Shown: piece after piece, positions 1 through 28,097 of the stretch | Numbering within the stretch: position 1 is the stretch's first letter | Layout of the letters: each line of letters begins with the position of its first letter | Origin: an uncultured Desulfurococcaceae archaeon | Lineage (GTDB): Archaea; Thermoproteota; Thermoprotei_A; Sulfolobales; Desulfurococcaceae | Assembly (NCBI GenBank): GCA_964542295.1 | Contig: CAZITZ010000001.1 | Coordinates: 11,724-39,820 of the forward strand | DNA length: 28,097 nt | Reading direction: 5' to 3' | Program-made: the position numbers and the translations under genes | Notes under the pieces: generated by a model | What the model saw: the letters and a program-made list of their open reading frames with translations, nothing else | What the model was told of the DNA's origin: nothing | Databases searched by the model: none

Positions 1-67
1 ATTTTAAGCGGAGTATTTATTATCCTAATCATTGATACATTAACTATGACATGAAGGGGGAAGTAAC

Positions 68-1171
68 ATGTTATCAAAGATGCTATGGATCATTATGGTA
101 TCCATAATGCTATTAACTATTAGTTGTCATAGCATTGTTTCTTCTAACATTCCTTATTTACAGAATACAATATACATATCTAAAGTTGAAGTTTCAGTTA
201 CTGTTGATCCAGAGCTAAATATATCTTATGTTGAAGAAACAGTGTATTTAAGTAGTTATGTTAGTGAACTAACAACTTTATATATTGATTTAATAAGTGA
301 TGATATTTCTAATGTAAGGTTTGTAAGGGCATATGGGGAAGAAGACGTAGAATTTCCTGCCCGTTATATTATTAATAATAAGACTATAGAAGTAGTTGTA
401 TCCAATACTTCATTTATAAAAATAGAGTATATACCAATATGTCTTGTAACACCTATTGGTCTAGGATATTATGAGCTATCAATAGATCTTAGCTTTGAGA
501 ACATCGAACAAGTATCAGGAGAAGTTATTGTTCCCAAGAATTTCGACATCCTTGTTATAGGAACAGGAGATTACTCGGTTGAACGTAATGATTTCATAAC
601 TATATTGCTTCATGATCCAGAGAAGTATACCATAGTATTAATGAAGAATTTTACAACAACCATACCTACTTCTCCAACTACAACGCCTCCAACCGGAACT
701 TCTCCTACAACTTCTCCCGCAACATCTGCTCCAACTGAAACTACATCTCCGTCTTCAGAATCACCAACTACGCATACCTCCCCGAGTCCGCCAGTAACTG
801 ATACTGGAAAGTGGTTGCCTATACTATTAGTTATCGCCTCAGCCTTGATCGGTATTGGTATTGCATGGTTCTTTATGAAGAGGCGTAGGGAGGAAATAGT
901 CATTGAGACTATTTCTCCAACTGACATACTGTCGGATGACATTATAAGAGATATACTCCTAGTTGTTGGAGATTCTGGAGAAAAAGGTATTGCTCAAAAT
1001 AGACTTGTAACAATCATAGGTAAGCCTAAATCAACTATATCTCGTAAAATCAGGCGTCTAAGCGAAGCAGGATACATTGACGTTGAAAGAGCTGGCAGAA
1101 GTAATATTATTAGGCTAACTGGTAAGGGATGGGAGATTTATAGGAAATTAAAATCTGGGGAATTTGAGTGA
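68..1171 (+). CDS. Membrane-anchored protein: signal peptide, extracellular domain, Thr/Ser/Pro linker, TM helix, C-terminal cytoplasmic winged-HTH
   Basis: Hydrophobic N-terminus; TTTIPTSPTTTPP linker; TM WLPILLVIASALIGIGIAWFF followed by KRRR; HTH-like segment IAQNRLVTIIGKPKSTISRKIRRLSEAGYIDVERAGRSNIIRLT. Confidence 0.8.
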   Translation: MLSKMLWIIMVSIMLLTISCHSIVSSNIPYLQNTIYISKVEVSVTVDPELNISYVEETVYLSSYVSELTTLYIDLISDDISNVRFVRAYGEEDVEFPARYIINNKTIEVVVSNTSFIKIEYIPICLVTPIGLGYYELSIDLSFENIEQVSGEVIVPKNFDILVIGTGDYSVERNDFITILLHDPEKYTIVLMKNFTTTIPTSPTTTPPTGTSPTTSPATSAPTETTSPSSESPTTHTSPSPPVTDTGKWLPILLVIASALIGIGIAWFFMKRRREEIVIETISPTDILSDDIIRDILLVVGDSGEKGIAQNRLVTIIGKPKSTISRKIRRLSEAGYIDVERAGRSNIIRLTGKGWEIYRKLKSGEFE

Positions 1172-1692
1172 GGGAACCAAAGCCTATCTATGCGCAGGGA
1201 TTTTTCCATTTGAGACGTAATGGATTAGTTGATCAAACGATCATATTTGATTATTACGATCCTGATAAATATTATTATAAGATCCTGCGACATAGGCTAA
1301 AGCTCGATCATGAAATAAATTTGCTAAGAAAAAATATGCAGTATTTTCTAGATCAGGAAAGAGTACTAATTAATGGTGCCGATGCTTCACCTAAGGTAAT
1401 GCATGTAGAAATAGGTATTAGAGGACGCCCTGATCTAGCTTATGTCTTGTTTTTGATTAGTTTTAAGGGAGAATTAGTTGATGGCCTTAATACATATGAA
1501 AATATATACGAAGAGGAAACCGTAGACTATGATTATATTGTGTACTGGATTTTTCCAGATAATGCAAGAATAGTTGAAGCTGATCTAGGTGTTCCATATA
1601 TAGTGTATGGAAATAGAATCTTATACTTTAGAGTACCCAAGGGTACACATGTAGGTGGTTATGAAAGAATAGTTTTTGAAATGAGGAGGTAG
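1168..1692 (+). CDS. Hypothetical protein, translationally coupled to the upstream gene
   Basis: 174-aa ORF; GTG start overlaps the upstream stop (GTGA); GGGG RBS-like sequence; no motif recognised. Confidence 0.75.
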   Translation: MREPKPIYAQGFFHLRRNGLVDQTIIFDYYDPDKYYYKILRHRLKLDHEINLLRKNMQYFLDQERVLINGADASPKVMHVEIGIRGRPDLAYVLFLISFKGELVDGLNTYENIYEEETVDYDYIVYWIFPDNARIVEADLGVPYIVYGNRILYFRVPKGTHVGGYERIVFEMRR

Positions 1693-1699
1693 TGCTTAT

Positions 1700-2017
1700 T
1701 TGGAAATGGAAACTATAAGAGAACGTATAATGAGGCTTTTTATAGAAAATATAGGCAGGTTTTATACCGTAAATGATATTATTACGATTCTTGCCCTTGA
1801 TCTTAAGCCTTTTGAAGTATATAGGCACATTGAACATATAGCTAAATCAATTAAAAGAAAAACTAATGGTAAAATTGAAATAGCTATGCAACCGCCAAGA
1901 TGTCGTAAATGCGGCTACTTATTTAGAGATCTTAAAAAGCCTAGGAAGCCAAGTAGATGTCCAAAATGTAAAAGTGAGTGGATAGAACCACCAGCTTTTG
2001 GAGCTATAATGAAGTAG
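1700..2017 (+). CDS. Predicted transcriptional regulator, HTH fused to a Zn ribbon
   Basis: N-terminal wHTH-like region; CRKC...CPKC Zn ribbon with SEWIEPP tail; GAGGAGG RBS before the TTG. Confidence 0.85.
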   Translation: MEMETIRERIMRLFIENIGRFYTVNDIITILALDLKPFEVYRHIEHIAKSIKRKTNGKIEIAMQPPRCRKCGYLFRDLKKPRKPSRCPKCKSEWIEPPAFGAIMK

Positions 2018-2034
2018 CATGATATAGTCATATA

Positions 2035-2044
2035 TTTTAATAAA
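2035..2044 (+). promoter_or_regulatory. TATA box for the C/D sRNA pair
   Basis: TTTTAATAAA about 25-30 nt upstream of the first C box. Confidence 0.5.
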
Positions 2045-2065
2045 CCTCAAAACAATACTTATACC

Positions 2066-2135
2066 GGATGATGAATGGGGACCTCCCATTATAGGGAGGA
2101 GCTCTGAACTGTGATGTGGGGCCAAAGCGCTGAAT
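2066..2135 (+). ncRNA. Box C/D sRNA with an elongated, hairpin-containing D' guide; the D guide fits tRNA-Gln(UUG) U34
   Basis: C ATGATGA 2068-2074; D' CTGA 2104-2107; C' GTGATGT 2111-2117; 12-nt guide GGGGCCAAAGCG; D CTGA 2130-2133. Confidence 0.8.
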
Positions 2136-2140
2136 AAAGT

Positions 2141-2197
2141 ATCCGATGAAGAATACGCCATCGGGTGATCCGTGAACGGTAGTCCGCTTCCGAGGAT
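2141..2197 (+). ncRNA. Box C/D sRNA, second of the tandem pair
   Basis: C ATGAAGA 2146-2152; 12-nt guide; D' GTGA 2165-2168; C' GTGAACG 2172-2178; 11-nt guide; D CCGA 2190-2193; terminal stem ATCC/GGAT. Confidence 0.75.
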
Positions 2198-2261
2198 TTA
2201 TCCTCCTCTTTATAAGCCTCTTATTTTCTTAATGGGTTATCTAGGTAGGTGTATAGTATAG

Positions 2262-3401
2262 ATGCTGAGAATAACATACATTGATTATAGGAAGTATCCT
2301 TTCTTAGAGAAAGTAGATAGGGTTCTTACTCGGGTATGGCCAGGACTGAATTTAATAGATCTAATCTCTTCTAAATCGGGAATTGTATATGAGAATGCAA
2401 TGAAAAGTTTCAAGTATATATTGGAAACTGGAAAAGCTCCTCCACCACAGTCAACTTCGGAGAATGAGGTTATAACATTTTATTCAACAATATTTCTAGC
2501 ATCATTAACAAATAATAGATGGGTTATCGAGAGAGTAGCTATTGCATATTCAAAGAGAGCTAGCGAATTCTTAGCTAAAGATTCTCCAGAATCAATTATT
2601 GTAGTCGCTCATAGACTAGGTATAGAGGTTAAGTACGTTACTGATAATGCTCCTCGTATACCGATTGGTATAAAGAGGTCATCAATAATATATCGTACCC
2701 TACCATATGCTATAGCATTAAAAGATTATGTAAAATACTCTCGTAGGTTATCAAGTGATCCTAGGTATGCTCTTGTAAATCAGATACTTGATCGTGGATG
2801 GGTTTATGTAGATAAGAAAGTATTGTCAAGAATTTTAGAAGAAGCTATTATGAGTTACATAAAATCTATGATTAAACCTATAAAAGAAATTCCTTCAGAA
2901 TTAAATGAATTAGTTATGGAGATAATGAATGTTTTAAGAGAATACATTGGTGAAGAACAATCATTTAAACTATTGAGTACTACTGGAGAAAGAATAATTG
3001 AAGAGGAGCTAAAAGGAATAATAGACTATGAATTATTTCCTCCTTGTATGAAAAAATTAGTAAATGAACTACGCAGTGGTGAAAACCTAAGCCATCATGC
3101 TAGATTTACTATTGCTGCATTCCTATCAAGAATAGGTATGGATGTTAATGATATACTCGATCTATTTAAGAACTCGCCAGATTTTAATGAGAGAATAGCA
3201 AGATACCAAGTAGAACACATTGCTGGTTTAAGAGGATCGAGAAAACAATATATGCCCTATAGTTGCCAAACAATGAAAAGCCTGGGTCTATGTCCAGTAC
3301 CTAATAATGATTGCGGTGTTAAGAATCCTCTTGTCATATATTATAGAAACTTACGTAAAAAGTATAGGAAAAGTAGATTGGAGAGTAAGTCGAATAAATA
3401 G
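2262..3401 (+). CDS. priL: DNA primase large subunit
   Basis: FPPCM, LSHHARF, YQVEHIAG and YSCQTMKSLGLCP...C motifs of the PriL Fe-S C-terminal domain. Confidence 0.95.
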   Translation: MLRITYIDYRKYPFLEKVDRVLTRVWPGLNLIDLISSKSGIVYENAMKSFKYILETGKAPPPQSTSENEVITFYSTIFLASLTNNRWVIERVAIAYSKRASEFLAKDSPESIIVVAHRLGIEVKYVTDNAPRIPIGIKRSSIIYRTLPYAIALKDYVKYSRRLSSDPRYALVNQILDRGWVYVDKKVLSRILEEAIMSYIKSMIKPIKEIPSELNELVMEIMNVLREYIGEEQSFKLLSTTGERIIEEELKGIIDYELFPPCMKKLVNELRSGENLSHHARFTIAAFLSRIGMDVNDILDLFKNSPDFNERIARYQVEHIAGLRGSRKQYMPYSCQTMKSLGLCPVPNNDCGVKNPLVIYYRNLRKKYRKSRLESKSNK

Positions 3402-3460
3402 ATATACATTTATTAATGCTATAGATTAGAATGTAGTTTTTAAGAGGTGTATCTGAGGAT

Positions 3461-3877
3461 ATGGATATAAACAAAGTAGTTGTAGTGTTTGCTAAACAAG
3501 GCACTATAATGATGAAGAAAGTAGTTGATGGAGATTTAAAAGATATTTTGAAGAAAGTTGCATTTGAAGCACTTCAAAAATGGGATCCCCTTGATTCTAA
3601 TTTTGATATTATAAGATATGATTATAAAATTGAGAAAAAACTTCCATTAAAGCCTGAAGAAGTAGATATAATTTTAAAACTTAATCCTATAAGACTTAAA
3701 GGAAGCGTTGTATTTACATTACCCATCTATATTATAAGTTATAAAAATTATTCAACAGATCAAGGGACAGTTGATGAGGAAGTATATGTTGTCGCACCTT
3801 ATATTAGTGATGAATATATGGGTTATGTAGAGGAAGTAGCTATTATGACTACATCGCCTAGCGAGGAATCTATGTGA
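3461..3877 (+). CDS. Conserved archaeal hypothetical protein (DUF2286-like)
   Basis: 138-aa ORF with GAGG RBS; the VVDGDLKDILKKVAFEALQKWDP pattern resembles DUF2286 as I recall it. Confidence 0.65.
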   Translation: MDINKVVVVFAKQGTIMMKKVVDGDLKDILKKVAFEALQKWDPLDSNFDIIRYDYKIEKKLPLKPEEVDIILKLNPIRLKGSVVFTLPIYIISYKNYSTDQGTVDEEVYVVAPYISDEYMGYVEEVAIMTTSPSEESM

Positions 3878-3899
3878 TTACTGGGTGAAATAATAGATC

Positions 3900-4490
3900 A
3901 TGGATAGAATAACATCATCATTCTATCTAAAGGAGATCGTATCTATAGTATTTGCTGCACCATTTATTGCCCTATACATTTTATTTATACTAAATTTTCA
4001 AGCAATGATAGATAAAGAGGATCTACTTGTAGGATCTATATTTCTCACAATAATACCCTTGATCATATCTGTAGGATTTTCTACATACTATCGTGTTGAA
4101 TGGGATTATAGGCAGCGAGAAAAGAGAATTATTCCTTTAGCGTTAATTAACCCTTCCTACATAGTTCTATGTATTTTATGGATGGACAGAGGATTCCCTG
4201 AAATATTTCTTTCTTTTTCTTACTTAGTGAACGGCTTAGTATCATTAATTATAACAAGATGGTATAAAATAAGTATACATATAATAGGTATAGCTGGGCC
4301 TTCAACATATCTTTTATTAATTAATCAATATGGATATGCAATATTATTCTATATGATCAGTATTATAGTTGCATTTTCAAGGATTAAGTTAAAAAGGCAT
4401 AGCATAGATCAAGTAATAAGTGGATATATAGTGTCTATAACTACAACGGTAGTAGGCTATGTTATTTTATTGGCGATATATAATGTTTAG
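3900..4490 (+). CDS. Multi-pass membrane protein, PAP2-like phosphatase superfamily
   Basis: About 6 hydrophobic segments; KISIH and SRIKLKRH resemble PAP2 motifs 2 and 3. Confidence 0.6.
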   Translation: MDRITSSFYLKEIVSIVFAAPFIALYILFILNFQAMIDKEDLLVGSIFLTIIPLIISVGFSTYYRVEWDYRQREKRIIPLALINPSYIVLCILWMDRGFPEIFLSFSYLVNGLVSLIITRWYKISIHIIGIAGPSTYLLLINQYGYAILFYMISIIVAFSRIKLKRHSIDQVISGYIVSITTTVVGYVILLAIYNV

Positions 4491-5142
4491 AGTATTGATA
4501 ACATTAACATTATTAATGCTTATAGCATTCTCTATCACTATTGCATCAACGCCCTCTATTTATTATAAAGTATCTTACTCTATTGAAATAGATAATAAAG
4601 TAATTGAGAAGGAGTTCTTTATAAAATTCTATCCATTAAACAATTCGATAGTCATTAATAATACTTTACTTTTTCAATCAACAATAGAAATAAAAGAATA
4701 TGGAATAAAAATAGATCTAGTAAATGAAGAAAAAGAAGGAGAAGTGGTTCGTGATTTTACTATTCAAGTTGATGAAAGACTTGAGAAATTTGATGTACTT
4801 CATGTAATCAAAAAATATAGGTCATATTTTATTGAGTTATATTATGAATTATCATCTGGTATCTTAATTCAAGCGGATATATATGATCTCGAAGAAGAGG
4901 CTACACCTATAGGAATAATATTCCTATATAACTATACAGTACCGTTAAACAAAATATATACTCTATCAACGTATCCAACAACATCGCCTCTAAACATCTC
5001 ATCTACTATCTCTAATACCAGGACAAATACATCGCATACAAATAATCAGGGCCATCCATTAACAACTATTCTACCTATAGTACTCCTACTCGCAATAATT
5101 CTCGTAGTCTTCACTATATTACTTAAAAAGAGAATAGCTTAA
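4483..5142 (+). CDS. Secreted, C-terminally anchored protein with Ser/Thr-rich linker
   Basis: ATG 4483 preferred over 4459 because it gives a clean signal peptide (MFRVLITLTLLMLIAFS); S/T-rich stretch, then TM and KKR; several N-X-S/T sequons. Confidence 0.7.
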   Translation: MFRVLITLTLLMLIAFSITIASTPSIYYKVSYSIEIDNKVIEKEFFIKFYPLNNSIVINNTLLFQSTIEIKEYGIKIDLVNEEKEGEVVRDFTIQVDERLEKFDVLHVIKKYRSYFIELYYELSSGILIQADIYDLEEEATPIGIIFLYNYTVPLNKIYTLSTYPTTSPLNISSTISNTRTNTSHTNNQGHPLTTILPIVLLLAIILVVFTILLKKRIA

Positions 5143-5200
5143 CTCCTTTTACTATCTAAATATATGTATAAGAGTTAAAGTCCATATAGATTGGAGAAGT

Positions 5201-5920
5201 ATGATGTCTAGATTTTGCATATACTGTGGAACAACTGGTTCGGAGGATAATCCTGTTGTTAATGGAATTTGTCTAAAATGTATGCTAAAGAGAGGGAGAT
5301 TAATTAAATTAAGGAAAAATAGTATAAGAGTCGATATTTGTAAAATCTGTTATTCTATAAAGATCGGTTATAAGTGGTTTGAAACATCTGGATTCGAAGA
5401 TGCAATATCAAGTATTATCAATAATATTGTGCCCAGATTACTTGAGCCTAGCTCTAGAGAACAAGTATTTTTTATTGAAAAATACGAATTTATCACAAAA
5501 GCGTCATGGAAGACAGTAGTAAGAGTATATGTTATCACATTCTTTGGAGGAATACAAATAGAGGTTCCTCTTGATATAACTATTTTCTTAAACCCAGTAA
5601 AATGTCCAAGATGTAGAATGTATAATAGTAGAGAATTTGAAGCAGTTGTCCAGATAAGAGGATATCCATTAAGTTATGTTTTTCAAGTACTTGAGAAAGT
5701 ATTTCTAGAAGATAGAAGATTATTAAGAGATTTCATTGAATCTATTAGTTCTCATAATGGTATAGACATTTATTTCTTTACCCATGGAGCTGCTCGTAAG
5801 CTAGCCCGTAAACTAGTACATATTCTAAATGCTCATATTATGGAAACATATGAGGAAGCTGGCATGAGAAGTGGTAAACAAAGAGCTAGATTATATATTA
5901 GTTTGAAGCCTAAAGCATAG
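5201..5920 (+). CDS. nmd3: NMD3-family ribosome maturation protein
   Basis: CIYC, CLKC, CKIC and CPRC Zn motifs; EAVVQIRG motif. Confidence 0.9.
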   Translation: MMSRFCIYCGTTGSEDNPVVNGICLKCMLKRGRLIKLRKNSIRVDICKICYSIKIGYKWFETSGFEDAISSIINNIVPRLLEPSSREQVFFIEKYEFITKASWKTVVRVYVITFFGGIQIEVPLDITIFLNPVKCPRCRMYNSREFEAVVQIRGYPLSYVFQVLEKVFLEDRRLLRDFIESISSHNGIDIYFFTHGAARKLARKLVHILNAHIMETYEEAGMRSGKQRARLYISLKPKA

Positions 5921-5933
5921 AAACCCACTTCTA

Positions 5934-6521
5934 ATGAATTTTTATAATAAGATTTATAAAGAATTAGTGGGAATACTTGGACTAGGTGTTTATGTATTGA
6001 ATGAATTCAGACAGGAAGATCTGGTACTTATAAGAGAACTAGTTAGGGATGGTAGAATTAGCTTCAAAAAATTATCTGAAATTACGGGATTATCCTATAC
6101 TGCCATTAGAGAAAGAATTAATAGACTTCGAAGAAACATGCTTATCGATATAAAACCTCTTGTGAGCCCCAGACTTTACGGATCAGTTGGTGCAGTTGTT
6201 AAGGTAAAAACTCGTCGACCATACGAATTGGCGGAAATACTCTCTAAATGCAATCGCATTATATCATTAATTATTAATAATAAAGGATTAACTGTAACAT
6301 TAGTAGCTCGGACAAAAGTTGAATTAATGTTTACAATAGAACGTTTAATCGCTCACAATAGATATGTTGAAGAATTTGAAATAGAATATGGAAAAGTGCC
6401 TGATTCTATACTTATTCCTCTCCGCAATTATAATCCACTATGTAATCCATGTATAGCGAGAGAAAAGTATGGATGTGGTGGATGTTTTCCGATACTTCGG
6501 ATGAAGAATGCTATAAAATAA
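5934..6521 (+). CDS. Lrp/AsnC-family regulator with a C-terminal four-Cys tail
   Basis: DGRISFKKLSEITGLSYTAIRERINRL HTH; RAM-like region; tail CNPC-x7-CGGC. Confidence 0.8.
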   Translation: MNFYNKIYKELVGILGLGVYVLNEFRQEDLVLIRELVRDGRISFKKLSEITGLSYTAIRERINRLRRNMLIDIKPLVSPRLYGSVGAVVKVKTRRPYELAEILSKCNRIISLIINNKGLTVTLVARTKVELMFTIERLIAHNRYVEEFEIEYGKVPDSILIPLRNYNPLCNPCIAREKYGCGGCFPILRMKNAIK

Positions 6522-6559
6522 ATGATATAAAACAAATCATGATCTATGGTAAGTGAGAT

Positions 6560-6862
6560 CTATATAAAGGCATTCTTTAAGTATTCTTCATCATATAATC
6601 CATAAACCCCTATCCTGTATATTTCTTCAGCTTCTTTATCACCTAGAACAATCTTAGCTAATTTTAAGACGCTATCTATGGTAGGATTCCTCCTTAACCT
6701 ATATACGAGCCTTCTTAATTCAGGATGTTCATACATAGTCATTCTCAATATTTCTTCGAATAATTTTCTTCCATCACTATTTAGTACGTCATTATGAAAA
6801 TACTGTTTATATCCAAGTAAAAGCTTCCTCAATAAAGCTTCTATATCTTTACCAAATTTCAT
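6560..6862 (-). CDS. Hypothetical protein
   Basis: 100-aa ORF; start overlaps the upstream stop by 4 nt. Confidence 0.7.
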   Translation of the reverse strand: MKFGKDIEALLRKLLLGYKQYFHNDVLNSDGRKLFEEILRMTMYEHPELRRLVYRLRRNPTIDSVLKLAKIVLGDKEAEEIYRIGVYGLYDEEYLKNAFI

Positions 6863-7824
6863 CTAATGACACCAAGGCAATTCATATGAAGCATATTCTT
6901 TGACTTTATTAAGTAATATTCATTACTATTACGTTTAGTAACCATTAGATACCCTGCCCAGTACTCTATAACTTCAAGATCTATGCCTTCAATATTTTTT
7001 ATTTCTATATTTTTAGCTTTATTATAGTATGCTATATCGATTGAAGGCATTATCCTGAAGATGGTCCTTTGATCAGGTAATGGAATATTTAAGGTCTTAC
7101 TGATTTTTTCAATTATAGATAATAGTCTCCTAAAGCTATATCTAGGTGGATAAGACAATACATCCCTTAGAGATCTTTTACGGGGTTTCTCGGATAAACC
7201 ATGTAAGTTGCCTATTCTCATCTCATATTCCCTAATAGTATATGCACTGCTAGACTCCATAAGCTTCGTAGCAACTACATGTGGTTGTTCAGCTATTCTA
7301 TCATATATTCTCCAACTACGTGTAGTACCAACTTTGACACCAAGACCATAGTCTAAAAGATATAGCGAGTACATGATTGTTTTACCAAATACATCGTCTA
7401 ATCTTTTACATGCACCTAAGCTATGAATTCCTCCACCACTAAAGCACCTTGAATATATGGCTCTCAAACTATCATTATGTTCTCTGCAATAGCCCAGACT
7501 AGATAATGGCTTCTTAAGACAATATATTCTCTCTAGCGGATTATCTCTTTTATCGAGGTAACCACTATGCCAATGACAATATTCATTAGTAGGGGATAGA
7601 AGTTTTATATAGTCTCCAGCTACAACAATATCTAAACTTCCATTACCTGGATCTTGTATTATTATTCCTCTAAAAATACTTCTATATTCTTCGACAACAT
7701 CCTCGCTTATACTCTTTAGACCTAGAAAACGGTCTAGTCCATCTAATCCGAGAACTCTTCTATTAAAGAATCGTGTCTCAATTAAAAATAGTCTCGGAAT
7801 ATATCCGGACGTATTCTTCACCAT
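6859..7824 (-). CDS. DUF2797-like protein
   Basis: YC/CxxH/C N-terminal cluster; YSLYLL..G..VKVGTTR...RIAEQ GIY-YIG-like pattern typical of DUF2797. Confidence 0.7.
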   Translation of the reverse strand: MVKNTSGYIPRLFLIETRFFNRRVLGLDGLDRFLGLKSISEDVVEEYRSIFRGIIIQDPGNGSLDIVVAGDYIKLLSPTNEYCHWHSGYLDKRDNPLERIYCLKKPLSSLGYCREHNDSLRAIYSRCFSGGGIHSLGACKRLDDVFGKTIMYSLYLLDYGLGVKVGTTRSWRIYDRIAEQPHVVATKLMESSSAYTIREYEMRIGNLHGLSEKPRKRSLRDVLSYPPRYSFRRLLSIIEKISKTLNIPLPDQRTIFRIMPSIDIAYYNKAKNIEIKNIEGIDLEVIEYWAGYLMVTKRNSNEYYLIKSKNMLHMNCLGVIR

Positions 7825-7848
7825 AAAATTCTTCGTTATAGTAATTAA

Positions 7849-8538
7849 TTAAACGACCGATACATTAGGATTACAAGGACTGATCTTTAGAATGTTTTTA
7901 TCGATCAATATTTTTTCTAAGATAGGAATGGCTTTTACGCTACCAATAGTGTTATCTACCTTTATCAATATATTCTTTGAGCTATAATAGTCGATAATGG
8001 GCTGAAATGTTTGATAATATACTTCATATCTCTTCCTAATAACCTCTGGTTCATCATCTCTTCTCCTTACGAGGGGAGTTCCATCATCATCACATACCAT
8101 ATCATTTTTTGGTGGATTAAACTTCAAGTTATAGATACGCCCACATCTAGGACAAATATATCTAGAACTAAGTCTTTCTACCGCAACTTCCATGGGGACA
8201 TAAATGTATACAGCTGCATCAATAACTGCAAATTCATCTAAAGCTTTAGCTTGAGTAATAGTTCTCGGGAAACCATCAAGTATAAATCCATTAATAGTAT
8301 CTGGCTCACTAAGTCTTTTACGCACAATTTCAATAACTATTTCATCAGGAACTAAGAGGCCTTTTTCAATATACTCTTTAGCTTTCTTGCCAAGCTCAGT
8401 ACCTTTTTCGATCTCAGCTCTGAAAATGTCACCAGTACTTATATGTGGAATACAGTATTTCTTCGAGAAATATTTGGCAAAAGTACCTTTACCAGCACCT
8501 GGGGGACCTAATAAGACGATCCGCATAGTATTCACCAT
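7849..8538 (-). CDS. adk: Adenylate kinase, long bacterial-type with Zn-LID
   Basis: GPPGAGKGT P-loop; HISTGDIFR; LDGFPRT; LID CPRC...CDDD; GAGGGG RBS (alternative start 8526). Confidence 0.95.
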   Translation of the reverse strand: MVNTMRIVLLGPPGAGKGTFAKYFSKKYCIPHISTGDIFRAEIEKGTELGKKAKEYIEKGLLVPDEIVIEIVRKRLSEPDTINGFILDGFPRTITQAKALDEFAVIDAAVYIYVPMEVAVERLSSRYICPRCGRIYNLKFNPPKNDMVCDDDGTPLVRRRDDEPEVIRKRYEVYYQTFQPIIDYYSSKNILIKVDNTIGSVKAIPILEKILIDKNILKISPCNPNVSVV

Positions 8539-8608
8539 TACCCCTCTTACAATTTGATAACTATATAGAATTTTAACTATAAAACTATATGATTATAGAT
8601 AACGAAAA

Positions 8609-9880
8609 TTATGGTATTAGCCTTGTTCGATCTCGTACAAATATTGTTGCAAGTCTTACATTCTCAAGACCTAGCATACTCATCATCAATCTTTCAACAC
8701 CTAGTCCGAAGCCTCCATGAGGAGGCATGCCATACTTAAATGCTTCTAGATAGAAACTAAAGTCTTTTGGATTAAGACCCTTAAGTTTAAGAGCTTCTAC
8801 GAGCTTTTCATATCGATGTTCACGTTGTCCACCACTGGCTATCTCAAGGCCTCTATAGTCAAGATCAAATTTCCGTGTATGATAGTTATCCTCTTCCCTC
8901 ATATAATAGAATCCAGTAGCAGGCCATGGAAAACCAACTATGAAGTATATGTTGTAGCCCTTCTCAGCCATTATCTCTCCTAGTTTCTTCTCAGCAGATT
9001 CGCTAAGATCTTCGCCTTCAGGGACCTCTATGCCCTCGCTTCTGAGTATATCAACGGCCTCTTCGAATTTTAGTCGCTTAAACGGTATTGTTAATGGATC
9101 AACATTTATACTAAGTATATCTAGTTCCTCTCTAGCCTCGGTGCGTACCTTATCAGCAATGTATTTAACAAGTTCTTCCAAAAGCCTCATAACATCTTCT
9201 TCGCTATGTATGAATCCCATTTCAGCATCTATTCCCCAAGATTCATTAAGATGGCGTGTAGTATTGAATTTCTCTGCCCTAAAATATGGCGTAATCTCAT
9301 AAACACGTGGAATACTAGACATAAGTATTTGTTTATAGAGTTGAGGACTTTGGCTAAGATAAGCTTTGTATTCGAAATACTGTATTGGGAAGAGTGTAGC
9401 GCCTCCCTCAGCGCCAGCTGCCACGATTTTGGGAGTATGTACTTCAAGGAATCCGTTTTCTTCAAAGAATTTTCTAGCACTACGGAGAATAACAGATCTT
9501 ATTCTAATGAGTGCTTTTTCAGCAGGATTCCTGATCAATAAGTATCTATACTTAATTCGTGTATCTAGTAATGTTGGTACTTTACCAACAGTATCAACGG
9601 GTAATGGCTCGAGAGGCTCTGCATATACCTTAATATTCTTTACAAGATATTCTATGCCCCTCTTACTCCTTTGTTCAGGTGCTATTTCTCCTTCAAAACA
9701 TATGGCTGTACCTATTGCTAGTTCTTTAGCTTTTTCATAAAGCTCAGGCTCTCGATTCTTCTTTAAGACTATAACAGCGGGTTTTACATGTTCTCCTATG
9801 CTTAATTCAATAATAATGACCCTGCCAACAGCTTTATGCCGTATAATCCATCCACATATACGTTTACTCAACATATACAC
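8609..9880 (-). CDS. aspS: Aspartyl-tRNA synthetase, archaeal type
   Basis: GATLF, YLSQSPQLYKQ, FRAE..NTTRHLNE and GMPPHGGFGLGVERL motifs. Confidence 0.93.
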   Translation of the reverse strand: MYMLSKRICGWIIRHKAVGRVIIIELSIGEHVKPAVIVLKKNREPELYEKAKELAIGTAICFEGEIAPEQRSKRGIEYLVKNIKVYAEPLEPLPVDTVGKVPTLLDTRIKYRYLLIRNPAEKALIRIRSVILRSARKFFEENGFLEVHTPKIVAAGAEGGATLFPIQYFEYKAYLSQSPQLYKQILMSSIPRVYEITPYFRAEKFNTTRHLNESWGIDAEMGFIHSEEDVMRLLEELVKYIADKVRTEAREELDILSINVDPLTIPFKRLKFEEAVDILRSEGIEVPEGEDLSESAEKKLGEIMAEKGYNIYFIVGFPWPATGFYYMREEDNYHTRKFDLDYRGLEIASGGQREHRYEKLVEALKLKGLNPKDFSFYLEAFKYGMPPHGGFGLGVERLMMSMLGLENVRLATIFVRDRTRLIP

Positions 9881-10002
9881 CTAGGCAAAACCAATATATA
9901 GTACGTAATAAAAGAATTATCCTTATCCATAACTAAAATAAACAATGATAATAATTAATAATCAATGCAGATGATTTATACATAGTCTAAAAGATTAAAC
10001 AA

Positions 10003-10016
10003 TTAAAGTATATAAG
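10003..10016 (+). promoter_or_regulatory. BRE-TATA promoter pointing into the BHB-flanked RNA
   Basis: TTAAAG followed by TATATAAG (10009-10016), about 25-30 nt upstream of G10041. Confidence 0.6.
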
Positions 10017-10040
10017 ACATAGAAGACAAAAATAAAGTAT

Positions 10041-10236
10041 GCAGCCAATCACTCGGAACCGCCAGCTACCCCGAAAGCCCGGGCAGTCCAGAACATGAGC
10101 ATTACAATGATTGTTTTGGGCAATGAAACGCCTGGGAAGAAAAACCACTAGCTGGTGGTTGCTCCCCTGGCAACGGGGGAGTGGGTTCTCCGGGGTGGCT
10201 TCGGGGACCCGGAGGCCCCCGAGTGGGCTAGAGCTA
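10041..10236 (+). ncRNA. Unassigned structured RNA closed by a bulge-helix-bulge motif; predicted 183-nt excised circle (10049-10231) with a K-loop/H-ACA-like hairpin
   Basis: 115 of 190 nt are G+C (10041-10230, counted) in an AT-rich genome; BHB AGCC-AAT / GGCT-AGA; closing stem CACTCGG/CCGAGTG; GCAA and C(UUCG)G tetraloop hairpins indicate the + strand. Confidence 0.8.
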
Positions 10237-12906
10237 TGGTATTTTCCTTGTTATCCTCTTCCTAAATTCTTCAACTATGATTATTACATGTGATATTAGT
10301 ATAATGTATATTAAGCTTTCTATGTCTAGAGGTACTGCACCCAATAGCCACGGTGCTATATAGATGGGTATTATTGCTAATGCTAATCCAGCTAAATAAC
10401 CCAATATATGATATTTGTTTGATAGTAATCCTATTTCTAATAAGCTCTTGTAGGGACTTCTCATATTATAACTATGGGCTAGCTCTCCTATGGATAATGT
10501 TAAGTATGTAGCAGTAGCTATTGCTAGTGGGGATAATGTATGACTCAAAGTCCATGAAAGAGCTGCCAGTACAAGTCCTATATAACCTATAAATACTAGT
10601 CCAGATTTTCCAAGCAGGGGCTTAATACTCCATGGCGGTCTCTTCAATATATCTGGTTCCGGGGGTTCTAGACCAAGTGTTATAGCAGGCACAGAATCCG
10701 TTACGAGGTTAATCCATAAGATCATTGCAGGAGTAAGTATAGCTTCTCTAAATAATCCTATTGAACCAAGAACTATAGTTACTTCAGCGATATTGGCAGA
10801 TAATAAGTATAATGTTGATTTACGTATGTTTTCATAACTAGTTCTACCATCTTCTATAGCTGCAACAATTGTAGCAAAATTATCATCTTCAAGAATAAGA
10901 TCACTAGCTTCACGTGCTACATCTGTTCCCCTTAGGCCCATGGCGACACCTACATCGGCAAGCTTTAATGCCGGAGCGTCATTAACTCCATCGCCCGTGA
11001 CAGCTACGACATGCCCTCTTTTCTTAAGGGCTTTTACAATACGTAGCTTATGTTCCGGCGAAACTCTTGCAAAGATAGCTGTATCTTCAACAATATTGTA
11101 TAGTTCTTCATCACTCATATTCTCTAATTCGCGTCCGGTAACTATTCTTTTACCCTCTAGTGATAACCCGATCATCTCAGCAATAGCTTTAGCTGTTATA
11201 GCATGATCACCTGTTACCATTATGACTTTTATACCTGCATCCAATGCTTTTCTAATAGCATCTGGTACTTCAGGTCTAGGTGGATCCAATAGACCTGTTA
11301 AACCTATAAATACTAAGTCCTTCTCGGAATCTTCATCACTAGGTATTTCATCAACAATTTTATATGCATACCCTAATACTCTAAGACCTTTAGAAGCCAT
11401 TTCTTCGGAAACGGCAATAATTTCATTGACATCATCCTCATCAATGCTTTTTAAATAATTGTTCCTGAGAATGTACTTGGATCTTGACATAATGACTTCA
11501 GGAGCTCCCTTACTATACACTATATACTTGTTCTTAGCCCTTACTATAACACTCATCATCTTTCTTTCACTTGAAAAAGGTATTTCCTTTATTCTCTGCA
11601 TAGTATTTCTTAATTTCACGTGATCGATCCCTGCCTTAGTACCGAATACTACTAATGCAGCTTCCATGGGATCGCCTATAGGTTTAGGCGGATTACTATT
11701 ATAGTCTACATCACTATTGTTACATAGTATGGAATCTTCTAAAAGTAGATCTATAGATTTGTTTTCGCCATAAATTATTTTCTTACCTTTATAGAGTATA
11801 GCACCTTCTTTAAGATAACCACTACCAGTGATATTTAAGTAGCCTAATCCAGGGATCCATGCCTTAATAACAGTCATTTCATTACGTGTAAGTGTACCAG
11901 TCTTATCAGTAGCTATAACTGTTACTTTTCCAAGGGTCTGTACTGCTCCAAGGCGGCGGACTAATGCATGTCTACGGGCCATACGTAAAACACTTAGTGC
12001 AAGGATCATAGTTAAGACAGCAGGTAACCCCTCAGGTACAGCTGCTACTGCTAAAGCTATACTAGTTAGCAATGCTTCGATAGGCGATGTTATATTTAAT
12101 ATTATGGAAAGGCTTAGGACAAGTAATGCTATGGCTATGATAACTCCTCCAAGTTGTTTAGCAAGCCGATCCATCTCCTTATGCAGTGTTGTTTTCTCTT
12201 CAAGACCTGAGGTTTCAGCTATCATCTGTGCTATACGACCAACTTCAGTCGCCATACCTGTTGCAACAACGACGGCTTTACCACTACCCCGTACAATGTA
12301 CGTGCCTGAAAAAACCATGTTTATACGGTCAGCAACTGGCGTATCTGGTTCAAGAACTACGTCAGCTTTCTTCATGACAGACTTGCTTTCACCAGTTAAT
12401 AGGGATTCATCAACATATAAATTTATAGCTTCAATAAGTCTTGCATCGGCTGTAACACGATCTCCTTCGGACAATACAAGTATATCTCCAGGTACAAGGT
12501 ATCTTGAATCAATCTCGACTAAAGTACCGTTTCGTATGACCTTAGCCTTAGGTACAACAAGTGATTTAAGCTTCTCAAGAGCTTTTTCTGCACGGTATTC
12601 TTGTATAACACCTGCTATAACCATTATAGCTATAATAGCCAATATACTTACTGCATCTTCTGTTTCACCTACTATTAAAGCTATTATTACAGCAGCAATT
12701 AAGAGTAACATGAATAAATTAACGATTTGTCCCAAAATGATTTTCCAAATACTTCTTTTACCTTTAGGCTCAATAATGTTTAATCCATATTTTCTTATTC
12801 TTTCTTCAACATCTTTATTACTAAGTCCTTGATCAGGATCAGTATTAAACTTCTCCAATACTTCTAAGATACTCACTGAGTGCCATTTTTCCTTCACACT
12901 AGGCAT
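10234..12906 (-). CDS. P-type ATPase, type IIA (Ca2+-transporting, SERCA-like)
   Basis: TGES, PEGLP, DKTGTLT, KGAPE, MVTGDH and GDGVNDAPAL motifs; membrane ligands NIAE, WINLVTD and a TM8 Glu. Confidence 0.93.
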   Translation of the reverse strand: MPSVKEKWHSVSILEVLEKFNTDPDQGLSNKDVEERIRKYGLNIIEPKGKRSIWKIILGQIVNLFMLLLIAAVIIALIVGETEDAVSILAIIAIMVIAGVIQEYRAEKALEKLKSLVVPKAKVIRNGTLVEIDSRYLVPGDILVLSEGDRVTADARLIEAINLYVDESLLTGESKSVMKKADVVLEPDTPVADRINMVFSGTYIVRGSGKAVVVATGMATEVGRIAQMIAETSGLEEKTTLHKEMDRLAKQLGGVIIAIALLVLSLSIILNITSPIEALLTSIALAVAAVPEGLPAVLTMILALSVLRMARRHALVRRLGAVQTLGKVTVIATDKTGTLTRNEMTVIKAWIPGLGYLNITGSGYLKEGAILYKGKKIIYGENKSIDLLLEDSILCNNSDVDYNSNPPKPIGDPMEAALVVFGTKAGIDHVKLRNTMQRIKEIPFSSERKMMSVIVRAKNKYIVYSKGAPEVIMSRSKYILRNNYLKSIDEDDVNEIIAVSEEMASKGLRVLGYAYKIVDEIPSDEDSEKDLVFIGLTGLLDPPRPEVPDAIRKALDAGIKVIMVTGDHAITAKAIAEMIGLSLEGKRIVTGRELENMSDEELYNIVEDTAIFARVSPEHKLRIVKALKKRGHVVAVTGDGVNDAPALKLADVGVAMGLRGTDVAREASDLILEDDNFATIVAAIEDGRTSYENIRKSTLYLLSANIAEVTIVLGSIGLFREAILTPAMILWINLVTDSVPAITLGLEPPEPDILKRPPWSIKPLLGKSGLVFIGYIGLVLAALSWTLSHTLSPLAIATATYLTLSIGELAHSYNMRSPYKSLLEIGLLSNKYHILGYLAGLALAIIPIYIAPWLLGAVPLDIESLIYIILISHVIIIVEEFRKRITRKIP

Positions 12907-12998
12907 TACTAAACCCCATTATCGAATCAAACATTATTCTTCTCTTCAAATTAAGCAATTGACTAGCTTAAATAATTAATTTACTTGAGTAATTTATA

Positions 12999-13019
12999 GA
13001 AGTAATGTCCAATTACTTC
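12999..13019. promoter_or_regulatory. Perfect inverted repeat, candidate operator
   Basis: GAAGTAAT-N5-ATTACTTC directly downstream of TTTATA (12993-12998) in a divergent intergenic region. Confidence 0.5.
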
Positions 13020-13066
13020 ATATACTTCCTCAGACTACTAGATAGTCGAGGGGGGTTGAGTAGTAT

Positions 13067-13756
13067 TTGCCGAGTAAAAGAAAGAAGTTAAGGAAAAAAG
13101 GTGTTAAGACTCTGGATTTCTTCCTTAATAGAAAAGCTGGTCAAGAAACTAAAGATTATTTAACTAAGGATAAATCTAAATCTACAAGAAAAGATGAACT
13201 TGAAGTTCTTTTCAATGAATTGTTTAAACCTGTACAAGCAACATTAGATAAATCCCGTACCGATCTAGCTACTATGAGTTTAACTAGTAAGTCTAAACAA
13301 GGTCCTCTTGAAAAAGAGACACCAGTTCCACATAAGGAGGAAGTTCCTAAAGAAGTAGTTTTACTCAGAACTCCTATACCTGAAGGCGACATTTTACGTA
13401 AACTCCTTGAAAAACCCATAAGAACAATAAATGAAATTATGTGTAGTAGTGATGGATTATGTAAGGATAATAGGAGATTGTCGGAGACATTTATTGACGA
13501 ATTCGGTTTTAAAAGACAGAGAGGATTTGTTAGGACTACAAGAGCACCTGTCTTTCTTGATTGGATAGTTGAGGAAGCTGTTGTCTCAAAAATACTTCCA
13601 ACAGCATATAAAGTTGAGACTAGTCGTGGAGCAATAGCTCTTATTCCAGAGAACTTTCTATGTGAGCTTGATAAGAGATATGGTGTTTTATTAAAGAATT
13701 ATGATTGTAGCAATTATAAATTATCTATTTCTCCTAGTGAAAAAAGAAAGAAATAG
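13067..13756 (+). CDS. Hypothetical protein with a basic N-terminus and PIP-box-like motif
   Basis: 229-aa ORF; GAGGGGGG RBS before the TTG; VKTLDFFL motif. Confidence 0.75.
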   Translation: MPSKRKKLRKKGVKTLDFFLNRKAGQETKDYLTKDKSKSTRKDELEVLFNELFKPVQATLDKSRTDLATMSLTSKSKQGPLEKETPVPHKEEVPKEVVLLRTPIPEGDILRKLLEKPIRTINEIMCSSDGLCKDNRRLSETFIDEFGFKRQRGFVRTTRAPVFLDWIVEEAVVSKILPTAYKVETSRGAIALIPENFLCELDKRYGVLLKNYDCSNYKLSISPSEKRKK

Positions 13757-13866
13757 ATAATAAAATTATTCTAATAGTCAATAAATTCTGTCTATTGGCT
13801 TGTCTTAACGGTAATCGTAGAAGAGATAACGTATACTATCTAATCGATTAAGTAGTCATAGAATAG

Positions 13867-14226
13867 TTAATGTTTTGGAGGAACATAATATGTTCTAGGA
13901 ATAGCCGTATCAGTATAGACTCTACGTACTCTACGTCTTCTTCTTTTCCTAATTCCACGTCTTTCCGGTGGAAGTTCCATGCCAGGAAGTCCATAGCTTC
14001 CATCAGGAAACTCAATAAGTATACCAGTATCAACAAGTCTATTCAGTGCTTTTCTAAGTCTATCCTCACCGGCAATACCACTGAATTCATCCCGCAATTC
14101 TTCCCATGTCATTGGTCTACCCTTTTCTCGAATAGTATCTATAATAACATCGCCAAGTTCTTCGTCTCTAGGTGCTATTAGCACTACTACATCTGAATCC
14201 TCATATATCTTCTTAGTACGGGGCAT
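13867..14226 (-). CDS. Small winged-helix protein with an Arg-rich tail
   Basis: GAGGTGA RBS; MTWEELRDEFSGIAGEDRLRKALNRLVDTGILIEFPDGSYGL wHTH-like pattern; tail RRGIRKRRRRRVRR. Confidence 0.8.
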   Translation of the reverse strand: MPRTKKIYEDSDVVVLIAPRDEELGDVIIDTIREKGRPMTWEELRDEFSGIAGEDRLRKALNRLVDTGILIEFPDGSYGLPGMELPPERRGIRKRRRRRVRRVYTDTAIPRTYYVPPKH

Positions 14227-14258
14227 ATAGATCTCACCTCTTTCTTTTTCTACCCCAA

Positions 14259-14290
14259 GTAATACTAGTGAGAGTTAGATATATAAACCC
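14259..14290 (-). promoter_or_regulatory. Promoter of the wHTH gene: TATA plus downstream CTAGTATTAC box
   Basis: Minus strand GGG-TTTATATA (14279-14286), then CTAGTATTAC (14268-14259). Confidence 0.55.
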
Positions 14291-14358
14291 TTTCTATATG
14301 AAGAAATTTATCCCACCATTATAAAATAAACCCTATAGAATGGAAATTTGATAAACCC
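14283..14358. repeat. Three ATAAACCC direct repeats
   Basis: Copies at 14283, 14326 and 14351 in a 416-bp AT-rich intergenic region. Confidence 0.6.
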
Positions 14359-14642
14359 ACTTTTATGGACTCCTTCGAGATTTATTAATGAGCTACATAA
14401 TGAAATTGCTATAGATTGGATTGGTTCTCAATAGTGTTCAATAGATAATGAATTAATTATTAGAAAGTATGATTTAGGTAAGTATTCCATTTTAATTTGT
14501 ATATATATTTATATAGGCTATACCCATATTTCTCCCTCTATGGTATTGAATTCTGTATAATGGGCTAAATAAGATTTTATAGGATGTATAGCAAATTATA
14601 TCATGGTTAATAAAGGCATGTTCTGGTTAAGGTGACAAAAGA

Positions 14643-16568
14643 TTGGCCAAATTAAAATACTTACTATGGCCTAAGGGATCAACAGCTCTATTATTAGGTA
14701 ACGAAGCAATTGCAAGAGGAGCCATGGAGTCAGGAATGGGCCTTGCAGCAGCATATCCCGGAACACCTAGTACCGAAATAATTGAGGCACTAGCTGATGT
14801 AGCTAAGGATGTAGGATTCTATGTTGAGTGGAGTACTAATGAGAAAGTAGCTTTTGAATCAGCATATGCAGCTGCCATATGCGGTGTACGGGCACTGGTT
14901 GCAATGAAACATGTAGGCCTTAATGTAGCTGCTGATATATTTATGAGTAGTGCCTATGCAGGCGTTAATGCAGGCTTTGTAGTTGTTTCAGCCGATGATC
15001 CTGGGCAGCATAGTAGTCAGAATGAACAGGATAATAGATGGTATGGCTTTATAGCACACATACCTGTTGTTGAACCATGGAGTCCAAGAAGTGCATACAG
15101 ACTCGTAAAGGCAGCTTTTGAACTTAGTGAAAAGCTTAGGCATCCAGTGCTCCTTCGTTCAACGACTAGGATAAGTCATACAAGACAACCTATAACATAT
15201 GAGAATGATATTCCAAAGAATATAAAGACAAAGGGTATTTTCGACCGTGATATTGAAAGATACGTATTAATCCCGGCTCATGGACGTAAACAGAAGCCTA
15301 GACTAATGAGTAAATGGAAAAAGGTTATGGAAGAAGAAGGTAGGGAACCATTTATGGCTATCGAAAATCCTGGTAGGAAGGAAGTTATTATTGCATCAGG
15401 TATATCATATGCTCATGTTAAAGAGGCAGTCGAAGTACTTGGTGAGCCGGATAGGTTTACTATTGTACGTGTGTCTCTACCAGTACCGTTACCCTATAAA
15501 CCCATACTTGAAGCTACGAAGGATGCTGAGAAAATACTTGTTGTTGAAGAACTCGATCCTATTATTGAGAAACAAGTATCGGAAATTCTTTATAAGAATG
15601 GCTTATCAGTAGAACTTCATGGTAAGGATCTTATCCCTGAAAACTTTGAACTAGATCTTGAGAAGGTTTATATGGCTATCAAGAAATTTATTGGAGAGGA
15701 ATCAGTATCTCCATGGAGGCCCTTGGAACCTATAGTAACGGAGCCTCCAATACCAGTTAGACCTCCTGTATTATGTCCGGGATGTCCGCATAGAAATACA
15801 TACTATATAGTTAAGGTAGCTGCTAATAAAGCAGGTCTTAAGAACCCAATATTTACTGGAGATATAGGTTGTTATACACTAGGTTATCAACCGCCTTTCA
15901 AGACTCAAGAAACTAGTTTTGAAATGGGAGGCAGCATAGGGATCGCTCATGGATTAAGCAAGGTTGTTAATGAACCTGTAGTTGCCGTTATTGGTGACTC
16001 AACATTTTATCATGCAGGCCTACCTCCATCAGTAAATATAATATATAATAAAGGCCATGCAATAGTCCTCGTACTGGACAATTATTATACATCCATGACT
16101 GGTCATCAACCCCATCCAGGCACTGGTTTAACAGCTATAGGTGAACCCACCTATCGTATTCCTCCAGAGGATCTTCTTAAGGCTATGGGATACAATACAT
16201 ACGTCATTAATCCAATGAATGTTAGGGAAAGCATTGAAAAAGTTGTTGAAGCCTATAAGAAGTTCAAAGAAGGGGATCAAGTAGCTATAGTATCTCGTAT
16301 GAAGTGTGCATTGCAGACTGTACGTAAAGCTAGGAGAGAGGGTATTAAACTACCAGTATACGGAATTATTGAGGATAAGTGTACAGGTTGTATGGTTTGT
16401 GTAAACTTACTTGCGTGTCCAGCGATAATCGTGCCTAAGGATGCTAAGAAACCCGTCATATTAGCAGATCAATGTGTTGGATGTGGTTTATGTGCTCAAG
16501 TTTGTCCATTTAATGCAATAGAGATTATTGAAGAAGGTAGTCCGAATTGGATTGAGGCATGGCTTTAG
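14643..16568 (+). CDS. iorA: Indolepyruvate:ferredoxin oxidoreductase alpha subunit
   Basis: GNEAIARGA, YPGTPSTE, MKHVGLNVA, LCPGCPHR, GDIGCY and GDSTFYH motifs; two C-terminal 4Fe-4S motifs; GGTGA RBS before the TTG. Confidence 0.95.
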   Translation: MAKLKYLLWPKGSTALLLGNEAIARGAMESGMGLAAAYPGTPSTEIIEALADVAKDVGFYVEWSTNEKVAFESAYAAAICGVRALVAMKHVGLNVAADIFMSSAYAGVNAGFVVVSADDPGQHSSQNEQDNRWYGFIAHIPVVEPWSPRSAYRLVKAAFELSEKLRHPVLLRSTTRISHTRQPITYENDIPKNIKTKGIFDRDIERYVLIPAHGRKQKPRLMSKWKKVMEEEGREPFMAIENPGRKEVIIASGISYAHVKEAVEVLGEPDRFTIVRVSLPVPLPYKPILEATKDAEKILVVEELDPIIEKQVSEILYKNGLSVELHGKDLIPENFELDLEKVYMAIKKFIGEESVSPWRPLEPIVTEPPIPVRPPVLCPGCPHRNTYYIVKVAANKAGLKNPIFTGDIGCYTLGYQPPFKTQETSFEMGGSIGIAHGLSKVVNEPVVAVIGDSTFYHAGLPPSVNIIYNKGHAIVLVLDNYYTSMTGHQPHPGTGLTAIGEPTYRIPPEDLLKAMGYNTYVINPMNVRESIEKVVEAYKKFKEGDQVAIVSRMKCALQTVRKARREGIKLPVYGIIEDKCTGCMVCVNLLACPAIIVPKDAKKPVILADQCVGCGLCAQVCPFNAIEIIEEGSPNWIEAWL

Positions 16569-16581
16569 GAGGTGAGTCCGT

Positions 16582-17178
16582 ATGGCTAGGTATAATGTAC
16601 TTCTTGTAGGTGTAGGTGGTCAAGGTTTACTTACTCTAGGAGCAGTAATTGGTGCAGCAGCTATTGAGAAAGGTGTTGATGTAACTATTGCCGAGACGCA
16701 TGGTATGAGTCAACGAGGCGGTTCACTTGTTGTCCATGTAAGGCTTGGGAAAGGAGCATCTCCATTAGTACCGAAAGGAGCTGCTAACCTAATTATTGGT
16801 ATGGAGGCTCTTGAAACTGCTCGTAATATAGTATTTGCTAATAGAGAAACACTAGTTATCATGAATAATTTTCTATGGCCTCCACCATTATCTAAGTACC
16901 CATCTCTAGAGGATTTAATTAATGAAATACGTAAACGAGCTAAACTCTATATAGTTGATGCTATGGAGATGGCAAAGGAGGAAACTGGACTTGTTGTTAC
17001 AGCTAATACTCTAGTCCTAGGCTATGCATTAGCTATTGATAAAGAACTACAGAAATATATTGATATAGAGGCTGTTGAGAGGGGTATGGAGAAGATATTT
17101 CGTGGAAGAGCTCTTGAACTTAACAAGAAAGTATTATGGAGAGGCTATAGAGAAGGAGAAAAGGTTGTTTCTAAATAA
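16582..17178 (+). CDS. iorB: Indolepyruvate:ferredoxin oxidoreductase beta subunit
   Basis: GVGGQG and ETHGMSQRGGS motifs; GGAGGTGA RBS; follows iorA. Confidence 0.95.
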   Translation: MARYNVLLVGVGGQGLLTLGAVIGAAAIEKGVDVTIAETHGMSQRGGSLVVHVRLGKGASPLVPKGAANLIIGMEALETARNIVFANRETLVIMNNFLWPPPLSKYPSLEDLINEIRKRAKLYIVDAMEMAKEETGLVVTANTLVLGYALAIDKELQKYIDIEAVERGMEKIFRGRALELNKKVLWRGYREGEKVVSK

Positions 17179-17250
17179 ATACTGTTTTTACTCTCATACT
17201 CTTTAATTTAATACATATAGTATAGTCTATAGTATTCATTGGCGATATGT

Positions 17251-17655
17251 ATGGAGGAAAACTTATTGAATAAGGATCTAATGCTTCTTAATGAGGCTCT
17301 AAAGATACTAACTAATAGTTATGCACCTTATAGTGGAATCCATGTAGCCGCTGCATTATTGACTGAAAAAGGAAACATATATCATGGAGTCAATGTTGAG
17401 AATTCTAGCTATAGTCTAACTATTTGTGCTGAAAGAAGTGCTGTAGCAGCTATGGTAGTAGCTGGAGAGAGAAAGCCTATAGCAATTGCTATAGTAACTG
17501 ACTATAATAGACCTATACCGCCATGCGGTGCTTGTAGACAAGTATTAGCTGAATTTAACCATGAAATTAGAGTAATTATGCATAGTACAAGGTCGGGTGA
17601 AACTAAGATAGTTAATTTAAAAGATTTATTTCCTATACCTTTCAAAATAGATTAA
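17251..17655 (+). CDS. cdd: Cytidine deaminase, homotetrameric Cys-type
   Basis: YAPYS, GVNVEN, CAERSA and PCGACRQ motifs; ATG 17251 preferred over TTG 17239. Confidence 0.92.
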   Translation: MEENLLNKDLMLLNEALKILTNSYAPYSGIHVAAALLTEKGNIYHGVNVENSSYSLTICAERSAVAAMVVAGERKPIAIAIVTDYNRPIPPCGACRQVLAEFNHEIRVIMHSTRSGETKIVNLKDLFPIPFKID

Positions 17656-17687
17656 CTATTTTAAACTATGTTGAAACATAGATAGTT

Positions 17688-17769
17688 AGGGATGAAGAGG
17701 AATCCGGGATAGGATCCCCTGATCAATGAAGGGGGTATGAATTAAAGATTATAAGAGCGGGCGCAGACC
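17688..17769 (+). ncRNA. K-turn/K-loop sRNA: C/D-like ends enclosing a stem that could be H/ACA-like
   Basis: TATA TTTTAAAC 17659-17666; C ATGAAGA 17692; D' CTGA 17719; C' ATGAAGG 17726; D-like CAGA 17763; terminal stem AGG/CCT. Confidence 0.55.
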
Positions 17770-17789
17770 TTAATAATATAATTATTTTA

Positions 17790-18095
17790 TTAGACAGCCA
17801 GCTCGGCTTCCTGTTTTCTATTAATTAACTCCATTATATCGAATATTTCTTCAATACCTGGATCATAAGGTATACCGAGTTCCTCTGTTATGAGTTTTAT
17901 AGAGGCTCTTATACCAATTAATTCTATAATTTCACTAGGTTTTAGCTCATCTCTAGAGAGGATCTCTTCTTCTCTAGCTCTAAGCTCTTCTAAAGTTCTC
18001 AAATAGCTTCTCTCTATATTATCTATGAAATTTGTGGCTCGGAAGAATACTTCAGCCAACTTTAATAATCCACCTCCTATTATTCTTGATAACAT
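17790..18095 (-). CDS. Hypothetical helical protein
   Basis: 101-aa ORF; alternative TTG start near 18062 after GGAGGTGG. Confidence 0.65.
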   Translation of the reverse strand: MLSRIIGGGLLKLAEVFFRATNFIDNIERSYLRTLEELRAREEEILSRDELKPSEIIELIGIRASIKLITEELGIPYDPGIEEIFDIMELINRKQEAELAV

Positions 18096-18124
18096 TTAAT
18101 TCTCCTTATAAGGGAGTGTTTATG

Positions 18125-18134
18125 GTAATACTAG
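18125..18134 (-). promoter_or_regulatory. CTAGTATTAC box, identical to the one upstream of the wHTH gene
   Basis: Exact 10-mer match to 14259-14268, at similar spacing from a TATA-like element and the start codon. Confidence 0.5.
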
Positions 18135-18246
18135 AGTATATTGATTATCTATATTAGTTAACATACATGAATATGACCTACCTATGTTTCCTTAAAACCA
18201 ACCCATAACGACCTAGTATTGTAAGAGTATAATTTGGTGGCAGTCG

Positions 18247-18546
18247 ATGACTAGAGATCGCGTATTAATAACGATAACTTATGGCAAAATGGAGGATGCT
18301 TACATACTTGAAACATTATATCATATTGAAAGCGAACTTAGGAAAATAGGTATAGAGCCAATAATTCTACAGGTGTATATGCCTGGTTCGAAGTTAAGGA
18401 TTAGTGTTAATGGTATTGAACTTGAGCTTGATGAGAATTTATTGGAAAATATCATTTCTACAGCTATAGAGGTTTTATCACTGAATAATTATGTTGAGAA
18501 CAAACAATATATTAAAGGCAGGATTGCAGCAGCTAAATCTATTTAA
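18247..18546 (+). CDS. Hypothetical protein
   Basis: 99-aa ORF with GGTGG RBS, divergent from the 17790-18095 gene. Confidence 0.65.
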   Translation: MTRDRVLITITYGKMEDAYILETLYHIESELRKIGIEPIILQVYMPGSKLRISVNGIELELDENLLENIISTAIEVLSLNNYVENKQYIKGRIAAAKSI

Positions 18547-18619
18547 TTTTATACCATTTTACTGGGGAAATAAGATTATAACCATCTATAAGACTCTATC
18601 CATATAAGAGGTAAGCGTT

Positions 18620-19438
18620 GTGGGCATCGTTAAAACTGTATATGCATTATTGATCTTTGTAATATTATTTCTAGGAATTATGTGTATATCGGGTAATATC
18701 CTAGTCTTAAGTGGGGCAACTCAAGAATATGCTATTACAATAACTGGTAATTACACTATATTAGAAGCAGATTTTGAATTAATGAATATATCAATATTCA
18801 ATTACGTGTATATAGCACTTGATACATTAGATAAAGGAGCTGGTTATAGCTACGGTGTTATAATAATATGTGATCCCGATGAAAATACTCCTACATTGTA
18901 TCTCATGGCTGGCTCTGGAAATAGTTGGTATAGAATAATGAATGTGAACATCAAAGATAATGTAAGATTCTCTATATTAATAGATCATAATAATAAGACT
19001 ATATATTATATTATAAATGGTAAGTTAGGTAATATAAATAAATCAATGATTGTAATGCCGGAAGGTGTATCAATAATATTGAATTCTATAGGAAGAGAGT
19101 ATCCGCCTCCATCAATTAATTTGAAAAAGCTGATTGTCCTAGAAACAAATGATACTCATGTAGTAGATTATTTCCTTAAAGCTGATTTCAACAGAATATA
19201 TGAGATTTCTATTATAAGGCTTAATAAAACAAAAATTGAAATAACGCCTACTCAATCTCCTACAATTTCATCTCCTACAACATCACCTAGTTCAACAACT
19301 ATACAGCCTCCTGCACAAAGTCCTCCATACTTATCACCGACAATAGTAGCATTAATAATAGTAATATCTTCTATAACAACTATAATTGTTATATTAATTA
19401 TCACTCTGTCTCGAAGAAAAAGGTCCCCCGGTCCGTGA
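18620..19438 (+). CDS. Surface protein with signal peptide, Pro/Ser/Thr linker and C-terminal TM anchor
   Basis: Hydrophobic N-terminus; TPTQSPTISSPTTSPSS linker; TM followed by RRKR; six N-X-S/T sequons; GAGGT RBS. Confidence 0.8.
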   Translation: MGIVKTVYALLIFVILFLGIMCISGNILVLSGATQEYAITITGNYTILEADFELMNISIFNYVYIALDTLDKGAGYSYGVIIICDPDENTPTLYLMAGSGNSWYRIMNVNIKDNVRFSILIDHNNKTIYYIINGKLGNINKSMIVMPEGVSIILNSIGREYPPPSINLKKLIVLETNDTHVVDYFLKADFNRIYEISIIRLNKTKIEITPTQSPTISSPTTSPSSTTIQPPAQSPPYLSPTIVALIIVISSITTIIVILIITLSRRKRSPGP

Positions 19439-19495
19439 AGTAATCACACCCCTCCGGCGCTTAAGGGGTCATCTAGTAGAGGCCCCGGTCATCCC
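19422..19495 (-). ncRNA. C/D-like double K-turn sRNA with non-canonical covarying boxes
   Basis: C-like ATGACCG pairs with D-like GGGA; D' ATGA; spacer hairpin CCCCTT/GAGGGG with a TGT bulge; C' GTGATTA; two 13-nt guide-length segments; followed by TTTTT. Confidence 0.5.
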
Positions 19496-19567
19496 AATCT
19501 AGTGTTTTACAATTGTTCATTTTATTTCTTTCCAGATTCTGGCAAATATTTTAATAGTTTATTAATA

Positions 19568-21847
19568 CTAGGCTATTGGACTACCATATCTAGACTCAGC
19601 TGGTTTTTCATAAATACGGGTTTTACCACTAATGACTCTTCCCAATATATATAGAGCCTTCTTTCTAGACAAGATCTTGTTATTATTACCGCAATATGGA
19701 CTGTATATACATCTAGGACAACCATCATCGCATCTGCAGTCTTCCATAATTTTATATGCTAATTTCTCTGCCTTCTCAAAGCGATCGAATAAAAGACTTG
19801 CTAATCCACTGCCGCCCACGGCAGAATCATATATAACTATATCGCCACTAGGATAGCTAATTCCGCCTAAATCACCTAATCCTGCTCCACACACTGGTCT
19901 GGCGGCAGATATTATTGTATGTTCTATGGCATGAAATGCCTCTGCATTATCCATTAAATCCCATTCATTTCTGTATGGATATTTTAATAGTAGGGCTCTT
20001 GTTCTATAGGTATATACAACTGGTTTATCAAGATATTCAATAGCTGCAGGTCTATTACTTTCAAAAATACTATACACAGCATAGCCTTCAACATTAATTG
20101 ATATTGTTACCCTTGCATATGCTAGAGGTATTCCTCTAGTACTTATTCTTTCCCTAACAATACCATAGTCGATAAGATCAGTTGTATATAGAGGACGTGT
20201 ATACAATGGTGTATCGTCAGGCAATCTACGTACTCTGGCAATTCTCTTATCAGGATCAATCATTATACTTTGGTAAACTTTACCGCCATGTAAATAAATG
20301 GCATATGGATGGAGATCGAGAACTGCCATGGGCAATTCACGAAAACCAATTACCTTGTCATTTTCATCATGAATAGCCACTTGTGGTCCAGCACCACGGA
20401 TCGTCATATATTTAAAGAATTCTTTTCTAGCTCTTCTCCATACTGGGAAATAGCCTATAGGAATAGATACTGCAAAGCCTTCATCAACAACTTCATCAAA
20501 AGCCTTCTTCCAACTAATCCTTTTTGCAAGCTCCTTTCTAACCATACCCTGTTGTAAAAGTAATGCAAGTGCATGGATACGTAGAACTTCTTCATTACTA
20601 GGCTCTATGTAGATGGGTGGAATATCTTGTGTAAAATATTCTTCAGGATTCTTCTCATAATATGAATCAATAGGGTCGTCACCTAAGATCATGAAAACAT
20701 AGCCTGTTCTACCACGCCTACCAGCACGGCCGGCTCTTTGTATATATTTGGCATAGCTAGGAGGAGGTGCAACCATTACAACGGCATCGAGATAACCTAT
20801 ATCTATACCTAGTTCTAGAGTAGGTGTTGCAACAACACCATCGATCTCTCCTCGGGATAATTTAATCTCCACACTTCTTCTTTCCTCTGGTGTAAGACCA
20901 GCGCGGTGAACATGGAACTCTGCATTAAATCCTCTACGTATAATCCTTGCTATTACTTCTGCCATCTGCTGTGAATCTACAAAAACAAGTACTCTTAATC
21001 CAAGTCTAGATAGTAATGCTGCTACTGAGGCCGACACACTCCATCTAGAAAGATAACCTGCAGAGATCATAACATGATAAGCTATTCCTCTTCTCCAAAT
21101 AGGTCCACGAACGACTTTTACTTTCTCACCAAACAACATCTCTCCATGTTTCTCAGGGTTACCTATAGTGGCACTTGAGCCTATGAATACTAGATCTTTC
21201 CTACGAAAGATCTTTACTCTTTCAATAGTTGCTCTAACATGTGCTCCAAAAGCACCTTCATATGAATGCATTTCATCAAGTACTAAATAATCAATATTTC
21301 TAACCATTTTTCTGATTGCAGGGCTAAGTACTAGACCTACATGAATCATATCAGGGTTCGATATTAGTATATGAGGTGGATTAGAAGATATTTTCTTCCT
21401 TTCCTTTCTGGGTGTATCCCCGTCATATACAGCAGTTGTAACGTATCCAAACCCTGTAATCTCATTAATTCTTTTTAATTGATCTCGTGCAAGCGCTTTA
21501 GTTGGATATAATAATAATGAATTTGGATTTCTACTACTATTTATGCCTTTGGTTATTAACGGTATTAGGAAAGCCTCTGTCTTCCCAGTTCCTGTACCAG
21601 ATGCTATCACAGTATTATATCCATCAAGTATATATTTAATTGCTTCCCATTGAAACTTATACAATCTCTTAATGCCTTTTGATAAGAGATTATGTATTAG
21701 AAACTCAGGTATATCAAGGTCTTCTATAAACGGTCCCGGCTCTGGCTCTCCTATTTCCTCCTTTCTCATATGTATAATCTTAACTTGGTTTCCATATCGA
21801 TTAAGAAGTAGTTCATGGAATTCTCTAAGTATTGGATCGGTCTTCAA
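19568..21847 (-). CDS. DEAD/DEAH SF2 helicase with C-terminal DUF1998 (Hrq1/MrfA/SftH-like)
   Basis: SGTGTGKT, DEMH, SAT, ELGIDIG and QRAGRAGR motifs; HAIEH; CRCDDGCPRC. Confidence 0.92.
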   Translation of the reverse strand: MKTDPILREFHELLLNRYGNQVKIIHMRKEEIGEPEPGPFIEDLDIPEFLIHNLLSKGIKRLYKFQWEAIKYILDGYNTVIASGTGTGKTEAFLIPLITKGINSSRNPNSLLLYPTKALARDQLKRINEITGFGYVTTAVYDGDTPRKERKKISSNPPHILISNPDMIHVGLVLSPAIRKMVRNIDYLVLDEMHSYEGAFGAHVRATIERVKIFRRKDLVFIGSSATIGNPEKHGEMLFGEKVKVVRGPIWRRGIAYHVMISAGYLSRWSVSASVAALLSRLGLRVLVFVDSQQMAEVIARIIRRGFNAEFHVHRAGLTPEERRSVEIKLSRGEIDGVVATPTLELGIDIGYLDAVVMVAPPPSYAKYIQRAGRAGRRGRTGYVFMILGDDPIDSYYEKNPEEYFTQDIPPIYIEPSNEEVLRIHALALLLQQGMVRKELAKRISWKKAFDEVVDEGFAVSIPIGYFPVWRRARKEFFKYMTIRGAGPQVAIHDENDKVIGFRELPMAVLDLHPYAIYLHGGKVYQSIMIDPDKRIARVRRLPDDTPLYTRPLYTTDLIDYGIVRERISTRGIPLAYARVTISINVEGYAVYSIFESNRPAAIEYLDKPVVYTYRTRALLLKYPYRNEWDLMDNAEAFHAIEHTIISAARPVCGAGLGDLGGISYPSGDIVIYDSAVGGSGLASLLFDRFEKAEKLAYKIMEDCRCDDGCPRCIYSPYCGNNNKILSRKKALYILGRVISGKTRIYEKPAESRYGSPIA

Positions 21848-21855
21848 ATTTCCCG

Positions 21856-22086
21856 CTACATCCCCTTTTGAAGCATTTTTTCTATCATAGATTCTTTCTT
21901 AGTTAGTTTTTTCCATAACTTATAATGAGTTTCACATAAGTATACTATACCTGGTTTCCGTGGCGGATGTGCATGATATACCTTGAGTTTAAACCCTTTA
22001 TCCTCAAGTAATTTAGCTCTATTATATCCAATCTCTGTAACTGCTTGTTTATCGCACCCTTCAACACTACATTTTTTCTTAACCAA
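21856..22086 (-). CDS. Small putative Zn-binding protein
   Basis: CSVEGC...YLCETH (C3H) pattern; GGTGAG RBS before the TTG. Confidence 0.75.
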   Translation of the reverse strand: MVKKKCSVEGCDKQAVTEIGYNRAKLLEDKGFKLKVYHAHPPRKPGIVYLCETHYKLWKKLTKKESMIEKMLQKGM

Positions 22087-22145
22087 GAATACTCACCATG
22101 AGATATTTCTTAGTAAATAGAGATAAAAGAGTTGTTCCTACATGA

Positions 22146-23066
22146 TCATTCCTTCATTCTTAACCTATATACATTACTTGGTTCTAAAACATGTTGTTTA
22201 CCATCACTTGTTAATACTACTAATGCACCATTACTTTCTACATCAACCGCCAATCCTTCAATAGTACCCGTCGGTGTTTCTGCAATGACCCATTTGTTAA
22301 GTGTATCAAGGTATTTAATATAATTCTCCATAAGATCTTCAGGTTCTTCAACAATTTTCTTAATCTTAGACATCCAGCCAATTATTGTAGCTAATAATCT
22401 ATTTCTCGGAGTTAAACCAACAAATTTCTTAAGTGATACAGCTTCTCCTACAGGAGGATCATTATTAACATTTATTCCAAGCCCTATGTATGTTAGGAAG
22501 TAATTTGGAAAGGCAGAAGCTTCTATTAATACTCCTGCAAGCTTTTTACCATTTATAACTATGTCATTAGGCCACTTAATACGAGCTTCTATATTATATA
22601 GTGAATCGAAGATTCTAACGAGCATTATAGGTATAGCTATTGGTACATATACAGCTTGTTCAGGTTTTAAAGAGACTGTTATTGTTAACCATAATCCTCC
22701 AAGCCCTGTCTTCCAAGTCTTCTTATGTCTGCCATAAGCTGATACAAGATATTCAGCAATAATTATACTCCATGGCCCATATCCTCTAGCAGATATCTGT
22801 GTAGAGCCTAACACAAGTTTATGTATAAGTCTCCAGCCCCACGGCTTAATAGTTGAAGGATTATCAGAGGGGTTCCATACAACTTTTCCTGGAGATAGTT
22901 CAAGTAAATAATTTCTCTTAAGTTCCTTCAACAATTTCTTTACAAGATCTATATCTAAACCTATGTCCCATGATAGATCTCGAATACTCCACTCATTCTT
23001 ATCAATAAGTTTGGACATGATCATTAGTTTTTTGAAAAGTTTTTCACCATATATCATTATCTTCAT
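22146..23066 (-). CDS. birA: BirA-like biotin-protein ligase with N-terminal HTH and a degenerate Gly-rich loop
   Basis: IKWPND, KKLAGVLIE and GLGINV motifs; C-terminal SH3-like domain; AYGRHK in place of GRGRxG. Confidence 0.8.
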   Translation of the reverse strand: MKIMIYGEKLFKKLMIMSKLIDKNEWSIRDLSWDIGLDIDLVKKLLKELKRNYLLELSPGKVVWNPSDNPSTIKPWGWRLIHKLVLGSTQISARGYGPWSIIIAEYLVSAYGRHKKTWKTGLGGLWLTITVSLKPEQAVYVPIAIPIMLVRIFDSLYNIEARIKWPNDIVINGKKLAGVLIEASAFPNYFLTYIGLGINVNNDPPVGEAVSLKKFVGLTPRNRLLATIIGWMSKIKKIVEEPEDLMENYIKYLDTLNKWVIAETPTGTIEGLAVDVESNGALVVLTSDGKQHVLEPSNVYRLRMKE

Positions 23067-23130
23067 CCCTACTAATGCCGTCGACCACTATATGCATAAT
23101 GTAGTATGTTAATAAAGTATTTATAAAACA

Positions 23131-23176
23131 AATCCCTTGTCTAGAATGTCCGTGTTCTCAGACGATTAAGGGAATT
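23131..23176. terminator. Imperfect hairpin followed by a U-rich tract on the minus strand (terminator- or operator-like)
   Basis: TCCCTT/AAGGGA, GTCT/AGAC and AGAA/TTCT arms; minus-strand TTTGTTTT follows. Confidence 0.4.
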
Positions 23177-23180
23177 CATA

Positions 23181-23852
23181 TTACAGTTCCTTGATCCTTC
23201 TAAAGATCTCTTCAATACCAAGGACATATGGAAGATTAGGATAGTACTTTTGTAGGAAATTATATACATTAATAATTCTTACATTGGAAGGTATTTCATT
23301 AATTGTTGTTAAATCGATTAATCCTCTACGCCATAAGCTAGATAATAGATTTAATATAATTGTTCTTTTACTTTCAGCTTCAAGAGCTGCTCTATACTCG
23401 TTTGGCATGTATTTAGATACAAAGTAAGGATCAATATCCATGTATTTATCTATTAAGTACTTGTGTTTTTCTATTACTGGACATTTAGCTGATAAGCCAT
23501 ATTCAACCTTAGGTACTATAAGCTTCAGTCTTTCTATAAATAAATATCTAACCTCTCTTGGAACATATGGATAGCTTCTACAGATCAGTGGTTTATATAT
23601 ATCATGTATAATGCATCTATTATCTTTTCTTAAGAAAGGACATCTCCCATCCTTATTTAGTCCCAGTATATACGATATTGCAAGATAATGATTACCTATT
23701 CTATCCCACACAATGTATCCAGGCTTTGTATGTATCTCTATATTAAATGCTTTACTAAGGGATCTAATAATTATAACTTCAAATGATTGTAGAGTTATGG
23801 GTGAGGCTTTGCAACATATTCCCGTATATATGCATTTAAATCGAAAAACCAA
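23181..23852 (-). CDS. YkgJ-family Cys-cluster (Fe-S/Zn) protein
   Basis: FKCIYTGICC, CPFL...C.IH..KPLICRSYP and a further CP. Confidence 0.85.
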   Translation of the reverse strand: MVFRFKCIYTGICCKASPITLQSFEVIIIRSLSKAFNIEIHTKPGYIVWDRIGNHYLAISYILGLNKDGRCPFLRKDNRCIIHDIYKPLICRSYPYVPREVRYLFIERLKLIVPKVEYGLSAKCPVIEKHKYLIDKYMDIDPYFVSKYMPNEYRAALEAESKRTIILNLLSSLWRRGLIDLTTINEIPSNVRIINVYNFLQKYYPNLPYVLGIEEIFRRIKEL

Positions 23853-23858
23853 TTTTCT

Positions 23859-24410
23859 TCACACTGGATAATATCCTGGTATCTTCTCCATATATAGCAT
23901 CTTAACTCTAGATACACCATCTATTTCATCTATTATTTTAGCTACGGGGGGAGGAACATATTCTTTCCATCTAGGATCATTATCAACCATTAGCTTTCTG
24001 ATAAATGAGCCTCTATATTCCTTTCTATTAACTAAGGGCGGCTCCTTAACTTCATAGCCTTCTTCATGAAATATCCTGGCGACTATGGGATTGAGCGTGA
24101 GTACGCAGTTGAATGGAGGAGAATATAGTTTTACATAGTGAACAGCTACACGGCTAACCTCCATTGTAGGTAAGGTAATTGTTATCACACGATCAAGCGG
24201 TAGTTTAGCCCATTTAAGAGTTTCTCTAACCATTAATATACGTTCTCCAGCTGTAAATGGATTTTCTGGTGTATGGCTTTGACTAGCCATTCCAATAACT
24301 ATGATTACTTCGTCGAAATTCTCCAAGGCCCATTTAATAACATGGTAATGGCCGTAATGGAGTGGTTGGAAGCGAGCTATAACTAAACATCTTTTGACAT
24401 CAGTAAGCAT
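23859..24410 (-). CDS. nadM: Nicotinamide-nucleotide adenylyltransferase
   Basis: ARFQPLHYGH (HxGH) and SHTPENPFTAGER motifs. Confidence 0.93.
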   Translation of the reverse strand: MLTDVKRCLVIARFQPLHYGHYHVIKWALENFDEVIIVIGMASQSHTPENPFTAGERILMVRETLKWAKLPLDRVITITLPTMEVSRVAVHYVKLYSPPFNCVLTLNPIVARIFHEEGYEVKEPPLVNRKEYRGSFIRKLMVDNDPRWKEYVPPPVAKIIDEIDGVSRVKMLYMEKIPGYYPV

Positions 24411-24532
24411 CTATGATACCCCAGTACCCTATATTCATGGACTATTCCAATGTTTATATCTACTACAATTTAAATATCTCCTCAAAATATCATGTAAATT
24501 AAAGATAATAATAGGATTTAGAGGTCTAGCCT

Positions 24533-25141
24533 ATGGCTTTAACCCGTATAGTAACTCTTAGGGAACCAATTGCATTTATAATAGCTTTAACCGCTATATC
24601 CTTAACAGTTGGTTCTAGATATCTTGTTTTTGGCCCAATAATATTCTTCCCCATAGTAGCCGCATCGGTTTCACTAGCATTTCTTCCACATGAACTTATG
24701 CATAGATATATAGCTAGGAAAATGGGTTGTTTTAGTAGATTCGTACTAGATCCATTTGGACTAATGCTAACCTTAGCTACGGCTATACCATTTATACCAT
24801 TTAAGATAATTATTCCAGGCTATGTACTCATATCTAGTCACTACTATGATCCAATTACAAGGAAAAGAATTGAGGGAGTATCTGCAATAGCAGGTCCTTT
24901 AACTAACTTAGTTATAGCTTTGATCGGTATAGTACTACTTAATACAGTTGCATTATTAAGAACGAATCAGTATCTAAATATATTTCTTTTATATCTAATA
25001 ATTGTTAATGCATGGATTGCATTCTTTAATTTATTACCAGTTCCTCCTTTAGATGGTAGTAAAATTATATCTTGGAAACCAATTAATTGGGCACTATTAT
25101 TTACATTATCAATTATTTTATTATTCCTATACTGGTTTTAG
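24533..25141 (+). CDS. Site-2 protease (peptidase M50)
   Basis: HELMH within a TM segment; IAGPLTN; FNLLPVPPLDG. Confidence 0.93.
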   Translation: MALTRIVTLREPIAFIIALTAISLTVGSRYLVFGPIIFFPIVAASVSLAFLPHELMHRYIARKMGCFSRFVLDPFGLMLTLATAIPFIPFKIIIPGYVLISSHYYDPITRKRIEGVSAIAGPLTNLVIALIGIVLLNTVALLRTNQYLNIFLLYLIIVNAWIAFFNLLPVPPLDGSKIISWKPINWALLFTLSIILLFLYWF

Positions 25142-25238
25142 AACAGCATTATACTAAAGTATAGGAGCTTAATTAACAATATTAAGCCATTTCTATGATT
25201 ACTAAGTATATGAAGGAAAAATAGAGAGTACTAAATAT

Positions 25239-25907
25239 CTAACAATATTTTATTCTTTGACAATAAAACTTAGCAATAGAATATCCTAAATATAGACCTT
25301 CTATTTCTAATGGTGTATTTCTAAGACTGGCGTAGATTATCGTACAGTTGTTAATACATCTTTTATCTTTAATTTTCTCTATGACTTCTTCAATAATATG
25401 ATGTTCTGTACTAGAGACAGGTAATCCCGGTATTCGTAGCTCATTATTTTCAATAAATGCAATTAATGCTGCATCTGCATTAATTGATATAGCTTTATCC
25501 CTAATTATTAGAACTGGAGTATTCCTCGGCGGCATCATGCTTATAATTATTAGAACTGGGTTATTCCAATTAAATAATTTAATATCTTTATATAAGTCTA
25601 TAATTTCACGCAAAGCTTTACTTAATTCTCTACCCCTATCTGTTAAATAAGCTCCTGCAACTCTATCTATTTCTATAAACCCATTATGTTTAAGCCTTTT
25701 GAATAGACTCCTAACACTCGTTTCTCCAAGATCTAGCTCCTTACTTAATACTTTCCTCCCCGCAGGACCATTATCCATTAGATAAAACAATGCTTTTATG
25801 ACATGTCCTGGATGAAAAGTAGGTCTAACTCCTCCCTTATAACTAGTTATTGCTCTCACTTCCTCAATTGCTTTGCAGAATCTCTCAGTCAATGGATCTA
25901 CTTCCAA
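25239..25907 (-). CDS. wHTH protein, DUF4443-like
   Basis: GPAGRKVLSKELDLGETSVRSLFKRLK HTH; C-terminal LIIRDKAI...A.AALI pattern. Confidence 0.7.
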   Translation of the reverse strand: MEVDPLTERFCKAIEEVRAITSYKGGVRPTFHPGHVIKALFYLMDNGPAGRKVLSKELDLGETSVRSLFKRLKHNGFIEIDRVAGAYLTDRGRELSKALREIIDLYKDIKLFNWNNPVLIIISMMPPRNTPVLIIRDKAISINADAALIAFIENNELRIPGLPVSSTEHHIIEEVIEKIKDKRCINNCTIIYASLRNTPLEIEGLYLGYSIAKFYCQRIKYC

Positions 25908-26018
25908 ATAATACCACCATATAGTCTAATTCTATATTTAATCTTTTATATACGTCTCATATATTTCTAGGGTTAAGTATTGACTGCGTTTTCGAAAAAA
26001 GATAATGGAGGATTTTTT

Positions 26019-26390
26019 ATGAAACCATATATCGTTATACCTTTATTTGCTCTATTAATACTTCTTTCAATGTTTATACCAAGGATTATACAACCATCTT
26101 ATCAATCCAGTAGTATTTCTTTATGGAGGAGCCCCGATCTTGATGTTATTGCTTACTTGTGTAATAATACATTGTATATAAACATGACGTATCAAGGAAA
26201 TGAATCTATTTACCTCGTTTATGTGATGATTGGAGGATACAAGTTAGATATTGAACGTGAAATAAGGGATAATACACTGATTAATTTTTCTGTGAGGAAT
26301 AAAATACCGTATATGATAGTTCTTAGGATAAGGTATAGGAGTAGAGAATTTAATCGCTATGTCTACGTAGTACGTGAATGCTATAAATGA
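26019..26390 (+). CDS. Small N-terminally anchored membrane or secreted protein
   Basis: ATG 26019 after GGAGG; hydrophobic N-terminus; four N-X-S/T sequons. Confidence 0.65.
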   Translation: MKPYIVIPLFALLILLSMFIPRIIQPSYQSSSISLWRSPDLDVIAYLCNNTLYINMTYQGNESIYLVYVMIGGYKLDIEREIRDNTLINFSVRNKIPYMIVLRIRYRSREFNRYVYVVRECYK

Positions 26391-26422
26391 GTACCCTATA
26401 TATCTTTATGTGGTGTCTACCT

Positions 26423-27364
26423 ATGGTTAAGAGCTTGAAGGGTAAGGACTTCTTAACATTAGCTGATTATACTCGAGAGGAATTATTATTTATGCTAGAC
26501 ACTACTAGGATGTTTAAAGAGAGATTCTATTCTGGCGAAAGAGTTATACCCATACTACATGGTAGATCTCTTGCAATGATATTTGAGAAACCGAGTACAC
26601 GTACAAGGGTTAGTTTTGAAATAGCTATGAAACAACTTGGAGGCTATGCTTTATATCTAAGCTGGAGAGATCTGCAGCTTGGACGGGGTGAGACCATAGC
26701 TGATACAGCGAGAGTCCTGTCAAGATATGTTGATGGAATAATGGCACGCGTTTATGAGCATAGTAAACTAGAGGAACTAGCTCAGTATAGCAATAAGCCT
26801 GTTATAAACGGCCTAAGCGATCTACTTCATCCTGCACAAGCCCTAGCCGATATATATACGGTCATGGAGAAAAAAGGTGATCCAAGGAGACTAAAAATAG
26901 TCTTCATAGGTGATGGAAGGGATAATGTACTTCACAGTTTGTTGTTAGGCCTAGGGGTTATTGGAGCAAAATTAGTTATATCGTCTCCCAAGGGATACGA
27001 TCCTGATCCACGGGTATTGAAGAGATTTGATGAAATATCTGTTGAAACTAACGCGTCTTATGAAATAGAAAGGGATCCGATCGAAGCTATTAAAGATGCA
27101 GATGTTGTTTATACAGATGTATGGGTTAGCATGGGCCAAGAAAAAGTTGCCGATAAAAAGATACGGGATCTAAGCCCCTATCAAGTTAATGTAGAGCTTA
27201 TGAAATATGCTAAGCCTAACGCTATTTTCATGCACTGCCTCCCTGCTCATAGAGGCCAAGAGGTTACTGATGACGTTATTGATGGTAAGTGGAGCGTCGT
27301 ATGGGATCAGGCTGAGAATCGTCTTCATGCTCAGAAAGCCATACTAGCATTATTAATACCATGA
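26423..27364 (+). CDS. argF: Ornithine carbamoyltransferase
   Basis: FEKPSTRTR, NGLSD..HPAQ, DVWVSMG and HCLP motifs; start moved to ATG 26423 (GGTG RBS). Confidence 0.95.
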   Translation: MVKSLKGKDFLTLADYTREELLFMLDTTRMFKERFYSGERVIPILHGRSLAMIFEKPSTRTRVSFEIAMKQLGGYALYLSWRDLQLGRGETIADTARVLSRYVDGIMARVYEHSKLEELAQYSNKPVINGLSDLLHPAQALADIYTVMEKKGDPRRLKIVFIGDGRDNVLHSLLLGLGVIGAKLVISSPKGYDPDPRVLKRFDEISVETNASYEIERDPIEAIKDADVVYTDVWVSMGQEKVADKKIRDLSPYQVNVELMKYAKPNAIFMHCLPAHRGQEVTDDVIDGKWSVVWDQAENRLHAQKAILALLIP

Positions 27365-27465
27365 GATCATATAGAGGAATATATTTTTAATAGGTATTTA
27401 ATTGTTTAAAACATTAGATACTGGCTCGTAATCTTTAATTCCATATAATTTGGGGAATGATATAT

Positions 27466-28097
27466 ATGTCCATAGTGTTTAAATATCTTGACAAGGCAGC
27501 ATTGGAATTAGAGAAGAGAAAGAAGATCAAAACTATTATAAAAATTGTTATTATAGTATTTGCTATAGCATTCGCATTATACCTAAGATCTGTCCCGGCA
27601 TTAGAGATTGCGGCAAAATATGGTCCAGAATATGCATTAGAGTTACAAGGTAACGATCCATGGATCGAGTATTGGGTTGCAAATTATACTTATCACCATG
27701 GCATACTTTCATGGTGGACTCTAAAACCAACGGATCCTGTTGCTGGACCTTTAATTAGAAAATTCTGGTATCCATGGGGAAGAGATATTACTATGACGAC
27801 ATACCCTGGTATACCAGTATTTTCTGCATTAACATACCCTATTGTGCAGAATTTCGGATTAACACTTAAAGACTGGATTGCCCTACAGCCTTTATTCTAT
27901 GCAACTATAACAGTTATATTCGTGTATTTAGCAGTAAAAGAGTTAATGGATGGCAGTGAACTTGCTGGTTTAGCTGCAGCAATAATATACGCTGTATTAC
28001 CGGCAGCTGCTGATAGAACTATGGTTTCATTTACTGAAAAGGAGGGTGCTGCACTACCTTTTGCATTCCTCTTTATCTACTTCTATTCAAAAATGAT
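27466..28097 (+). CDS. aglB: Oligosaccharyltransferase AglB/STT3, 5' part, runs off the window end; absent from the supplied ORF track
   Basis: Manual translation MSIVFKYLDK...LYLRSVP...ELQGNDPWIEYW...KFWYPWGRD...YPG...DRTMVSFTEKEG; open frame to the window end. Confidence 0.88.
   Translation, partial: MSIVFKYLDKAALELEKRKKIKTIIKIVIIVFAIAFALYLRSVPALEIAAKYGPEYALELQGNDPWIEYWVANYTYHHGILSWWTLKPTDPVAGPLIRKFWYPWGRDITMTTYPGIPVFSALTYPIVQNFGLTLKDWIALQPLFYATITVIFVYLAVKELMDGSELAGLAAAIIYAVLPAAADRTMVSFTEKEGAALPFAFLFIYFYSKM

What the first reader, a model, noticed from the sequence alone, without database searches (positions are those of the whole stretch)
10041..10236. Host-less BHB 'intron': a stand-alone gene predicted to be spliced into a 183-nt circular RNA
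Seen in the sequence: a roughly 60% GC island between aspS and the ATPase stop codon, with its own BRE-TATA (10003-10016). Its ends form a canonical BHB. The central 4-bp helix A10043-C10046/G10226-U10229 has a 3-nt bulge 3' of the helix on each strand (AAU 10047-49, AGA 10230-32). It is flanked by a 7-bp inner helix CACUCGG/CCGAGUG and a short outer GC/GC helix. Established knowledge: the archaeal splicing endonuclease EndA cuts after the second bulge nucleotide, and an RtcB-type ligase circularises the excised piece. Known cases are tRNA and rRNA introns, pre-rRNA, the cbf5 mRNA intron and the permuted Thermoproteus SRP RNA. Inference: the 'exons' here are only about 8 nt on the 5' side and an AT-rich tail antisense to the ATPase stop, so the circle 10049-10231 is probably the functional product. 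I could not match it to tRNA, 5S, SRP or RNase P RNA, even when permuted. I know of no described intergenic ncRNA gene of this type that uses splicing only to circularise itself.
Basis: partly seen in the sequence, partly recalled or inferred. Interest (0 to 1): 0.9.

Follow-up and report, generated by a model that had tools for sequence, protein, structure and literature searches.

The report
Conserved self-circularising archaeal structured RNA gene
The GC-rich island is a real, independently transcribed and intricately folded non-coding RNA gene, conserved in at least 26 Desulfurococcaceae genomes and absent from Rfam, whose two ends form the motif that the archaeal tRNA-splicing enzymes cut and rejoin, so it is most likely matured into a small RNA circle of unknown function.

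Summary
Window 10041-10234 (+) is a 61% GC island in a 35% GC window. It has a BRE/TATA box at 10003-16 and a T-run at 10242-45. Its ends form a bulge-helix-bulge (BHB) motif with the stated geometry, which predicts a 183-nt circle (10049-10231).

BHB-like patterns are common by chance in this window, so the evidence lies in conservation. A homologous RNA gene lies divergently upstream of aspS in 26 genomes, including Desulfurococcus mucosus, Thermosphaera aggregans, Thermogladius and Staphylothermus. The 4-bp central helix is intact in all 25 tabulated members. On a model-fitted alignment of 18 members, 96.6% of cells pair and 39 of 52 pairs show compensatory changes.

The fold is P1, a P2-P3 arm, hairpins H4 and H5, and a covarying double pseudoknot between the H5 loop and both strands of the P2/P3 internal loop. 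Rfam 15, ARAGORN and box searches gave no match to tRNA, 5S, SRP, RNase P or C/D RNAs. I found no paper describing it.

An orphan basic protein family (window 13067-13756) lies just downstream in half the members and may be its partner. Circularisation and function remain untested. The closest precedent is the circular SRP RNA of Thermoproteus.

The parts
10003..10016 (+). BRE/TATA promoter (TTAAAG TATATAAG) of the RNA gene. The predicted transcription start is about 10038-10041.
   Evidence: Sequence. A TATA-like box ends 22-31 nt upstream of the central helix in 22 of 25 family members. The start site is inferred from the usual archaeal TATA-to-start spacing.
10041..10049 (+). 5' half of the BHB: outer helix GC (10041-42), central helix strand AGCC (10043-46), bulge AAU (10047-49). 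Predicted cut between 10048 and 10049.
   Evidence: The central helix pairs in 25/25 members; on the model-fitted alignment its two middle pairs (G-C, C-G) are invariant in 18/18.
10049..10231 (+). Predicted 183-nt circular product. The junction G10231-U10049 would cap P1 with the 7-nt loop GGCUAGU.
   Evidence: Geometry. The cleavage rule is established knowledge of EndA. Not verified experimentally.
10050..10056 (+). P1 5' strand (CACUCGG), pairing with 10219-10225.
   Evidence: 98.4% paired, and 5 of 7 pairs have compensatory changes.
10057..10068 (+). P2 5' strand (AACCGCCAGCUA), pairing with 10149-10160.
   Evidence: 97.4% paired, and 11 of 12 pairs have compensatory changes.
10069..10075 (+). 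Pseudoknot 1, strand X (CCCCGAA, the 5' side of the P2/P3 internal loop). It pairs with 10200-10206.
   Evidence: Complementarity is kept with different sequences in about 12 lineages.
10078..10136 (+). P3 arm. The conserved base is CCCGGGC (10078-84) with GCCUGGG (10130-36). The tip (10085-10129) varies between lineages.
   Evidence: The base is 100% paired, with a conserved G-U pair that fixes the strand. Tip variability is seen.
10145..10148 (+). Pseudoknot 2, strand Y (CCAC, the 3' side of the internal loop). It pairs with 10195-10198.
   Evidence: for example CCAC:GUGG becomes ACAC:GUGU in L012, and CUCCA:UGGAG in L013.
10149..10160 (+). P2 3' strand (UAGCUGGUGGUU).
10161..10182 (+). Hairpin H4 (9 bp with a GCAA tetraloop). 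Absent in the short forms of the family.
   Evidence: 94.6% paired, and 8 of 9 pairs have compensatory changes..
10183..10218 (+). Hairpin H5. Its 13-nt loop GUGG-C-UUCGGGG-A (10195-10207) supplies both pseudoknot strands: Y' at 10195-98 and X' at 10200-06.
   Evidence: The stem is 96.8% paired, and 9 of 11 pairs have compensatory changes. Loop pairing is shown.
10219..10234 (+). P1 3' strand (10219-25) and the 3' half of the BHB: GGCU (10226-29), bulge AGA (10230-32), outer GC (10233-34). Predicted cut between 10231 and 10232.
10242..10245 (+). T-run, the likely archaeal terminator, 8 nt after the BHB.
   Evidence: A T-run of at least 4 starts within 8 nt of the motif in 12 of 25 members. Its role as a terminator is inferred.
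13067..13756 (+). Orphan basic protein 'X' (229 aa), a candidate partner of the RNA. In this lineage it is separated from the RNA by the convergent P-type ATPase gene (10234-12906, - strand).
   Evidence: Homologues lie 52-105 nt downstream of the RNA, on the same strand, in the 8 loci where the gap was read clearly, and 371 nt downstream in 2 more (L013, L043); 13 loci in all have X directly downstream. The family has only 36 clusters among 1.84 billion representatives. It has no Pfam, NCBIfam or PDB match.

Best explanation
Window 10039-10246 (+) is an independent gene for a structured non-coding RNA found, so far, only in Desulfurococcaceae.

Expression (inferred from sequence): a BRE/TATA promoter starts the transcript a few nucleotides before the motif, and a T-run ends it about 10 nt after it.

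Maturation (inferred): the short leader and trailer pair into a bulge-helix-bulge motif. The splicing endonuclease EndA is predicted to cut after A10048 and after G10231. An RtcB-type ligase is predicted to join the ends. The product would be a 183-nt circle in which helix P1 is capped by the 7-nt loop GGCUAGU.

Fold (shown by covariation): a four-way junction of P1, the P2-P3 arm, H4 and H5. P2 and H5 have matched lengths, and the H5 loop pairs with both strands of the P2/P3 internal loop, giving a double pseudoknot. Such a compact core is typical of RNAs that act as a ribonucleoprotein scaffold or a catalytic or binding RNA.

Benefit of circularisation (inferred): it most plausibly serves to seal the ends against exonucleases and thermal fraying in a hyperthermophile.

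Function: unknown. My best guess, which is inference only, is that the circle is the RNA subunit of a small lineage-specific RNP with the neighbouring orphan basic protein X.
For: Real RNA on the + strand:
- Fold z = -4.85 on the + strand against -1.77 on the - strand.
- The covariance model scores 223 bits on the + strand against 24 bits on the - strand.
- G-U pairs are conserved.

Family:
- The covariance model finds 20 true members in 85 loci, all at the same position upstream of aspS, and none in loci from other archaea.
- Motif scanning and synteny add the short forms in D. mucosus, T. aggregans and Thermogladius.
- One further member was found by starting from protein X.

Structure:
- On 8 sequences aligned by MAFFT, 95.9% of cells pair. 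23 pairs show compensatory change, against 9.2 in shuffles (0 of 500 shuffles reach the observed value) and 2-5 when partners are slid.
- On 18 sequences, 96.6% of cells pair and 39 of 52 pairs are compensatory, against 8-19 when slid.

Pseudoknots:
- Complementarity is kept with different sequences. PK1 examples: CCCCGAA:UUCGGGG, CCCCGGA:UCCGGGG, CCCGGGC:GCCUGGG, CCAGGU:ACCUGG, GCCAGGC:GCCUGGC, CCUCGCA:UGCGAGG. PK2 examples: CCAC:GUGG, ACAC:GUGU, CUCCA:UGGAG, CCCCCC:GGGGGG, ACCCU:AGGGU, UCCCU:AGGGA.
- Shuffled loops reach the observed pairing in at most 5% of trials in 16 of 20 sequences. RNAalifold found PK2 on its own.

BHB:
- The central helix is intact in 25/25 members, and the outer helix has 2 bp in 14 and 1 bp in 7. 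The 5' bulge reads as 3 nt in all but L015, where a 4-nt reading is equally possible.
- The sequence-restricted form of the motif (RGCY-A ... GGCY with a GC-rich inner helix) gave 40 matches in 658 kb: 31 at the syntenic site and 9 scattered elsewhere. The one of those 9 that I examined lies in coding sequence and shows no fold signal.

Promoter spacing.

Precedent for maturation of a stand-alone gene by a leader/trailer BHB: PMC4731332.
Against: - No transcript, cleavage or junction evidence is available. Two scans of metagenome contigs for predicted junctions found nothing relevant. Those collections are mostly DNA, so this says little.
- The outer helix is missing or reduced to 1 bp in 11 of 25 members, so strict hBHBh' geometry is not universal. 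Crenarchaeal EndA is known to accept relaxed motifs, but that was not tested for these organisms.
- The Thermogladius forms lack H5 and both pseudoknots, so the pseudoknotted core is not essential everywhere.
- In 14 of 34 assessable Desulfurococcaceae loci the RNA is not upstream of aspS. A tRNA-Met gene occupies the site in 9 of them. Whether those genomes carry the RNA elsewhere is unknown.
- The alignment behind one search was fitted to the model's structure, which inflates the percentage paired.
- The proposed link to protein X rests on gene adjacency and a shared narrow distribution only.
Confidence: 0.62

Rival explanations
1. It is the same conserved structured ncRNA, but its functional form is linear. 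The terminal 4-bp helix, 3-nt bulge and P1 would then be a protein-binding or end-protecting stem that only resembles a BHB. Alternatively EndA trims the ends without stable ligation, as a processing step like the one in pre-rRNA.
For: The outer helix is absent or 1 bp in 11 of 25 members. The predicted transcription start lies only 0-5 nt before the central helix, so there is very little to remove. BHB-like patterns arise easily by chance. There are no junction data.
Against: The exact 4-bp helix is kept in 25/25 members, the 5' bulge reads as 3 nt in 24 of them (L015 ambiguous), and a closed 3' bulge is kept in most, across genera in which P1 and all other helices covary freely. The 5' strand of the central helix varies only in ways that keep it paired with GGCY. 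This is what is expected if its only role is to build the motif. Known BHB cleavage in archaea is followed by RtcB ligation (established knowledge; PMC4731332).
Confidence: 0.22
2. The element is a BHB intron or cis-acting leader in the 5' UTR of the mRNA for the downstream orphan protein X. Splicing would release the circle as a by-product, or protein X would bind the leader to regulate itself.
For: The X gene lies downstream on the same strand in 13 members, 52-105 nt away in the 8 loci where the gap was read clearly. Introns and BHB motifs in archaeal mRNAs are known, for example in cbf5 (my own knowledge).
Against: In the window, L001, L002 and L005 a convergent 2.7-kb ATPase gene separates the RNA from X, yet the RNA and its promoter are fully conserved. 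D. mucosus and T. aggregans have the RNA with a different gene downstream. Where a T-run is present it follows the motif within 8 nt (12 of 25 members), and each gap between the RNA and X holds its own AT-rich TATA-like box. L025, L029 and L038 have X next to aspS without the RNA.
Confidence: 0.08
3. It is a highly diverged, minimised or circularly permuted version of a known universal RNA (SRP RNA, RNase P RNA, 5S rRNA or a tRNA).
For: Precedents exist: the permuted SRP RNA of Thermoproteus and the minimal RNase P RNA of Pyrobaculum. By eye there is a superficial resemblance of GAAAGCCCGGGC and CAGAAC to the RNase P CR-I and CR-V motifs, but these positions are not conserved in homologues.
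Against: No Rfam 15 hit to any of these families even at E<=10 in a 381-nt search space, where local matches to halves of a permuted RNA would be reported. There is none in 12 other loci either. ARAGORN found nothing. The order of helices (P1-P2-X-P3-Y-P2'-H4-H5) does not map onto RNase P or SRP topology. Circle sizes of 113-184 nt are too small for archaeal SRP or RNase P type A.
Confidence: 0.04
4. It is a relic of a mobile rRNA-type archaeal intron that landed in an intergenic region (a true 'host-less intron').
For: Desulfurococcaceae are known for rRNA introns that form stable circles (my own knowledge). The BHB lies at the ends.
Against: The position is fixed next to aspS, the element has its own promoter at a fixed distance, and it diverges in a vertical-descent-like way across genera. 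There is no homing-endonuclease ORF. Strong purifying selection acts on a complex tertiary fold. Only one copy occurs per locus.
Confidence: 0.03

Closest known systems
Circular, permuted SRP RNA of Thermoproteus tenax and T. uzoniensis (Plagens et al. 2015, PMC4731332)
   Same: A stand-alone ncRNA gene with its own TATA box and a short leader. The leader and trailer fold into a BHB. The tRNA splicing endonuclease cuts it and the ends are ligated into a stable circle. The organism is a hyperthermophilic crenarchaeon with a relaxed-specificity EndA.
   Different: In Thermoproteus the RNA is a known universal RNA whose gene is permuted, so circularisation is needed to restore helix 8. Here the gene is not permuted: the junction merely caps the terminal helix P1. 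The RNA matches no known family and its function is unknown. Cleavage and junctions were shown experimentally for Thermoproteus, but not here.
Processing stems of archaeal pre-16S and pre-23S rRNA (circular pre-rRNA intermediates)
   Same: A long terminal helix formed by the 5' and 3' flanks carries a BHB. EndA and a ligase give a circular molecule containing the whole functional RNA.
   Different: The rRNA circles are intermediates that are later opened. They are part of a polycistronic operon transcript and are kilobases long. Here the unit is a monocistronic gene of 113-184 nt, and nothing suggests that the circle is reopened.
Excised archaeal tRNA introns, including the tRNA-Trp intron that is a C/D box sRNA, and metazoan tricRNAs
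   Same: The BHB geometry is the same (3-nt bulges 3' of a 4-bp helix, cut after the second bulge nucleotide), and the excised piece is a circle that can itself be functional.
   Different: Those have a functional host, the tRNA exons. Here the 'exons' are a leader of roughly 10 nt and a trailer of roughly 10 nt with no conserved sequence. No C or D boxes are present.
Large structured bacterial ncRNAs of unknown function with pseudoknotted multi-helix junctions (for example raiA, OLE, ROOL; from my own knowledge)
   Same: A conserved, strongly covarying, pseudoknotted multi-helix fold, a narrow phylogenetic range, unknown function, and in some cases a dedicated protein partner encoded nearby.
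   Different: There is no sequence or model similarity (no Rfam hits). This RNA is archaeal, and none of those is known to be circularised through a BHB.

Membership tests
Archaeal BHB (hBHBh') substrate of the splicing endonuclease | Central helix of exactly 4 bp | tested here: met
   A10043-C10046 with G10226-U10229. It is 4/4 bp in 25 of 25 tabulated family members and 100% paired on the model-fitted alignment.
Archaeal BHB (hBHBh') substrate of the splicing endonuclease | Two 3-nt bulges on opposite strands, each 3' of its central-helix strand | tested here: met
   AAU 10047-49 and AGA 10230-32. In the family the 5' bulge is 3 nt in 24 of 25 members (L015 is ambiguous between 3 and 4). The 3' bulge is closed by an outer helix in most but not all members.
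Archaeal BHB (hBHBh') substrate of the splicing endonuclease | Flanking helices of at least 2 bp on both sides | tested here: met
   Window: the inner helix is 7 bp and the outer helix is 2 bp, and the minimum-free-energy fold adds 3 more pairs beyond a 1-nt bulge. Family: the outer helix is 2 bp in 14 members, 1 bp in 7 and 0 bp in 4 of 25. Those last members carry a relaxed bulge-helix-loop form.
Archaeal BHB (hBHBh') substrate of the splicing endonuclease | Cleavage by EndA at both bulges and ligation by RtcB | not testable with these tools
   This needs an in vitro EndA assay or in vivo RNA data.
Archaeal BHB (hBHBh') substrate of the splicing endonuclease | Junction-spanning sequences in public data | tested here: inconclusive
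   The window-type junction gave 0 matches. The junction of the L013/L016 type gave 7 matches, all of them unrelated hairpins in GC-rich contigs whose flanks do not resemble the RNA. The collection is essentially DNA, so absence is uninformative.
SRP RNA (including the permuted Thermoproteus form) | Helix 8, 6 and 5 motifs recognised by the Rfam SRP models | tested here: not met
   There is no SRP hit at E<=10 in window 9950-10330, where partial or local hits would be listed. There is none in the other loci either.
RNase P RNA (types A, M, T) | Conserved regions CR-I to CR-V and the P4 pseudoknot, as scored by the Rfam models | tested here: not met
   No hit. The by-eye resemblance to CR-I and CR-V is not conserved in homologues.
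tRNA (including intron-containing or permuted forms) | Cloverleaf with T-loop and D-loop signatures | tested here: not met
   ARAGORN found none in the window. The Rfam tRNA model hits only ordinary tRNAs elsewhere in the loci. The junction loop GGCYANN lacks U33 and the T-loop consensus.
C/D box sRNA | C box RUGAUGA and D box CUGA at the ends | tested here: not met
   No C box in any of 25 circles, including across the junction. A CUGA occurs in only one of them.
Mobile archaeal rRNA-type intron | Insertion in an rRNA or tRNA host gene, often with a LAGLIDADG ORF | tested here: not met
   The element is intergenic between aspS and a P-type ATPase gene. It holds no conserved ORF: lengths range from 124 to 195 nt, with indels that do not respect a reading frame. 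Its syntenic position is fixed.

The most novel reading that the evidence does not exclude
A previously undescribed class of archaeal RNA: a non-permuted, independently transcribed gene whose product is obligatorily circularised by the tRNA-splicing machinery. The RNA folds into a four-way junction locked by a double pseudoknot. It works together with a lineage-specific orphan basic protein (X) as a new small ribonucleoprotein of Desulfurococcaceae. It would be the first case in which BHB circularisation is used purely as a way to mature and stabilise an otherwise normal ncRNA gene.
Probability: 0.35. Interest if true: 0.8.

Novelty: new variant of a known kind. Interest (0 to 1): 0.72.

Why it matters
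If confirmed, this shows that the archaeal splicing endonuclease and ligase pathway is used beyond tRNA, rRNA, cbf5 and the rescue of a permuted SRP gene. It would be a routine way to make a dedicated circular ncRNA. That would widen the set of known natural circular RNAs with their own genes.

It also defines a new structured RNA family whose fold is as well supported by covariation as many Rfam families. The family has a candidate protein partner of unknown fold, and members exist in cultivable strains (T. aggregans DSM 11486, D. mucosus DSM 2162, Thermogladius). The questions of what the RNA does and whether circularity is required can therefore be tested directly.

In practical terms, the family could be added to Rfam and to genome annotation pipelines, which currently leave this locus blank.

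Tried and rejected
1. Rfam 15 at the gathering score on the whole window, and at E<=10 on the locus and on 12 homologous loci. Only chance hits appeared (lysM-TM7, CrcZ, HgcG at 15 bits).
2. ARAGORN found no tRNA.
3. My first impression of RNase P CR-I and CR-V motifs was dropped, because those bases vary in homologues and the helix order does not fit.
4. K-turn or L7Ae site in P3. Several members have AAxxU-GA...GA next to the P3 base, but the window and others do not fit the consensus, so I make no claim.
5. C/D boxes are absent.
6. Rolling-circle ORF. 183 is divisible by 3, but the other circle lengths are not.
7. The BHB-like hit at L038 5707-5922 lies in coding sequence with z = +0.26, so it is chance.
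8. Junction scans of metagenome contigs returned nothing, or unrelated hairpins in GC-rich contigs.
9. One MAFFT alignment of all long forms put the pseudoknot columns out of register between subgroups. I therefore used an 8-sequence alignment, a covariance-model alignment and per-sequence complementarity tests instead.
10. Protein X has no Pfam, NCBIfam or PDB sequence match and no Foldseek match (best E = 0.26).
11. Literature searches for BHB, circular RNA and these genera found no description of this RNA.
Full report
**Observation.** The window has 35% GC, and 10041-10234 stands out at 61%.
- outer helix G10041-C10042 with G10233-C10234;
- central helix A10043-C10046 with G10226-U10229;
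- bulges AAU 10047-49 and AGA 10230-32, each 3' of its central-helix strand;
- inner helix CACUCGG 10050-56 with CCGAGUG 10219-25.

An unbiased scanner I wrote recovers the motif. The + strand folds to -100.7 kcal/mol (z = -4.85, 0 of 200 shuffles as good). The - strand gives z = -1.77. AAAGTATATAAG lies at 10005-16, and a T-run begins 8 nt after the motif.

One caveat matters. With an inner helix of at least 5 bp and at most one G-U, the window holds 93 formal BHB-like patterns on its two strands. The pattern alone is therefore not evidence.

**Where the window comes from.** The flanking genes are aspS (8609-9880, - strand; tRNA-synt_2) and a P-type cation ATPase (10234-12906, - strand). The best aspS homologues are from uncultured Desulfurococcaceae. 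The nearest named one is 'Desulfurococcaceae archaeon MEX13E-LK6-19' at 80% identity, and Desulfurococcus, Thermosphaera, Thermogladius and Staphylothermus follow at about 68-73%.

**A conserved gene family.**
- Contigs carrying aspS homologues show the same GC-rich element divergently upstream of aspS in close relatives. It is also present in D. mucosus, Thermogladius and T. aggregans.
- A scan of one genome per species gave 80 aspS loci.
- Motif scans and a covariance model then identified the element in 25 distinct genomes. A 26th was reached from the downstream protein.
- The model, built from 8 sequences, hits 20 true members at E between 3e-52 and 6e-3. It hits nothing in the loci of Thermofilales, methanogens, Thermoplasmatota and others.
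- The sequence-restricted form of the motif (RGCY-A ... GGCY with a GC-rich inner helix) gave 40 matches in 658 kb: 31 at the syntenic site and 9 scattered elsewhere. The one of those 9 that I examined (L038) lies in coding sequence and shows no fold signal.
- Of 34 assessable Desulfurococcaceae loci, 20 carry the RNA upstream of aspS. In 9 of the other 14 a tRNA-Met gene occupies that place. Whether those genomes encode the RNA elsewhere could not be tested.

**The BHB is conserved; the flanks are not.** In the 25 tabulated members:
- the central helix is 4/4 bp in every one;
- the 5' bulge is 3 nt in 24 (L015 is ambiguous between 3 and 4);
- P1 covaries freely (CACUCGG, CGCCCAG, CACCCAG, CGCCCAC, UACCCCC, UGCCUACG, CGUCCCCU, each with its complement);
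- the outer helix has 2 bp in 14, 1 bp in 7 and none in 4.

The last groups carry a relaxed bulge-helix-loop form. Crenarchaeal heterotetrameric endonucleases are known to accept such forms (PMC4731332 and my own knowledge).

The 3' strand of the central helix is always GGCY, and the 5' strand changes only in ways that keep it paired. After the predicted cut, GGCY plus two bulge nucleotides plus one nucleotide from the 5' bulge would form a conserved 7-nt loop, GGCYANN, capping P1. Predicted circles measure 113-184 nt, and 183 nt in the window.

A TATA-like box ends 22-31 nt before the central helix in 22 of 25 members, so transcription should begin within a few nucleotides of the motif. A T-run of at least 4 starts within 8 nt after it in 12 of 25. 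Sequence outside the motif is not conserved.

**Secondary and tertiary structure.** Constrained folding of every member gives one architecture:
- P1;
- a long arm made of P2, an internal loop, and P3 with a conserved CCGG-containing base and a variable tip;
- hairpin H4 (often with a GNRA loop; absent in the short forms);
- hairpin H5.

On the 8-sequence MAFFT alignment with my structure, 95.9% of cells pair. 23 pairs carry compensatory changes, against 9.2 ± 2.2 in shuffles (0 of 500 reach the observed value) and 2-5 when the partners are slid. On 18 members aligned to the model, 96.6% pair and 39 of 52 pairs are compensatory, against 8-19 when slid. This second alignment is fitted to the structure, so the percentage paired is flattering. 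The slid control and the number of pair types are less affected.

The H5 loop is complementary to both strands of the P2/P3 internal loop. In the window, the loop GUGG-C-UUCGGGG-A pairs with CCAC (10145-48) and CCCCGAA (10069-75). The same two pairings recur with different sequences in about a dozen lineages. Loop shuffles reach the observed pairing in at most 5% of trials in 16 of 20 sequences. Clean compensatory switches occur between close relatives:
- A-U to G-C in PK1, between the window and L002, L009 and L012;
- C-G to A-U in PK2, in L012.

RNAalifold found PK2 unaided. P2 and H5 have matched lengths in most members (12 and 11 bp, 10 and 10, 10 and 11, 9 and 10, 5 and 6). This fits two helices lying side by side from a four-way junction so that the loop reaches the internal loop (this is inference). 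The Thermogladius RNAs (113-116-nt circles) lack H5 and the pseudoknots. The minimal common core is therefore the BHB, P1, the P2-P3 arm and one hairpin.

**What it is not.**
- Rfam 15 gives no match at the gathering score in the window or in L005-L008 other than ordinary tRNAs.
- At E<=10 on 381 nt, where halves of a permuted RNA would be reported, only chance hits appear. Eight further loci give nothing at the RNA's coordinates except a 15-bit HgcG hit at E = 4.
- ARAGORN finds no tRNA.
- No C box occurs in any circle.
- The helix order does not map onto RNase P or SRP RNA.
- Length differences ignore the reading frame, so a small ORF is excluded.
- Four literature searches and two papers on archaeal circular RNAs list these classes: rRNA intermediates, tRNA introns, C/D sRNAs, 5S, SRP and RNase P RNAs, and omega-RNAs. 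None is an RNA of this kind.

**A neighbouring orphan protein.** The unannotated 229-aa ORF at 13067-13756 (+) has homologues that lie downstream of the RNA, on the same strand, in 13 members. The gap is 52-105 nt in the 8 loci where it was read clearly and 371 nt in 2 more.

In the lineage of the window, L001, L002 and L005, the convergent ATPase gene sits between the two, apparently as an insertion. D. mucosus and T. aggregans have a different gene downstream. Three loci have X next to aspS without the RNA.

Features of protein X:
- lysine- and arginine-rich ends and a disordered linker;
- a C-terminal domain of about 125 aa with four invariant cysteines and the motifs RQRGF..TTR, DW..EE, TxRG and RYG;
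- AlphaFold2 models this domain confidently (pLDDT about 90) as a mainly beta fold;
- Foldseek finds no PDB neighbour (best E = 0.26);
- Pfam, NCBIfam and PDB sequence searches find nothing;
- a profile search of 1.84 billion representative proteins finds only 36 clusters, with a sharp cut-off.

Both the RNA and the protein are therefore restricted to one small clade and are usually adjacent. This makes X a candidate partner. It is a lead, not a finding.

The alternative is that the RNA is a 5' UTR intron or leader of the X mRNA. Four observations disfavour it: the ATPase insertion, the T-runs that follow the motif closely where present, the TATA-like box in each gap between the RNA and X, and the members that lack X nearby.

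**Mechanism proposed.**
- Shown: a conserved, independently positioned gene, and a strongly covarying pseudoknotted fold that lies entirely inside the BHB.
- Inferred from established enzymology: EndA cuts after A10048 and G10231, and RtcB joins the ends into a 183-nt circle.
- Inferred: the circle is the functional form, and circularisation protects it from exonucleases and heat.
- Speculative: it forms an RNP with protein X.

Direct evidence for cleavage or circularity is lacking. Scans for predicted junction sequences in metagenome contigs were negative or returned unrelated hairpins in GC-rich contigs. Because those data are DNA, this carries almost no weight.

**Comparison and verdict.** The element works like the circular SRP RNA of Thermoproteus: its own promoter, a short leader, a leader/trailer BHB, and EndA cleavage followed by ligation (PMC4731332). 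It also works like pre-rRNA processing stems. It is not a member of any known RNA family that I could test.

It differs from the SRP case in three ways. The gene is not permuted, the junction only caps a helix, and the RNA is new. I rate it a new variant of a known kind. Confidence that it is a genuine structured ncRNA family is high (about 0.95). Confidence that it is circularised as predicted is moderate (about 0.65). Its function is open.

Noticed in passing
window 13067-13756 (+); homologues at e.g. L007 5124-5735 (-), L015 1846-2547 (-), L097 1992-2870 (+): An orphan basic protein family 'X', with four invariant cysteines and a confidently modelled beta-rich C-terminal domain that has no structural neighbour. 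It is restricted to 36 clusters worldwide and is usually encoded directly downstream of the BHB RNA.
   Followed up: yes
window 10234-12906 (-): The P-type cation ATPase gene looks like a lineage-specific insertion between the RNA gene and gene X. It is present in the window, L001, L002 and L005, and absent in most other members. The last base of its stop codon coincides with the last base of the BHB outer helix (10234).
   Followed up: partly
window 19401-19510: A second GC-rich island (up to 60% GC) between ORFs 18620-19438 (+) and 19568-21847 (-). It has no meaningful Rfam hit (only a spurious 17.8-bit match to a trypanosomatid mitochondrial LSU rRNA model) and no significant fold on either strand (z = -0.04 and +0.21). 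It could be an unstructured small RNA, or nothing.
   Followed up: partly
L027, L030, L031, L033, L034, L035, L037, L039 (about 2736-2898, + strand; 2285-2359 in L039): In Desulfurococcaceae genomes that lack the RNA upstream of aspS, a tRNA-Met (CAT) gene occupies that slot on the aspS strand. This alternative arrangement may mark a rearrangement hotspot.
   Followed up: no
L006 4659-5507 (-), L008 4825-5667 (-): In D. mucosus and T. aggregans the RNA is followed by a different hydrophobic protein of about 280 aa with no Pfam match. The two are homologous to each other but not to X.
   Followed up: no
L013 and L043, between the RNA 3' end and gene X (371 nt): The spacer here is unusually long compared with 52-105 nt elsewhere. 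Its content was not examined.
   Followed up: no
L025, L029, L038 (upstream of aspS): Gene X lies next to aspS with no RNA detectable by the covariance model or the motif scan. Either the RNA was lost or moved, or it has diverged beyond detection.
   Followed up: partly
window 10085-10129 and the P3 tips of homologues: Several members carry AAxxU-GA ... GA next to the P3 base, which is reminiscent of a K-turn (an L7Ae binding site). The window's own sequence does not fit the consensus.
   Followed up: partly

Follow-up and report, generated by a model that had tools for sequence, protein, structure and literature searches.

The hairpin at positions 10078–10140 is not a pseudouridine guide; it forms a variable arm at the side of a tightly knotted RNA that is apparently undescribed and probably circular. 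It is made up of helix P3 and a lineage-specific extension, and it is a peripheral arm of an RNA of about 183 nt that is encoded on the + strand of the window (about 10043–10232; the window is the whole stretch of 28,097 nucleotides analysed here). The gene for this larger RNA is GC-rich, approximately 200 nt long and divergent from the aspartyl-tRNA synthetase gene (Table 1). The best explanation of the whole, to which we assign a probability of about 0.65, is a K-loop arm of a larger, promoter-driven, BHB-closed RNA with a double pseudoknot.

Table 1 Features of the RNA gene and of the hairpin, in window coordinates
Feature	Position	Strand	Sequence and remarks
BRE/TATA-like promoter element	10005–10016	+	AAAGTATATAAG; 26 nt between its end and the central helix of the BHB
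BHB, 5′ half	10043–10049	+	central-helix AGCC (10043–10046), 3-nt bulge AAU (10047–10049); predicted cut after A10048
P1, 5′ strand	10050–10056	+	CACUCGG; 7 bp with 10219–10225; compensatory changes in 6 of 7 pairs
P2, 5′ strand	10059–10068	+	CCGCCAGCUA; pairs with 10149–10158; compensatory changes in 8 of 10 pairs
IL5	10069–10077	+	5′ strand of the conserved internal loop; 10069–10075 (CCCCGAA) form PKb with 10200–10206
P3, 5′ strand	10078–10084	+	CCCGGGC; pairs with 10130–10136, 7 bp, one G–U; called the 'lower stem' in the first-pass annotation
Asymmetric internal loop, 5′ side	A10085	+	single unpaired A, from sequence and fold; part of the annotated 'pocket'
Upper stem and candidate K-loop cap	10086–10121	+	10086–10095 pairs with 10112–10121; loop 10099–10108
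Asymmetric internal loop, 3′ side	10122–10129	+	AAUGAAAC; 8 nt, hypervariable; annotated as a one-sided guide
P3, 3′ strand	10130–10136	+	GCCUGGG; partner of 10078–10084, from fold and covariation
IL3	10137–10148	+	3′ strand of the conserved internal loop; A-rich linker, then CCAC (10145–10148) forming PKa with 10195–10198
P2, 3′ strand	10149–10158	+	UAGCUGGUGG; from fold and covariation
P4 hairpin	10161–10182	+	9 bp, GCAA tetraloop; missing from some family members
P5 hairpin	10183–10218	+	loop 10195–10207, GUGGCUUCGGGGA, pairs with both internal-loop strands: segment a (10195–10198) with IL3, segment b (10200–10206) with IL5
P1, 3′ strand	10219–10225	+	CCGAGUG; pairs with 10050–10056
BHB, 3′ half	10226–10232	+	central-helix GGCU (10226–10229), 3-nt bulge AGA (10230–10232); predicted cut after G10231
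T-rich tract	10240–10252	+	TATTTTCCTTGTT; likely archaeal terminator, read from the sequence

Together with its homologues, the larger RNA makes up a real and conserved family, which occurs in a single family of heat-loving archaea. A covariance model built from the six closest sequences only finds 18 full-length matches with E-values from 1e-60 to 3e-3; each of the 18 is in a Desulfurococcaceae locus, where it lies antisense to the aspartyl-tRNA synthetase gene and upstream of it, and the other 40-odd archaeal loci give no match. The window scores 229.8 bits in the sense orientation compared with 20 bits in antisense. Across 15 members, all of them, like every sequence used here, from metagenome-assembled genomes of a single family, 97.2% of the cells are paired and 43 of 57 pairs have changed on both sides, compared with 22.9 ± 2.5 in the shuffle control (reached in 0 of 500 shuffles) and at most 18 with partners slid; the alignment behind these family-level counts was fitted to the model and is thereby biased towards the structure. 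With both pseudoknots included, the six closest sequences have 95.1% of cells paired and 16 pairs changed on both sides, against 5.6 ± 1.6. The population variants T10156C and C10080T turn a P2 G–U pair into G–C and a P3 pair into U–G, respectively, and the four variants seen on vent-metagenome contigs either preserve the structure or fall in the pocket, with none in the K-loop. Loci of the Thermogladius type (L018, L020 and L034) share synteny, promoter and BHB; they are only probable members because the covariance model misses them and their pseudoknot is weak.

Literature searches did not return this conserved, strongly co-varying RNA, and Rfam 15 has no match to it. The whole window has no Rfam 15 match at the gathering score, the interval 9850–10350 has none at E-values up to 10, and nine homologous loci searched at E up to 1 gave nothing beyond chance sub-threshold matches. 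ARAGORN found no tRNA or tmRNA. The exact 59-nt hairpin had no match in a search of one genome per species, and the degenerate 5′ pattern GCCARNCACYCRGNNCCGCYAGC retrieved, across genomes, only four already-known Desulfurococcaceae genomes amid GC-rich bacterial chance matches. A metagenome scan with the window-clade pattern recovered the four known sequence types and one new pocket variant, with no further variation in the K-loop. RNase P RNA, SRP RNA, 5S rRNA and tRNA-like RNAs, including circularly permuted forms, were rejected on account of the wrong size and helix order and the lack of even a partial Rfam match. A coding function was also rejected: short open reading frames are present at 9987–10148 (−) and 10111–10293 (+), and there is an ATG at 10039, but this ATG is not conserved, indel lengths among the homologues are not divisible by three, and in helices the substitutions are compensatory.

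In the fold, the molecule is closed by P1, P2 opens into the internal loop, P3 bears the variable arm and P4 is optional. The P5 loop pairs through its 5′ half with the 3′ strand of the internal loop and through its 3′ half with the 5′ strand, such that P2, P3 and P5 are locked in a compact double pseudoknot. This double pseudoknot is found in the same order in 17–18 of 21 members, with many different complementary sequences. PKb alone is represented by more than ten different complementary sequence pairs across lineages, among them CCCCGAA/UUCGGGG, CCCGGGC/GCCUGGG, CCAGGU/ACCUGG, CCUCGCA/UGCGAGG, AGCCAGGC/GCCUGGCU and UGCCAGG/CCUGGCA. For PKa, the pairs include CCAC/GUGG, ACAC/GUGU, ACUCC/GGAGU and AUCCC/GGGAU; the pairing of ACAC with GUGU, found in L004, is a compensatory change.

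The gene also carries its own signals. A TATA element lies 25–27 nt upstream in 21 of 21 homologous loci and, given the usual archaeal TATA-to-start spacing, transcription would begin about 3–5 nt upstream of 10043. Most homologues have a T-rich tract at the place equivalent to that of the likely terminator. Between the two signals, the predicted transcript ends come together in a canonical BHB, with a 4-bp helix and two 3-nt bulges on opposite strands (definition and cut rule as in PMC4090602). The 3-4-3 geometry is kept in all members, and the 4-bp helix is paired in 15 of 15 rows aligned by the covariance model, where its changes are one-sided only. Inside, the BHB is flanked by the 7 bp of P1; the outer helix has at most 2 bp (G10041–C10042/G10233–C10234), as expected from the closeness of the likely transcription start, and is missing in several homologues. 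The strict hBHBh′ form has flanking helices on both sides; available here is only the relaxed HBh′ form, which crenarchaeal endonucleases accept. The tRNA-splicing endonuclease would cut both bulges and RtcB would join the ends, yielding a 183-nt circle from U10049 to G10231. What the analysis shows is the fold, the family with its covariation, the spacing of the promoter and the hypervariability of the 'pocket'; cleavage and circularisation, as well as L7Ae binding and the biological role of the RNA, are what we infer. The length of the circle (183 = 3 × 61) was considered as a signal for rolling translation and discarded, as other members measure 116–184 nt and follow no multiple-of-three pattern.

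We tentatively propose, at somewhat less than even odds, that the locus is a stand-alone 'intron-only' gene, the sole product of which would be a BHB-excised circular RNA with an undescribed double-pseudoknot core. Such an RNA would represent a new class of archaeal structured RNA or RNP scaffold, with arms that act as lineage-specific protein-binding modules and a core that can be modelled as a four-way and a three-way junction tied together by one hairpin loop. The RNA would come from a dedicated gene whose transcript ends are predicted to form the splicing-endonuclease site. If the circle is real, a stand-alone structured RNA would join the short list of BHB-matured RNAs, which comprises tRNA introns, rRNA precursors and the permuted SRP RNA. 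In that case the RNA would also provide a new and compact pseudoknot fold, taken from organisms whose growth temperature is near 90 °C, and a natural case in which one RNA scaffold has acquired, shifted and lost L7Ae sites.

Within this larger RNA, every base pair that the first-pass annotation had listed for the hairpin is present at 10078–10140: the two stems, the U•U pair and the two G•A pairs can all be read from the sequence, as can the position of the AGA triplet. Both stems are part of the MFE fold of 10040–10240 on the + strand, for which z = −4.4 and none of 200 shuffles folds as well; the − strand over the same interval reaches z = −2.0. The upper stem (G10086–A10095/U10112–C10121) comprises 10 bp, two of them G–U. 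Above it, U10096•U10111, G10097•A10110 and A10098•G10109 could stack as a K-loop, in which the three loop nucleotides ahead of the 3′ GA can be supplied by A10106-A10107-U10108. An A–U pair had been noted where the K-loop is closed; we confirm it as A10095–U10112, and in the relative L003 it is G–C. Read in this way, a K-loop of the D′/C′ type (AUGA ... UGAUU) ends the arm in the lineage of the window. The AAUGA of the asymmetric loop was also considered as one strand of a K-turn, which we rejected, since the opposite strand offers C–A instead of G–A and the motif would break P3.

The K-loop is a candidate structure, compatible with the sequence, because the MFE fold prefers a 3-bp Watson–Crick mini-hairpin at the apex, with C10100–U10102 paired with A10107–G10109 in place of the G•A pairs. 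An ordinary Watson–Crick apex with a coincidental UGA/GAU, no bound protein and an arm that serves as a structural spacer of the larger RNA is the most probable of the alternatives, although we consider it unlikely. The apex nucleotides of L003, which could form a 5-bp Watson–Crick helix, fit such an arrangement, as do the roughly one-third of lineages (L013, L014, L016 and the Thermogladius-type loci) that have no K-motif in the arm. Four observations argue against it. First, a descriptor that requires UGA...GAU on top of 9 bp or more of stem has one match on both strands of the window, which is the hairpin at 10078–10140, whereas a mean of 0.045 matches is expected from 200 dinucleotide shuffles. 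Second, the loop is as strictly conserved as the stem: 0 of 36 sites in the K-loop hairpin (upper stem and K-loop, 36 nt) vary among four near-identical sequence types (P ≈ 0.02–0.03). Third, L003 retains the UGA/GAU motif although neighbouring pairs change, with compensatory changes that include the closing pair; L003 is the one diverged relative from which independent evolutionary support for the K-loop comes. Fourth, clear box C/D-type K-turns occur in the homologous arm of three other clades.

The arm is the variable element of the fold, measuring between 24 and 45 nt among members whose arm sequences are unrelated. K-turn motifs recur in it at differing positions and in differing orientations. 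The window clade has the apical K-loop, with the G•A stem on the core-proximal side; L005/L035, the group of L012, L008, L010 and L015, and L032 have box C/D-like K-turns whose canonical stem is core-proximal and which lie 8–9 bp above the internal loop; and in the remaining members the arm K-motif is degenerate or absent (motifs outside the window clade were judged by eye). In hyperthermophilic archaea, L7Ae serves many RNAs as an architectural or stabilising protein. We regard the hairpin as real and as a probable binding site of L7Ae; the most likely role of the arm would be to recruit this protein as an architectural or stabilising component. Any role of L7Ae is probably architectural, because the arm K-turns of the relatives differ in position and orientation or are missing, and what the family does cannot depend on its binding, because several members have no K-turn at all.

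The first-pass annotation had gone further and placed either an L7Ae/Cbf5 scaffold or an H/ACA guide in the predicted circle. An L7Ae scaffold formed by the K-loop arm is plausible, whereas the guide and Cbf5 reading is unsupported. If the hairpin were an H/ACA-like guide for pseudouridylation whose pocket has one side only, or a scaffold for Cbf5, it would engage L7Ae, Nop10, Cbf5 and Gar1, and in a guide AAUGAAAC would pair with a target beside a U. Several features could be taken in its favour, namely a K-loop on a 10-bp Watson–Crick stem, a 7-bp lower stem, an AGA 16 nt from the closing pair, and the fact that Crenarchaeota use atypical H/ACA RNAs (PMC4652768, PMC11077068), among which Sulfolobus islandicus sR666 is a K-turn hairpin that has no guide strands and still binds L7Ae and Cbf5–Nop10. 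We nevertheless consider this reading improbable, and the asymmetric loop, A/AAUGAAAC, is a hinge under little constraint and not a pocket for pseudouridylation.

The geometry of the stem argues against a guide. The distance of 9–10 bp from pocket to K-turn that had been claimed holds for the 10 Watson–Crick and G–U pairs, but the published count runs to the second G•A pair and, with the U•U and two G•A pairs added, gives a GA stem of 13 layers. Productive H/ACA guides need a 10-layer GA stem, with a natural range of 8–11 and any departure deleterious in the unified model (PMC4652768); the Pyrobaculum GA stems were originally reported as 8 to 13 (PMC4652768). An H/ACA pocket has a 5′ guide of 5–8 nt and a 3′ guide of 5–6 nt (up to 8), whereas the loop here has 1 nt (A10085) on its 5′ side and 8 nt on its 3′ side, and so is not bipartite. 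What had been taken for an H/ACA lower stem is really helix P3 of the larger fold. In atypical guides there is no lower stem and the flanks are free, whereas the hairpin here is closed and embedded. An ANA box would be expected to lie unpaired and close to the 3′ end, 14–16 nt (in productive guides 14–15 nt) from the closing pair on its 3′ side. The AGA at 10138–10140, separated by 16 nt from C10121, sits instead in an A-rich internal linker with no free 3′ tail, and leads straight into the pseudoknot strand CCAC (10145–10148) and then P2. L002 also has an ANA triplet, AUA, whereas L003 has AAG, out of register.

The sequence of the putative guide points in the same direction. If an RNA guides modification of conserved rRNA or tRNA, its guide should vary least, and AAUGAAAC is the stretch that varies most: the four near-identical types differ at 4 of its 8 sites (P = 0.004), as against none of the 36 in the K-loop hairpin. 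In relatives of about 94% identity the pocket reads AAUGAAAC, AAUGAAAU, AAUGAAGU, GAUGAAGU or AAUGAUAU; a further change, C10129T, is seen in vent metagenomes; L003 has the unrelated GUGCAAAGCAC, which pairs with itself to form a hairpin; and more distant homologues have no such loop. The target predicted from the annotation, GUUUCAUU followed by U, has a single occurrence in the window, as expected by chance, and Rfam gives no H/ACA match. As a guide, the hairpin would have been one more modification guide; the larger RNA is the more interesting finding, and the case illustrates that H/ACA rules applied to an isolated hairpin can mislead if the surrounding fold is ignored.

A stronger form of the 'intron-only' reading, to which we give very little credence, moves the H/ACA comparison from the hairpin to the core. 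According to it, the whole RNA would be H/ACA-derived, with the P2–P3 internal loop as the pocket and the P5 loop as a permanent pseudo-substrate that plugs it in cis. The topology does resemble a guide–substrate complex, in that the halves of the P5 loop cross-pair and leave 1–3 nt unpaired at a three-way junction with P3; P2, with 8–10 bp, is similar to an H/ACA lower stem; and in several clades the K-turn lies 8–9 bp above the loop. However, the K-turn is oriented opposite to that of H/ACA RNAs, with the canonical stem and not the G•A stem facing the loop, and no clade has an ANA after P2. Moreover, no U is conserved among the unpaired nucleotides (C, CA, A, CG, U, AAU and UAA occur), and the K-loop of the window is about 20 layers away from the P2–P3 internal loop. 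Least credible of all is that the hairpin forms the C′/D′ part of a box C/D methylation guide, as might be suspected from the D′/C′-like AUGA ... UGAUUG and from candidate box C/D sRNAs elsewhere in the window: terminal C and D boxes are missing, and the boxes are flanked not by single-stranded guides of 10–12 nt but by the paired 10-bp stem, which co-varies in L003.

An arm of a BHB-closed, double-pseudoknot RNA is the reading that we compare with known systems. With the canonical archaeal H/ACA sRNAs of Pyrococcus, Archaeoglobus and Haloferax, and with Sulfolobus sR115 and sR435, the hairpin has in common a lower stem, an internal loop, an upper stem with an L7Ae-type K-turn or K-loop and an ANA 16 nt downstream. 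It differs in having 13 layers rather than 10, a 1-nt 5′ guide and a hypervariable 3′ guide, in an internal ANA of unconserved register, and in being part of a larger pseudoknotted RNA that has no Rfam family, with no target above the chance level in the window. The atypical H/ACA-like sRNAs of Pyrobaculum and S. islandicus (PMC4652768, PMC11077068) are likewise crenarchaeal K-turn hairpins that depart from the canonical layout. Those sRNAs have no lower stem, and their free single-stranded 5′ and 3′ guides, complementary to rRNA or tRNA, are conserved; here, by contrast, the loop is closed by the 7-bp P3, which is conserved in the family and lies between the pseudoknot strands, and the loop sequence drifts freely. 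The K-turn hairpin of S. islandicus sR666 (PMC11077068) likewise has no usable guide strands; its binding to L7Ae and Cbf5–Nop10 has been shown, whereas binding of L7Ae to the hairpin described here is a prediction.

The proposed maturation has precedents of its own. The circular permuted SRP RNA of Thermoproteus (PMC4731332) is also produced from a dedicated non-coding RNA gene whose transcript ends form a BHB, and the circle is the mature RNA, as we predict here. That RNA is a rearranged but recognisable SRP RNA; ours belongs to no known family and has a different, smaller fold. The tRNA-Trp intron with its box C/D sRNA is another structured RNA that is excised at a BHB, is typically circular and carries L7Ae K-turn or K-loop sites, all features that are predicted in our case. 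The intron lies inside a tRNA gene and acts as a methylation guide, whereas the RNA here has a stand-alone gene and no C/D guide architecture, and its 'exons', unlike those of the intron, amount to a few nucleotides of leader and trailer. In archaeal RNase P RNA and rRNA, peripheral helices bear K-turns on which L7Ae has an architectural or thermostabilising function. The arm described here, with its putative L7Ae site, would likewise be such a peripheral helix, carried by a different host RNA.

All pairings that the first-pass annotation had proposed for the hairpin at 10078–10140 (+) were found in the sequence, including the lopsided internal loop. Both stems recur in the minimum-free-energy fold of 10040–10240 (z = −4.4 against shuffles on the + strand, −2.0 on the − strand), and a scan of both window strands for stems of ≥9 bp with a UGA...GAU cap hit only this hairpin, with 0.045 matches expected from dinucleotide shuffles. 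The thermodynamic fold favours a 3-bp Watson–Crick mini-hairpin at the apex, so the K-loop is a sequence-compatible reading and not a demonstrated structure. Within the asymmetric loop, the first five nucleotides (10122–10126, R-A-U-G-A) are kept in the window and the homologous loci L001, L002 and L203, and the next three drift. In L032 the loop word, AAUGAAAC, forms the box-C-like strand of the K-turn, although there it lies on the opposite arm strand; no regular K-turn could be built from it in the window.

The same fold nests the hairpin within a larger RNA with helices P1–P5 (see table). Judged from its promoter-like element and T-rich tract, its gene is probably a stand-alone + strand transcription unit, divergent from the synthetase gene. 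It occupies the sole strongly G+C-rich island of the window (~10032–10262), between the synthetase and ATPase genes; the window itself is chromosomal and comes from an AT-rich member of the archaeal family Desulfurococcaceae (~35% G+C). The synthetase shares 96% identity with its counterpart in an uncultured Desulfurococcaceae genome and 70–84% with those of further family members, among them Staphylothermus, Thermogladius and Desulfurococcus. The exact sequence is also present in hydrothermal-vent metagenomes. The window also encodes a primase large subunit, NMD3 and adenylate kinase; none of its genes is a splicing, L7Ae or Cbf5 gene that would hint at a role.

Features of the RNA and its surroundings, with pseudoknot sequences of homologous loci
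Feature	Position	Strand	Remark
Synthetase gene	8609–9880	−	class II aspartyl/asparaginyl-tRNA synthetase
BRE/TATA-like element	10005–16	+	AAAGTATATAAG; ends 26 nt before the BHB central helix
P1	10050–56/10219–25	+	minimum-free-energy fold
P2	10059–68/10149–58	+	minimum-free-energy fold
P3 (lower stem)	10078–84/10130–36	+	minimum-free-energy fold
Upper stem	10086–95/10112–21	+	10 bp
Pairs above upper stem	U10096.U10111, G10097.A10110, A10098.G10109	+
Asymmetric loop	A10085/10122–29	+	lone A opposite AAUGAAAC
AGA	10138–40	+	16 nt beyond C10121
P4	10161–82	+	GCAA loop; minimum-free-energy fold
P5	10183–10218	+	minimum-free-energy fold
Pseudoknot helix	10195–98/10145–48	+	GUGG/CCAC
Pseudoknot helix	10200–06/10069–75	+	UUCGGGG/CCCCGAA
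T-rich tract	10240–52	+	3′ of the RNA
ATPase gene	10234–12906	−	P-type
L004 pseudoknots			GUGU/ACAC; UCCGGGGG/CCCCCGGA
L005 pseudoknots			GGAGU/ACUCC; GCCUGGG/CCCGGGC
L012 pseudoknots			GGGGG/CCCCC; ACCUGG/CCAGGU
L013 pseudoknots			GGGU/ACCC; UGCGAGG/CCUCGCA
L016 pseudoknots			AGGGU/ACCCU; GCCUGGCU/AGCCAGGC
L032 pseudoknots			GGGAU/AUCCC; CCUGGCA/UGCCAGG

Other small RNA candidates lie elsewhere in the window. Two tandem box C/D sRNA candidates are flanked by a PF0610-like ORF and the gene for the primase large subunit, at 2066–2133 (+; C AUGAUGA, D′ CUGA, C′ UGAUGU, D CUGA) and 2143–2195 (+; variant boxes GAUGAAGA ... CCGA); Rfam calls neither. A second G+C-rich intergenic island (19401–19506), between an ORF (18620–19438, +) and a DEAD-box/MZB helicase gene (19568–21847, −), has little predicted structure (z > 0 on both strands), and UGAUGA- and GUGA-like boxes on its − strand suggest another C/D-type sRNA.

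Between P2 and P3 lies an internal loop, each strand of which is complementary to the P5 loop; the true conserved internal loop therefore lies below the lower stem and is filled in cis. In 17–18 of 21 members the pseudoknots recur in the same order but are built from very different sequences, and a six-sequence count also supports both helices. In the predicted topology, P2, P5 and the two pseudoknot helices form a four-way junction, and the pseudoknot helices and P3 a three-way junction. P4, which other clades lack or have in a different form, ends in a GNRA-type tetraloop, whose contact with a receptor in the variable arm is conceivable.

Combining BLAST/nhmmer, a bulge-helix-bulge (BHB) descriptor and inspection of regions upstream of the synthetase gene, we collected 21 loci of this layout, all with the TATA element 25–27 nt before the BHB helix. 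A covariance model built from the six closest sequences only gave 18 full-length matches (E-values 1e-60 to 3e-3), every one in Desulfurococcaceae and on the strand opposite the synthetase gene, and none among 40-odd loci from other archaea; in the window it scored 229.8 bits in sense versus 20 in antisense. Across 15 members, 97.2% of cells were paired and 43 of 57 pairs changed on both sides, compared with 22.9 ± 2.5 in column shuffles (0/500 reached 43) and at most 18 with slid partners, counts that are tilted toward structure because the alignment was fitted to the model. An independent MAFFT alignment of six sequences gave the same picture (95.1% paired; 16 double-sided pairs versus 5.6 ± 1.6). 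Vent-population variants keep the structure: C10080T turns C-G into U-G, and T10156C and T10182C each turn G-U into G-C.

Thermogladius-type loci carry a shorter − strand RNA of 116–130 nt (L018 2810–2932, L020 2818–2945, L034 2804–2933) that shares promoter spacing, BHB and synteny; the covariance model did not match these three loci, and they have little or no pseudoknot complementarity. This RNA may be a reduced family form. In the Desulfurococcaceae loci L019, L022, L023, L025–L029, L031 and L036, the slot upstream of the synthetase gene instead holds a tRNA gene on the synthetase strand, ~100–300 nt upstream of the AspRS match and enclosed by a long leader/trailer helix; that of L028 carries an insert of ~250 nt. 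In the Desulfurococcus-type locus L016, the RNA is followed ~110 nt downstream by a tRNA gene on the same strand (2550–2623, −), and the two might be co-transcribed.

The BHB comprises a central helix (10043–46/10226–29) flanked on opposite strands by the 3-nt bulges AAU (10047–49) and AGA (10230–32), an arrangement that fits the published definition (PMC4090602). From sequence, we infer a start site, cleavage, excision and ligation. The TATA spacing would place transcription start merely 3–5 nt before the central helix, leaving an outer helix of at most 2 bp; several homologues lack the outer helix, and crenarchaeal endonucleases accept this relaxed HBh′ form (PMC4090602). Canonical cutting after the second bulge nucleotide would release U10049–G10231 (183 nt), and joining of its ends would close P1 with a 7-nt loop, GGCUAGU.

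No part of the family varies more than the homologous arm (P3 plus a variable extension; 24–45 nt, unrelated sequences), yet K-turn motifs, classified by eye, recur in it. The window clade has an apical K-loop, in which the A-U below U.U is G-C in the diverged relative L003. Box C/D-like K-turns (for example, AAUGAUG.../...CAGA) occur in L005/L035, L012/L008/L010/L015 and L032, 8–9 bp above the conserved internal loop and in the opposite orientation, with the canonical stem rather than the G.A stem toward the core. Degenerate versions occur in L004, L006, L007 and L024, and by eye no K-motif was recognisable in L013, L014, L016 or the Thermogladius-type loci. That the motif has come, gone, shifted and changed orientation on a single arm is in keeping with a general architectural or stabilising function of L7Ae and speaks against a protein needing precise placement relative to a catalytic partner. 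We prefer to read the window K-loop as such an L7Ae site, with a probability of roughly 0.6 that L7Ae binds it at all. The L7Ae scaffold inside a predicted circle that had been proposed is plausible.

Some kind of Cbf5 association with the hairpin is conceivable, since Sulfolobus islandicus sR666 provides a precedent. The proposed circular H/ACA guide was compared with published rules. Productive archaeal guides have ten stacked layers from the pocket-closing pair to the second G.A pair (natural range 8–11), a 5′ guide of 5–8 nt, a 3′ guide of 5–6 nt (up to 8) and a lower stem of 7–9 bp, and the ANA box of archaeal guides lies 14–16 nt from the closing pair, 14–15 in productive ones (PMC4652768). 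The GA stem of the hairpin counts 13 layers (ten pairs, the U.U and both G.A pairs), and the 5′ strand of its pocket is 1 nt versus 5–8 nt. The AGA is formally spaced as an ANA box, but sits in an A-rich linker leading straight into the CCAC pseudoknot strand and P2, and its register is lost in L003. Variation among four sequence types weighs most: of 205 positions only 20 differ, of which four fall in the 8-nt ‘guide’ (AAUGAAAC, AAUGAAGU, GAUGAAGU, AAUGAUAU; P = 0.004) and none in the 36 nt of upper stem and K-loop (P ~0.02–0.03). The ‘guide’ also has a population variant, AAUGAAAU, is a self-pairing GUGCAAAGCAC in L003, and has no comparable loop in more distant members. A real guide for conserved rRNA or tRNA would be expected to vary least, not most. 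The window contains a single copy of the suggested target, GUUUCAUU-U, as expected by chance. Atypical crenarchaeal guides have no lower stem and free guide strands (PMC4652768, PMC11077068), whereas the hairpin has a lower stem and no free guide strands. On these grounds the guide reading is unsupported, and we reject H/ACA family membership.

Searches of Rfam 15 gave no matching family for the window or for nine further members, and our literature search turned up no account of an RNA of this kind. The data point to a structured RNA family that is new and well supported. Its two closest kinds are the tRNA-Trp intron with a C/D sRNA, which is BHB-excised, and the SRP RNA of Thermoproteus, which is permuted and BHB-circularised (PMC4731332). 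Unlike both, the window RNA appears to have a stand-alone gene and a fold of its own.
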